Of a DNA stretch of 64,000 bases, positions 1 through 64,000 are shown one piece after another (position 1 is the stretch's first letter; each line of letters starts with the position of its first letter). This DNA comes from an uncultured Chloroflexia bacterium (GTDB lineage: Bacteria > Chloroflexota > Limnocylindria > Limnocylindrales > CSP1-4): NCBI GenBank assembly GCA_963767945.1, contig CAVYGH010000011.1, forward strand, positions 353,599 through 417,598. The letters run 5' to 3'. The notes under the pieces are model-generated. The model searched no databases and was not told where the DNA came from. It worked only from the letters and a program-made list of their open reading frames with translations. The position numbers were made by a program, and so were the translations under genes.

Positions 1-299
1 AACCACAGGCCGCCGCGCCACGCGCTGACGATGCCGGCGAGCAGCAGCCCGACCGTCACCTCCAGCACGAGGGTCGCCGCGATGTAGATGAGGACGTGGA
101 CGAACGAGCCGCGGAACACGGCGTCGCCCGCCGCTCGGGTGTAGTTGTCCAGGCCGACGAAGGTCATCGGCCCGAACCCGTTCCAGTCGGTGAAGCTGTA
201 GCCCACGGTCAGCACCATCGGCAACAGCACGGCGAAGCCGAACAGCACGGCCGCGGGCGCGACGAACAGGTAGGGGCTGAAGCGGCTGCTGGGCGTCAC
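1..299 (-). CDS. Carbohydrate ABC transporter permease (MalF/UgpA-like), N-terminal part; gene runs off the window start
   Basis: Not in the ORF track because it is open at the window edge. Manual minus-strand translation from GTG 299 gives VTPSSRFSPYLFVAPAAVLFGFAVLLPMVLTVGYSFTDWNGF...VLIYIAATLVLEVTVGLLLA. This is a typical first TM and loop of a sugar ABC permease. It lies directly downstream of the binding-protein gene. Confidence 0.7.
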   Translation of the reverse strand, partial: MTPSSRFSPYLFVAPAAVLFGFAVLLPMVLTVGYSFTDWNGFGPMTFVGLDNYTRAAGDAVFRGSFVHVLIYIAATLVLEVTVGLLLAGIVSAWRGGLW

Positions 300-397
300 G
301 TCAGCCGGACGATGAGCGGGCCCGCGGGAGGCGTGGCGGCCGGACGCCCGCGGTCACGCAGGGCGGCCGGCCGCTTCGGAGCCTCGTCGCGTGCCTC

Positions 398-1664
398 CTA
401 GCGGCCGAGCTTGGTGTCGATCCCGGCCAACGCCTCCTTCGGCGTCGCCTGGCCGCCGAGCACCGCGGCGATCGCCGAGTACAGGGCATCGGCCATCTCC
501 AGGTTGTATCCGGTGTCAGGCGGCAGGACCGTGGCCGGGGCGGTGTTGAGCAGGTCGTTCAGCTCCGCGGACCGGGTGTCGATGTCCTGGCCGGCGGAGG
601 CCGACTTCGCCAGCGGGGTCACCTCGGCCTCGATCAGCTTCTGGACGTTGGCGTCGCTGTTGAGCAGGGCGAGGAAGTCGATCGCCTCGGGGATCTTCGG
701 CGCTCTTGGCGTTGACCACGTAGCCCGTCTCGACGCCGATGACGCTGCCCTGGTCGCCGGTGCCGGCCGGCATCGCGGGCAGGTTGACGTAGTCGAACTG
801 GAGGTCGGGCGCCTCGTCGATCGCCCAGCTCACCAGCCACGACCCGATCGGGTGCATGGCGGCCTTGCCCTGGAAGAACAGCTGCGCGCCGGCGTTGTCG
901 TCGATCGCGTTGGCGCTGTCGTTGACGCACTTGTGGTCGGCCAGCTCGGCGATGTAGCCGAAGGCCTTCTCCCACTCCGGGGTGTCGAACTTGCCCGTGC
1001 CGCCGAGGGTCTTCGCGTAGGCCTCCTCGCCGACGACGCGCGAGCTCATGTGGGCGAGCCAGTTGCCCGCGGGCCACAGATCCTTGTTGCCGGACGCGAT
1101 CGGCGTGATGCCCTTCGCGTTCAGCGCGTCGCACGCCGCGAGCAGCTCCTCCCAAGTCGTGGGCGGCTGGACGCCCGCCTCCTCGAGCAGCTGGGTGTTG
1201 TACCAGAGGACGTTGGTGACATCGGCCGAATAGGGGACCATCACCTTCTTGCCGTCGATGGTCGCCTGGCCGAAGACCGCGTCGTCGAACAGCCCCTTGA
1301 GGGGCCCGGAGGCGACGGCCTCGTTGAGGTCGGCCGCGAACCCGTCCGCGTTGCGCTGCCGGAGGCGCTCGCCGGTCCACTCGAAGTAGATGTCCGGCGC
1401 GTTGCGGCCGTTGAGCAGCTGCGGCAGCCCGATGGTCTGGTAGAGGTCGTCGTCCATGTAGTTCATCTCGGTCTTGGTGCCGGGATGCGCGGCCTCGAAC
1501 TGCTTCGCGACGTCGTCCCAGACGCGAATCTGGGCCTCGCCGGGCGAGCCCATCGCGACCCGCAGGACATGGTCGTTGGACGGGGTGCTGCTGCCGCTGC
1601 AGCCGGCGACCGCGATGATCGCGGCGGTGGCGAGGGCGGCGAGCCCCCGGGTGTGGCTGGTCAT
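398..1664 (-). CDS. ABC transporter substrate-binding lipoprotein (sugar/oligosaccharide family); one frame break near 700
   Basis: Starts MTSHTRGLAALATAAIIAVAGCSGS (lipobox) with AGGAGG 5 nt upstream of ATG 1664. The body lies in the 516..3689 frame up to ...GYVVNAKSA. It continues in ORF 398..622 (..IPEAIDFLALLNSDANVQKLIEAEVTPLAKSASAGQ..). An extra g near 699 accounts for the shift. Confidence 0.8.
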
Positions 1665-3032
1665 GTGCCTCCTCCTGGTTCCTCGAGCGTGAGCGCTCCT
1701 GGCGGGACGTGGGTATCGGTGAGATCGGCGAGGGTCATGTCGAGGGCATCCCCGAAGACCCGGACGCGGCGGCGGCGGAGCTCCACGAGATACGGCCGGA
1801 GCTCGGCCTTCGCGTCGCGTTCCAGGCGGCCCTCCGCGGCGAGCGCCGCGACGCGGCCGATGGCCTGGGCGCCCGTGTCGAAGGCCTCGATCCACGGCCG
1901 GCACTCGGCGATCAGCGCGGGGTTCTGGACCGGCCCCCGAAGCAGGTGGTCCGCCGCGGCCTGGAGCTCGTTCGCGAGATCGGCCAGGTCCACCGCGGCC
2001 AGCACCCCGTTGCCGTGCTCGACCTCGAACGCGAACGCCTCGAGCGCTCGCGTCACCACGGGCGCGTCCTCGACCGCGAGGCACGACGACCGCACGTTGT
2101 CCGCGAAGACCGCGAAGGCCTGGTGATCCGTCCTCGCCGGCGACGTCCCGGATCGCCCGCCGCCAGCTCTTCTCCGGGTCGTACGACTCGGGCGCGACGA
2201 GGTAGTCGGCGATGGTCGCGAACGGGATCTTCGACGCCTCGTACAGCTCCATCCCGTTGGCGACGACGCCGAACGCGTGCCGGAACAGGTGCGGGTCCCG
2301 CCCGCGGTAGGGCCCGACGTGGAGCTCGAAGCCCATGGCGACGTCGTTGACCGGGTAGTTGTCCCAGTAGGTGGCTGGCCGCCGGGCGGTCCGCTCGAAT
2401 ACGGCCGCGTCATCGGCGTCGAGCGTCGGCGAACAGATCGCGCGCCCCGTCCAGAACAGGTCGATCCCGGGCTCGAGCCCCGAGCCCAGCGTCTGCAGGT
2501 ACATCTCCCGGCCGTTGCCCCAGTAGACCGTGGGGCACACGACGAGGCGGGACCGGGAGCCCAGGCGCTCCGCGACGCGGTTGGCGACCGCGACGTGGGC
2601 GTCCGCGAGGCCCTCGAACGCCTCCCGGTCCTCCGGGTGCTGGAGCTCCGTCGGGATGTCGTCGAACAGCAGCCCGAACGCGCTCACACCGAGCGCGGCC
2701 ACGCTCGCGAGCTTGCTCGCGAGCGCCTCGAGGTCCCCCTCGTCCGAGTAGCGCATCGAGAGGCCCGGCGAGACGCAGAACACGAAGTCCACGCCGCAGG
2801 CGCGCGACACGTTGACCAGCTCGGCCAGGCGCCGGAGCTCGGTGCCCGCGTACGGGGCGCGCCACGCGCGCCGGATCAGCGGATCGTCCTTGGGCGTGTA
2901 GACGAACGTGTTCATCCCGCGCGAGGCGATGAAGCGGATCATCTCGAGGCGCTGCTCATGGGTCCACGGGTTGCCGTAGAACCCCTCGAGCACGCCGCGA
3001 ACGGCGAACGGGGACGGCGCGTTCCGGCTCAC
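1661..3032 (-). CDS. GH84 beta-N-acetylglucosaminidase (O-GlcNAcase/NagJ-like); one frame break near 2130
   Basis: Contains VLEGFYGNPWTHEQRLEMIRFIASRGMNTFVYTPKDDPLIRRAWRAPY and LLFDDIP (the catalytic DD pair of GH84). The C-terminal helical part continues in ORF 1661..2413. GTG 3032 overlaps the stop of the upstream SIS gene (GTGA). Confidence 0.8.
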
Positions 3033-3769
3033 GTGGCCGCCGTCCGGCCGAGGAGCGCGGCGTTCAGCGCGTCGCCGCCCTCGACGTTGCTGCTGGCGAA
3101 GACCTCCGGCGTCGTGCCGCGCGCGACGAGGATCCCGACTGCCTCGGCCTCGATCGCGTTGACGATCGCCGCCCCGACCACCGTCGACGTCGGCGCGACG
3201 CGCCCGCCGAGCCCGGCGATCTCGACCGCGGCGTCGCCCACGCAGCCGCCGTTGTCGATGACGACGTCGGCGACCTCGTGGAGCCGCGGCGCGGTGGTCG
3301 CTCGGGCGGCGGTCGAGGTCGCATGCGTCAGGCTGGTCAGCGCGATCACCCGCGCGCCGACGCCGCGGGCGAGCGCGGCGAGCTCGGAGGTCACCGCGTT
3401 GCTGCCGGAGTTCGAGGCGACGATCAGCACGTCTCCGGCGGCGATGGGATGGTCCTCCAGGAGGGCGGCGGCGAGGCCCGGCATCCGCTCGAGCGCCGTG
3501 CTGAGCGGGGCGCTCGCGTGGAGCATCAGGCCCTCGAACAGGATCGGGCGCACGTGGACCAGGCCGCCGGCCCGGTAGTACAGCTCCTCCGCCAGCATAT
3601 GCGAGTGCCCGGAGCCGAAGGCATGCACGACGCCACCGGCGGCCAGCGTGTCGGCGACCAGCTCCGCGGCGGCGCGGATGTTCGGCCACTCCGCGTCGAG
3701 CAGGCGGGCGACGAGGTCGCCGGCGATCTCGAGGTAGCGGCGGCCGGGCGAGGCCGTCGTGTCCGTCAT
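3029..3769 (-). CDS. SIS (sugar isomerase) domain protein, UPF0309-like
   Basis: Intact 246-aa ORF with motifs HAFGSGHSHMLAEE and VASNSGSNAVTSELA, typical of SIS phosphosugar-binding proteins. Confidence 0.8.
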   Translation of the reverse strand: MTDTTASPGRRYLEIAGDLVARLLDAEWPNIRAAAELVADTLAAGGVVHAFGSGHSHMLAEELYYRAGGLVHVRPILFEGLMLHASAPLSTALERMPGLAAALLEDHPIAAGDVLIVASNSGSNAVTSELAALARGVGARVIALTSLTHATSTAARATTAPRLHEVADVVIDNGGCVGDAAVEIAGLGGRVAPTSTVVGAAIVNAIEAEAVGILVARGTTPEVFASSNVEGGDALNAALLGRTAAT

Positions 3770-4709
3770 GCCGTCACTCCCGATCGTGGCGCCACGACCA
3801 CGGTGACGAGCGGGGCGTACGGCCCGGGGACGTCGTCCAGGCCCAGGCGCAGGGCCCCTTCGAGCGGCGACGCGTCGGCGATCCGCACGGCAGGCGCCCG
3901 TTCCGTCGCGCCGAGCCGCGCCTCGAGGCCCGTCCGCAACGGCGTCGGCTCCAGCAGCAGGCGACCGCCGAGGGCCACCGGCACGGCGGCCGCTCCCCCG
4001 CCGCCCACGCGACGCCGGCGGTCACCGTGGTCGCGAGCTCGTGCGCGGCCTCGTCGACGATCTCCCGGGCGACCTCGTCGCCGCGGCCCGCGGCCTCGAG
4101 CACGTCGGGTGCGAAGGCGGCGATCTCGGGGACCGGTCGCGGTGCGTCGTGGACGCGCACGTGGAGGTCGTCGAGGTCGCCGAAACGGCGCCGCGCCGCG
4201 GCCGCGAGGCCGGTGTCGGGGCCACGACCCTCGCGCGCCCGGAGCACCGCGGACAGGCCACGGCGGCCGAGCCAGAAGCCGCCGCCCTCGTCGCCCAGCA
4301 GGAACCCGTGCCCGCCGAGGATCCGCGGCTCCCCGCCGTCCGGCAGCGCGAGGCAGGCCACGCCGGTCCCGGCGACGAGGCTCACCCCCCAGCCGCCGGA
4401 CAGGGCCCCCGCGTGTGCGGTCACCGCGTCGTCCGCGACCCACACCTCGCGCGCGCCGGTCGTCGCCGCGACGAGGACACCCAGGCGCTCCGCCTCCGTC
4501 CGCTCCGACGGGGCGGTCGTGAGGCCGAGGACCACGCGATCGGGCGTGTCGAAGGCCCCCTGCGCCCAGGCGCGCGCCACGCCGTCCGCGAGCTGGGCGA
4601 CCGTGTCGCCCTCGAGGCGCCCCACGCCCTCGACCTCGACCGTCCGCGGGTCGTCCGAGCCACGCAGCCGGATGCCCGACTGGCCACCGTCCACCGCGAG
4701 CACGCGCAT
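3766..4709 (-). CDS. N-acetylglucosamine kinase-like ATPase (BadF/BadG/BcrA/BcrD family); frame break near 4010
   Basis: Starts MRVLAVDGGQSGIRL and contains LVAGTGVACL and GGHGFLLGDEGGGFWLG (ASKHA-fold kinase motifs). The C-terminus continues in ORF 3766..4443 (..VPVALGGRLLLEPTPLRTGLEARLG..). ATG 4709 overlaps the gntR stop (ATGA). Confidence 0.75.
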
Positions 4710-5452
4710 CAGCCGGCCCGCCGGTCGGTGAGCGACGAGAACTCGGCGCCGGACACGTTCGCGCTCAGCTGGTAGCGGTCGCCCCGGTAGACGCAGTCGG
4801 CGGCCATCACGACCCGGCCCCGCGTGTCCGAGTCGACCATGCGCAGCCGCAGGCAGGCCTGGTCGTCGGGGATCGCCAGCTGGGCTCGGATCTCGGGGTC
4901 GGGCAGCACGGGCTCGATGGTGACGCTCGCGGCGCCCGTGACGATGCCGTAGCGACGGGCGAGGAGCGCGTACAGCGAGCCGTCGAGGTCGCCGGGCTCC
5001 AGACCCGGCACGAGCGAGGCGGGGATCCACACCGACTCGACGGCCATCGGCTCGCCGCTCCCGAGCCGGACCCGGGTGAAGCCGACCACGCGCTCGCCGG
5101 CGGGGACGTGCAGCCGCGACGCGAGGCCCGGATCTGCGGATGACACGCCGAAGGCGACCAGGCGGCTGGCGGGCACGAGGCCGCGCTCGTGCATGTCCTG
5201 CGTGAACGAGGTCAGGCCGAGGAACCGGAGCGGCGTCCTCGGCAGGACGAACGTCCCCGAGCCGCGGCGCCGCTCGACGAGCCCCTCGGCGACCAGCGCA
5301 TCCATGGCGTGCCTGACGGTCATCCGCGCGACCCCCCACCGGAGGCTGAGCTCGCGCTCGCTGGGCAGGCGATCGCCCGGCGCCGACACCGCGATGAGCT
5401 CGCGCAGGCGGGCCCGCAGGGCATGGCGCGTCGAGTCGTCCAGCTCCGTCAT
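4709..5452 (-). CDS. GntR/HutC-family transcriptional regulator (DasR/NagR-like, UTRA effector domain)
   Basis: Intact 247-aa ORF. The N-terminal wHTH reads LPSERELSLRWGVARMTVRHAMDALVAEGLVERRRGSGTFV, followed by a UTRA-like C-terminal domain. It is the first gene of the GlcNAc-type operon. Confidence 0.85.
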   Translation of the reverse strand: MTELDDSTRHALRARLRELIAVSAPGDRLPSERELSLRWGVARMTVRHAMDALVAEGLVERRRGSGTFVLPRTPLRFLGLTSFTQDMHERGLVPASRLVAFGVSSADPGLASRLHVPAGERVVGFTRVRLGSGEPMAVESVWIPASLVPGLEPGDLDGSLYALLARRYGIVTGAASVTIEPVLPDPEIRAQLAIPDDQACLRLRMVDSDTRGRVVMAADCVYRGDRYQLSANVSGAEFSSLTDRRAG

Positions 5453-5491
5453 CGCCGGGGAGTCTAGGGCGCGGCGGGCGCGCTGGCAAAC

Positions 5492-5622
5492 CGTCGGCTA
5501 GACCACTTCGGCGCCACCGCCACCCGCCGGCGGAGACCACTCCGACGCCCGCCCGGATCGAGCAGGCCGCATGCAGCGTAGACCACATCGATCGGTCAAC
5601 CCTGCACCGCTTGTAGACCAGT
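5492..5622. promoter_or_regulatory. Cluster of four dre-like (DasR-type) operator half/whole sites in the gntR / GNAT divergent promoter
   Basis: Four sites are visible: CGTCGGCTAGACCACT (5492-5507), GGAGACCACT (5532-5541), GTAGACCACA (5578-5587) and TTGTAGACCAGT (5611-5622). A weaker GGAGTCTAGGGC lies near 5458. All share the TAGACCA core of the published dre consensus ACTGGTCTAGACCACT. Confidence 0.5.
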
Positions 5623-5648
5623 CGAAGGACGCGCTAGCCTGTGGCGCG

Positions 5649-6242
5649 ATGCTCGAGATCCGCCCGGCGACCGTCCACGACCTGCCGGGCGCCTACCGCG
5701 TCTGCCTGGCGACCGCCGCCGCCGGCGGCGATGCGTCCGCCGAGTACCGGAACCCGGACCTTCTCGGGCACGTGTTCGTCGGCCCGTACATCGTCGGCGC
5801 CCCGGAGCACGCCCGGATCGTCGCCGACGAGGCCGGGGTCGCCGGGTACCTGTTCGGGGCGACGGACACGCGGGCGTTCGCGCGGTGGGCCGAGGCCGAG
5901 TGGTGGCCGCCGCTGCGGCGCCAGTACCCCGAGCTCGCCGAGACGTCGCCGGACGCCGAGGCCATCGGGCTGATCCACCGGCCGCCGGTGGCGCCCGACG
6001 CGGTGATCGACGACTACCCGAGCCACCTGCACATCGACCTGCTCGACCGCGCCCGGGGACGGGGGCTCGGGCGAACGCTCGTCGAGGGCCTTGCCGACGA
6101 CCTGCGGGCACGTGGCTCGCGCGGCGTGCACCTGGAGGTCGGGACGGCCAACGACAATGCGATCGCGTTCTACCGGCACCTGGGCTTCGAGCCGGTGCTG
6201 CCGCTCGAGGGGTCGCTGCTGATGGGGCTGCGGCTCGACTGA
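5649..6242 (+). CDS. GNAT-family N-acetyltransferase
   Basis: MLEIRPATVHDLPGAYRVC... then HIDLLDRARGRGLGRTLVEGL...NDNAIAFYRHLGF (acetyl-CoA binding motif A region). The start at ATG 5649 is chosen over the upstream ORF start at 5571. Confidence 0.75.
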   Translation: MLEIRPATVHDLPGAYRVCLATAAAGGDASAEYRNPDLLGHVFVGPYIVGAPEHARIVADEAGVAGYLFGATDTRAFARWAEAEWWPPLRRQYPELAETSPDAEAIGLIHRPPVAPDAVIDDYPSHLHIDLLDRARGRGLGRTLVEGLADDLRARGSRGVHLEVGTANDNAIAFYRHLGFEPVLPLEGSLLMGLRLD

Positions 6243-6264
6243 CGCCGAGCCGGCCCGTCCGGCG

Positions 6265-7152
6265 CTACTTCTTGCGGGTCGTCCCGCTCGCGGAGCGGCC
6301 CTTCGCCGCCGGCTTCGCCGCGGCCTTGGACGACCGCTTGGCCGGGGCCTTCGCCGACGTCTTCGAGGTCGTTCGCTTGCGCGTCGCCGCGCCGGCCTCG
6401 AGCCCTTCGGCCGCCCCGACCTCTTCGGCGCCCTGTGTCGCCATCACCATCCCGGCGCCGGCGAGCTGGCGTGTGGCGCGGGCCCCCGCCTGCGCGGCGG
6501 ACAGCTCGGCGACGCCGCTCGCCGCGGCATCCATGCCCGAGGACACGGCATCGTCGCGCGCGTCGAGGAGCTCGTCGGCCGCCTCGAGCTCCGAGATGCC
6601 CTCGGCGATCTCCGACAGGCCGATGGCCGCGAGGCGACCGCTCAGCGAGTCCATGCCCTCCGACAGCGCGGCCGCCGCCATCGCCCGCCCGATCTCGTTG
6701 ACCGCGAGCCCGCGGAGCTGGCGCCCCTTCGCCGTGAGGAACGACGACAGGACCGGCATCCGCATGAGCGCGACGACGTTGCTCGCGACGTCCAGCTGGC
6801 CCGACAGGGACGCGAGGAACATCCCCCGATCGAGGTTGTCCGCGCTCACGGCGGCCACGAGCGCGCTGAGGTCGGCCGTCTCCTCGGCCGCCTCGAGGGT
6901 CGCCGCGCCGCGCACGGTGTCGGCGACCGCCTCGTCGGCCGCGAGGTCGCTGAGCGCCTCGAGCGACTGCGCGCGGTCGAGCTGGTCCAGCCCGCTGGTG
7001 ACGTCCGCGGCGCCCTCGGCGGCCAGCGCGACGGTCTCGCGCGCCGCCTCTCCCGCGGCGTCGATCAGCTCGGCCCCGGCCGCGAGGTCCTCGACCCCGG
7101 CCTCCAGCGCAGCCCCGGCAACGGCTGCCGTGTCGGTCTTCCCCTTCGCCAT
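6265..7152 (-). CDS. Hypothetical Ala/Glu/Asp-rich protein with a Lys/Ala/Ser-rich basic C-terminal tail
   Basis: MAKGKTDTAAVAGAALEAGVEDLAAG... ends with TRKRTTSKTSAKAPAKRSSKAAAKPAAKGRSASGTTRKK. GGAAGGGGA lies upstream of ATG 7152. I recognised no family. Confidence 0.55.
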   Translation of the reverse strand: MAKGKTDTAAVAGAALEAGVEDLAAGAELIDAAGEAARETVALAAEGAADVTSGLDQLDRAQSLEALSDLAADEAVADTVRGAATLEAAEETADLSALVAAVSADNLDRGMFLASLSGQLDVASNVVALMRMPVLSSFLTAKGRQLRGLAVNEIGRAMAAAALSEGMDSLSGRLAAIGLSEIAEGISELEAADELLDARDDAVSSGMDAAASGVAELSAAQAGARATRQLAGAGMVMATQGAEEVGAAEGLEAGAATRKRTTSKTSAKAPAKRSSKAAAKPAAKGRSASGTTRKK

Positions 7153-7289
7153 CGAAAGTCCCCTTCCCTGATGTTCCCGGCCATCGTCGCGCGCGACCGT
7201 CGCTCGTTGGATCGCCAACTATGCGTGATATCGGTCGATCCACGCGAGCCCGGACCGCGACGCGGGCGTACGGCGGGCATCGCCGCGGG

Positions 7290-8303
7290 TCAGCGACGGG
7301 GGTCGACGTGCACCTTCGGACCGTCACCCCAGGCCGGATCCCGGTTGCCCGCCAGGACGCCCGCGACCTCGTCGAGCCCGACGACGGCGGCGACCAGCGG
7401 CGCCGGATCGACGCCGCCCGACGCGTACAGGTCGAGGGCGCCGTCGAGGCCGGGCGAGCCGCTCAGGATGCCGACGACCGTGACGTCCTTGAGCACGACG
7501 CGCCGGCTGTCGACGGGACTGGGCTGTCCGGAGAGGCCGATCCAGACGACCCGCCCGCCGGGCTCGACGAGGTCGATCGCGAGCGCCGGCAGCTCGACCG
7601 CGTTGGACGCGTCCACGACGCCGTCGAACGTGCCCGCCGGCAGCGCATCGGGGCGCCACACGTGCTCGAACCCGAGCGACCGCGTGAACCGCACCGTCCC
7701 CTCGCGCCGCGCCACCAGGTGGACCTCCGCGCCGCGGGCGCGCGCCATCAGGGCCACCAGGAGCCCGATCGCGCCGGCGCCCAGCACCAGCAGCCGGCCG
7801 CCCGCGGCGACGCCGGCCGCGTCGACCGCCCGCCACGCGTTGCCACCCGGCTCCACCAGGGCGCCGCTCGCGTCGTCCACCCGGTCCGGCAGCCCGTGCA
7901 GCGAGCTGGCGGGGACCGCGAGCTGCTCGGCCAGGGCGCCGGCCCATCCGTGTCGGATTCCGACCTCGTAGCGATCCGCGCACAGGTGCTGCCGGCCGCT
8001 CCGACAGCGCCGGCAACGGCCGCAGCCGAGCATCGTGTCGCCCATCACCCGGCGCCCGAGCCACGCCTCGTCGACCCCGGCCCCCACCGAGCGCACGGTG
8101 CCGCACCACTCGTGCCCGATCCGCAGCGGGTAGACCGCGTCCCCGGTCTGCAGGTACGTCATCTCGCCCGTGAACAGCTCGACGTCCGTGCCGCAGACGC
8201 CGACCCGCTCCACGTCGACGACGACCTGGCCCTCCGCCGCGACCGGCGCGTCGACCTCGTGGACGCCACCGATCCGCGGGCCCTCGATCACGAAGGCCCT
8301 CAC
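7290..8303 (-). CDS. Zinc-binding medium-chain alcohol/polyol dehydrogenase
   Basis: Intact 337 aa with GVCGTDVELFTG, PLRIGHEWCG, CGRCRRCRSGRQHLC (structural Zn site) and the Rossmann motif LVLGAGAIGL. Confidence 0.85.
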   Translation of the reverse strand: MRAFVIEGPRIGGVHEVDAPVAAEGQVVVDVERVGVCGTDVELFTGEMTYLQTGDAVYPLRIGHEWCGTVRSVGAGVDEAWLGRRVMGDTMLGCGRCRRCRSGRQHLCADRYEVGIRHGWAGALAEQLAVPASSLHGLPDRVDDASGALVEPGGNAWRAVDAAGVAAGGRLLVLGAGAIGLLVALMARARGAEVHLVARREGTVRFTRSLGFEHVWRPDALPAGTFDGVVDASNAVELPALAIDLVEPGGRVVWIGLSGQPSPVDSRRVVLKDVTVVGILSGSPGLDGALDLYASGGVDPAPLVAAVVGLDEVAGVLAGNRDPAWGDGPKVHVDPRR

Positions 8304-8574
8304 GGGCGTCCGGCCCCGCGCATGACCGGGGCGCCGCGATCGGTCATGGACGGCAGTGTAGGCACCGCTCGTGTGCCCGGCCCGCGCCGGCGACTCCCGT
8401 TCCGCCCCTTTACGCGTGTAGTACCCTGTGCGCGTCGATCCGGTGGGAGCCGGACCTCTCTACGGGAGCGGACATCGAGCGACAGCCCACGCACGTGACC
8501 GGCCCCGGCGGCGCGCCGGTCGATCCGCGTGAGCCCCTGCCGCCCCGCTTCGAGAGAGGGAGAGCACACCCGGG

Positions 8575-8976
8575 ATGAAGAATCCGCCCGTCCTGATCGC
8601 GGTCCTTGGCTTCTTCGGCCTCATGACCGCGTTCTACTACATCTTCGCCGGCCTCCGGATCATCGGATTCGACTGGTTCGGCGCCTTCGCCGACGCACCC
8701 GCCACCCAGGGCTACTGGTTCTGGGGCGCGCTGTGGGTGATCGTCGGAATCGCGTTCGCCGCGATCTCGATCGCGCTGTGGTCCCTGCAGCCGTGGGCGT
8801 GGGCGGCGGCCGTGATCCTGTCGATCGTCGGTCTCGTGACCGCGTTCTTCGTCATGTTCGACTCGGGCCTCGCCGCCGGCCTCGGTGCCGCGCTGTTGCC
8901 CGCGATCATCCTCTGGTACCTCTACACGAACGAGGTTCGTTCGCAATTCGGTGTCAATCCGGCCGACGCCGCCTGA
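8575..8976 (+). CDS. Small integral membrane protein (4 predicted TM helices)
   Basis: Intact 133 aa and strongly hydrophobic (VLIAVLGFFGLMTAFYYIFAGL.., WFWGALWVIVGIAFAAISIAL.., AAAVILSIVGLVTAFFVMF..). GGGAGAG lies upstream of the ATG. Confidence 0.6.
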   Translation: MKNPPVLIAVLGFFGLMTAFYYIFAGLRIIGFDWFGAFADAPATQGYWFWGALWVIVGIAFAAISIALWSLQPWAWAAAVILSIVGLVTAFFVMFDSGLAAGLGAALLPAIILWYLYTNEVRSQFGVNPADAA

Positions 8977-8996
8977 CGGCTCGCGCGGCAACAACA

Positions 8997-9031
8997 AACC
9001 GGGCTCCTGGCCTTGCGGCGGGAGCCCGGTT
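8997..9031. terminator. Hairpin between convergent genes (candidate bidirectional terminator)
   Basis: AACCGGGCTCC ...13 nt... GGAGCCCGGTT, an 11-bp perfect stem. It lies between the 8976 stop (+) and the 9090 stop (-). There is no strong U tract. Confidence 0.45.
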
Positions 9032-9089
9032 CGCGTGATGGGGATCCGTCGGTGGGCGCGGGGTCGACCGACGGGAGCTGGGATCGGGG

Positions 9090-10124
9090 CTAGGGGATCC
9101 GGTTGAACCAGAGGGCCGCGAGGCCCGCGCCACCGAGGACGAGCAGCAGGGCCGCGGCGGCGAACCACTGCGTGACCTCCTGCTCCTGCTGCGTGTAGCC
9201 GACCTTGGAGCCGAGGCTCTCGTAGATCTGCGCCAGGTCCTCCGAGGTCGGCGCCGCGAAGTACCGGCCGGACGTGGTCTCGGCGATCGCCGCCAGGGTG
9301 TCGGTGTCGGGCGGGACGTTGAGCGTCTGCACCTGGCCGGTCTGCGGGTCCTGCACGTCGACCGTGCCGTCCTGTGTGCCGAGGGCGATCGTGTACACGG
9401 GCATCCCTTCGGCGGCCGCAGCCGACGCGGCGGCGAGCGGCTCGGTGGCGCCGGTCGAGTTGGCGCCGTCGGACAGGAGCACGGTCGCCACGAGCGGCGG
9501 CTGGCCCGCATCCGGCGCCGCCGACGGCGACGGCGAGGCGGACGGCGACGGGGATGCGCCGGGCGTGGTGTCGGCGGCGGTCGTCCGCGCGTCGGCGGTC
9601 GCCTGGAGCGAGATCATGATCGCGTCGCCCAGCGCGGTCCCGCCGTCGGCCTCGAGGTTGTCCAGCGCGGTGTGCACCTCGGCCCGGTCGGTCGTCGGCG
9701 CGACCACCAGCCGGGCGTCCGTCGAGAAGGCAACCAGGCCCACGCGGAAGCCCGCGGGCAGCTGGTCGACGAACGTCTCGGCGGCGGCCCGGGCGGCGGT
9801 CATCCGGTCCGGATCGACGTCGGTCGCGAGCATCGAGCGCGAGACGTCCATCGCGAGCATCACGGTCGCCTCTTCGCGCGGCACGTTGAGCACGGCGGAC
9901 GGCCGGGCCAGCGCGATCGCGAGCGCGGCGACGGCCGCGAGGTACAGGGCCGTCGGCACGTGGCGCCGCCAGCGCGGTGCCCGCGGCACGAGGTTGGAGA
10001 GCAGGTCCACGTTCGTGAACCGGACGACGTAGCGTGCGCGCCGGCGCTGGACCAGCAGGTACAGCGCGAGCGCGATCGGCACGAGCAGGAGGCCGAGCAG
10101 GAGCTCGGGCGAGGCGAAGGTCAT
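9090..10124 (-). CDS. VWA domain-containing protein (BatA-like), N-terminal TM and C-terminal TM
   Basis: Intact 344 aa with the MIDAS region VMLAMDVSRSM ... GGTALGDAI. The gene order MoxR-DUF58-VWA is conserved. Confidence 0.85.
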   Translation of the reverse strand: MTFASPELLLGLLLVPIALALYLLVQRRRARYVVRFTNVDLLSNLVPRAPRWRRHVPTALYLAAVAALAIALARPSAVLNVPREEATVMLAMDVSRSMLATDVDPDRMTAARAAAETFVDQLPAGFRVGLVAFSTDARLVVAPTTDRAEVHTALDNLEADGGTALGDAIMISLQATADARTTAADTTPGASPSPSASPSPSAAPDAGQPPLVATVLLSDGANSTGATEPLAAASAAAAEGMPVYTIALGTQDGTVDVQDPQTGQVQTLNVPPDTDTLAAIAETTSGRYFAAPTSEDLAQIYESLGSKVGYTQQEQEVTQWFAAAALLLVLGGAGLAALWFNRIP

Positions 10125-11047
10125 GGAACCATTCCCTGGATACGGAGCTGGTCGGCGAGAGATCGGAGCCAGCTGCCCGAGGTGGACAGGACGACGTGGC
10201 GGGCGCGGAGCCGGCGAAGCTCGCGGGCGACGTGGTCGCGATCGCGGGCGGCCGCCTCGGCGAACCGGTTGCGGAGCCCCGACGACGAGGTGTCGACGCG
10301 GACGGTCCGGCCGGTCTCGGCGTCGACGAGGTTGAGCTCGCCGACGTCGGGCAGCTCGTCCTCACGCGGGTCGCGGATCTCGACGACGAGCACGCCGTGA
10401 CGCTGGGCGACGGCGCCCAGCTGTGGCAGCCAGTCGAGCGGACCGCGCAGGTCCGACACCAGGACGACGAGCCCGCCGGCGGGGGCGCCGTGGGCGACGA
10501 ACCGGAGGGCGGCCTCGGGGGACTTGAAGCCGGTCTCGGCTCCGTCCGCCTCGAGCTCCACGGCGGCGAGCGTGGTGATCAGGCCGGCCCGGCCGGCGGC
10601 CGGTCGCGACTGGCGATCCGTGGCGCCGCCGAACGTGAGCACGCCCAGCCGGTTGCCCCGCTGCGTGGACAGGTGGCCGATCGCGATCGCGACGCCCTCG
10701 GCGACGTCCGTCTTGCGGCGATCGGCCGTCCCGAAGGCCATCGAGGGCGACACGTCGAGCAGCAGCCACGACGTGAGCGCGCGTTCCGGGACGTGGACCC
10801 GGACGTGGGGGCTGTTGAGGCGCGCGGTGGCGTTCCAGTCGATGCGCCGGACGTCGTCGCCCGGCTCGTACGGCCGCACCTGCGCGAGCTCCGTCCCGCC
10901 GCCGAGGTCGCGGGCGCGGAACTCGCCGGCCACGAGGCCGCGGATCCGGCGCCCGATCGACAGGTCCAGCGCGCGCAGGAGCGCCTCCGGCGTCGGCCCC
11001 GGACCGGGGCGGGCCGGCGTGCGCACCCGCGCCGCGAGGGCGGTCAT
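10121..11047 (-). CDS. DUF58 domain protein
   Basis: Intact 308 aa with YEPGDDVRRIDWNATARLNSPHVRVH and LLLDVSPSM. Its start/stop overlaps both neighbours. Confidence 0.8.
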   Translation of the reverse strand: MTALAARVRTPARPGPGPTPEALLRALDLSIGRRIRGLVAGEFRARDLGGGTELAQVRPYEPGDDVRRIDWNATARLNSPHVRVHVPERALTSWLLLDVSPSMAFGTADRRKTDVAEGVAIAIGHLSTQRGNRLGVLTFGGATDRQSRPAAGRAGLITTLAAVELEADGAETGFKSPEAALRFVAHGAPAGGLVVLVSDLRGPLDWLPQLGAVAQRHGVLVVEIRDPREDELPDVGELNLVDAETGRTVRVDTSSSGLRNRFAEAAARDRDHVARELRRLRARHVVLSTSGSWLRSLADQLRIQGMVP

Positions 11048-12072
11048 GCCGTCCGCTCCTCCGTGATCAGCCGGGGCGCGGGGACGTTGGGGACGATCCG
11101 GTCCAGGATCATGTCCGGGGTCACCTCCTCGGCGAGCGCCGAGAAGCTGGGGACGATGCGGTGGCGCAGGACGTCGGGCGCGAGGTCCGCGATGTCCTGG
11201 GGCACGACGTAGCGGCGGCCGCGCAGCAGCGCGAGGGCGCGGGCGGCGTGGACGAGGTTGATCGAGCCGCGGGGGCTGGCGCCGAACGAGATGTAGCCCT
11301 TCAGGTCGGCCTGGCCCACCAGCTCGGGGTTGCGGGTCGCGGCGACGATCGAGACCGCGTACGCGGTGATCGCCGGGTCGACGTAGATCTGCGGGGTCGC
11401 GGCCTGGAGGACCTCGAGCGCATCCGTGTCGAGGATCGTGCGGACCGCGGCCGCCGGCCGGAGCGAGCGCTCGACGACGGTGGCCTCTTCCGCGGCGCTC
11501 GGGTAGCCGACGACGACCTTCATCATGAACCGGTCGATCTGCGCCTCGGGCAGCGGGTACGTGCCCTCGGACTCGATCGGGTTCTGCGTCGCCATCACGA
11601 GGAACGGGTGCGGGACGGCGTGGCTCTCGCGGCCGATCGTGACCTGTCGCTCCTGCATCACCTCGAGCAGCGCGGACTGGACCTTGGCCGGGGCGCGGTT
11701 GATCTCGTCGGCCAGGAGGAAGTTGCAGAACACCGGGCCGAGCTCGGTATCGAAGGCGCCGGTCGACGGGCGATAGATCCGGGTGCCGACGAGGTCGGCG
11801 GGGACGAGGTCGGGCGTGAACTGGATCCGTCGGAACGAGGCGTCGAGGGCCTCGGCGAGGGTCTTGATCGTGAGCGTCTTGGCGAGGCCGGGGACGCCCT
11901 CGAGCAGCAGATGCCCGCCCGAGAGCAGGGCGACCAGCACGCGCTCGAGCATCGCGTCCTGGCCGACGATCACGCGGCGGATCTCGAACAGGACGGCCTC
12001 GGCCGCCGTGCGGGGATCGTCGGCGCGGACGGCGGGGAGCGACGGTCGGGCGTCGCGGACGGGTTCGATCAT
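11044..12072 (-). CDS. moxR: MoxR-family AAA+ ATPase
   Basis: Contains GHLLLEGVPGLAKT (Walker A), LLADEINRAPAKVQSALLEVMQE (Walker B/sensor) and the ASPRGS region. The start is set at MIEPVRD (ATG 12072, GGAGGC upstream) rather than the ORF-track start at 12132. Confidence 0.9.
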   Translation of the reverse strand: MIEPVRDARPSLPAVRADDPRTAAEAVLFEIRRVIVGQDAMLERVLVALLSGGHLLLEGVPGLAKTLTIKTLAEALDASFRRIQFTPDLVPADLVGTRIYRPSTGAFDTELGPVFCNFLLADEINRAPAKVQSALLEVMQERQVTIGRESHAVPHPFLVMATQNPIESEGTYPLPEAQIDRFMMKVVVGYPSAAEEATVVERSLRPAAAVRTILDTDALEVLQAATPQIYVDPAITAYAVSIVAATRNPELVGQADLKGYISFGASPRGSINLVHAARALALLRGRRYVVPQDIADLAPDVLRHRIVPSFSALAEEVTPDMILDRIVPNVPAPRLITEERTA

Positions 12073-12247
12073 TGAAGCCTCCGGGTCCCGCCGGTGGCGG
12101 GCGATGTCTGGTTCAGGGCCGGTGACAGGCACTCCTCAGCACTGTCACCGGCTGAGCCGATCCTTCCGGAGCTTCCTGAGAGATCCCTGACAACGGGTCC
12201 TGGGTGGTGAGACCTGAGCCGGGTCTTAACCTTTCGGCCGGCCGCCC

Positions 12248-12273
12248 GCCCGACGGCCGCGTGGCCGTCGGGC
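12248..12273 (-). terminator. Hairpin immediately downstream of the 12280 stop
   Basis: GCCCGACGGCC-GCGT-GGCCGTCGGGC, an 11-bp perfect stem with a 4-nt loop, 6 nt after the stop codon. The U tract is weak. Confidence 0.45.
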
Positions 12274-12279
12274 GTCGGG

Positions 12280-12952
12280 CTAGCCGTCCCCGTCGTCGGG
12301 TGGCGGGACCGCCCCGTCCGGCCACGCGGCGATGCAGACCCGGTTGCCGGCGCGATCGGACAGGATCCAGCTGCCGGGCGCTTCGGCGTCGACGACGATC
12401 CGGCCGCCGGCGGCGACCGCCGCCGCGAGCCGCGCCTCGACGTGCTCGCGCGCGACCGACACGTCGATGTGCATGGCGTGTCGCAGCGGCTTCTCGGCGT
12501 CGAGGTCCTGCATCCAGACCGTCGAGCTGGCCCCGAGCGGGTCGACGGCGCTGTCGTCGGCCATCGGGTCGTAGCCGAGCACCGCGCGCCAGAACCCGAG
12601 GTCGATCTCGTCGGGCTTGGCCGCGACCGCCACCGAGACCTGTTGGACCGAGGCGCGGTCGGCGGGCGCCCCGTTGGCCCGGGCGACCGCGGAGACCGCT
12701 CGTGCGAGCTCGACGTGCCGCGGCTCGAGCTCCCACATGTCCCGCGTCAGCCGGACCGTGAGCGCGCCGGTCGGCGACCGTGAGCAGCGCACCCGACTCG
12801 GCCAACCCGGGGACGGCGGCGATCGCTCCGGCGAGCCGTGCCGCCTCGTCGATCGACCCGACGCGAAAGACGGCTGTCGCGCCACCGTGCAGCACGACCC
12901 AGTCCTCGACGCCCTCGGCGGCGAGGAAGCCTCGCCAGCCCTGCTCGCTCAT
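12280..12952 (-). CDS. VOC/glyoxalase-fold protein with an N-terminal pterin-4a-carbinolamine-dehydratase-like domain; frame break near 12763
   Basis: The N-part is in ORF 12113..12952 (MSEQGWRGFLAAEGVEDWVVLHGGATAVFRVGS..). The C-part is in ORF 12280..12885 (LTVRLTRDMWELEP...HAMHIDVSVAREH..WILSDRAGNRVCI). Confidence 0.6.
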
Positions 12953-13036
12953 CCTCGCCTCTCGGGTGCTCGGCAGATCGCCGGTCGACCTGACCGGCGG
13001 ATTCTACGCACGGGTCGTCCGCCGGTGGCGGTCTCC

Positions 13037-14020
13037 TCAGCCGCCCGCCTCGTCCGCCAGCGTCGTCCACAGGTCGTCCGCGCCGATGGCCGCCGCGGCG
13101 TCCGCGAGGCGTCGCTGCTGCTCTCGCCACGCGGCGCGCGCGTCGTCCGGCGACTGTGGCGCGAACGCGAGGCGGTTGCCCGGCCGGACCTGCCCGAGGC
13201 GAGGCAGCTCGGCGCGCGTGACGACGCCGAGCACCGGGTAGCCGCCGATGGTCGGCCCGTCGGCGAGGATCACCAGCGGCCGCCCGTCGCCGGGCACCTG
13301 GATCGCCCCGGGCACGAGGGGGTGCGAGAGGATCTCCCCGCCGGCCACGAGCGGTCCGCCGTCGAGTCGGATGCCCATGCGATCGACGGCGTCGGCCGCC
13401 GTCCACCTCGTCGCCGCGAAGGCGTCGACCGCGTCCGGCGGCAGGTGGCGGAGGTCGGGCCCGGGCACGAACCGGATCGGGCCGCGCTCGGCCGTCGGGT
13501 CCGGGCGCGATCGACGCCGGCCAGGTCCGCCCGGCCGCCGCGAGGTCGCCGCGACGCACGCGGCACGAGGCGATCGCCCGCGACGAGGGCCCGGCCGACC
13601 ACCCCCGACGACGCGCCCGGCGCCCACGCCGAGGCCGAGCCCAGGATCCGCTCCGCCGCGAGGCCGCCCGCGAACCCCAGGTACGCGCGCAGGCCCGCCA
13701 GACCGCCCGTGAACCGCACCCTGGCGCCGGCCGGGATCGCGTGGACCGCATCGACGGCCAGGCGCCGACCGTCGTCGCGTTCCGCGCCCAGGTCGGCGCC
13801 CGCGATGGCGACGGCACACGCCTCGACGGCGCGCAGCTCCGTTCCGCCAAGGACGACCTCGACCGAGGCCGCCGTCGCCCGGCGCTCCGGCCAGGAGGTT
13901 CGCGACGGCCAGCGCCCAGCCATCGGCCGCGCCCGATCGCGGCACGCCGAGGTGCGCGAGGCCCGGCCGCCCGCCGTCCTGGACGAGGAGCAGCGGACCG
14001 GGATCGACGACCTCGAGCAC
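13037..14020 (-). CDS. pxpC: 5-oxoprolinase subunit C (PxpC / KipA, allophanate hydrolase subunit 2 family); about 3 frame breaks
   Basis: The sequence runs MLEVVDPGPLLLVQDGGRPGLAHLGVPRSGAAD, then VVLGGTELRAVEACAVAIAGADLG..RAYLGFAGG in ORF 13270..13923. It then returns to IRFVPGPD...GIRLDG...PGAIQVPGDGRPLVILADGPTIGGYP. Breaks lie near 13890, 13545 and 13500, each stepping one frame in the same direction. Confidence 0.75.
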   Translation of the reverse strand: MLEVVDPGPLLLVQDGGRPGLAHLGVPRSGAADGWALAVANLLAGAPGDGGLGRGRPWRNGAARRRGVCRRHRGRRPGRGTRRRSAPGRRCGPRDPGRRQGAVHGRSGGPARVPGVRGRPRGGADPGLGLGVGAGRVVGGGRPGPRRGRSPRAACVAATSRRPGGPGRRRSRPDPTAERGPIRFVPGPDLRHLPPDAVDAFAATRWTAADAVDRMGIRLDGGPLVAGGEILSHPLVPGAIQVPGDGRPLVILADGPTIGGYPVLGVVTRAELPRLGQVRPGNRLAFAPQSPDDARAAWREQQRRLADAAAAIGADDLWTTLADEAGG

Positions 14021-14032
14021 GGTGGACGCGGC

Positions 14033-14698
14033 TCAGGCCGGGACGAGGCGGACGCGATCGCCGGGCGCGAGCCGCGATGGCCGGTCGCTCGCCGCGTCCC
14101 ACAGCGGCGCCTCGGTGCGGCCGATCAGGTGCCAGCCGCCGGGCGTCTCGTACGGGTAGATGCCGGTCTGGCGGCCGGCGATCGCCACGCTCCCCGCCGG
14201 TACCCGCACCCGCGGCGTCGAACGCCGTGGCAGCTCGAGCTCGGGCGGCAGGATCCCGAGGTACGGGAACCCGGGGACGAAGCCGACGACGAGCACACGG
14301 TGATCGACGGCGGCGTGGCGGCGGACCACCTCGGCCTCGGCCAGCCCGGTCCGGGCGGCGACCTCGGCGAGGTCGGGCCCGTCGGGACCGCCGTACGCGA
14401 CCCGGAACTCGTACACGGCCGGCTCGGGCGGCGGCGCGTCGTCGCGCGCGACCATCGCCGCCTCGACGACCGCCCGCAGCGCCGCCTCGTCGATCGCGTC
14501 GGGATCGAACGGCACGAGGACGCCCGCATGCCCGGGCACCGGGGCCCCGATGCCGGCGAGCTCGTCGCGCAGGCCGTCGATCGCCGACGCGAGCCGGTGG
14601 GCGCGCGCGTTGAGCTCGAGGTCGAGCGCGTCGCCCAGCGTGACCAGCAGGGCCGCGTCGCCCGCGGGCTCGATGCGGACCCGCTGCCCCTCAGCCAC
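14033..14698 (-). CDS. pxpB: 5-oxoprolinase subunit B (PxpB / KipI)
   Basis: VRIEPAGDAALLVTLGD ... VVGFVPGFPYLG ... SVAIAGRQTGIYPYETPGGWHLIGRT. GTG 14698 overlaps the pxpA stop. Confidence 0.8.
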   Translation of the reverse strand: MAEGQRVRIEPAGDAALLVTLGDALDLELNARAHRLASAIDGLRDELAGIGAPVPGHAGVLVPFDPDAIDEAALRAVVEAAMVARDDAPPPEPAVYEFRVAYGGPDGPDLAEVAARTGLAEAEVVRRHAAVDHRVLVVGFVPGFPYLGILPPELELPRRSTPRVRVPAGSVAIAGRQTGIYPYETPGGWHLIGRTEAPLWDAASDRPSRLAPGDRVRLVPA

Positions 14699-15456
14699 CC
14701 GGCGCCCGGACCTCGATGCCGTCGGCATCCAGCGCCGCCCGGACCGCGAGCGCGATCGCGACGGCGCCGGGCGTGTCGCCGTGGATGCAGATCGTGGCCG
14801 CCGGCACCGCCACCGGCGTGCCGTCCCGCGCGGTCGCACGCCCGTCGCGCGCGATCGAGACGGCCTGGCGAGCGGCTGCGTCCGGGTCGCCGTGGAGCGC
14901 GTCGGCCAGGTCGCGGGACCGGAGGCGGCCGTCGGGCTCGTAGACGCGATCGGCGAAGCCCTCGACGGTCGTCGCGAGGCCGACGCGCTCGGCGGCGGCG
15001 ATCATCGCGGACCCCGGTGGCACCACCAGCCGGAGGCCGGGGTCGACGCCGCGCGACCGCGGTCGCGACGGCAGCGGCGGCCCCGACGCCCGCCGAGGCC
15101 TCGTGGTACAGCGCCCCGTGCGGCTTGACGTGGCGCAGCCTGGCGCCCTCGGCCCGGACGATGCCCGAAAGCGCCGCGACCTGGTACAGGACCGCCGCCT
15201 CCAGCTCGTCGTCCGCCATCGTCATCGCCCGCCGCCCGAAGCCCACCAGGTCCGGATAGCCGGGATGCGCCCCCACCGCGGCGCCGGCGTCGAGCGCCAG
15301 CCGGACGGTCCGCCGGATCGTCAGCGGGTCGCCCGCGTGGAACCCGCAGGCGACGTTGACCGAGCTCACCAGCGGGATCAGGTCGCGATCGGCGCCCATC
15401 GGCCACGGCCCGAGGCCCTCCCCGACGTCCGCGTTGAGGTCGATCGACCGTCCCAC
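14691..15456 (-). CDS. pxpA: 5-oxoprolinase subunit A (PxpA, LamB/YcsF family); frame break near 15057
   Basis: MGRSIDLNADVGEGLGPW...NVACGFHAGDP...VKPHGALY, then ORF 14691..15026 (..MIAAAERVGL..EGFADRVYEPDGRLRSR..ICIHGDTPGAV). Confidence 0.8.
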
Positions 15457-15485
15457 CGGGCCATCGTACGCGCGGATAATCGCCC

Positions 15486-15980
15486 ATGACCCGGTCGTCG
15501 TTCGTGTGGGACGTGGAGGGTCCGGTGCAGGCCGAGGTCTTCGTGGTGTGGCTCCACGGCGACGTCATCGAGCTCACCGGTCCGGACGGTCCCGTGCCGT
15601 GGCTGCTGGAGCTCGGCGCGACCGAGCACCCGGTCGAGGTGGTCGACCGGATCGTGCGCGACGTCGTCGGCGACCCGCTGCTGGTGCATTCGACCTCGTG
15701 GCGACGCGACCGGGACGCCGTGATCCTCAGCTTCGTGGTCGTGATCGACGACGGACTGGTGGGGGCCATGGCGAGCCGGCCGATCGCGCGGACGGACCTC
15801 GCCCGATCCGAGGCGACCGTCGCGCCGCGCGACATCGCGACGGACCAGGTCGTCGAGCACGCCTTGCGCCATCTGGCCTGGCTGGCGGAGGATGACCCGG
15901 TCGTTCGCGAGGAGCTGTCCGCGGGGTGGAAGGCGGCCCTCGCCACGTACGTGCCGGAGCCGTTCCGGAACCTGGGCTAG
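15486..15980 (+). CDS. Hypothetical protein
   Basis: Intact 164-aa ORF with protein-like composition and high GC3. I recognised no family. Confidence 0.5.
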   Translation: MTRSSFVWDVEGPVQAEVFVVWLHGDVIELTGPDGPVPWLLELGATEHPVEVVDRIVRDVVGDPLLVHSTSWRRDRDAVILSFVVVIDDGLVGAMASRPIARTDLARSEATVAPRDIATDQVVEHALRHLAWLAEDDPVVREELSAGWKAALATYVPEPFRNLG

Positions 15981-15989
15981 GAGGCGGCG

Positions 15990-16178
15990 ATGAGCGAACC
16001 ACGGCTGCGGTCGACCTGCGCGTGCGGCTGGCAGGTCGTCGGAACCCCCGACGAGGTCGTCGCCGCGACCATCGAGCACGGCGGCAAGGTCCACAACATG
16101 GCGGCGACCCGCGAGCAGGTGCTGGCGCGGGCCGAGGTCGTCGACGACGAGGCCTCGCAGGCGGGTAGCGCCGCGTGA
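15990..16178 (+). CDS. Small DUF1059-like protein (CxCGW .. H .. H)
   Basis: 62 aa, MSEPRLRSTCACGWQVVGTPDEVVAATIEHGGKVHNMAATREQV.., which matches my recollection of the DUF1059 pattern. Its stop overlaps the GT2 start (GTGA). Confidence 0.5.
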   Translation: MSEPRLRSTCACGWQVVGTPDEVVAATIEHGGKVHNMAATREQVLARAEVVDDEASQAGSAA

Positions 16179-16877
16179 CCGACAGCCGGCCCCGCGTGGT
16201 CGCGCTGGTGCCGGGCTACGAGGAGGGACCGCGGATCGCCGCGGTCGTCGAGGCCACCCGCCGCCACCTGCCCGTGATCGTCGTCGACGACGGGTCCACC
16301 GACGACACCGCCGCCAACGCCGAGGCGGCGGGTGCCGAGGTGATCCGCCAGGTCCCGAACCAGGGCAAGGGGGCGGCGCTGCGGGCCGGGTTCAGCGTGG
16401 CCCTGGCCGACGGCTGCGCCGCGGTCGTCACGCTCGACGCGGACGGCCAGCACGATCCCGGACGAGATCCCGCGCTTCGTCGCGGCGTATGCGGCGCCCG
16501 GCGCGACCGGCCCGCGTCCCGAGCTGCTCATCGGTACCCGCGACTTCTCCCGGATGCCGCCGGTGCGGCGCCTGTCGAACACCGTCGGCACCGCGGCGTT
16601 CTCGTGGGCCGTCGGCCAGCGCGTGCCCGACAACCAGTCGGGCTACCGCCTGCTCGGCCGGCGCCTGATGACCGCGATGCTGGACAGCCACGAGTCCGGC
16701 TTCGAGTTCGAGGTGGAGATGATCGCCGTCTGCATCCGCAACGGCTGGACGATGGGCTGGGTGCCGATCTCGACGATCTACGGCGGCGAGCCGAGCCACA
16801 TCCGGCCGGTCGCGCACCTGCGCCACTTCGTCCGGGCGACTCGCGCCGCGCGACGGCTGGTCCGGGAGGCTCGCTGA
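16175..16877 (+). CDS. Family 2 glycosyltransferase; frame break near 16458
   Basis: VVALVPGYEEGPRIAAVV...VIVVDDGSTDDT...NQGKGAALRAG...LDADGQHDP, then (extra g) DEIPRFV.. and ORF 16554..16877 (DNQSGYRLL..). Confidence 0.75.
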
Positions 16878-16895
16878 GCGGGACCGATCAGGTTC

Positions 16896-17882
16896 CTACC
16901 AGCGGTCGCCGTCGAGGTCGGTCGACCGGCGCTGGTCGGGCCGCGGGGCGGTCGCCAGGTGGTCGAGGACGTCCCGCAGCCGCGCCGTCGCGAGCGCGAT
17001 CACGCTGTCGCCGGCCCCGTAGTACATCGAGAGGAGGTCGGTCGCCGGGTCGTGCACCCAGCCGGTCGGGAACACGACCTTGTCGACGTCACCGCCGCGC
17101 TCATAGGGCGCCACCGGGCCGAAGATCCAGTCGTCGGTCCTGCGCAGCACGACGCACGGGTCGTCGAGGTCGAGCAGCGCGAGCCCGAGCCGATAGATCG
17201 GCCCCCCGGAGGTCATGTGGACGCCGTGGTACCCGAGCAGCCAGCCGTCGGGCGTCTCGAGCGGCGGCGGTCCCAGCCCGATCTTCCCGGCGTCCCACCA
17301 CGCCCCGTCGCGGGCCTCGAGGACCTGGGTGTGGTCGCCCCAGTGCCGGAGGTCGGGCGAGAACGAGATCCACATGTGGGCCCCGCCCCGGAGCGGCGAC
17401 GGGCGGTGGATCATCGCCCACCGGCCGTCGAACCGGCGGGGAAACAGCGCCGCATCCTTGTCGTCCGGTGGAACGGCCGGGCCCAGCCTGCGGACCTCGG
17501 AGAAGTCGCGGGTCATCGCCAGCGACACGAGCGGCCCGCGACGGCTGTAGGCCGTGTAGGCGATCGCCCACTCCTCCCGCTCCGGGAGCCACGTCAGCCG
17601 AGGATCCTCGCAGCCCCAGACCTCCTCCGGGTGATCCCCGGGTCGGGGGGCGAGCAGCGGCGTCTCGTCGAAGCGCCAGTCCGACACGCCGTCCGCGCTC
17701 CGTGCGACGACGAGGTGCGAGAGGCCCCGGAGGTCCTCGACGCGCGCCAGGAGCACGGTCTCGTCGCCGACCCGGGCCGCGCCCGGGTTGAAGACCGCGT
17801 TGGCCCGATACGGGAGCTGGGCGACGGTGATGATCGGGTTCGCAGGATGGCGCTCGAAGAGTGCGGCGGCGTCGGTGTCCAT
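16896..17882 (-). CDS. GH130-family glycoside phosphorylase/glycosidase (beta-mannoside type)
   Basis: From MDTDAAALFERHPANPII: VFNPGAA..., EDPRLTWL.., AYTAYS, WDAGKIG.GPPP, YYGAGDS. These are characteristic five-bladed propeller GH130 motifs. Confidence 0.8.
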   Translation of the reverse strand: MDTDAAALFERHPANPIITVAQLPYRANAVFNPGAARVGDETVLLARVEDLRGLSHLVVARSADGVSDWRFDETPLLAPRPGDHPEEVWGCEDPRLTWLPEREEWAIAYTAYSRRGPLVSLAMTRDFSEVRRLGPAVPPDDKDAALFPRRFDGRWAMIHRPSPLRGGAHMWISFSPDLRHWGDHTQVLEARDGAWWDAGKIGLGPPPLETPDGWLLGYHGVHMTSGGPIYRLGLALLDLDDPCVVLRRTDDWIFGPVAPYERGGDVDKVVFPTGWVHDPATDLLSMYYGAGDSVIALATARLRDVLDHLATAPRPDQRRSTDLDGDRW

Positions 17883-17887
17883 GGTCT

Positions 17888-19017
17888 TCACCCTCGGCTC
17901 ATGGGCAGGCTTGGTGCGGCCGCTCCGTGCCGAATCATGGACGTTGGACGGGCCCCGAGTCGGATCGTTCGCACGTGTTCGAGGGCGGTCAGCCACATCA
18001 GCGTCGACTCGGCGCCCTGGTTGCGGTTCACGCTGGCCCGCTCGAGCCCGTCGAAGCCGGCGCCCGTGAGCGGATCGGCCATCGGCAGGCCGATGTCGTT
18101 GTCACCGAGGAACCAGCCATAGGCCAGCTCGATCGCGTCGAGGTACCGACGGTCGCCCGTCTGGGCGAGGGCGACCTCGGCGGCCAGGATCGTGGCCGTG
18201 GCTTCGATCGGCTGCTGGTCGAAGCGCGCGCGTCGGCCGCCCCGTGGCCAGAACCCATCGCTGCCGATCGCGGAGAACTCGCCACCGTTCGACGTCTGGA
18301 CGGCGATCAGCCAGTCGAGCACGCCGAGGCCCATCCGGATGAGCGCCGCGATCGTCCTCCCGCTGGCCGGCGACGATGAGCGCCCGCGGCAGCAACGCGT
18401 TCTCGTAGGTGAGGACGGGCTCGGGCCATGGCCACTCCGGGCGGTCCGCGACGGGCGCGAAGGCGGCGCGGAGCCGGGCGGCCAACCGGTGAAGGGTGTC
18501 GCTCGCCGACACGCGGAGCCCGTCGTCGATCGCGCCCGACTCCATCGCCGCGGCACAGCCGAGGACGGTGGATGCCATCGCCCGCAGGGCCGTCAGCCGC
18601 GCCGCGGCGGGGAGCGACGCGGTGAACAGCTGCCGCGCCTGGGCGGCGAGATCGTCGTCGTGCCGGGTGCCCAGCGCCTGCCCGAGGGCGAGCACCGCGC
18701 GCCCGTTGCTGTCCTCGGACGCCTCGCCATCGAGCCACCGGCCGTCCGCGTCGCGGAAGTTCCGGAGACCGCCCGGTGGCGGGATCGAAGGCCTCGTGCA
18801 TGAACTGCAGGGAGCGACGCGCGCTGGCCTCGACCGCGGTCCAGCCGAGGACGTCGGCATGCTCGAGATCGACGGTCAGGGCGCGCGCGACGTCGTCGAT
18901 GCAGTACCCGAAGTCCCGGTTGGGCACCGGCCCGGTCGCGTGCTGCCAGATCCCGAGCTCGCCCGTCAGCTCGGCGAGGTGGTGCCGGTTGACCGGATAC
19001 AGCGGGCGGCTACCCAC
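17888..19017 (-). CDS. Hypothetical (alpha/alpha)6 six-hairpin glycosidase-like protein; two frame breaks (near 18775 and 18354)
   Basis: Assembled from three ORF-track frames: VGSRPLYPVNRHHLAELTGELGIWQHA..., then GLRNFRDADGRWLDGEASEDSNGRAV..., then TIAALIRMGLGVLDWLIAVQ...NRNQGAESTLMWLTALEHV. GTG 19017 overlaps the GT4 stop. Confidence 0.55.
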
Positions 19018-20179
19018 CGACGGCCGCGAGCCTGGCGACCGGGCCGACGGGGGACGGAGCGGGCAGCGACGCCCGCGTGAAGATCCGCGTGTACTCGGCG
19101 CCAACGCTCGACCACACCATGTCCCGGCTGTATTCGTACGCGCGCCGGCCCATCGTGAGCCGCTTGTCGCGATCGCCCAGCAGGTCGATGAAGGCCTCGG
19201 CCAGCGCTGCCGAGGACTCGGGCGCCACCAGGCGTCCACGTCCGTTGGCGAGCCGCTCCCTCGCGTAGGCGTACGGCGTGGACACGACCGCGTTGCCCGA
19301 GCCCATCGCGTACGACAGGGTCCCGGACACGATCTGGTCGAGGTTGGGATACGGGGTCACGAAGACATCCGCGGCCTCGAGCCACGTCCCGAGCTCCACG
19401 CGCCCGACGAACCGGTCGATGAACCGGACGGCATCGGTGACCCCGGCCTCGGCCGCGACGGCCTCGAGACGGCGTCGATACGCCTCGCCCTCGCGGAGCA
19501 GGAGGTCGGGGTGCGTGGCCCCGAGGATGACGTACACGGCCGACGGGATCGCCTCGACCACGGCGGGCATCGCCGCGATCGCGGACTCGTAGCCCTTTCC
19601 GGGACCGAGCAGCCCGAAGCTCAGGATCACGCCGCGGCCCTCGAGCTCGAGGCGCGGCTTGATCGTGTCGGGGTCCACCAGCGGCAGGTTCGGCACGCCG
19701 TGGGGGACGATCTCGAGCCGATGCTCGTCGACGCCGTAGGAGCGGACCAGCAGCGATGCCGCGGCGCGAGACATGACCACCGTCGTCGCGGACAGGGCGA
19801 CCAGGGTCGCGAGGATCTGACGCTGCGCGGCCGTCGGTCGACGGAGGACCGTGTGGAGGGTCGTGACGACCGGGCGGTTGAGCGCCCGCACGAAGTCGAG
19901 GACGTAGGCGCCGTCCGGGCCACCCCAGATCCCGTACTCGTGCTGGATCGAGACGACGTCGATGCTCGACGCGTTGACCGCATCGGCGACGGCGATGTAG
20001 TCGTGCTGGACGTCGCGCCGGATGCGGTGGCGGACCTCCGTCGGATACACCGCGGGCCCGGAGGCCGGGTGCAGGGCGATGATCTGGTGATGGCCGGCGT
20101 TCGCGGCCAGGTCGCGGGTGAAGGTGGCGATGCCGCAGCGGTGCGGCGGGTAGGTCGAGACGAATGCGGTTGTCGGGAT
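19010..20179 (-). CDS. Family 4 glycosyltransferase; true start uncertain
   Basis: The 346-aa ORF has the GT4 C-terminal domain (..FVTPYPNLDQIVSGTLSYAMGSGNAVVSTPYAYARE..). The conserved N-terminus IPTTAFVSTYPPHRCGIATFTRDLA is in frame upstream of the track start (20050). No ATG/GTG/TTG precedes it. ATC 20179 has GGAG 7 nt upstream. Confidence 0.75.
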   Translation of the reverse strand: MPTTAFVSTYPPHRCGIATFTRDLAANAGHHQIIALHPASGPAVYPTEVRHRIRRDVQHDYIAVADAVNASSIDVVSIQHEYGIWGGPDGAYVLDFVRALNRPVVTTLHTVLRRPTAAQRQILATLVALSATTVVMSRAAASLLVRSYGVDEHRLEIVPHGVPNLPLVDPDTIKPRLELEGRGVILSFGLLGPGKGYESAIAAMPAVVEAIPSAVYVILGATHPDLLLREGEAYRRRLEAVAAEAGVTDAVRFIDRFVGRVELGTWLEAADVFVTPYPNLDQIVSGTLSYAMGSGNAVVSTPYAYARERLANGRGRLVAPESSAALAEAFIDLLGDRDKRLTMGRRAYEYSRDMVWSSVGAEYTRIFTRASLPAPSPVGPVARLAAVGG

Positions 20180-20268
20180 CGCGGGGCTCCGTTCACGCGG
20201 GTGCGGAGGTTGGACCGGGATCGACGCCCGCGCGGGTGCCGCGCTCGGCCGCAGAGACAGAGAACGAC

Positions 20269-20295
20269 AAGGCCGTCGCGGATCGCGACGGCCTT
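20269..20295 (-). terminator. Rho-independent-type terminator downstream of csp
   Basis: AAGGCCGTCGCG-GAT-CGCGACGGCCTT, a 12-bp perfect stem, followed on the minus strand by GTCGTTCTCTGTCTCTG. It lies 24 nt after the csp stop. Confidence 0.55.
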
Positions 20296-20318
20296 CGTCG
20301 ACTGGTGTGCGCGACGGC

Positions 20319-20522
20319 TTAGGCCGCGGTCACCTGGATGGCGCGCGGGCCCTTGGGGCTCTGCTCGACTTCGAACTCCACGGTCTCGCCGCCGGTGAGG
20401 CGATCGAAATCGAGGGGAGCCTGCAGGCCGCCGCGGTGGAAGAAGTACTCCTTGCCGTCTTCGGCGCTGATGAAGCCGAAGCCACGGTCGGAGACGACCT
20501 TCTTGATGGTGCCCTTGGTCAT
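20319..20522 (-). CDS. cspA: Cold-shock protein (CspA family, CSD)
   Basis: MTKGTIKKVVSDRGFGFISAEDGKEYFFHRGGL... carries the RNP1 (GFGFI) and RNP2 (FFH) motifs in 67 aa. It is embedded in a longer artefactual ORF. A long 5' leader (about 20523-20700) is typical of csp genes. Confidence 0.9.
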   Translation of the reverse strand: MTKGTIKKVVSDRGFGFISAEDGKEYFFHRGGLQAPLDFDRLTGGETVEFEVEQSPKGPRAIQVTAA

Positions 20523-20874
20523 TGGTCTGACCCTTTCGTTTCCCGAACCACAGAACCGACGCACGGCCCGTTCGAGAAGAGGGTCGACCACGCGGAGCAT
20601 CACCACAAGAGGCGGCGACCCCTCCACCGTACTCGCAATCGGCCCAGAACACAATCTCGGCAGGGCGTCGCGGGGCGGTCGGCGGGCCTCGCGGGGCGTC
20701 GCCGGGCGTCGCTCCGGCGCTGCGCCATCGTCATTCGTCGACCGCGTCACCCGACCGGCGTCCGCGCGCTCTGGCATCGCGCGTCCGATGGCGTCCCCGG
20801 GCAGCGCGGCGAGCATCGGGTCACCGATCGCCTGGATCGCCGACCCCTCGACCTCACCTAGGAGCCCGACCGCG

Positions 20875-22302
20875 ATGCCCGACCTCGTCGCCGCCCCCGC
20901 CGCCCCGCACCGCGCTCCCGCCCCCGTCACCGCCGACTCCCCGATCTCCGGCACGGACCTGCGCGCCCTGCGCGCGGCCATCGGCGGGCGCGTGCTCGTC
21001 CCGGGCGACCCGGGCTTCGACGACGCGCGCGGCGTCCACAACTCGCACTACGACCGGCAGCCGGCGGTGATCGTCCGGCCCGAGACCGCGATCGACGTCT
21101 CGCGGGCCGTGACGACCGCCCGCGAGCTGGACCTCGAGATCGCCGTCAAGGGCGGCGGCCACAGCGTCGCCGGGCACTCGACGACCGACGGCGGCCTGCT
21201 GATCGACCTCGGCGCGATGCGCGCCGTCGACATCGACCCCGTGCGCCGGATCGGGTCCGCCCAGGGCGGCGCGACCGCCGGCGAGTACACGACCGCCGCC
21301 GGCACGCATGGCTTCGCGACGCCGTTCGGCGACACCGGCTCGGTCGGCCTCGGCGGCCTGACGCTCGGCGGCGGCATCGGCTGGCTCGCCCGCAAGCACG
21401 GCATGACCATCGACAGCCTGGTCGAGGTGGACCTCGTGACCGCCGACGGCCGGCTGGTGACCGTCAGCGAGGCCGCGGACCCCGACCTGTTCTGGGCGAT
21501 CCGCGGCGGCGGCGGCAACTTCGGCATCGCCACCCGCTTCCGCTACCGGCTGCACCCGGTCGACATGGTCACCGGCGGCATGCTCGTGCTGCCGCTGACC
21601 CAGCAGGTCCTGCGCGACCTCGTCGACGCCTCGCTGGCCGCGCCCGAGGAGCTCACCCAGATCACGTTCGTCATGGGCCTGCCGCCCGCGCCGTTCGTCC
21701 CGCCGGAGGCCGTCGGCATGCCCGCGGTCGTCGTGATGCCGGTGCACGCCGGTCCGCTCGAGGACGGCGCCGCCGCCATGGCCCCGTTCCGGGCGATCGC
21801 CACGCCCCTCGCCGACATGGTCGGCCCGATGCCCTACCCGGCGATGTACCAGCTGACCGCCGAGGGCGCGGAGCCGAGCCCGGGCGTCGTCCGCTCGGCA
21901 TTCCTGCCGGACCTGGCCTCGACGGCCATCGACGCCATCGTCGATCGCCACTCGAGCCCGGCGGGCGCCGCGGCGATGACCCAGCTCCGCGTGCTGGGCG
22001 GTGAGATGGGCCGCGTGCCCGCCGACGCCACGGCGTTCGCGCATCGCGACGGCACGGTGATGGCCTCGGTCATGGCCCACGCCGCGGGCGAGTACCAGGA
22101 CACCGTCACGTTCGCCGACGCCTACCTCGCCGACCTGTCGGCCGGCTCGACCGGCGTGTACGCGAACTTCCTGGGCGACGAGGCGCCGTCCCGGCTCCAC
22201 GCCGCCTATCCCGGCGCGACCTACGAGCGCCTCGTCCAGGTGAAGCGTCGCGTGGATCCCGACAACGTGTTCCACGCGAACCACAACATCCGGCCCGACT
22301 GA
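20875..22302 (+). CDS. FAD-linked oxidase (PCMH/VAO fold) with a BBE-like C-terminus
   Basis: From MPDLVAAP (AGGAG 9 nt upstream): PAVIVRP..AVTTARELDLEIAVKGGGHSVAGHS, GGATAGEY, GLGGLTLGGGIGWL, and C-terminal VDPDNVFHANHNIRP. Confidence 0.85.
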   Translation: MPDLVAAPAAPHRAPAPVTADSPISGTDLRALRAAIGGRVLVPGDPGFDDARGVHNSHYDRQPAVIVRPETAIDVSRAVTTARELDLEIAVKGGGHSVAGHSTTDGGLLIDLGAMRAVDIDPVRRIGSAQGGATAGEYTTAAGTHGFATPFGDTGSVGLGGLTLGGGIGWLARKHGMTIDSLVEVDLVTADGRLVTVSEAADPDLFWAIRGGGGNFGIATRFRYRLHPVDMVTGGMLVLPLTQQVLRDLVDASLAAPEELTQITFVMGLPPAPFVPPEAVGMPAVVVMPVHAGPLEDGAAAMAPFRAIATPLADMVGPMPYPAMYQLTAEGAEPSPGVVRSAFLPDLASTAIDAIVDRHSSPAGAAAMTQLRVLGGEMGRVPADATAFAHRDGTVMASVMAHAAGEYQDTVTFADAYLADLSAGSTGVYANFLGDEAPSRLHAAYPGATYERLVQVKRRVDPDNVFHANHNIRPD

Positions 22303-22335
22303 CGGCGGCCCGCCGCCCGAACCCTCGCGCCTCCC

Positions 22336-22365
22336 GCGCCCCCGGTGGTCCGCCGCCGGGGGCGC
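22336..22365 (+). terminator. Hairpin downstream of the FAD oxidase gene
   Basis: GCGCCCCCGG ...10 nt... CCGGGGGCGC, a 10-bp perfect stem, 34 nt after the stop. Confidence 0.4.
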
Positions 22366-22503
22366 ATCCGCGTCCCGGGCGCCGGAATCGCCGCCTCCGC
22401 GGCATAAGGCAACTTCACCCGTCCGCTACCGGTCCTGAAGCCTGAGGCATCATGCTCGCCAGAGCGCCCGAGTCCTCGCGCGCGCCCCGAAGCCCTGAGA
22501 CTG

Positions 22504-23881
22504 ATGACCGAACCCCTCGATCCCACGCCGTCAACCGCCCCGGAGCCCCCGATCGCGCAGCCGGTCGTGCCCCAGCCCCCGCCGGCGCCGGCCCTCACCA
22601 CGCGGACCACGTCCCGCACCGGCTACTCGCGCTGGGTGTTCGGCGTCCTCGCCCCCGTCCTCGCGATCGTCGTGTTCGCGGGCGGGGTGGCGGTGGGCAA
22701 CAGCGGCGCGCTCGCGGGCGGGCCCGGCCCCAATGGCGGCCAGACCGCCGGACCGGGCGCCGGCGGGTCCGGCGCCGACCTCGCGCTGATCGAGGAGGCG
22801 TGGAAGGCGATCCAGGACAACTACGTCGACGCCCAGCACCTCGATGACCGCGACCTCGCCTACGGCGCGATCCGGGGCATGACCGAGGCCGTCGGCGACG
22901 AGGGCCACACGTCGTTCCTGACCGCCGACGAGGCGAAGGCCGTCGACCAGTCGCTGTCGGGCACGTTCGTGGGCATCGGCGTCCAGCTCGACGAGGACGA
23001 GTCCAAGGGCCCGATCATCCGCTCGATCATCCCGGGCACGCCGGCCGAGGAGGCCGGGCTGCGCCGGGGCGACCTGATCGTCGCCGTCGACGGCAAGACC
23101 ACCGAGGGCGAGACCATCGACGAGGTCGTGTCGCGGGTCCGCGGCCCCGAGGGCGAGCCCGTCACGCTGTCGATCCAGCGCGGCGAGGGCAAGCCGTTCG
23201 ACGTCGCCATCACCCGCAAGCAGTTCGACCTGCCGCTGGTGAGCTGGGCGATGGTCCCGGGCCGCAAGGTCGCGTTCATCCGGCTGGACCAGTTCGCCAC
23301 CGGCGCGACCGACGGCGTCGAGGCCGCCATCAAGGGCGCGACGGGCGACGGCGCGACGGCCATCATCCTCGACCTGCGGGGCAACCCCGGCGGCTACGTC
23401 AACGAGGCCGTCGGCGTCGCGAGCCAGTTCGTCGGGCGACGGCACGGTGTACCGGTCGGTCGACGCCAGCGGCACCGAGAAGGACGTCCCGGTCAAGCCG
23501 GGCGGCCTCGCGACCGGGATCCCGCTGGTCGTGCTCACCGACGGCAGCACCGCCAGCTCCGCCGAGATCGTGACCGGGGCCATCCAGGACGCCGACCGCG
23601 GCCAGGTCGTGGGCGACAAGACGTTCGGCACGGGGACGGTCCTCGGACGGTTCGACCTCGCGGACGGCTCGTCCCTGCGGATCGGCGTCGAGCGCTGGCT
23701 GACCCGGGACGGCCGGCCGATCTGGCACGAGGGCCTCGAGCCGGACGTGAAGGTGACGCTGCCCGACACGGTCGCGCCGCTGCTCCCGGACGACATCCGG
23801 GACATGACGCCGGCCGAGCTCGCCGGGTCGGACGATACGCAGCTCCTGAAGGGCCTGGAGCTGCTGCGAGGCGAGGGCTAG
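22504..23881 (+). CDS. S41-family C-terminal processing peptidase (Ctp) with N-terminal TM anchor and PDZ domain; frame break near 23436
   Basis: TM segment WVFGVLAPVLAIVVFAGG. PDZ region GIGVQL...IIRSIIPGTPAEEAGLRRGDLIVAVDG. Then LDLRGNPGGYV. After an extra g: GDGTVYRS...VVLTDGSTASSAEIV (catalytic Ser) ...KTFGTGTV. Confidence 0.85.
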
Positions 23882-24074
23882 CCGGCCGCCTTCGCCTCGG
23901 CGACGTGGCGGCTCCAGCTGGAGGTCCGCCCGTCGGACGACTGGGAGCTGCCCACCCAGCCGCAGACGCAGGTGACCTGCTGCTCGCGATGCCGGTAGTC
24001 GGCGATCACGTGCTTGCGCGGGTCGGGCTCGCTCGGCGGGCGCCGAGGGGGCAGGCTCGTCGGCGGTCGGGTGG
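23878..24074 (-). CDS. Possible small Cys-containing protein (CxCGW motif), low confidence
   Basis: The C-terminal part of ORF 23878..24234 reads ..KHVIADYRHREQQVTCVCGWVGSSQSSDGRTSSWSRHVAEAKAAG. A GTG at 24074 lies just after the zinc-ribbon gene stop. The CxCGW motif resembles ORF 15990..16178. Confidence 0.3.
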
Positions 24075-24088
24075 GATCCCCCACCGAA

Positions 24089-24433
24089 CTAGGCTCGACG
24101 CTGCGCGAAGCAGGCGCTGCAGTAGACGGGCTTGCCGGACGTCGGCTTGAAGGGGACCTCGGTCTCCTGGCCGCACGACGAGCAGGTGGCCGGGAACATC
24201 TCGCGCGGACCGCGCGACCCGTAGCCGCCGCCACCGCCGGAGCTGTAGCCGCCGCCGGAGCTGTAGGAGCCGCCGCCGCCCTCGGCGTTGCGCGCGGCCT
24301 TGCGGCTCGCCCGGCACGATGCGCAGCGGCGCGGCTCGGTGAACCCGCGCTCCGCGTAGAAGTCCTGCTCGCTGGCAGTGAACGTGAACTCCTGGCCGCA
24401 GTCGCTGCAGGTCAGGGTCTTGTCGATGGTCAT
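24089..24433 (-). CDS. Zinc-ribbon protein with two CxxC..CxxC modules separated by a Gly/Ser/Tyr-rich linker
   Basis: MTIDKTLTCSDCGQEFTFTASEQDFYAERGFTEPRRCASCR ... GGGGSYSSGGGYSSGGGGGYGS ... ATCSSCGQETEVPFKPTSGKPVYCSACF. AAGGAGAGG lies upstream of the ATG. Confidence 0.7.
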   Translation of the reverse strand: MTIDKTLTCSDCGQEFTFTASEQDFYAERGFTEPRRCASCRASRKAARNAEGGGGSYSSGGGYSSGGGGGYGSRGPREMFPATCSSCGQETEVPFKPTSGKPVYCSACFAQRRA

Positions 24434-24633
24434 GAGTGACCCTCTCCTTGTGTGAGGGACGGTTTCCGCGACCAGACCTTCGCGGAAAACCGGAGGGGAG
24501 AGGATCGGGTGGCCGTACCGCCTGTGCGCCCTTCATCGGGCGTCGCGTGAGGATAGGGCTTCTGGGCCGATCGCGAAAGTCCGACGCGTGATCGCGGGCC
24601 ATCCGAACTCCGAGGCGCGCTCCGAGGCGACCG

Positions 24634-24988
24634 CTACTTCTTGGCCGGCAGGCTCCCCGCGAAGGCGATCGCCTTCTCGAGCCAGCCGTCGAGCGCGGCG
24701 TCGTCGGCGACCACGTCCGGTGGCAGGGTCGCGTAGCCGCGCATCGTCCGGCCCGGCATCGGGGAGAACGGACCGGCGCCCGGCAGGGCGACCAGCGCGT
24801 CGAGGTCCGCCGGTCCGAGCCGGACCATCCAGGTGTCCGCGAACAGGCCGGTCGCGAGGTTGCCGCCGACGAACAGGGCCGGGTAGCCGAACATCTTCCG
24901 GCGCTGGGCGTCGGGATGGCGCTCGGCGGCCGCGTCGAAGCGCTCGACGAGCTCGGGCGGCGACTTCGTGAACGCGCGGCACGGCCAT
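24634..24988 (-). CDS. TfoX/Sxy N-terminal-domain family protein; frame break near the 5' end (about 24970)
   Basis: ORF 24634..24894 reads MFGYPALFVGGNLATGLFADTWMVRL... The same frame is open upstream (FTKSPPELVERFDAAAERHPDAQRRK) but has no start. An ATG at 24988 in the adjacent frame (MAVPR..) fits a single inserted base. Confidence 0.55.
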
Positions 24989-25990
24989 CAGTCGGCCTCG
25001 GCGCGCCGACGCGACCGGCAGCACCAGGACGTACTTGCCCTCGAGCGCGGCATTGCCCGGGATCGACCGCCAGAACGCCGTCCACGCGCTGTTGCCCGGG
25101 CGACGCTGGCGCCGCACGAACTGGCGCCCGACGGCCTGGACCGAGATCGACCGTCCGGGCTTCGGGCTGGGTCCCCAGCCGCTCCCGCCGTACGGGTGGA
25201 GCGGGTCGAGGATGTTGGCGCGCGTGACGGTGAAGCCGCCGGGCGCCCTGCGCTCGACGACCGCCTGGTAGCCGCTCATCACCCACGCGTGGCGACCGCG
25301 CCAGACGAGCAGCCCGACGGGGCGTCGCTGGTCGTGGATCGCCCTCGCGGCCAGCCGCATCGCCTGGCGCAGGTTGTCCGCGCCGACGACGGCGTAGTCG
25401 CCGCCGCCGCGCAGCGGGAGCGTCGCGGCCCAGCCCCAGACGCCGGCGCCGCTGCGCACGAACCCGGGCGGCGTCGGGCCGCTCAGCCTTCGCGCCTGGA
25501 CCTGGAGCCGATGCTGGTACGCGGCCGTGCGGTCCACGCCCGGCTTGATGATGTTGAGCATCATCTGGACGCTGGCGCCGACGCACTGCACGAGGTTCGT
25601 CTGGGCGACGTAGTCGCGCGCCCCGGCGAGGTCCAGGCGGACGGTCCGCCCGTTCGTGCCGCCGACGGGCGACCGGGACGCCGGTCCCTCGGCGGTCGCG
25701 GGCACCGGATCCGGCGAGGCGGGGTCCGGCGACGTTGTCGGTGCCGGGACCGGGGTCGGGGGCGGCGGGGCCGGGGACGCCGGGAGCGGCGGCAGCACGG
25801 CGATCGCGTCCGGATCGGCCGGCGGCGTCGGATCGGGCGTCGCCACCTCGGCAGGAACGCCGCCCGCGCGGACGGTGGCGGGATCGTCGGCGAGGGCCCG
25901 CTCGCCGGCCGGGGCGAGCGCGACCGGAGCGACCGCCACCACGAGGGCGATGGCGGCGATGGCGGCGGCGAGGGCAGGTCGCGACGACAT
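24988..25990 (-). CDS. Secreted papain-fold (peptidase C39-like) protein with a Pro-rich linker; 3' end uncertain
   Basis: MSSRPALAAAIAAIALVVAVAPVALA (signal/anchor), a Pro-rich spacer, then QTNLVQCVGASVQMMLNII (Gln..Cys) and GRHAWVMSGY (His). The listed ORF reads through into the TfoX gene. One inserted base near 25000 would give ..PVASARRAEAD-TGA at 24988-24990, overlapping the TfoX ATG (TGATG). Confidence 0.55.
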
Positions 25991-26004
25991 CGGGTTGTGG
26001 AACC

Positions 26005-26310
26005 TTACGCCCGAATCGGGCAATTCGGTTCCGACCGGGTCATGGAACGGAGACGATGGGCACGACCAGCACCGACACCCATCGCGACCGCGACCGCCTC
26101 CGCCCCGGCGGGGACGTCGTGCGCAACGGCGATGTCGACCGATCGAACGCGCCTGATCGATGGCGTCGGGTCGAAGTCAGGGGAGATGGCCACCGCGCGG
26201 CGCGTGGACGCCGGCTCGGCGCCCGAATCGATGATCGTCATCACGACCTCCAGCCGTTCGGGTCGGACAGCCGTCGGGTCGAGCGCGAGCGCGAGGCGCG
26301 GACCGGCAAC
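26005..26310 (-). CDS. Possible short hypothetical ORF or gene remnant between metH and the C39-like gene
   Basis: This is the tail of ORF 26005..26565: (V)AGPRLALALDPTAVRPERLEVVMTIIDSGAEPASTRRAVAISPDFDPT... GC3 is high for the first ~45 codons after MTIID, then drops. I recognised no family. Confidence 0.25.
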   Translation of the reverse strand, partial: VAGPRLALALDPTAVRPERLEVVMTIIDSGAEPASTRRAVAISPDFDPTPSIRRVRSVDIAVAHDVPAGAEAVAVAMGVGAGRAHRLRSMTRSEPNCPIRA

Positions 26311-26386
26311 CGGGTCCCGAGTCGGGCGCCACAACCCCGCGGACGCCACCGACCCACAGTATCGCGGCGCGATGTCGCCCGGAGGC

Positions 26387-30119
<3,733 letters not shown>

Positions 30120-30296
30120 CCGCGTGGCGTGGGTGAACGGCGTGTGCGAGTGGTGGCGGTCGGCATCGGACGGCGAGTGTACGCCGGGATTTGAGCACGC
30201 CCTAAGGCCACCTGAAGGCGCGTGTCGAGGATGCGCTCAACACGAACCCGACGCGGGCCGGCTCGCCGGACCGCCCACCACCCTGAGGACCGACCG

Positions 30297-30719
30297 ATGC
30301 ACGCCAGCAAGATCCCAGCCGCCAGGACCGAGGGCACCGCCCCCATGGCGGCCGAGCCCATGACCCAGGACCTCGTCGCCGAGCGCCGGCCGGACGTCGA
30401 CGGCTCGTGGGTGCAGCGCCGGCTGCGCGTGGTCGCCCGTCGGCGGGTGCGGGTGGCGGTCGAGACGCTCGACGCGACGGGCCGGATCGCGTCCGACGGC
30501 GACCTGGTCGTCGCCCTCGAGACGGTGCGCGCCCGGGATCCGCGGATCCTCGCCTGGCGGGCGAACCGCGAGGTCGACCTCGTCGTCGTCCATGACGGCT
30601 GCGGGGCGCGGGTCATCGGCACCGGGGGCACCGCCGGCCGGATCGAGCTGCCGGGCGCCCTCGGCGCCGACGCGTTCCTCGCCTTCTGCTACGACACCGA
30701 CCCCGGGCCGAGCCTGTAG
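30297..30719 (+). CDS. Hypothetical protein
   Basis: Part of ORF 30222..30719. ATG 30297 has GAGGA 8 nt upstream. The sequence is ..MTQDLVAERRPDVDGSWVQRRLRVVARRRVRVAVETLDATGRIASDGDLVVALETV.. and I recognised no family. The start is uncertain (alternatives at 30345 and 30360). Confidence 0.4.
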   Translation: MHASKIPAARTEGTAPMAAEPMTQDLVAERRPDVDGSWVQRRLRVVARRRVRVAVETLDATGRIASDGDLVVALETVRARDPRILAWRANREVDLVVVHDGCGARVIGTGGTAGRIELPGALGADAFLAFCYDTDPGPSL

Positions 30720-30763
30720 GCGCGCTTTAAGGGCGCCCGAAGGCCCATCGCGAGGATCTGGAC

Positions 30764-30970
30764 GTGGACACCTTCGTCATCCGTCTCTGGAGCCCCGCCG
30801 ACCGGGCCTCGACCGCGCCCGACGACCCTCGCGGCGTCGCGCGCCACGTCGGAACCGGCCGGGCCGAGGCCTTCAGGGACGGGACGGAGCTCCTCGTCCT
30901 CCTCCGCGAGCTCCCGCTCCGCGAGGACGACGCCACGCAGCCTGCCGATGCCGGCGCCGAGCCGGCCTGA
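30764..30970 (+). CDS. Small hypothetical protein (VDTFVIRLW..RGVARHVGTGRAEAF..ELLVLL type)
   Basis: 68 aa with a GTG start and GAGGA 7 nt upstream. It resembles small conserved actinobacterial hypotheticals I recall with an F/VVIRLW ... RG.V.HV.SG ... F motif. This is unverified. Confidence 0.4.
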   Translation: MDTFVIRLWSPADRASTAPDDPRGVARHVGTGRAEAFRDGTELLVLLRELPLREDDATQPADAGAEPA

Positions 30971-31002
30971 TCCCGTCCATGCCTGCCCAGGAGACCCCCG
31001 CC

Positions 31003-31668
31003 ATGACCGCCACGCCCCGTCGCCCGATCCGCCGGGCCGGCCGATCGTTCATCGCCACGCTGTTCGTGGGCGTCCTGCTCGCCGCCCCCGCGGCGACGCT
31101 CGCGACGCAGCCCGCGCCCGACCACAAGGTCACGATCTGCCATCGCACCGACAGCAACACCCACCCGTACACCGAAGAGACCGTCGACATCGCGTCCTCG
31201 GGTCATCTCCAGGGCGGCCACGACACCGAGCACGAGGGCCCGATCTGGAACCCGACCCTCAAGGCCGACAAGGTCGAGTGGGGCGACATCATCCCGCCCT
31301 ACACCTACGGCGAGTTCTCGTACGCCGGCCAGAACTGGACCGACGAGGGCCAGGCGATCCTGCGGGACGGGTGCGTCGTCGAGCCGCCCGCCGACGAGCC
31401 ACCCGACGATCCGTCCGAGGACCCGAGCGAGCCCGTCGAGACCGAGTCGGCGCCGGTCGAGACCGAGAGCGTCCCCGTCGAGACGCCGGACGGCAGCGTC
31501 GAGGCCGAGACCGGCACGCCGCACGAGGGCCTCACCCCGCCCCCGACCGACACGCTCGACGAAGGCGGCCAGACGAGCGACCCGACGACGGCGCTGCTCC
31601 TGATCGCCGCGATCGCCCTCGGCGCGGGCCTGAGCGTCGACCGGGCCCGGGCGAAGGCCCGCCGCTGA
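31003..31668 (+). CDS. Secreted, C-terminally membrane-anchored protein with a His/Cys-rich KVTICHRT..HLQGGHDTEHEG domain and an acidic repeat linker
   Basis: Signal peptide RRAGRSFIATLFVGVLLAAPAATLA. Then HKVTICHRTDSNTHPYTEETVDIASSGHLQGGHDTEHEG, and an acidic PVETES repeats region. The C-terminal TM is ALLLIAAIALGAGL followed by RARAKARR. AGGAGA lies 10 nt upstream of ATG 31003. Confidence 0.55.
   Translation: MTATPRRPIRRAGRSFIATLFVGVLLAAPAATLATQPAPDHKVTICHRTDSNTHPYTEETVDIASSGHLQGGHDTEHEGPIWNPTLKADKVEWGDIIPPYTYGEFSYAGQNWTDEGQAILRDGCVVEPPADEPPDDPSEDPSEPVETESAPVETESVPVETPDGSVEAETGTPHEGLTPPPTDTLDEGGQTSDPTTALLLIAAIALGAGLSVDRARAKARR
31432..31494 (+). repeat. Three in-frame tandem 21-nt repeats (PVETESA / PVETESV / PVETPDG)
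   Basis: cccgtcgagaccgagtcggcg / ccggtcgagaccgagagcgtc / cccgtcgagacgccggacggc, inside CDS 31003..31668. Confidence 0.7.
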
Positions 31669-31719
31669 TCGCCGCGGGCCGGCCGCCCGCGCCGCCGGCC
31701 CACCACCGCTTCCCCGCTC

Positions 31720-31749
31720 GGCCCCGATCCGTTGCCCCGGATCGGGGCC
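31720..31749. terminator. Hairpin between convergent genes (candidate bidirectional terminator)
   Basis: GGCCCCGATCCG-TTGCCC-CGGATCGGGGCC, a 12-bp perfect stem, between the 31668 stop (+) and the 31775 stop (-). Confidence 0.5.
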
Positions 31750-31774
31750 ACTCGCGTCCCGGTCGGCGCCGCGC

Positions 31775-40301: not shown

Positions 40302-41141
40302 ATGAACCGAAGCCTGACCACCCTCTCGATCCTCGCCGTGCTCGCGATCGCGGGCTGCGGCAGCGACGGAGGCCCGACGCCGAGCATCGTCGCGGCCGCC
40401 ACGACGCCCACCCCGCCACCGAGCCCTTCGCCGACGGCGTCGCCGTCGCCCTCGCCGTCTCCGTCCGCGTCGGCCGCGATCGCGCCGAGCGGCTCGCCGG
40501 CGTCGGCCACGATCGACGAGGCGATCGACCCGGCCAACTTCGTCGCCGTCGTCGACAACCCGTGGTTCCCGCTGATCCCGGGCACGACGTTCACCTCGAA
40601 GGGTCGGGTGGATGGCGAGCCGACGACCGACGTGTTCGAGGTCACTCACGACACGCAGGTCGTCGACGGGATCACGACGACCGTGATCAAGGACGACGTG
40701 TTCGTCCGCGGCGTGCTCGAGGAGCGGACCGAGGACTGGTACGCGCAGGACCGCGACGGCAACGTCTGGTACTTCGGCGAGGAGACGGCCGAGCTGAACC
40801 CGAACGGCAAGGTCACGAGCACCGCCGGGTCGTGGGAGGCCGGTGTCGACGGCGCCCGGCCCGGGATCTTCATGCCCGCCGACCCCGCGGTCGGCGTGGC
40901 CTATCCGCAGGAGCAGTTCCCGGGCGAGGCCGAGGACTGGTTCGTCGTCCTGTTCGCCGACATGCGGGCGAAGGTCCCGGCAGGCACCTGGACGGACACC
41001 ATCGTGACCGGCGAGTGGACGCCGCTCGAGCCCGGCATCGTCGGCGAGAAGTGGTACGCGAAGGGCGTGGGGCAGGTCCGGGAGAACACGATCTCGGGCG
41101 GACAGGAGACGCTGGAGCTGGTCAAGGTCACCGGTCCCTGA
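40302..41141 (+). CDS. Lipoprotein of unknown function with a Pro/Ser/Thr-rich linker
   Basis: MNRSLTTLSILAVLAIAGCGS (lipobox), then TPTPPPSPSPTASPSPSPSPS, then a globular domain (NPWFPLIPGTTF..WYFGEET..GEKWYAKGVG). Confidence 0.6.
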   Translation: MNRSLTTLSILAVLAIAGCGSDGGPTPSIVAAATTPTPPPSPSPTASPSPSPSPSASAAIAPSGSPASATIDEAIDPANFVAVVDNPWFPLIPGTTFTSKGRVDGEPTTDVFEVTHDTQVVDGITTTVIKDDVFVRGVLEERTEDWYAQDRDGNVWYFGEETAELNPNGKVTSTAGSWEAGVDGARPGIFMPADPAVGVAYPQEQFPGEAEDWFVVLFADMRAKVPAGTWTDTIVTGEWTPLEPGIVGEKWYAKGVGQVRENTISGGQETLELVKVTGP

Positions 41142-41188
41142 GCGCTGCCGTGCGCCCGGTCCCGCGGGCGCACGGGTAGAGTCCGACC

Positions 41189-42061
41189 ATGACCGGACCG
41201 ACCGACCCCAGCCCCCGCGAGGCGTCCCACGCGCGGGTGATCGCCGTCCGCGGCGGCCAGGTGACGGTCCGCGAGGACCGGCTGTCGGGCGAGGAGCCGA
41301 TGGCGATCCGCGCCCAGGGCCCGGGCCAGGACCCGGTGGACGTCGCGGTGACGATGCGGACGCCCGGGCACGAGGACGAGCTCGCCGTCGGGTTCCTGCG
41401 GACCGAGGGGTTGATCGACGACGCGACCGAGGTCGTCGGGATCACCCGCGGCGACCCGGCCACGCACGCCCAGCCCGACGACGAGATCACGGTGGTCCTG
41501 GCCCGGCCGTTCGACGCGAGCCGCGTCGCCGAGCGCCACTTCGTGGCCACCGCATCGTGCGGGATCTGCGGCAAGGCGTCGCTCGACGAGGTGGAGGTCC
41601 GCTGCGATCCCATTCCCGCGGGGCCGGTGATCGACCCGTCCGTGCTCATCGGCCTCCCGGATCGGCTGCGCGAGGCGCAGGCGGTGTTCGAGGCGACGGG
41701 CGGGCTGCACGCGGCCGGCCTGTTCACGGCGTCCGGCGAGCTCGTCGCCCTGCGGGAGGACGTCGGCCGCCACAACGCGCTGGACAAGCTGGTCGGGAGC
41801 CAGGTCCTGGCCGGTCGGCTGCCGCTGCACGACCGGATCGTGCTCGTCTCGGGCCGGGCGAGCTTCGAGCTGGTGCAGAAGGCGGCGGTCGCCGGCGTGC
41901 CGATCCTCGCCGCGGTCTCCGCGCCGTCCGACCTGGCCGTCGACGCCGCCGAGCGCCTGGGCGTGACCCTGGTCGGCTTCCTGCGGGGCGACGGCTTCAA
42001 CGTCTACGCGCACGGGGAGCGCCTCGCGCTCGGGGACGCGTCACCCGGCGGCGCGACGTGA
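41189..42061 (+). CDS. fdhD: Formate dehydrogenase accessory sulfurtransferase FdhD
   Basis: Intact 290 aa with SCGICGKASLD, GGLHAAGLF, EDVGRHNALDKLVG and SGRASFELVQKAAVAGVP. Confidence 0.85.
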   Translation: MTGPTDPSPREASHARVIAVRGGQVTVREDRLSGEEPMAIRAQGPGQDPVDVAVTMRTPGHEDELAVGFLRTEGLIDDATEVVGITRGDPATHAQPDDEITVVLARPFDASRVAERHFVATASCGICGKASLDEVEVRCDPIPAGPVIDPSVLIGLPDRLREAQAVFEATGGLHAAGLFTASGELVALREDVGRHNALDKLVGSQVLAGRLPLHDRIVLVSGRASFELVQKAAVAGVPILAAVSAPSDLAVDAAERLGVTLVGFLRGDGFNVYAHGERLALGDASPGGAT

Positions 42062-42573
42062 TCCTGCCCAAGGTCCGGGATCCCCGGTTCATCACCGTGC
42101 GTCGCGGCGGCAGCCTCCGGGACGACGACCACCAGCGGCTCGCGGTCTGGGCGGCCGACTGTGCCCAGCACGTGCTGCACCACTTCGAGGACGCGCGGCC
42201 GGGTGACGACCGTCCACGACGCGCGATCGACCTGGGGCGGGCCTGGGCGCGGGGGGAGATCCCGTGGGCGGACGCCCGCACGGCGGCCGGCCATGCCAAC
42301 GCCGCGGCCAGGGACCTGCGTGGGGCGGCACGGCATGCCGCGTACGCCGCCGGCCAGGCCGCGGCGGTCGGTCACGTGGCGGCCCACGAGCTGGGCGCCG
42401 CGGCCTACGCGGTGCAGGCGGCGCGAGCGGCGGCGCCCGAGGGCGAGCGCGAGGCGGCCGGACGCCGGGAGTGCCGGTGGCAGCGCGCCCAGCTGCCCGC
42501 CGAGATCCGGGAGCTCGTGCTCGACGATCAGCGGCTGCGCAACGAGCTGTGCTGGTTCGCCTTCGACTGCTGA
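42058..42573 (+). CDS. Helical hypothetical protein (resembles the 'Imm5-like' putative immunity family, tentative)
   Basis: GTG 42058 overlaps the fdhD stop (GTGA). The sequence is ..HQRLAVWAADCAQHVLHHFEDARPGDDRPRRAIDLGRAWARGEI..AAHELGAAAYAVQAAR..ERECRWQRAQLPAEIRELVL. The family assignment is from memory only. Confidence 0.45.
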   Translation: MILPKVRDPRFITVRRGGSLRDDDHQRLAVWAADCAQHVLHHFEDARPGDDRPRRAIDLGRAWARGEIPWADARTAAGHANAAARDLRGAARHAAYAAGQAAAVGHVAAHELGAAAYAVQAARAAAPEGEREAAGRRECRWQRAQLPAEIRELVLDDQRLRNELCWFAFDC

Positions 42574-42594
42574 GCGCTCGACGGGCGGCTCGCC

Positions 42595-43593
42595 CTAGTC
42601 GGCCGCGGCGGCGTCCAGGGTCACCAGCAGGCGGCAGTGGTCGCCGACCGCCGAGCAGTCCACCGCGGTGCGGACCGGCCGGAGCATCGAGCCGGTCAGC
42701 ACGTGGTCGATCCGCAGCACGCCGAACCCGAGCGGCTCCAGCGCATCCGGTCGCCAGGTGAACCCGGGACCGATCCCGACGGCCTCGTGGGCGTCGACGA
42801 GCCCCCGCCGGAGGCTCTCGAGGCCGGGCTCCTGGCTGGTGCCGTTGAGGTCGCCGACGACGAGTGCCGCCGCCGGGTCGTCGAGCGCGTCGACCGCCGC
42901 GCGGACCGCGGCCACCTCCTGGTCGCGCGCCTTGGTGTTGAGCGAGAACGCGATCGGGCCGACGTTGCGGTAGAGCGGCCGGGTGGGGTGCACGTCGAGC
43001 AGCTCCACCGTTCGGCCGTCGGGGAGCAGCAGGCCGGCGTGGAGGATCCGTTCGTCTGGGTGTCCGGGGCGCTCGATCAGCGGGAGGCGGGACAGGATGC
43101 CGAGGCCGTCGGGTCCGGGCGCCGGGTCGAGGATCCGGTACGGGTAGCGCGTCAGCAGCGACGGGTCCGCGGCGATGGCCTCCGAGAACGCCGGCGTCAG
43201 CTCCTGGAGGGCCACGACGTCGGCGTCCATGTCGGCGATGCCGGCCACGGCGGCCGACGGTGGCTTCGACCCCATCTCGAGGTTCCAGGACAGGACCCTG
43301 AGGCCGTCGTCCGACGCCCGGTCGCCGGGGGACGAGAACAGCTCGCCGCCCACGAGCACGATCGCGACGACCAGGACCGCGACGGCGCCCAGTCGAGGCC
43401 AGGCGCCGGTCGTGCCCGAGCCCAGCGACGCGACGATGGCGAGGATCGCGAAGATGGCCGCCAGCGAGATCAGGTGGACCTCGAACACGCTCGCCAGCGG
43501 CAGCGGACCGGTCTGGGCGCGCACGACCCGCTGGACGAGCACGACGAGGACGAGGAACCCCGCGGCGGCGACAAACACCATGGCGCGCATCAC
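42595..43593 (-). CDS. Endonuclease/exonuclease/phosphatase (EEP) family protein with N-terminal TM helices
   Basis: Intact 332 aa with three N-terminal hydrophobic segments, then LRVLSWNLE, DVVALQEL, VVGDLNG and VLRIDHVL. Confidence 0.75.
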   Translation of the reverse strand: MMRAMVFVAAAGFLVLVVLVQRVVRAQTGPLPLASVFEVHLISLAAIFAILAIVASLGSGTTGAWPRLGAVAVLVVAIVLVGGELFSSPGDRASDDGLRVLSWNLEMGSKPPSAAVAGIADMDADVVALQELTPAFSEAIAADPSLLTRYPYRILDPAPGPDGLGILSRLPLIERPGHPDERILHAGLLLPDGRTVELLDVHPTRPLYRNVGPIAFSLNTKARDQEVAAVRAAVDALDDPAAALVVGDLNGTSQEPGLESLRRGLVDAHEAVGIGPGFTWRPDALEPLGFGVLRIDHVLTGSMLRPVRTAVDCSAVGDHCRLLVTLDAAAAD

Positions 43594-43630
43594 CGCCCCG
43601 AACGAGCCGGGGGTCGCGGATGTGACGCCC

Positions 43631-44689
43631 TCACGCTTGCGGCGGGTCCCCGGGCAGGCGCGAGCCCTTCGGCAGCAGCTGGACGAACTCGTAGCCGAAG
43701 CGGCCCTTGACGCACAGGTGGCCGTCGGTCACCGACGAATCGGCGGGCGAGGTGACCTTGACGATCGCGTTGTCCTGGACGTGCAGCGACAGCGTGCAGC
43801 CCACGCCGCAGTACGGGCAGATCGTGTCGGTCACGGTCTGCGCCTCGGGAGCCCATGTGCCGGCCTCGCGCATGTCGAACTCGGACTTGAACATCAGGGC
43901 ACCCGTCGGGCAGACGCCGATGCAGTTGCCGCAGTACACGCAGGCGGACTCCGGGAGCGCGACGTCGAACTCGGTCGAGATCCGCGCGTCGAAGCCCCGG
44001 CCGGCCACCGCGATCGCGAACGTGTTCTGCGCGTCCTCGCCGCACGCCTCGACGCACTTGTAGCAGAGGATGCAGCGCGAGTAGTCGCGGACGTACAGGT
44101 CGTTGTCCACCTTGACCGGCTGGGCCACGGTCTCGGCCGCCGCCGGGTGCCCGGCGTCGACCGCGGGCGCGTGGTGGTGGCCAGGCTCGCGCGCGTCGCG
44201 CTCGCCGGCCTGGGCGGCAGGCTGCGGCGGGCCGAAGCGCGTCGCGTCCGCGCCGTACCGGTCCGCGTATCGCGCGAGGTCGCCGTCGGGCTCCGCGGGG
44301 CCGGCCAGCGAGAGGTCGACCGACGAGCCGAGCAGCTCCAGGACCAGCCGCCGCGAGTGCCGAACGCGCTCGCTGTCGGTCTGGACCTCCATCCCGGCCT
44401 CGACCCGGCGCGAGCAGGCGGGCACGAGGACCCGCGACCCGGTCACCTCGACCACGCACACCCGGCACACGTTGACCGGCGTCAGGTTCTCGAGATAGCA
44501 CAGCGTCGGCGTGTCCACGCCCACCGACCGGGCGGCCTCGAGGATCGTGGACCCGGCGGGGACGGAGACGGGCGCGCCGTCGATGCTGAGCTCGACGACC
44601 GGCACCTCGGGTTGCGGTGGCGCCTCGGGCACGCGCGTCGGGCGCGCCGGGAGCTCGGTGTAGATGCGCGAGATGTCGGGCGTGCTCAT
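43631..44689 (-). CDS. Fe-S N-terminal module of NAD-type formate dehydrogenase alpha subunit (NuoG-like 2Fe-2S + 4Fe-4S domains plus the Molybdop_Fe4S4 domain), ending where the Mo-bisPGD domain should begin
   Basis: SIDGAPVSVPAGSTILEAAR..PTLCYLENLTPVNVCRVCVVEV; CILCYKCVEACGE; CVYCGNCIGVCPTGAL; ICPYCGVGCTLSL...DGHLCVKGRFGYEFVQ, then 15 unrelated residues and a stop. ATG 44689 overlaps the upstream stop (ATGA). Confidence 0.8.
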   Translation of the reverse strand: MSTPDISRIYTELPARPTRVPEAPPQPEVPVVELSIDGAPVSVPAGSTILEAARSVGVDTPTLCYLENLTPVNVCRVCVVEVTGSRVLVPACSRRVEAGMEVQTDSERVRHSRRLVLELLGSSVDLSLAGPAEPDGDLARYADRYGADATRFGPPQPAAQAGERDAREPGHHHAPAVDAGHPAAAETVAQPVKVDNDLYVRDYSRCILCYKCVEACGEDAQNTFAIAVAGRGFDARISTEFDVALPESACVYCGNCIGVCPTGALMFKSEFDMREAGTWAPEAQTVTDTICPYCGVGCTLSLHVQDNAIVKVTSPADSSVTDGHLCVKGRFGYEFVQLLPKGSRLPGDPPQA

Positions 44690-46584
44690 GCGCCGATCGC
44701 CTCGAAGTGGACGAGCCCGCCCTTGATCGCGCTCTCGATGGCCGAGGAGGCCGTCTGGCCCAGGCCGCAGATCGAGGCGTCGCGCATCGCGCGCGCCAGG
44801 TCGTCGAACAGGGCGACCTCCGCGTCGACCGAGCCCATCGGGCGCCCCGCGGCCAGCCGCGCGAGCAGTTCCTCCTGGCGTACGGTCCCGACCCGGCACG
44901 GGACGCACTGGCCGCACGACTCGTCGCGGAAGAAGGCGGCGATGCGGCGCAGGGTCCCGGGCAGGTCCGCGGTCTCGTCGAACACCATGACCACGCCCGA
45001 GCCGAGCGTCGCCCCCGCGGCGCGCGTGCCCTCGAACGTCATCCGGGTGCCCAGCGCGTCGCGGCCCACGAACGCGCCCGCCGCGCCGCCCAGCAGGATC
45101 GCCTGGATCCGGCGGTTGCCCGGGACGCCGCCGGCCAGCTCGATCAGGTCGCCCAGGGTGGACCCGAACTCGGTCTCGTAGACGCCGGGCCGGGCGACGT
45201 GACCGGAGATGCAGAACAGCTTCGGCCCCGTCGACCCCTCCGTCCCGAGCGTCGCGTAGACGGCCCCGCCGTCGTGCAGGACCAGCGGCAGGTTGACCAG
45301 GGTCTCGACGTTGTTCACGGCGGTCGGCTTGCCGAACAGGCCCACCTCGACCGGGAACGGCGGCTTGTTGCGCGGCTCGGGGCGCCCGCCCTCGATCGAC
45401 TCGAACAGGGCCGTCTCCTCGCCCGCGATGTACGCCCCGGCGCCGATCCGGAGCTCGATGTCGAACGACCAGCCGGAGCCCGCGACGTCGTCGCCGAGCA
45501 GGTCGGCGCGGCGCGCCTGGTCGATCGCGGCGGCGAGGCGGGTGCGGGCCAGCGGGTACTCGCCCCGCAGGTACAGGTAGCCGCGCGACGCGCCGACGGC
45601 GAACCCGGCGATGGTCATCGACTCGACCAGCGCGAACGGGTCGTGCTCGAGGATCACCCGGTCCTTGAAGGTGCCCGGCTCGGACTCGTCCGCGTTGCAC
45701 ACGAGGTAGCGCGGCGTCGCGGGCTGGCCGGCCACCGCGGCCCACTTGCGACCGGTCGGGAACGCGGCCCCGCCCCGCCCGACCAGCCTGGCCGCCGTCA
45801 CCTCGTCGATGACCGCCTGCGGTCCCATGGCCAGCGCCTTGTGCAGCGCGCGATAGCCGCCGTCGTCGCGGTACGCGTCGAGCGACGTCGGGTCCACCCG
45901 GCCGACCCGCTTCAGCAGTCGCAGCGACGGATCGCCGGCCTGCGGCGCGAGCTGTCCCGCATCGACGACGTCGGGGTCGATGTCGGGCGACAGCCTGACG
46001 GTCGTCAGGAGGTCGAGGACGTCGTCCGCTCCGAAGAGGCCGCCCTGGACGTGCGCCCGGGCCCCCGGACCCGCGGCCGTGACCATCACCGCCGGCGCGC
46101 GCTCGCACTGGCCGAGGCAGGGACTGCGCAGCCAGGTCGTCTCGCCGTCCGTTCCGTCCGTGCCGGCCGGCCCGTGGCGCGCCGCCAGCTCGTCGCAGAT
46201 CCGTTCCGCGCCGGCCAGCCGGCAGGCGATGTCGTCGCACACGTGGGCGACGACCGGTGCGCGCGGGGTCGTGGGCAGCAGCGCGTAGAACGACGCGACG
46301 CCGTACGCCTCGGCGGGCGGGACCGCGAGCCGTCGGGACACGTGGTTCAGCGCGCCCCGGCTGACCCAGCCGATCCGGCCGGCGGCCGCTTCGAGGGCGG
46401 GCAGCAGGAGGTCGCGTCGCGCTCGGGCGTCGTGGCCGCCGTGCGACACGTGGCCGTCGACGGCGGTGTCGCGGGTGCCTCCGGCCCAGCCCGATCGCGG
46501 CGCCCCGATCTCCGGGTCCAGCACGGCGTCGATCGCCGCCCGCTCCTCGGGCGTGGCCGCGGGCCCGACGACGTGGAGGTCCAT
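44686..46584 (-). CDS. NuoE-NuoF fusion protein (NAD(H)-binding, FMN, Fe-S; formate dehydrogenase beta/gamma-like)
   Basis: Intact 632 aa. NuoE part: ..FYALL..VCDDIAC..SPCLGQCERAP. NuoF part: GRGGAAFPTGRKW, LVCNADESEPGTFKDR, AGAYIAGEETAL and ESCGQCVPCRVG..ASICGLGQ. Confidence 0.85.
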   Translation of the reverse strand: MDLHVVGPAATPEERAAIDAVLDPEIGAPRSGWAGGTRDTAVDGHVSHGGHDARARRDLLLPALEAAAGRIGWVSRGALNHVSRRLAVPPAEAYGVASFYALLPTTPRAPVVAHVCDDIACRLAGAERICDELAARHGPAGTDGTDGETTWLRSPCLGQCERAPAVMVTAAGPGARAHVQGGLFGADDVLDLLTTVRLSPDIDPDVVDAGQLAPQAGDPSLRLLKRVGRVDPTSLDAYRDDGGYRALHKALAMGPQAVIDEVTAARLVGRGGAAFPTGRKWAAVAGQPATPRYLVCNADESEPGTFKDRVILEHDPFALVESMTIAGFAVGASRGYLYLRGEYPLARTRLAAAIDQARRADLLGDDVAGSGWSFDIELRIGAGAYIAGEETALFESIEGGRPEPRNKPPFPVEVGLFGKPTAVNNVETLVNLPLVLHDGGAVYATLGTEGSTGPKLFCISGHVARPGVYETEFGSTLGDLIELAGGVPGNRRIQAILLGGAAGAFVGRDALGTRMTFEGTRAAGATLGSGVVMVFDETADLPGTLRRIAAFFRDESCGQCVPCRVGTVRQEELLARLAAGRPMGSVDAEVALFDDLARAMRDASICGLGQTASSAIESAIKGGLVHFEAIGA

Positions 46585-46605
46585 CGAGCCCGAGTGTAGT
46601 GCGCC

Positions 46606-47719
46606 CTACAGCGTCAGCGGCGGCCCGTACCAGACCGAGGCCGCGATGATCGCGTAGAGACCCAGCAGCATCAGGCCCTCGAGCCAGGTCGACTCGCCGT
46701 CGAACACGACGAATGCCCCGAGGACCGCGCTGAGCGTCGAGCCCGACCAGCAGCGTGGGCGACAGCACGAGCGTCATCGGGACCGGCGACACGAACAGGC
46801 TGGCGAGCACCATCAGCGGCAGCAGCGCGATCGCGACCTGCAGGCTCGAGTTCTGGATGAGGCTGATCGCGAGGTCCGTCCGGCCCTTCCACGCCTGCTG
46901 GACGCCGACGACGTGCTCGACCGCGTTGCCCGCCAGAGCGACGACCACGAGGCCCACGAACGCCTCCGACCAGCCGAGCGCCGCCATGGTCGGCTGGAGC
47001 GCGTCCACGAACCACTCCGAGATGACCGCGGCGCCGATCGCCGAGGCCGCGAGCACGACGACCGCCAGCCGCAGCGGCCAGGCGTGCTCCTTGGGCGGAC
47101 CGATCGCCGAGGCCCCCTTGCCGCCCGCCAGCGAGTACGGGATGGAGGCCGCGAAGATCACCAGCAGGATCACGGACACGAACACCGAGATCTCCACCGC
47201 GTGGCCGCGGTCGGGCCCGCTGGGCGCCGTCGAGACCGTGGGGATCGCGATCGCGGCCACCGCCAGCACGAGCACGACCGCGATGGTCCGCACCGGCGCG
47301 GCGTCGAACACCTGGCGCCCGTTGCGCAGGCCGCCCGCGAAGAACGCGAGGCCCAGCACGAGCAGGCTGTTGCCGAGGATCGAGCCGATCAGGGACGTCT
47401 GCGTCAGGACGACGAGGCCCTCCTGCAGGGCGAAGATCGAGATGAACAGCTCCGGCAGGTTGCCCAGCGCCGACTGGAGGACGCCGGTCGTGCCCGCCCC
47501 GAAGTGGGAGCCGAGGTGATCGGTGCCCTCGCCCACCAGCCCGGCGAGGACCGCGAGCGTCACGGTCGAGGCGACGAACACCGCCACGTCCGGCGCACCG
47601 GCGACCTTGAGGCCCGCGGTCACGAGGATGCCCACGACCGCGACGATCGCCATCGCCAGCGCGGCGCGGCCGAGCAGCCCGACGATGCCGGACGGGTGTT
47701 GGGCGGGAGCGTCGGCCAT
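46606..47719 (-). CDS. cax: Ca2+/H+ (cation/proton) antiporter, CaCA/CAX family; frame break near 46745
   Basis: MADAPAQH.. with the alpha-repeats GNLPELFISIFAL and LAGNAVEHVVGV and 10-11 TM helices. The C-terminus is recovered in the adjacent frame (STLSAVLGAFVVFDGESTWLEGLMLLGLYAIIAASVWYGPPLTL-TAG 46606). Confidence 0.8.
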
Positions 47720-47783
47720 CGACCCACTCTCGCGGCGCGCGCCGCGCCATGTCAATTCGCCGGCGATCCGGGATGATCGCGCC

Positions 47784-48524
47784 ATGTCCCTGCGCCACCA
47801 CGAGATCGCCGAAGCCAACCACCGGATCCTCGATCCGATCACCGAGCCGAAGCTCCGGCTGCTCGGCGAGGTCTCGGGCGTCGCGGCCGGCACGCGCGTG
47901 CTCGATCTCGCCTGCGGCAAGGGCGAGATGCTCTGCCGCTGGGCCGAGTGGTTCGGGTCGGGCGGGCTGGGCGTCGACCTCAGCCCCGTGTTCCTGGCCG
48001 CGGCCGCCGAACGCGCCGCGGAGCTCGGCGTCGGCGATCGCGTCACGTTCGTCCAGGGCGACGCCGGGGCCTTCGAGCCCGAGCCGGCCGCCTTCGACAT
48101 CGGCGCGTGCATCGGCGCGACGTGGATCGGCGGCGGACTCGCCGGCACGGTCGACCTGCTGCGGCCGGCCATCCGGCGCGACGGGCGCCTGCTCATCGGC
48201 GAGCCCTACTGGACCGAGCCGCCGCCGGACGAGGCGGTCGAGGCGCTCGGGTTCGCGCCCGACGAGTTCGTCTCCCTCGAGGGCACGCTCGACCGCCTCG
48301 AGGCGGCGGGCACGGAGCTCGTGGAGCTGGTCCTCGCCGACGGCGACAGCTGGGACCGCTACGAGGCGGCCCAGTGGCGCACGATCGACGCGTGGCTGGC
48401 CGCCAACCCGGCCGATCCGGACCACGACGCGATGCGCGAGTTCCTGGACCACGGCCGGCGGACCTACCTGCGCTGGGGCCGGCGCTACCTCGGCTGGGGC
48501 GTCTTCGTCACCCGTCCGCGCTGA
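47784..48524 (+). CDS. Class I SAM-dependent methyltransferase
   Basis: MSLRHHEIAEANHRILDP...VLDLACGKGEML (motif I)...GVDLSPVFL..FVQGDA.. within ORF 47523..48524. Confidence 0.75.
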   Translation: MSLRHHEIAEANHRILDPITEPKLRLLGEVSGVAAGTRVLDLACGKGEMLCRWAEWFGSGGLGVDLSPVFLAAAAERAAELGVGDRVTFVQGDAGAFEPEPAAFDIGACIGATWIGGGLAGTVDLLRPAIRRDGRLLIGEPYWTEPPPDEAVEALGFAPDEFVSLEGTLDRLEAAGTELVELVLADGDSWDRYEAAQWRTIDAWLAANPADPDHDAMREFLDHGRRTYLRWGRRYLGWGVFVTRPR

Positions 48525-48561
48525 GCGTCGGCGCACCCCGGCGCCCGACCACCGCGCGTCC

Positions 48562-48725
48562 CGTGCACCGCATGCACGCATTGGTGTCGCCTTCGTCGGC
48601 GGCGTGCATCGCATTCACGCACGCGACAGCATCCGGGTCCTGAGATCGGGTCCGACGAGCGCCCGACGTGAATGGCGTGCACGCCAGCGGTCGCGACGAC
48701 ACGGATCACGTGATTGGCGTTCACG
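48562..48725. repeat. Array of four related 17-bp palindromes CGTGMA-N5-TKCACG in a convergent intergenic region
   Basis: The four copies are 48562-48578 CGTGCACCGCATGCACG (perfect 6+5+6), 48603-48619 CGTGCATCGCATTCACG, 48667-48683 CGTGAATGGCGTGCACG and 48709-48725 CGTGATTGGCGTTCACG. Copies 3 and 4 are inverted relative to 1 and 2. The spacings are 41, 64 and 42 bp. Confidence 0.6.
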
Positions 48726-48761
48726 CCGTGGGATGGGCGGGACGCGAGAACCGGCCCGAGC

Positions 48762-50684
48762 TCAGCCCGCCGGCGCCGGCTCCGCCAGCTTCTCGACGCG
48801 GATCGCCGTCGCCTTGAACTCCGCCGTGCCGGACTTCGGGTCGGTCGCGTCGATGGTCAGGTTGTTGGTCGTGACGTCGTCCTGGAAGTGGAGCGTCATG
48901 AACGCGAGCCCGGGCCGCAGGCCCTCGTCGACCCGCACCGGCGCCTCGACGGAGCCGCGCCGCGACACCACCCGGACGCGCTCGCCCTCGGCCAGGCCGA
49001 GCCGCTCGAGGTCCTCCGGCGACAGGTCGAGGGTCTCGCCGCGCCGCCGCGGGTAGCGATAGCCGCCCGACTGGACGCCGGTGTTGTACGAGTCGAGATG
49101 GCGGCCGGTCGTGAGCCGGATCGGGAAGTCGTCGTCGAGGCGGTCGACCGGCGGGTCGTGCTCGACCGGCACGAACGGCGCGGGGTTGCCGGGCACCGGG
49201 TCCTCCCACAGCCGCGAGTGCAGGAACAGCTCGCCCGGATGGTCCTCGTCGTAGCACGGCCACTGGAGCCCGCCCTCGGCCTCGAGCCGCGCATAGCTCA
49301 TGCCCCGGTGCACGGGCGACAGCTCGCGCACCTCGTTCCAGACCGCCTCGGCGTCCGCCTCGCCCCAGTCGGCGCCCAGGCGCCTGGCGAGCTCGAAGAT
49401 GATCCACAGGTCGTCCTTCGCCTCGCCGGGCGGGACCAGCGCCGCGTGGACGCGCTGCACCCGTCGCTCGCTGTTGGTGACGGTGCCCTCGCTCTCGGCC
49501 CAGGCCGCGGCCGCCGGCAGGACGACGTCGGCGATCTCGCCGGTCGCGGTGAGGAAGATGTCCTGGACGACGAGCAGGTCGAGCCCGCGCAGGAGGCCCT
49601 CGGTCCGGTGCCGGTCCGCCTCCGACTGCAGCGGGTTCTCGCCGATCACGTACAGCGCCGTGAGCTCGCCGCGGTCCATCGCGTCGAACATCCCCGACAG
49701 GTGCCAGCCCCGTTTGGGCGGGACGCGCACGCCCCACAGGTTGTCGCACCGGTCGCGCGGCTCGTCGTTCTCGACGTGCTGGAAGCCGACCAGCCGGTCC
49801 GGCAGCGCCCCCATGTCGCCGCCGCCCTGGACGTTGTTCTGCCCGCGGAGCGGGTTGATGCCGCTGCCGTACCGCCCGACGTGCCCGGTCAGGAGGGCGA
49901 GCGAGATCAGCGCGAGGACGTTGTCGACGGCGTTGTGGTGCTCGGTGATCCCGAGGGTCCAGCAGATCATCGCCCGGTCGGCCTTGGCGTAGGCATGGGC
50001 CGCCTCGCGGATCGCCGCCGCCGGCACCCCGGTCTCGCGCTGCGCGTATTCGAGCGTGTACGGCTCGACCGCGTCGCGGTACGCCTCGAACCCCGACGTC
50101 GCCCGCCCGATGAACTCGTCGTTCGCGAGTCCCGCGTGGATGATCTCGCGCGCCATCGCGTTGGCCAGCGCGATGTCCGAGCCGACGTCGAGGCCCAGCC
50201 ACAGGTCGGCCCACTCCGCGCTGGACGTCCGTCGCGGGTCGATCGTGATCAGGCGCGCACCGCGACGCACCCCCTTCAGGAGGTGGTGGAAGAAGATCGG
50301 GTGCGTCTCCCGGGCGTTGCTGCCCCACAGGAGGAAGCAGTCCGTCTCCTCGGCCTCACGATATGAGCTGGTTCCGCCACCAGCGCCGAACACGGTCGCC
50401 AGACCGGCGACAGAGGGGGCGTGTCAGGTGCGGTTGCAGCTGTCGATGTTGTTGCTGCCCAGGACGGCGCGGGCGAACTTCTGGGCCGCGAAGTTGACCT
50501 CGTTGGTCGACTTGCTGCAGCTGAAGACCCCGAACGTCTTCGAGCCGTGCGCCTCGCCCGCCGCCCGCAGCGCCGCGGCCACCCGGTCGAGCGCCTCGTC
50601 CCAGGTCGCGGGACGGAGGACACCGGTCGAGCGGTCGCCGTCGCGGACGAGCGGCGTCGTCAGGCGGACGTACTCCTTCGGCAC
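48762..50684 (-). CDS. fdhA: Formate dehydrogenase catalytic (Mo/W-bisPGD) module, selenocysteine-containing (UGA at 50424-50426), lacking its own Fe4S4 domain
   Basis: GTG 50684 (GAGG 7 nt upstream) gives [79 protein letters not shown]..., joining ORF 50424..(tail) to ORF 48762..50393. The TGA aligns with the conserved Cys/Sec active-site position. A SECIS and the full sel gene set are present. Confidence 0.85.
50395..50411 (-). promoter_or_regulatory. Bacterial SECIS element (upper stem-loop) for the fdhA UGA
   Basis: The minus strand reads UGA-cacgccccucu-GUCGCC-GGUCU-GGCGAC. This is a 17-nt hairpin starting 11 nt after the UGA. Its GGUCU apical loop is identical to the E. coli fdhF SECIS loop. 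Confidence 0.7.
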
Positions 50685-50734
50685 TGGCCTACCTCGTGCT
50701 GGTGGGTCCGACCCGCCGAGTGTAGTCGCCTCCC

Positions 50735-52513
50735 TCAGCTGCGCGCCGCGATCTCGGCGACCGGGGTGTCGTAGAGCGCCAGCAGGCGGTCCGCGACGGC
50801 CGGCCGGGCGCCGACGAGCTCGAGGAAGGCCTCGCCGTCCATCATGAACAGCAGGCCGTCGGTCGCCGCCGTGACGGTCGCGGACCGAGGCGCACGGGCG
50901 AGGATCCCGCGCTCGCCGAAGACGTCGTCGATCCCGAGCGTCCGCAGCTCCCGCGACGGCCCACCCTCGTCGTCGACCGCGGACACCGAGAACGATCCGT
51001 CGCCGATCACGAAGAACCGGTCGGCGGGGTCGCCCTGGCGGACGATGACCTCGCCCGCGGCCACGACCATCGGCTGCAACGCGTGGAGCGCACCTTCGAC
51101 GCGGGCGGGCGACAGGCCGCCGAACAGCGGCAGGCGGGCGATCCGCTTCAGGTCGACGTCGTAGCGGCCCGCGGGCACGTCGCCCGCCACGCCGATCAGC
51201 CGCACCGCGATCGCCGTCGCCACGCCGACGGCGACGCCGACGAGGCCCATGACCCAGCCGAACCCGACCACGGTCACGAGCAGGGGGACGAGCAGCGTCC
51301 CACCCGCTTCCGAGACCGATTGGGTCGTCAGGAGCAGGCCGCTGAACCGGCCACGGTACGCGTCGGGGACCACGCGCTGGAAGATGGTCGTCCGGGTCAC
51401 GTCGAGGATCAGGTTGCCAGCCGAGGCCACGGCAATCGCCGCGAACGCGACGACGATCAGGTTGGCGGCACCCAGCACGACGACTGCCACGGCCGTGATC
51501 GCGCCGCCGACGAGCAGGACCGGTCCGAGCCTCGGCCGGAGCACGAGCGCCCCGGAGAAGAGGGCGCCCACGGTCCCGCCGATGCCGATCGCGGCGTTGA
51601 GGTACCCGGTTGCCGCGTCGCCGCCGTGGAACACGTCGATGGCGATAAAGACGATCAGGATCGTGATCCCGCCGAACGCGAACCAGGTCAGCGTGTCCAT
51701 CAGGATGATGCCGAGGATCGCCGTCGTGTCGACGCCCGGTGGCATGGATCGGCCGAGAATGCGCCGGGTCGTTGCACGCGCCGACGGAGCGCCGCCCTGG
51801 GTGGTGCCGTCGACCGCAACCCTGACCGCGCCTTCGACCTGGCCAGCCTCGGGCCTGCCCGCCGTGGACTCGGCGACGGCCGGCACGCCATCGTCCGTCG
51901 CGCCTGCCGGCGCGGCGCCGGCCTTGCTGGGCGGCAGCGACCACAGGATCACCGCGATCAGCGTGAACGAGGCGGCGTTGATCACGAACGCGGCCACGAG
52001 CTCGCCCGTCGCCAGCAGCAGGCCCGCGATGCCGGGACCGACGATCCAGGCGAGGTTGTCCAGCGTCGCCCAGGCCGAGTTCGCGGGTCCGAACTCGCGC
52101 TCGTCGCGGACGAGGCTGGGGATGAGCGCCCCGATCGCCGGGTAGAAGAAGGTGGAGAAGCAGGCGGCGAGGATCGCCACCGCCGCGATCGCCACCAGGG
52201 GCCCGTCCACGGCGACCAGCCAGGCCATCGCGAGCATGCACACCGCGCGGGCGAGGTCCGTCGTGAGGAGGACGAGCCGGCGGTCGAAGCGATCGGCGAT
52301 GACGCCGGCCGGGATCGACAGCAGGATGTACGGCAGCATCCGCGCCGCCCCGACGATGCCCAGGATGACCGGGTCCCCGGTGGCCTCGTAGACCAGGACG
52401 ACGAGCGCGACGAGGTACAGCCAGTCGCCGATCGACGAGATGAACTCGCCGACGAACAGCCGCGTCAGCGGGCCGTTGCGCAGCAGCTGACGGTACGTGG
52501 CCGCGATCGACAC
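50735..52513 (-). CDS. MFS transporter fused to a C-terminal cyclic-nucleotide-binding domain
   Basis: Intact 592 aa. It has 12 TM helices (..FVGEFISSIGDWLYLVALVVLVYE.., IADRFDRR..), a long central loop, then LPLFGGLSPARVEGAL..GEVIVRQGDPADRFFVIGDG..FGERGILARAPRSATV. Confidence 0.8.
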   Translation of the reverse strand: MSIAATYRQLLRNGPLTRLFVGEFISSIGDWLYLVALVVLVYEATGDPVILGIVGAARMLPYILLSIPAGVIADRFDRRLVLLTTDLARAVCMLAMAWLVAVDGPLVAIAAVAILAACFSTFFYPAIGALIPSLVRDEREFGPANSAWATLDNLAWIVGPGIAGLLLATGELVAAFVINAASFTLIAVILWSLPPSKAGAAPAGATDDGVPAVAESTAGRPEAGQVEGAVRVAVDGTTQGGAPSARATTRRILGRSMPPGVDTTAILGIILMDTLTWFAFGGITILIVFIAIDVFHGGDAATGYLNAAIGIGGTVGALFSGALVLRPRLGPVLLVGGAITAVAVVVLGAANLIVVAFAAIAVASAGNLILDVTRTTIFQRVVPDAYRGRFSGLLLTTQSVSEAGGTLLVPLLVTVVGFGWVMGLVGVAVGVATAIAVRLIGVAGDVPAGRYDVDLKRIARLPLFGGLSPARVEGALHALQPMVVAAGEVIVRQGDPADRFFVIGDGSFSVSAVDDEGGPSRELRTLGIDDVFGERGILARAPRSATVTAATDGLLFMMDGEAFLELVGARPAVADRLLALYDTPVAEIAARS

Positions 52514-52696
52514 CCAGGGCCCCTCGAGGTCTCGGCTCCGGTTTGGTCACCCGAGGCTACGCTCCGCCGCAGGCGTGCGTCGGCCGGTCATCACCAGGCG
52601 GCGCGATGGCGCCCCGATCGCGGCCGGGAGCCGGGAACCGATCGCCCGCGGGCGGTGTATCCGAGGCGAACAGATCCCGTCCCGGAGGCCGATCCC

Positions 52697-53293
52697 ATGC
52701 GCCGAATCGTTCCGCCGCTCCTCGTCGCGATCCTCCTGCTCGCCTCGCTCGGCGCCGTGCCGGTCTCCGCCGGCGGCGGGTGCCACGGCACGGACGGCAC
52801 CGTCCACACCGAGGGCGACTCGACGGTCGTGCGCATGGACACCTGCTCGTTCGCGCCGACCGTCGTCCACGTCCCCGTCGGCACCGCCGTGCGGTTCCTG
52901 AACACCGCCACCGTCAACCACCTGGTGGTCGGCGAGGCGCGCACGTGGGGGACCGAGACCGAGCTCGTGCCGGGCCAGGAGCTGCAGCGCACGTTCGGGA
53001 CGAAGGGCGTCTTCCCGTACAGCTGCCCGCTCCATCCGGGCATGGTCGGCGCGGTCGTCGTCGGCGGCGGCGACGCGGCCGCGGCACCGCCGGCGGCCGT
53101 GGCGCCCGGTGACGGCGCGGGTGGTGATCCGGCACCGGCCGCCGCGGTGACGACACCGCTCGAGGCGGCCGCCTCGGGTCCGTCGCCCGCTGCGCTCGCG
53201 TTGGCCGGCGTGCTGCTGGCGCTGCTCGTGATCGGCGGAGCGCTGCTGTGGCGCCGCCAGTCGTCGCGACAGGTCACGTCGCCCGAGGCCTGA
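52697..53293 (+). CDS. Cupredoxin-fold (plastocyanin/amicyanin-like) copper protein with a signal peptide and C-terminal TM anchor
   Basis: MRRIVPPLLVAILLLASLGAVPVSA, then FAPTVVHVPVGTAVRFLNTATVNHLV..FPYSCPLHPGMVGAVVV (C..H..M copper ligands), then a C-terminal TM ALALAGVLLALLVIGGALL. GGAGG lies upstream. Confidence 0.7.
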   Translation: MRRIVPPLLVAILLLASLGAVPVSAGGGCHGTDGTVHTEGDSTVVRMDTCSFAPTVVHVPVGTAVRFLNTATVNHLVVGEARTWGTETELVPGQELQRTFGTKGVFPYSCPLHPGMVGAVVVGGGDAAAAPPAAVAPGDGAGGDPAPAAAVTTPLEAAASGPSPAALALAGVLLALLVIGGALLWRRQSSRQVTSPEA

Positions 53294-53308
53294 CGCCGGG
53301 GCAGTCGC

Positions 53309-54367
53309 TCAGGCGAGCGCGACGCCCGGGTCGCCGGCCTCGACGATCCCGACGCGCCACGCTGGCACGCCGGCCGCCGCGAGGCCGGCCTCCACGTCGT
53401 CGACGAGCGCCGCGGGGACGGCCGCGAGCAGCCCGCCCGAGGTCTGGGGGTCGTGGGCGAGGGCGACGAGCTCCGGCGGGACGCCGTCTCCGACGGCCAG
53501 GGACGACGCGGTGAACCGACGGTTGTGCCCCGCGCCGCCGGTCTCCACGCCGGACCGGGCGAGGTCGAGCGCGCCGTCGAGCGCCGGGAGCGCCGCCGCC
53601 TCGAAGCGCAGGCGCGTCCCGGACGCGCGGGCCATCTCGAGGCCGTGCCCGAGCAGGCCGAAGCCGGTCACGTCGGTCGCACCGCGGATGTCGTGGCGCG
53701 CCAGGACCTCCGAGGCGACGCGGTTGAGCGTCCGCATCTGGTCGACGGCCGCGGCGAGGTCGCCGTCGCTCGTGGCGCCCGACCGGCGCCCGCTCACCAG
53801 CAGGCCGGTGCCCAGGCGCTTCGTGAGCAGCAGCACGTCCCCGTGGCGCGCGCCCCCCTTGCGGAACAGCCGGTCCGGATGGCCGGCGCCGATGACGGCC
53901 AGCCCGTACTTCGGCTCCGGGTCCCGGATCGTGTGGCCGCCCGCGAGCCGGCCGCCGGCCTCGCGGACCTTGCCCGCGGCGGCCTCGAAGACCGCGGCCA
54001 TCGCGTCGCGCGGGAAGTCCTCGGGGAAGGCCGCGATCGAGAGCGCGAACAGGACCCGGCCGCCCATCGCGTACACGTCGGACAGCGCATTGGCCGCGGC
54101 GATCGCCCCGTAGTCGGCCGGGTCGTCGACGAGGGGCGGGAAGAAGTCGAGCGTGCCCAGGATCGCGAGATCGTCGGAGATCCGGTACGCGGCGGCGTCG
54201 TCGGGCGGGTCGAGGCCGGCGATGAGCGCCCCGTCGGGCTGCGTCGCCCCGAGCCCGGACAGGGCGTCGGCCAGCAGGTCGGCGCCGAGCTTCGCGGCAC
54301 ACCCGCCGCAGTCGGTCAGCTCGGTCAGGCGGATGGGCGTGCGGATGGCTTCGGCTCGAACGGTCAT
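53309..54367 (-). CDS. selD: Selenide, water dikinase SelD (Cys-type)
   Basis: From [28 protein letters not shown], then [48 protein letters not shown] and DPQTSGGLL. Confidence 0.9.
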
Positions 54368-54407
54368 CGGACGATCATAGGCAAGGGTCCGCGCTAGCAT
54401 CGGACGT

Positions 54408-54504
54408 GGGAGCGGAGGGGTCCCGGTGGGTCCCCCGGTCTTCAACACCGGTGGCGCGGCGCCCGGCGTCGCGCGGTGGGTTCGACTCCCATGCGCTCCC
54501 GCCA
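54408..54504 (+). tRNA. selC: tRNA-Sec (anticodon UCA), 8/5-type with a long variable arm
   Basis: Folded by hand. Acceptor GGGAGCG(G)/(G)CGCUCCC plus discriminator G and CCA. 6-bp D stem GGGUCC-CGGU-GGGUCC. Anticodon arm CCGGU-CUUCAAC-ACCGG. An 8-bp variable arm. T arm GUGGG-UUCGACU-CCCAU. It lies between selD and selA. Confidence 0.9.
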
Positions 54505-54534
54505 CCGTGCTCGGCTCGGCCCTGCGATGATCGT

Positions 54535-55898
54535 GTGGTGAGCACGCCACACCCTCCGAGCGTCGAGCGCGTCCTCGTCGTCGCGCGCCCGCTCGCCGGA
54601 GCCCGCGATCCGGCCGCGGTGCTCTCGATGGCCCGCGCGGTCGTGGACGAGGAACGCGAACGACTGGCCGGTGGCAGTGCCGACGCCCGCTCCGCGGAGG
54701 CGCTGGGCCGCGAGGTCGCCGACCGTCTCGACGCCTTCGAGCGCCTCGCCGGTCCCGACCGGGTGATCAACGCGACCGGCGTGATCGTCCATACCAACCT
54801 CGGCCGCGCGCCGTGGCCGGCCGCTGCGCGTCCGCGCCGCGACCGCGGCCGCCGAGGGGACGCTGTTCCTCGAGCTCGATCGCGCGACCGGCCGTCGCGG
54901 CCGCCGGTACCGGGAGGCGGAGGACCACCTCGTCGCGCTGACCGGCGCGGAGGACGCGCTGATCGTGACCAACAACGCCGCGGCCGTCGCGCTGGCGGTC
55001 GGCCTGGCCGGCCGGGGCGGCGTCGCGGTGAGCCGCGGCGAGCTGGTGGAGATCGGCGGCGGCGTGCGGATCCCGGAGATCGTGCGGCGCGCCGGCGCGA
55101 AGCTGGTCGAGGTGGGGACGACGAACCGGACGCGCGTCGCCGACTTCGAGGAGGTCCTCGTCGACGGCCGGGCGCGGCTGGTCCTCCGCGTGCACCCCTC
55201 GAACTTCGCCCAGAGCGGGTTCGTCGAGGCGCCCGACGCGCCGGAGCTCGCCGAGGCCGCGCATCGTCACGGCGCGCTCGTCGTCGACGACCTCGGCAGC
55301 GGCGCCCTGCTCGACACGGCCGCCTTCGGCCTCGCGCACGAGCCCATGCCCCGCGAGCGGCTCGCCGACGGCGCCGACCTGGTGACGTTCAGCGGCGACA
55401 AGCTGGTCGGCGGGCCACAGGCGGGGTTCGTCGTCGGTCGCGCCGACCTCGTCGCGCGGCTGCGCAAGGACCCGCTCGCACGCGCGATGCGGCCCGACAA
55501 GGTCGTGCTCGCCGCCGTGGCCGCGACGCTCGCGCTGTACCGGGCGGGCGTCGCCGGCCGCGAGATCCCCGTGTGGCGGCAGATCTCCGCCCCGGTCGAG
55601 GACCTCGCGACGCGCGCGGAGGCGATCGCCGCCACGGCGGGCTCGCACGCCAGCGTCGTCGCGGTCGAGGCCACGGTCGGCGGCGGGTCGCTGCCCGGCC
55701 AGGTCCTGCCGTCCCGAGCCGTGTGCCTGCCGTCGGACGCGCCCGACCGGCTGCTGGCCCGCCTCCGGGCCGGCGACCCGGCGGTGATGGGACGGATCGA
55801 GGCCGGCGCCGTCGTCCTCGACCTGCGTTCGGTCGAGCCCGCCGACGACGCCCGCCCTCGCCGCGGCGGTCGCGGCGGCCATGGCCGGCCATGCCTGA
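54535..55898 (+). CDS. selA: L-seryl-tRNA(Sec) selenium transferase SelA; two frame breaks (near 54829 and 55853)
   Basis: ..[11 protein letters not shown]...[18 protein letters not shown], then (extra c) ..[61 protein letters not shown] (PLP Lys). After an extra c the C-terminus reads ..[18 protein letters not shown] 55896-55898, overlapping the selB ATG. Confidence 0.85.
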
Positions 55899-57780
55899 GC
55901 CCGCCGCGGGTCGGAGCGTCGTCGTCGGCACGGCCGGCCACATCGACCACGGCAAGACGACCCTGCTCCGGGCGCTCACCGGGATCGACGCCGATCGCCT
56001 CCCCGAGGAGCGGCGGCGGGGCATGACGATCGACGTCGGGTACGCGCACCTCGCGCTGCCGGACGGGTCGATCGTCGACTTCGTCGACGTGCCCGGGCCA
56101 CGACCGGCTGATCGGCAACATGCTCGTGGGGGCCGGCGAGATCGATGCCGCCCTGCTGGTCGTGGCGGCCGACGACGGGCCCAACGCCCAGACGCTCGAG
56201 CACCTCGCGCTGCTCGACGCCCTCGGGATCGGCGACGGGCTCGCGGTCGTGACGAAGGCGGACCTCGTCGACGACGCGCGGCGGGCCGAGGTCGCCGCGG
56301 ACGTCGCCGCGCGGCTCGCGACCACGTCCCTCGCCGGGTCTCCCGTCCTCGTCGCGTCGGCCGAGACCGGCGAGGGGCTCGAGGCCGTCGCCCGCGAGAT
56401 CGGCGTCCTCGCAGGCCGGGTGCTCGGTCGCCTGTCGGCGCCCGGGACGGTCGCGCCGCCGCGCCTCGCGATCGACCGGGTCTTCGCGGTCAAGGGCCGC
56501 GGGTCGGTCGTCACCGGCAGCCTGCGCGGCGGGCCGATCCACGACGGCCTCACGCTCCGGCTCGTGCCCGGCGACGACGCGGTGCGCGTGCGCGAGGTCC
56601 AGGTGCGGGGCCAGGCCGTGCCCGAGGCGGCCGGCGGCCGGACCGCCATCCTCGTGGGCGGGGTCGAGGCGGATCGGCTGCGGCGCGGGATGGTCCTGAC
56701 CGCCGACCCCGAGGTCACCGCCACGTCGCGCGTGCTCGTGGCCGTTCGCGGCGCGGGAGGCGTGGCCCCGGCCGATCGCGACCGCCTGCGCATCCATCTC
56801 GGCACCGACCAGGCCGGCGCCCTCGTCGTGCGCGGGCCGCGCGAGGCCATCGACCTCCCGGACGGCACCGCCCTCGCGATCCTCCGCCTCGACGCGACCA
56901 TCGCGGCCGCCCCCGGCGACCGGTTCGCGCTGCGCCGGCCGTCGCCCGGCGCGGTCGCGGGCGGGGGGATCGTGCTCGACGCCGTCCCGCCGCGCGGCGT
57001 GTCGCGGCGCCGGCTCAGCCCGCCGCGCGCGGCGGCGCTGGCGACCCACCCCGCCGGATCGGCGGATGCCCGGCTCGAGCTCCATGGCGCGCTGCCGGTC
57101 GGCGGCGCCTGGCGGCTGGCCCCCGACGTCGAGCGCGCCCTGCGTGACCGGGCGATCGAGCTCGTCGCGGCGCATCGGCGGGCTCATCCCGACGCGTCCG
57201 GCGTGCCCCTGACGGACGTGCGCGCGGACCTCGCCCCGGCGGCGCGCCGGCTGGCCACGCTCGGGCGCGACGCCGCCGCGACGGTCGCGGACGGCGTGGT
57301 CGATCGCCTCGTCGCGGACGGGACGCTCGTCCGGGCCGACGGTCGGCTCCGCGATCCGTCGGCATCGGCCGGACCGACGGCGGCGACGCTCGAGGCGATG
57401 GACCGGCTCGAGGTCGCGCTCGCGGTGGCCTCGCCGCCGCCGCTCGCCGAGGCCGCGCGGGCCGCGGGCTGCCCGCCCGACGGGATCCGCGCGCTGGAGG
57501 CGCGCCGGGCGGATCGTGCGTCTCGAAGACGACCTCGCCTGGGCCGCGACCACGTATCGCGAGCTCGTCCGGCGCGCGCTCGCGATGGCCGCAGCGGCGC
57601 CCCTGACGCCGGCCGCGTTTCGCGACGCGACCGGCAGCAGCCGCCGCTACGTGCTGGTGATCCTCGAGGACCTCGACCGCCGCGGGCTGCTCGCGCCGAA
57701 CCGACGCCGGCCACGTCCTGGGACCCACGACCCTCGCCCGGATGCGCGAGCGGGCGGCCGCGACCGCCACCGCCGAATGA
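55891..57780 (+). CDS. selB: Selenocysteine-specific elongation factor SelB; three frame breaks (near 56095, 57508 and 57704)
   Basis: [21 protein letters not shown] (G1), [12 protein letters not shown] (G3, after an extra g), VVTKADL (G4), domains II-III, then winged-helix C-terminal domains (..[38 protein letters not shown]..). The stop TGA 57778-57780 overlaps the mobA ATG (ATGA). Confidence 0.85.
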
Positions 57781-58389
57781 CCTCGGCCATCGTCCTCGCC
57801 GGTGGGGCGTCGCGCCGGTTCGGCGGCGACAAGCTGCTCGCCGACCTCGACGGCCGCCCGTTGCTCCACCACGCCCTCGACGTCCTGGCCACGATCGCGA
57901 ATCCGATCGTGGTCGTCCTGGCCCCCGGCGCGCCCGACCCGCCGATCCCCGGGACGCTCGCGGGAGCCGTCAGCCTCGCGCGCGATCCGGCCCGACACCA
58001 GGGTCCCCTGGCCGGCGTCGCCGCCGGGCTGCGGGCGCTCGCGGACCTCGATCGCGGTCACGACGCGCCCTCGATCGTGGTCGGCGGCGACATGCCCCAT
58101 CTCGTGCCGGAGGTCCTCGCTCTGCTCGTGGCCGCGCTCGACGCCCACCCGGCGAGCGGCGCCGCGACGCTCGAGGCCGACCCGCCGTGCGTCCTGCCGC
58201 TGGCGCTCCGCCCGTCGCTCGCGCGGCCGGCGGTCGACGCGCTCCTGGGGCTCGACCGGCGGGCCCTGCTCGGGCTGCTTGGACGCCCTGCCCACGGCGG
58301 TGGTGCCGGCCGGTGCGTGGCGCGCCATCGACCCGTCGGGACGGACGCTCGACGACGTCGACACGCCGGCCGACCTCGACCGGTCCTGA
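57777..58389 (+). CDS. mobA: Molybdenum cofactor guanylyltransferase MobA; frame break near 58279
   Basis: [30 protein letters not shown]...GPLAGVAAGL..VGGDMPHL.., with the C-terminus in ORF 57802..58389 (..AWRAIDPSGRTLDDVDTPADL). Confidence 0.8.
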
Positions 58390-58406
58390 GGGTCAGCCGG
58401 AGACGC

Positions 58407-58444
58407 CAAGACGCCCGCCCCTGGGAGGGTGGGCGGGCGTCTTG
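58407..58444. terminator. Strong hairpin after mobA, between convergent genes
   Basis: CAAGACGCCCGCCC ...10 nt... GGGCGGGCGTCTTG, a 14-bp perfect stem, 18 nt after the mobA stop. Confidence 0.55.
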
Positions 58445-58530
58445 CGTGGAGGGTGCTCCCGGGCCGGAGGAGCCAGGCCCGGGTGGATGTGAGCCGGCTG
58501 GGAGGGATGCCAGGCGGCCGTTGTGAGCGA

Positions 58531-58719
58531 TCAGGCGGGGGAAGCGGCGCTGTGGGCGTCCGCCGAGCCGAACAGGCTGCGGATGGACGCGACCAGGGAG
58601 GCCACCAGGCCCGGCTTGCGCGGGCTGCGAGCCTGCCGAGCCAGACGATTGGCCTCGGCTTCCGCCATGAGGTCGGCCAGGTGAACCTGGACCGCGTAGA
58701 TCGCTAGCGGGTGCATCAT
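58531..58719 (-). CDS. Small hypothetical protein
   Basis: 62 aa, MMHPLAIYAVQVHLADLMAEAEANRLARQARSPRKPGLVASLVASIRSLFG.. It resembles short conserved actinobacterial hypotheticals (..DL..EAE..RLARQAR..). AGGAGG lies upstream. Confidence 0.4.
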   Translation of the reverse strand: MMHPLAIYAVQVHLADLMAEAEANRLARQARSPRKPGLVASLVASIRSLFGSADAHSAASPA

Positions 58720-58895
58720 CTCGATGACCTCCTTTCCTGCGGCTTCGGTGGTGCGCTTTCGTGGTGTTCCTTGCCGCTGAAGGCACTATCGCGCGCCGGG
58801 CTCCCGCGGCCGATGGACCGCGAACCTCGAATTCGCCTACGTCATCCGACCCGGCCCGGGGTGGGCGCAGGACGACCCCGGAGCGGTGGCCGGGC

Positions 58896-60545
58896 TCAGT
58901 CGTCGAGCTCGGGCGTCTCGTGCACGGCGACCCCGTCGACGAACGTCGCGACGACCCGCGTGTCGGCGATGCCGCCGGCCCCGCGATCGAACAGGTCGCG
59001 GTCGAGCACGGCGAGATCGGCCAGGCGGCCCACGGCGATCGTCCCCGCCTCGTCGAGGTGGCTCGCGTAGGCCGACCCGGCGGTGAACGCCGTCAGCGCC
59101 TCGGTCAGCTCGATCGCCTCCTCGGGCATGAAGCGCGCGCGGGTCGCCTCGTGGCCGGGGATCACGCGGTTGACGGCGATGTCCATCTGCGCGAACGGGT
59201 CGGCGGTGGAGACCGACCAGTCGGAGCCCATCACGACCGTCACGCCATGGCGCCGGAACGACCGCAGCGGGTACTGCCGCGCGGACACGACCGGCCCGAG
59301 CACGGGCAGGGTCAGCTCGTCCATCTGGTCCTCGTGGACGGCCCACAGCGCCTGGACGTTCGCGAGCGCGCCCAGCCGGCGGAAGCGCGGGATGTCGTCC
59401 GGATGGACGACCTGCAGGTGGGCCAGGTGCGGCCGGGTGTCCGTCCAGCCGTTCTCGCGCCTTGCCGCCTCGACCGCGTCGAGCCCGAGGCGCACGGCCC
59501 GGTCGCCGAGCGCGTGGAAGTGGACCTGGAACCCGAGGGCATCGAGCCTCGGCACCGCCCGTTGGAGGACCGCGGGCTCGATGAACGCCAGGCCGCGGTT
59601 GTCGGTCGGGGTCCCGTCCGGCGCGAAGTACGGATCGAGCATCGCCGCCGTCCGGTTCTCGACGATGCCGTCGAGCGGCAGCTTCACGCTGGTCGCCGCG
59701 TAGCGGCCCACGGGACCGTCCGCGCGCCGCGCGACGAAGGCGTCGATCTGGTCGAGCCCGGCGTCGCGCTCCCACCAGCTGCGCCCCGACGACCCGTGCC
59801 GTCAGGTCGCCCCGGCCGGCGACGCGGAGATACGTCGCGTGATCGTCCGGCTCGACGATCGCGTCCTGCCAGTTCGTGATCCCGAGCCCGTGAAGGTACG
59901 CCTGGCTCTCGAGCAGGCCCTGCTCCATCTCCACCGGCGACGTCGGGGGGATGAGGCGGGTCACCAGGTCCTGGGCGCCTTCGTGGAGGGTGCCGAGCGG
60001 CGAGCCGTCGGCGTCGCGGGCGATCCGGCCGTCGTGCGGGTCGGGCGTGTCCGCGGTGATGCCCGCCAGCTCCAGCGCGCGGCTGTTCACCCACCCGTCG
60101 TGCCCGTCGCGGTTGGGCAGGAACACCGGGCGATCCGGGACGGCCCGGTCGAGGTCCTCGCGCCGCGCGAGCCCGCCCGGAAAGTGGGCGAGCGACCAGC
60201 CGCTGCCCAGGATCCACGGGACCTCGGGGTGCGCCGCGGCGTAGGCCGCGACCCGGCCCACGTAGTCGTCGATCCCCTCGCCGTCGAGCAGGTCGCAGTG
60301 GATGCGGTCGACGCCGGACGAGATCGGGTGGACGTGGGCGTCCCCGAACCCGGCGTGACCGTGCGGCCGCGCAGGTCGATGACCCGGGTCGACGGCCCGG
60401 CCAGCTCCATGACCTCCCGGTCGCCGCCGACCGCGACGATCCGGTTGCCCCGGACGGCGACGGCCCGGGCCCAGCTGGTGGCGGCGTCGGCGGTGAACAC
60501 CGCTCCGCCGGTGAGGACGAGGTCGGCGCGATCGGTCGATGTCAT
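58896..60545 (-). CDS. Amidohydrolase-3 family metal-dependent hydrolase; two frame breaks (near 60352, deletion-type, and near 59782)
   Basis: MTSTDRADLVLTGGAVFTAD..AVRGNRIVAVGG..RGRTVTPG-FGDAHVHPISSG (metal His-x-His), then ORF 58837..60261 (..WILGSGW..RDGHDGWVNSRALE..), then ORF 58896..59711 (..VHFHALGDRAV..AHLQVVHPDD..VMGSDWSV..VATFVDG). Confidence 0.8.
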
Positions 60546-60620
60546 GGCTCGAGGATGCACGACGCGCAACGGGTCCCGCGACGGCGTCGCGCCGTGCGGC
60601 GTGGGCGATAGGCTTCGCCG

Positions 60621-61169
60621 ATGACCACTGTCGACCTGCTGCATCCCGGCTACACCGGCGACCGCGTCGCCTCGTCCGTCGTGCTCGTCCGTGACGCGGA
60701 CGCGCGGATCATCGTCGACCCGGGCATGGTCGCGAACCGGTCCCTGATCCTGGACCCGCTCGCGGCCCTGGGCGTCGCGCCCGAGGCGGTGACCCACGTG
60801 TTCCTCAGCCACCACCACCCCGATCACACGATCAACTGTGCGCTGTTCCCGAACGCCGAGGTGGTCGACTTCTGGGCGCGCTACGTCGGCGACCTGTGGC
60901 TGGACCACGACGGCGACGGCTACCGCCTGTCGCCGAACGCGGAGCTCTGGCTGACGCCGGGCCACACGGCGGAGGACGCGTCCCTGGTCGTCGCGGCGGA
61001 CGACGGCGTGTACGCGATGACCCACCTGTGGTGGCACGCCGACCGGACGCCCGAGGTGGACCCGCTGGGCGACGACCAGGCCCAGATCGAGCGCGGGCGG
61101 GCGCGGATCCTGGCGGCGGCCGACGTGGTGATCCCCGGCCACGGCGCGGCGTTCCGGACCGGCCGCTAG
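60621..61169 (+). CDS. MBL-fold metallo-hydrolase
   Basis: Intact 182 aa with VFLSHHHPDHT (HxHxDH), TPGHTAED and IPGHGAAF. Confidence 0.8.
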   Translation: MTTVDLLHPGYTGDRVASSVVLVRDADARIIVDPGMVANRSLILDPLAALGVAPEAVTHVFLSHHHPDHTINCALFPNAEVVDFWARYVGDLWLDHDGDGYRLSPNAELWLTPGHTAEDASLVVAADDGVYAMTHLWWHADRTPEVDPLGDDQAQIERGRARILAAADVVIPGHGAAFRTGR

Positions 61170-61181
61170 CCGGAGCGCCCG

Positions 61182-61952
61182 CTAGCCGCGTGTCGCGAGG
61201 ATGTTCAGCCGAACGTAGTCGATGACCGGGCCGGCGAGGCGGCTCGCGACCGCGTCGACGAACGCGTCCCGGTCGGCCTCCGGGATCCGCACGAGGTGCT
61301 CGGGCAGGACCACCGTCCGGAGGTACTCGCGGAGCGGCGCTCCGGGTTCGATCGCGGTGGGCTCGTCCGTGAGCCACGCCTCGGCATCGACGAAGCCCGC
61401 GGCCTGCAGCCGCCCGATCGTCGCCTCGGGCGACGCGAAGGTCCACGGACCCTCCGAGGAGTCGCCGGTCTCGGCGATCGCGGCGCGGATCGAGGCGATG
61501 TTGCCCTCGCCGCCGCACTGCGCGACCAACCGGCCACCGGGCCTGAGCGCGGCGGCCAGATGGCGGAACAGGGCGTCGTGGTCGCGCACCCAGTGGAAGG
61601 TCGCGGTCGAGAGGATCGCGTCGAGGCTGGAGTCCGGGATCGGCAGCGGCGCCCCGAGGTCGGCGACCACGAACGTCACCCGATCGCCGAACCGCGCCAG
61701 CCGGCCTCGCGCGGCCTCGACCATCGCCTGCGAGCCGTCGAGCGCGACGACCCGCCCCGCCGGCAGGCGCTCGGCGAGCCGCTCGGTGACGCGGCCGGTC
61801 CCGCAGCCCGCGTCGAGCACGGTCTCGTCGCCCCGCAGGTCCAGCCGGCCGAGGACGTCCGTGCCCCACCGGGTCTGCGGGGAAGCGATGCGGTCATAGG
61901 TCGTCGCGTCCCAGTCGAGCGGCTGTCGGTGCGCGACCGCGTCGTCAGGCAT
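61182..61952 (-). CDS. Class I SAM-dependent methyltransferase (trans-aconitate methyltransferase-like)
   Basis: Intact 256 aa with WDATTYDRIASPQTRWG, VLDAGCGTGRVTERL, ALDGSQAMV and ATFHWV. Confidence 0.8.
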   Translation of the reverse strand: MPDDAVAHRQPLDWDATTYDRIASPQTRWGTDVLGRLDLRGDETVLDAGCGTGRVTERLAERLPAGRVVALDGSQAMVEAARGRLARFGDRVTFVVADLGAPLPIPDSSLDAILSTATFHWVRDHDALFRHLAAALRPGGRLVAQCGGEGNIASIRAAIAETGDSSEGPWTFASPEATIGRLQAAGFVDAEAWLTDEPTAIEPGAPLREYLRTVVLPEHLVRIPEADRDAFVDAVASRLAGPVIDYVRLNILATRG

Positions 61953-63547
61953 CGGCCGATCCCGGTCGCTCGGGCGCGCTCGCCCCGGCCGCCGCCACGG
62001 CCTGCTTCGCCCGCCCCTCGCGCAGGCCGACGCCGTTGGTCACGGCACCGCCCACGAGGAGCGCGCCGCACACGATGACGGCGAGCCGGAACGCGTTCAC
62101 CGACGCGGTCTTGGACGCCGCGGCGACCGCGTCCGGCGCGCCCGCCGCGGGCGGGTTCAGCGGCTGGGCCAGCTGGTGGAGGGCCGGATCCGAGGGGTCG
62201 CTGCCCGGGACCGAGGCCGAGAGGGCGGCATAGAACGTGCCCGAGATCGCGACGAAGATCACTGCCGACAACAGGGGCTGGCCGACGCGGCTGATGGCGT
62301 TGTTGATGGCCGAGCCCGTCGCGGCGCTCTGGACCGGGATCGACGACATCAGGGTCGCGGTCAGCGGCGCCACCACGAGGACGAACCCGGCGCCCCACAG
62401 GAGGACGTACGGCAGCACGTCGACCAGCGTCGAGGCCGGCGGCAGGTACGTGGACGGGTCGCCCGGCGTGAACAGCCACGGCTGGCTCGTCGCCGGGATC
62501 CGCGCGAGCCAGGCGAGGCCGGCCGCCATCAGCACTGGGCCCGACGATCAGGAACCGCCGGGCGCCGAGGCGGCCGCTCAGGGTGCCGATGCGGGCCGAC
62601 AGCAGCGCGATGAACAGCGAGCTCGGCAGGCTGACGAGCCCGGCCGCCGTCGCGGTGTAGCCCAGGACGTTCTGGAGGAACAGGCCAAGGAGGTAGCCCA
62701 TGGTGTAGGCGGCGCCGTAGATCAACAGCGTCGAGAGGTTGATGGTCGAGAACTGGCGGCGCCGGAACATCCCGAGCGGGACCAGCGGATGTGGGCGCCG
62801 CGCCATCAGCAGGGGGAACGCGACCAGCGCGACCGCGCCGACGATCAGCGCCACCCAGGCCACGGGGTCCTGCCAGCTGCGCTCCTGGCCGCGGATCGCC
62901 CCGAAGGCCAGACCGCCCACCGCGACGATCGCGACGCCGGCCCCCAGCCAGTCGAACCGCGCCGACGCGTCGCCGGCCTTGCTCTCGGCGACGTGGCGCA
63001 ACGCGACCAGCGCGAGGATCACGAGCGGCACGTTGATCAGGAAGGCCGCCCGCCACGTGACGATGTCGACGAGCAGCCCGCCGACCACGGGCCCGATCAG
63101 CCCGGTCGCCGCGGCCGCCGCCGCCCACAGCCCGATGGCCCGCGATCGCTGCACCTGGTCGGCGAACGTCGCGGTGATGATCGCGAGCGAGCCGGGCACG
63201 AGCAGCGCCCCGGCCGCCCCCTGGAGCAGGCGCGCGACGACGAGCAGCTCGAGCGTCGGCGCCAGGCCGCACAGCACCGAGGTGATCCCGAAACCCGTGA
63301 GTCCGATCGCGAACAGCCGCCGCCGGCCGTAGTAGTCCGCGAGGGCGCCGGCGAGGAGCAGCAGCGCGGCGAGGATCGCGAGGTAGCCGCCGACGACGTA
63401 GGTCTGCCCCTCGAGCGTCGAGACCAGGCTCGCCGGGAGCTCGCGGCCGATGTGCGGCAGGGCGAGGTTCACGATCGTGCCGTCGAGGAAGACCATCGAC
63501 GTCCCGAGGATCGTCGCGAGCATCGTCCAGCGCTGGGCCTTGGTCAC
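61945..63547 (-). CDS. MFS transporter, DHA2 (EmrB/QacA, 14-TMS) family; frame break near 62538
   Basis: GTG 63547 (GAAGGAGA upstream) gives VTKAQRWTMLATILGTSMVFLDGTIVNLALP..GALADYYGRRRLF..LLQGAAGALLVPGSLAI.. The last 4 TMS are in ORF 61945..62535. Confidence 0.8.
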
Positions 63548-63669
63548 CGGTCTCCTTCGGGTGCGTCGATCGAGTGTGTCATGAGCCGCGGATCGGCCGA
63601 CCATCGGCCGTCGTCCGCGTCCAGGGGCCGTCGGGATCGCGGATCCGCGCCCTGCTCTATGCTGCGGCC

Positions 63670-64000
63670 GTGCCCGGACCGGTGGCGCTCGTGGGCGCCG
63701 GAGAGTTCCTCGCGCCGATGGCAGAGTTCGACCGCGGGTTGCTCGAAGCCACCGGCCGACCGAGGCCGCGCGTCGTCGTCCTGCCGACCGCGTCGGCGCC
63801 CGACGGCGAGGAGACCTTTCGCGTCTGGGCGGAGATGGGCGTCGAGCACTTCACGGCCCTCGGCGCCGAGGTCGAGCCGGTGCTCGTCCGGGACGCCGGC
63901 GAGGGCTTCGACGGAGCCGCGCTCCAGGCGATCGGCGAGGCCGACCTCATCTACCTGTCCGGCGGCCATCCGCGGCATCTGCTGAGCGTCCTGCAGGAGT
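63670..64000 (+). CDS. Peptidase S51 / class I glutamine-amidotransferase-like protein (cyanophycinase/dipeptidase E family), 5' part; continues beyond the window
   Basis: Not in the ORF track because there is no stop. Manual translation from GTG 63670 gives VPGPVALVGAGEFLAPMAEFDRGLLEATGRPRPRVVVLPTASAPDGEETFRVWAEMGVEHFTALGAEVEPVLV..ADLIYLSGGHPRHLLSVLQE. Confidence 0.6.
   Translation, partial: MPGPVALVGAGEFLAPMAEFDRGLLEATGRPRPRVVVLPTASAPDGEETFRVWAEMGVEHFTALGAEVEPVLVRDAGEGFDGAALQAIGEADLIYLSGGHPRHLLSVLQE

Follow-up and report, generated by a model that had tools for sequence, protein, structure and literature searches.

Genes at the locus

The DNA analysed here (the window, 64,000 nucleotides of contig CAVYGH010000011.1, assembly GCA_963767945.1) comes from an uncultured Chloroflexia bacterium whose MAG is 80% complete, consists of 22 contigs and contains frameshifts. 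It carries three genes of a predicted selenocysteine formate dehydrogenase (FDH), two genes inserted among them, and nearby genes for FDH maturation and selenocysteine:

41189..42061 (+): fdhD, FDH sulfurtransferase/maturation factor (Pfam FdhD-NarQ, E = 4.8e-67)
43631..44689 (-): gamma (Fe-S) subunit, 352 aa (Pfam, RcFdsA alignment, homologue motifs)
44686..46584 (-): beta subunit, NuoE-NuoF fusion, 632 aa (Pfam and NCBIfam)
46606..47719 (-): Ca2+/cation antiporter cax (Na_Ca_ex), insert (Pfam PF01699, three-frame translation)
47787..48524 (+): SAM-dependent methyltransferase, insert, not part of the enzyme (Pfam Methyltransf_25/31/11)
48762..50684 (-): alpha subunit, Mo/W-bisPGD selenoprotein without the Fe4S4 (FS0) domain, 640 aa (Pfam, TIGR01591, alignments)
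50395..50411 (-): SECIS-like hairpin GUCGCC-GGUCU-GGCGAC, 12 nt 3' of the UGA (fold)
50424..50426 (-): active-site selenocysteine U87, in-frame TGA codon 87 (translation and homologues)
53309-54550 (-): selD ORF (AIRS and AIRS_C domains)
54406..54504 (+): tRNA-Sec, anticodon tca, adjoining selD (ARAGORN)

The alpha ORF starts with the GTG at 50684, with GAGG 7 nt upstream, and stops at TGA 48762-48764. This corroborates the initial annotation, which had begun a Mo/Sec module at that codon. The only Pfam matches on alpha are Molybdopterin (7-434) and Molydop_binding (523-626). Against TIGR01591 (Fdh-alpha) it covers profile positions 53-672 of 672 with 635 bits, which is below the 666-bit cutoff for the sole reason that the first 52 positions of the profile are missing. 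Alpha aligns with residues 308-933 of RcFdsA (E = 1.2e-124) and with 61-691 of E. coli FdhH. It has the domain pair, the Sec-His and the conserved Arg (RGQNNVQG) of Mo/W-bisPGD formate dehydrogenases, and its catalytic motifs, RGQNNVQG included, are invariant across 48 homologues. Its start position is kept among relatives. An MFS-cNMP gene lies upstream of alpha.

Alpha also bears the marks of a selenoprotein: a UGA in frame at the Cys/Sec position, a SECIS hairpin downstream, and tRNA-Sec and selD genes in the window. Every homologue of the split family that is 57% or more identical has one TGA at the position of U87. Aligned over 16 sequences of four phyla, the hairpin keeps its pairing in 99% of cells and shows one compensatory change (C-G to G-C) as well as G-U wobble changes.

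The beta protein comprises a [2Fe-2S] thioredoxin-like domain, an FMN/NAD(H) site, an SLBB domain and the NuoF [4Fe-4S] domain (Pfam 2Fe-2S_thioredx, Complex1_51K, SLBB and NADH_4Fe-4S; NCBIfam nuoF_fam and NuoE). Its stop codon overlaps the ATG of gamma (ATGA). Gamma consists of Fer2_4 [2Fe-2S], two ferredoxin-type 4Fe-4S motifs and, at residues 285-337, Molybdop_Fe4S4. Pfam therefore bears out the earlier description of ORF 43631-44689 as NuoG-like Fe-S domains followed by the Fe4S4 domain of Mo enzymes. The FS0 residues are C291, C294, C298 and C326, with K328, and the protein ends ...HLCVKGRFGYEFVQLLPKGSRLPGDPPQA shortly past Molybdop_Fe4S4. Gamma aligns with RcFdsA 18-303 (E = 1.6e-45). 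In RcFdsA coordinates, the split hence falls cleanly between residues 303 and 308, and the stop after FS0 agrees with the claim that the break lies at a domain boundary. Across 74 gamma homologues, the FS0, ferredoxin and 2Fe-2S cysteines and the K-G-R-F-G motif are invariant. The tail beyond FVQ is variable outside close relatives.

One cluster of FdsA is missing. FdsA His117, Cys121, Cys124 and Cys130 align in gamma to Val, a gap, Gly and Gly, and the His/Cys3 motif HxxxCxxCxxxxxC occurs in none of the 74 gamma homologues. Neither the window gamma nor three homologues from other phyla match PF10588 (NADH-G_4Fe-4S_3), unlike a contiguous paralogue, which does. The whole split family lacks A4, the His-ligated [4Fe-4S] cluster that lies off the electron pathway in FdsA.

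Pfam also upheld the methyltransferase, cax and NuoE/F genes that had been placed between the two halves. The cax gene has a single frameshift near 46730-46745, and its last ~45 codons lie in another frame. Both inserted genes occupy this site in only some members of the genus. The separation between alpha and beta-gamma is 2.2 kb here, including the gene on the opposite strand, and co-expression is therefore not guaranteed. Most Limnocylindria have 0.9-4.9 kb of variable genes at this place, so that alpha would be transcribed apart from cax-beta-gamma. In the loci from other groups, alpha and beta are only 2-207 nt apart; as for an FdsD capping subunit like that of FdsABG(D), no small ORF with obvious conservation was apparent in these compact operons. 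We found no convincing flanking repeats around the insert, where one 15-nt perfect direct repeat is present. A scan for promoters and terminators, made at 73% GC, gave no information.

Conservation of the split layout

The order alpha, NuoE-NuoF fusion and gamma ending just past the Mo-proximal Fe4S4 domain is recurrent. In 24/24 genomes of the same genus, the two pieces are distinct genes of one strand, with alpha upstream. Furthermore, we fetched 80 loci from Chloroflexota, Actinomycetota, Acidobacteriota and Planctomycetota. Wherever upstream DNA suffices they show alpha-NuoEF-gamma, except for three Limnocylindria loci in which alpha is not within 8-10 kb of beta-gamma. Homologues in other phyla are 63-73% identical (63-71% in Actinomycetota). 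Among 300 sampled Chloroflexota genomes, about 30 have alpha homologues at least 57% identical that start at residue 1-7 and contain one TGA; the contiguous forms in this sample are at most 46% identical to alpha. The comparison with relatives that had been proposed for this locus gave the result named there as contrary to the anomaly: a stand-alone Mo module without Fe4S4 is normal and widespread in this enzyme family.

Phylogenetically, 52 split alpha sequences group in a single clade (support 100) apart from three contiguous paralogues; with this one contiguous paralogue family as outgroup, the tree is no rigorous test of whether the split arose only once. Purifying selection acts on alpha, beta and gamma alike, with dN/dS values from 0.13 to 0.35. 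No other Mo module, whether an intact paralogue or another Mo-bisPGD FDH partner, was found in the same genome, in which NuoG is the sole other match to the Fe-S piece. When 1.84 billion representatives were searched with the Fe-S piece, the matches were mostly fragments. Others were N-terminal parts of contiguous enzymes truncated at Sec (357-378 aa), in which the match stopped ~80 residues short of the end, and therefore length alone cannot be used for counting split forms. These data indicate that the split layout is old and widespread in soil bacteria, and is neither an assembly error nor a recent rearrangement.

Proposed enzyme and rival explanations

Gene structure, conservation, selection, cofactor motifs and mapping on the solved FdsA are the observations from which the locus can be interpreted. 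The three genes very probably encode a functional, ancient, cytoplasmic, NAD(H)-linked selenocysteine formate dehydrogenase of three subunits, in which two proteins stand for the single FdsA-type alpha chain. Among the options of the initial annotation, a genuine split enzyme is strongly supported by conservation, purifying selection and the published proteome of a homologous-looking enzyme. Alpha would hold the Mo/W-bisPGD site alone, and gamma the [2Fe-2S], the two ferredoxin-type [4Fe-4S] and the Mo-proximal [4Fe-4S] (FS0) clusters. The FS0 domain of gamma, with the conserved Lys of C-x-K-G-R-F-G, would have to dock non-covalently onto alpha. Electrons would pass from formate to Sec-Mo/W-bisPGD (alpha), then through FS0, the two [4Fe-4S] and the [2Fe-2S] clusters (gamma) to the NuoF-type [4Fe-4S], FMN and NAD+ (beta). 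Assembly of this complex, its electron path, NAD+ as the acceptor and the choice between Mo and W are all predicted from sequence. The ancestral operon was probably alpha-beta-gamma with tiny intergenic gaps, the order expected if a contiguous A(FeS-Mo)-EF unit had been rotated. Variable genes have been inserted between alpha and beta in Limnocylindria, this genome included.

The distance between alpha and beta-gamma in this genome and in most Limnocylindria, as well as the three loci where alpha is not close by, would also fit pieces of different enzymes: a Mo-only protein working alone or with another redox partner, and a NuoEF plus Fe-S protein forming an independent NAD(H) diaphorase. This is very improbable, since alpha would be left without a cluster of its own for passing on electrons and its genome shows no other Mo-bisPGD FDH partner. 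The three genes also sit close together in every locus from outside Limnocylindria, and they co-occur in all 24 same-genus genomes. Moreover, we know of no role for an FS0 domain (Molybdop_Fe4S4) away from a Mo-bisPGD domain.

Even less credible is that fdhA was contiguous until a local rearrangement or duplication recently broke it into decaying remnants, leaving a footprint at the breakpoints. The word TGCCGAAGG indeed has exactly two copies in the window, one at each junction (43666-43674 and 50675-50683 of the minus strand), and CGCCTG follows them after 6 and 9 nt, as had been reported. Both junction peptides contain PK, and close Limnocylindria relatives have CC(G/C)AAGG at both junctions. 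However, this 9-mer is expected 0.48 times in the window, 9 of 100 shuffles contain it at least twice, and among random 60-mers drawn from the window, 4.3% have a word of 9 nt or more in common with the Fe-S tail. The resulting P of ~0.04 applies to the window alone and falls on a codon-biased dipeptide: TGCCGAAGG encodes Pro-Lys, in the context (L/V)PK(G/E), in a high-GC codon dialect. Over 57 loci, the longest word common to both junctions matches the control distribution, and the Fe-S tail is variable. The junction 9-mer is confined to close Limnocylindria relatives, only weakly unusual and no better than chance, and we rejected the microhomology as a relic of the break. Furthermore, the same break point is found in phyla whose proteins are 63-73% identical, so that traces at the DNA level could not have survived. 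Catalytic and cluster residues are intact and dN/dS is well below 1, which argues against decaying remnants.

Finally, a misassembled contig with permuted halves, for which the fragmentation of the MAG and its frameshift-type errors elsewhere could be cited, is scarcely conceivable, the identical order being present in over 100 independent assemblies, some of them single-contig genomes, and the composition being uniform over 40-55 kb.

The three-subunit split enzyme can be taken one step further, although we consider this extension rather unlikely. FDH3-type enzymes (see below) might be a distinct class of metal FDH, with the Sec-Mo/W subunit as a detachable cartridge that docks via FS0 on a gamma-beta Fe-S/diaphorase base. 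Loss of A4 might have led to a single protomer, and the unlinked alpha of Limnocylindria might be regulated or assembled independently (e.g. by selenium or formate supply) or be shared with another partner.

In a Mo/W formate dehydrogenase, the iron-sulfur cluster adjacent to the metal could thus sit on another polypeptide than the metal site. The function is ordinary, the architecture is unusual and unstudied, and this window holds no new kind of system. The split arrangement is common among soil bacteria from several phyla, yet to our knowledge no such enzyme has been purified and no structure of one solved. Its parts are routinely misannotated by gene callers, which truncate alpha at the Sec codon and name gamma "2Fe-2S cluster-binding protein" or HndD; this matters when the formate and CO2 metabolism of uncultured Chloroflexota is annotated. 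The layout may also matter for the modular engineering of CO2-reducing FDHs.

Comparison with known systems

The N-terminal ~250 residues of gamma match HoxU (E = 2.6e-43) and NuoG, to which gamma adds a C-terminal FS0 domain; the His-ligated cluster is not present. A precedent for an FDH-like Mo/W-bisPGD catalytic unit over two polypeptides is formylmethanofuran dehydrogenase (FwdB/FwdD, FmdB/D), in which, as described for M. wolfeii, an additional subunit replaces the C-terminus (PMC7171172). There, the C-terminal cap domain is split off and FS0 is kept on the catalytic chain, whereas here it is the N-terminal FS0 domain that sits on another chain.

The alpha subunit of MeFDH1 (Fdh1AB) from Methylorubrum extorquens AM1 (PDB 7E5Z/7VW6) is homologous to both window pieces, and its beta subunit is a NuoE-NuoF fusion (supplement of PMC7176365) like the window beta. 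In contrast, its alpha is contiguous and MeFDH1 is a W/Cys enzyme. FdsABG(D), the NAD+-dependent Mo-FDH of Rhodobacter capsulatus and Cupriavidus necator (PDB 6TG9/6TGA; PMC7171172), has the same domain set, the same predicted electron path and a NuoE/NuoF-like diaphorase. FdsA is one chain, whereas here its parts are encoded by two genes separated by 4 kb, and gamma stops after FS0; FdsA uses Cys and the window alpha Sec; FdsG and FdsB are separate and the window beta is fused. In addition, FdsA carries the A4 cluster at the dimer interface, and gamma lacks all four of its ligands.

Our literature search for a split FdsA gave no matching report; one 2020 description is that of FDH3 (FdhA3-FdhB3-FdhC3) from Actinomycetospora chiangmaiensis DSM 45062 (Rohwerder et al. 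2020, PMC7176365, Table 1 and Supplementary Fig. S4). FDH3 is described there briefly as a cytoplasmic, predicted NAD+-dependent enzyme; what the paper shows is selenium-dependent formate removal and the detection of all three subunits by proteomics. Neither FS0 on a separate subunit nor the missing A4 cluster is discussed in that paper. FDH3 comprises an alpha of 640 aa (U80), a NuoE/NuoF fusion beta of 614 aa and an Fe-S protein of 316 aa, against 640, 632 and 352 aa with U87 here, with the same domain split. Its alpha shares homology with the metallopterin part of FdsA/Fdh1A alone, and its Fe-S protein with the N-terminal Fe-S domain of FdsA, as do the window alpha and gamma. We liken FDH3 (WP_084681743.1, WP_018332443.1, WP_018332444.1) to the window enzyme by described sizes and domain split; A. 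chiangmaiensis was not identified among the Actinomycetota homologues of 63-71% identity. The two differ in phylum and in the interruption of the window operon. What this analysis adds is the absence of cluster A4 from the whole split family and, in Limnocylindria, the interruption of the compact operon by a variable insert, which in this genome consists of cax and the methyltransferase gene.

Genes of the split formate dehydrogenase

The formate dehydrogenase is encoded in three parts: alpha, the catalytic Mo/W-bisPGD selenocysteine (Sec) subunit or Mo module; beta, a NuoE-NuoF fusion; and gamma, an Fe-S subunit. Their genes and neighbours are as follows.

42058-42573, forward strand: Imm5_like ORF (PF21805, E = 4.7e-36), overlapping the fdhD stop codon
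42595-43593, reverse strand: membrane-anchored endonuclease/exonuclease/phosphatase-family gene, beginning 37 nt after the Fe-S gene
43631-44689, reverse strand: gamma (Fe-S) gene, ORF of 352 aa, with Pfam domains Fer2_4 (2Fe-2S; residues 32-106), two-cluster ferredoxin (205-264) and Molybdop_Fe4S4 (285-337)
46606-47719, reverse strand: cax (Na_Ca_ex) gene, with a frame change near 46730-46745
50684 to 48762: Mo module gene, GTG start with GAGG 7 nt upstream

Translation and Pfam searches confirm the initial annotation for the gamma ORF, with its 2Fe-2S, ferredoxin-type 4Fe-4S and Mo-enzyme Fe4S4 domains; the protein ends in ...HLCVKGRFGYEFVQLLPKGSRLPGDPPQA. They also confirm a Mo/Sec module with its own GAGG, which contains a single in-frame TGA (codon 87) and matches only Molybdopterin and Molydop_binding. 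Domain searches place between the two genes, as annotated, an opposite-strand methyltransferase gene, the Na_Ca_ex antiporter gene and the NuoE-NuoF fusion gene, whose stop codon overlaps the start codon (ATG) of the Fe-S gene. On R. capsulatus FdsA (6TG9), gamma covers residues 18-303 (E = 1.6e-45) and the Mo module residues 308-933; the Mo module also aligns with E. coli FdhH, starting at FdhH residue 61. Therefore, the cut lies in a short linker directly after the Mo-proximal [4Fe-4S] domain (FS0), at the domain boundary where it had been proposed.

All three genes have pairwise dN/dS values of 0.13-0.35 when compared with relatives from the genus and class. The four cysteines of the 2Fe-2S site, both CxxCxxCxxxC motifs and the FS0 motif CxYCGVGC...LC-x-KGRFG, with its lysine, show little or no variation among 74 Fe-S subunits; P-x-RGQNNVQG and one further 12-residue motif are invariant in 48 Mo modules. 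Furthermore, a hairpin (GUCGCC-GGUCU-GGCGAC) located 12 nt 3' of the UGA is conserved in 16 sequences spanning four phyla: 99% of cells are paired, G-U wobbles occur, and one C-G pair has become G-C through compensatory changes at synonymous sites. The window also encodes tRNA-Sec, selD and fdhD.

An endonuclease/exonuclease/phosphatase-family gene also lies 3' of the Fe-S gene in other Limnocylindria (loci L027, L033, L035-L037, L040). A database protein of 615 aa (P0283), 86% identical to the Fe-S subunit, additionally carries NuoF domains (Complex1_51K, SLBB), which may reflect either fusion of beta with gamma or a frameshift in the gene call of a relative.

Conservation of the split and gene order

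The comparison with relatives suggested by the initial annotation shows the split and gene order to be conserved in the genus and in several phyla. The pieces are separate same-strand genes, with the Mo gene 2-10 kb upstream, in 24/24 same-genus genomes. Gene maps of 17 same-genus loci show the order Mo, NuoEF, Fe-S, and the four most compact have no genes inserted between these three. A scan of species-representative genomes retained 80 loci encoding the Fe-S piece at 66-87% identity, labelled Chloroflexota, Actinomycetota, Acidobacteriota, Planctomycetota and others. This order is found at all those with enough upstream DNA, except three Limnocylindria loci that have no Mo gene within 8-10 kb. 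Since the identical split recurs in all 24 genus genomes and at loci of several phyla, an assembly artefact is ruled out; a local event is likewise ruled out by the occurrence of the gene order in several phyla.

Of 300 evenly sampled Chloroflexota genomes, about 30 encode a Mo module homologue (identity at least 57%) starting at query residue 1-7, with one TGA and an open frame of ~650 aa. The next best matches are at most 46% identical and lie within open frames of 900-1000 aa, i.e. contiguous enzymes. In a maximum-likelihood tree, 52 split Mo modules form a clade with support 100 that excludes three contiguous paralogues of the same genus. From this tree the split likely arose once, which is not proven because the outgroup is narrow.

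The rest of the source MAG (3.98 Mb, 80% complete) was also searched, as had been advised, and no intact paralogue was found. In some genus members, a second Sec formate dehydrogenase adjoins the split one (L029, 1039-~7000, forward strand; L042, L043, L082). It has a contiguous Fe-S and Mo chain (47% identical, with an A4-type domain), followed by NuoE/F-like and GltD-like (pyridine nucleotide-disulfide oxidoreductase) parts; this contiguous enzyme is absent from the genome studied here.

Junctions, intergenic insert and origin

The 9-mer TGCCGAAGG reported at both junctions does occur at 43666-43674 and 50675-50683, with no third copy in the window. It encodes (L/V)-P-K-(G/E), and the DNA of the Pro-Lys dipeptide is nearly fixed by the codon bias; of random 60-mers drawn from the window, 4.3% share with the Fe-S tail a word of 9 nt or longer. 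Across 57 relatives, the longest word common to both junctions has a mode of 5-7 nt and is distributed as in controls, which does not support microhomology as a trace of the break; CC(G/C)AAGG is at both junctions in a few close Limnocylindria only. Moreover, because the identical break point is found in proteins just 63-73% identical, a DNA footprint of the original event could not persist. As to the claim that both pieces retain a version of the junction, "SRL" (resembling "VRL" of the other piece) is confined to this genome and its closest relative; throughout the family, the gamma tail after ...GRFG.EFVQ is short and variable. We read the resemblance, on these sequence comparisons, as chance or a clade-specific peptide motif.

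Rotating the A(FeS-Mo)-EF order of the contiguous paralogue gives the alpha-beta-gamma order. A tandem duplication whose outer parts were then lost might have given rise to it.

Outside Limnocylindria, alpha and beta are 2-207 nt apart; within Limnocylindria, the gap is mostly 0.9-4.9 kb and its cargo varies by species (cax, methyltransferase, both, others or none). Only in Limnocylindria is this intergenic site (46584-48762 in the window; loci L027-L041, L044-L100) a hot spot for insertions, with gaps from 8 nt to 4.9 kb. The alpha gene lies 50 nt 3' of an MFS-cNMP transporter gene. Since cax and the methyltransferase gene are divergent and 67 nt apart, alpha and cax-beta-gamma must, from this arrangement, be separate transcription units.

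At a GGG run ~45 codons from the 3' end of cax (...SPTLLVG / STLSAVLGAFVVFDGESTWLEG...), the reading frame shifts, owing either to a genuine frameshift or to a homopolymer sequencing error in the long-read MAG. A perfect 15-nt direct repeat, CCGCGCTGAGCGTCG (46725-46739 and 48516-48530; ~0.04 such pairs expected by chance in 2.5 kb), flanks most of the insert, one copy at the cax frameshift and the other over the methyltransferase stop codon. Within the 3'-to-3' spacer between the Mo and methyltransferase genes (48555-48746) are a pair of 18-nt inverted repeats (48555-48572 / 48729-48746) and several palindromes of the GTGCAC/GTGAAT type.

The missing A4 cluster and comparison with known enzymes

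Unlike FdsA, the split family is without the His/Cys3-ligated [4Fe-4S] cluster (A4). In gamma, the FdsA residues His117, Cys121, Cys124 and Cys130 are matched by Val, a gap, Gly and Gly, and HxxxCxxCxxxxxC is found in 0/74 gamma homologues. Pfam detects no PF10588 in the window protein or three homologues of other phyla; the contiguous paralogue carries it. The ~103-residue segment in place of the A4 domain is Cys-free in 69/74 homologues, with a conserved PGHHH motif. Its length (gamma residues ~93-205) is conserved across phyla, as are the motifs SSVD.S, ERYG..P.RFG, GERD...PGHHH and QPVKVDNDLYVRDY.

Formate would be oxidised at the Sec-Mo/W-bisPGD of alpha, the metal being Mo or W. Electrons would then pass to FS0 of gamma docked on alpha, through two [4Fe-4S] clusters and the [2Fe-2S] cluster of gamma, and via the NuoF-type [4Fe-4S] cluster to the FMN of beta, where NAD+, or alternatively NADP+, would be the acceptor reduced. 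A4 lies off the bis-MGD-to-FMN path, at the dimer interface (Radon et al. 2020, PMC7171172). Hence, by analogy with FdsA, its loss should leave the electron path intact, and the FdsA-type dimer link may disappear with it.

A split FdsA is mentioned neither in reviews nor in the ForCE paper. The window enzyme matches, by published description, the three-subunit split Sec enzyme FDH3 of Actinomycetospora chiangmaiensis (Table 1 and Supplementary Fig. S4 in Rohwerder et al. 2020, PMC7176365). FdhA3 (640 aa, Sec at U80) has homology restricted to the metallopterin part, FdhB3 is a NuoE/NuoF fusion of 614 aa, and FdhC3 is a 316-aa Fe-S protein termed "a separate but homologous" (PMC7176365). All three were found in the proteome, 2-3-fold higher on 2-HIBA, and formate removal by A. 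chiangmaiensis is selenium-dependent (PMC7176365). This description fits orthology of the window enzyme to FDH3.
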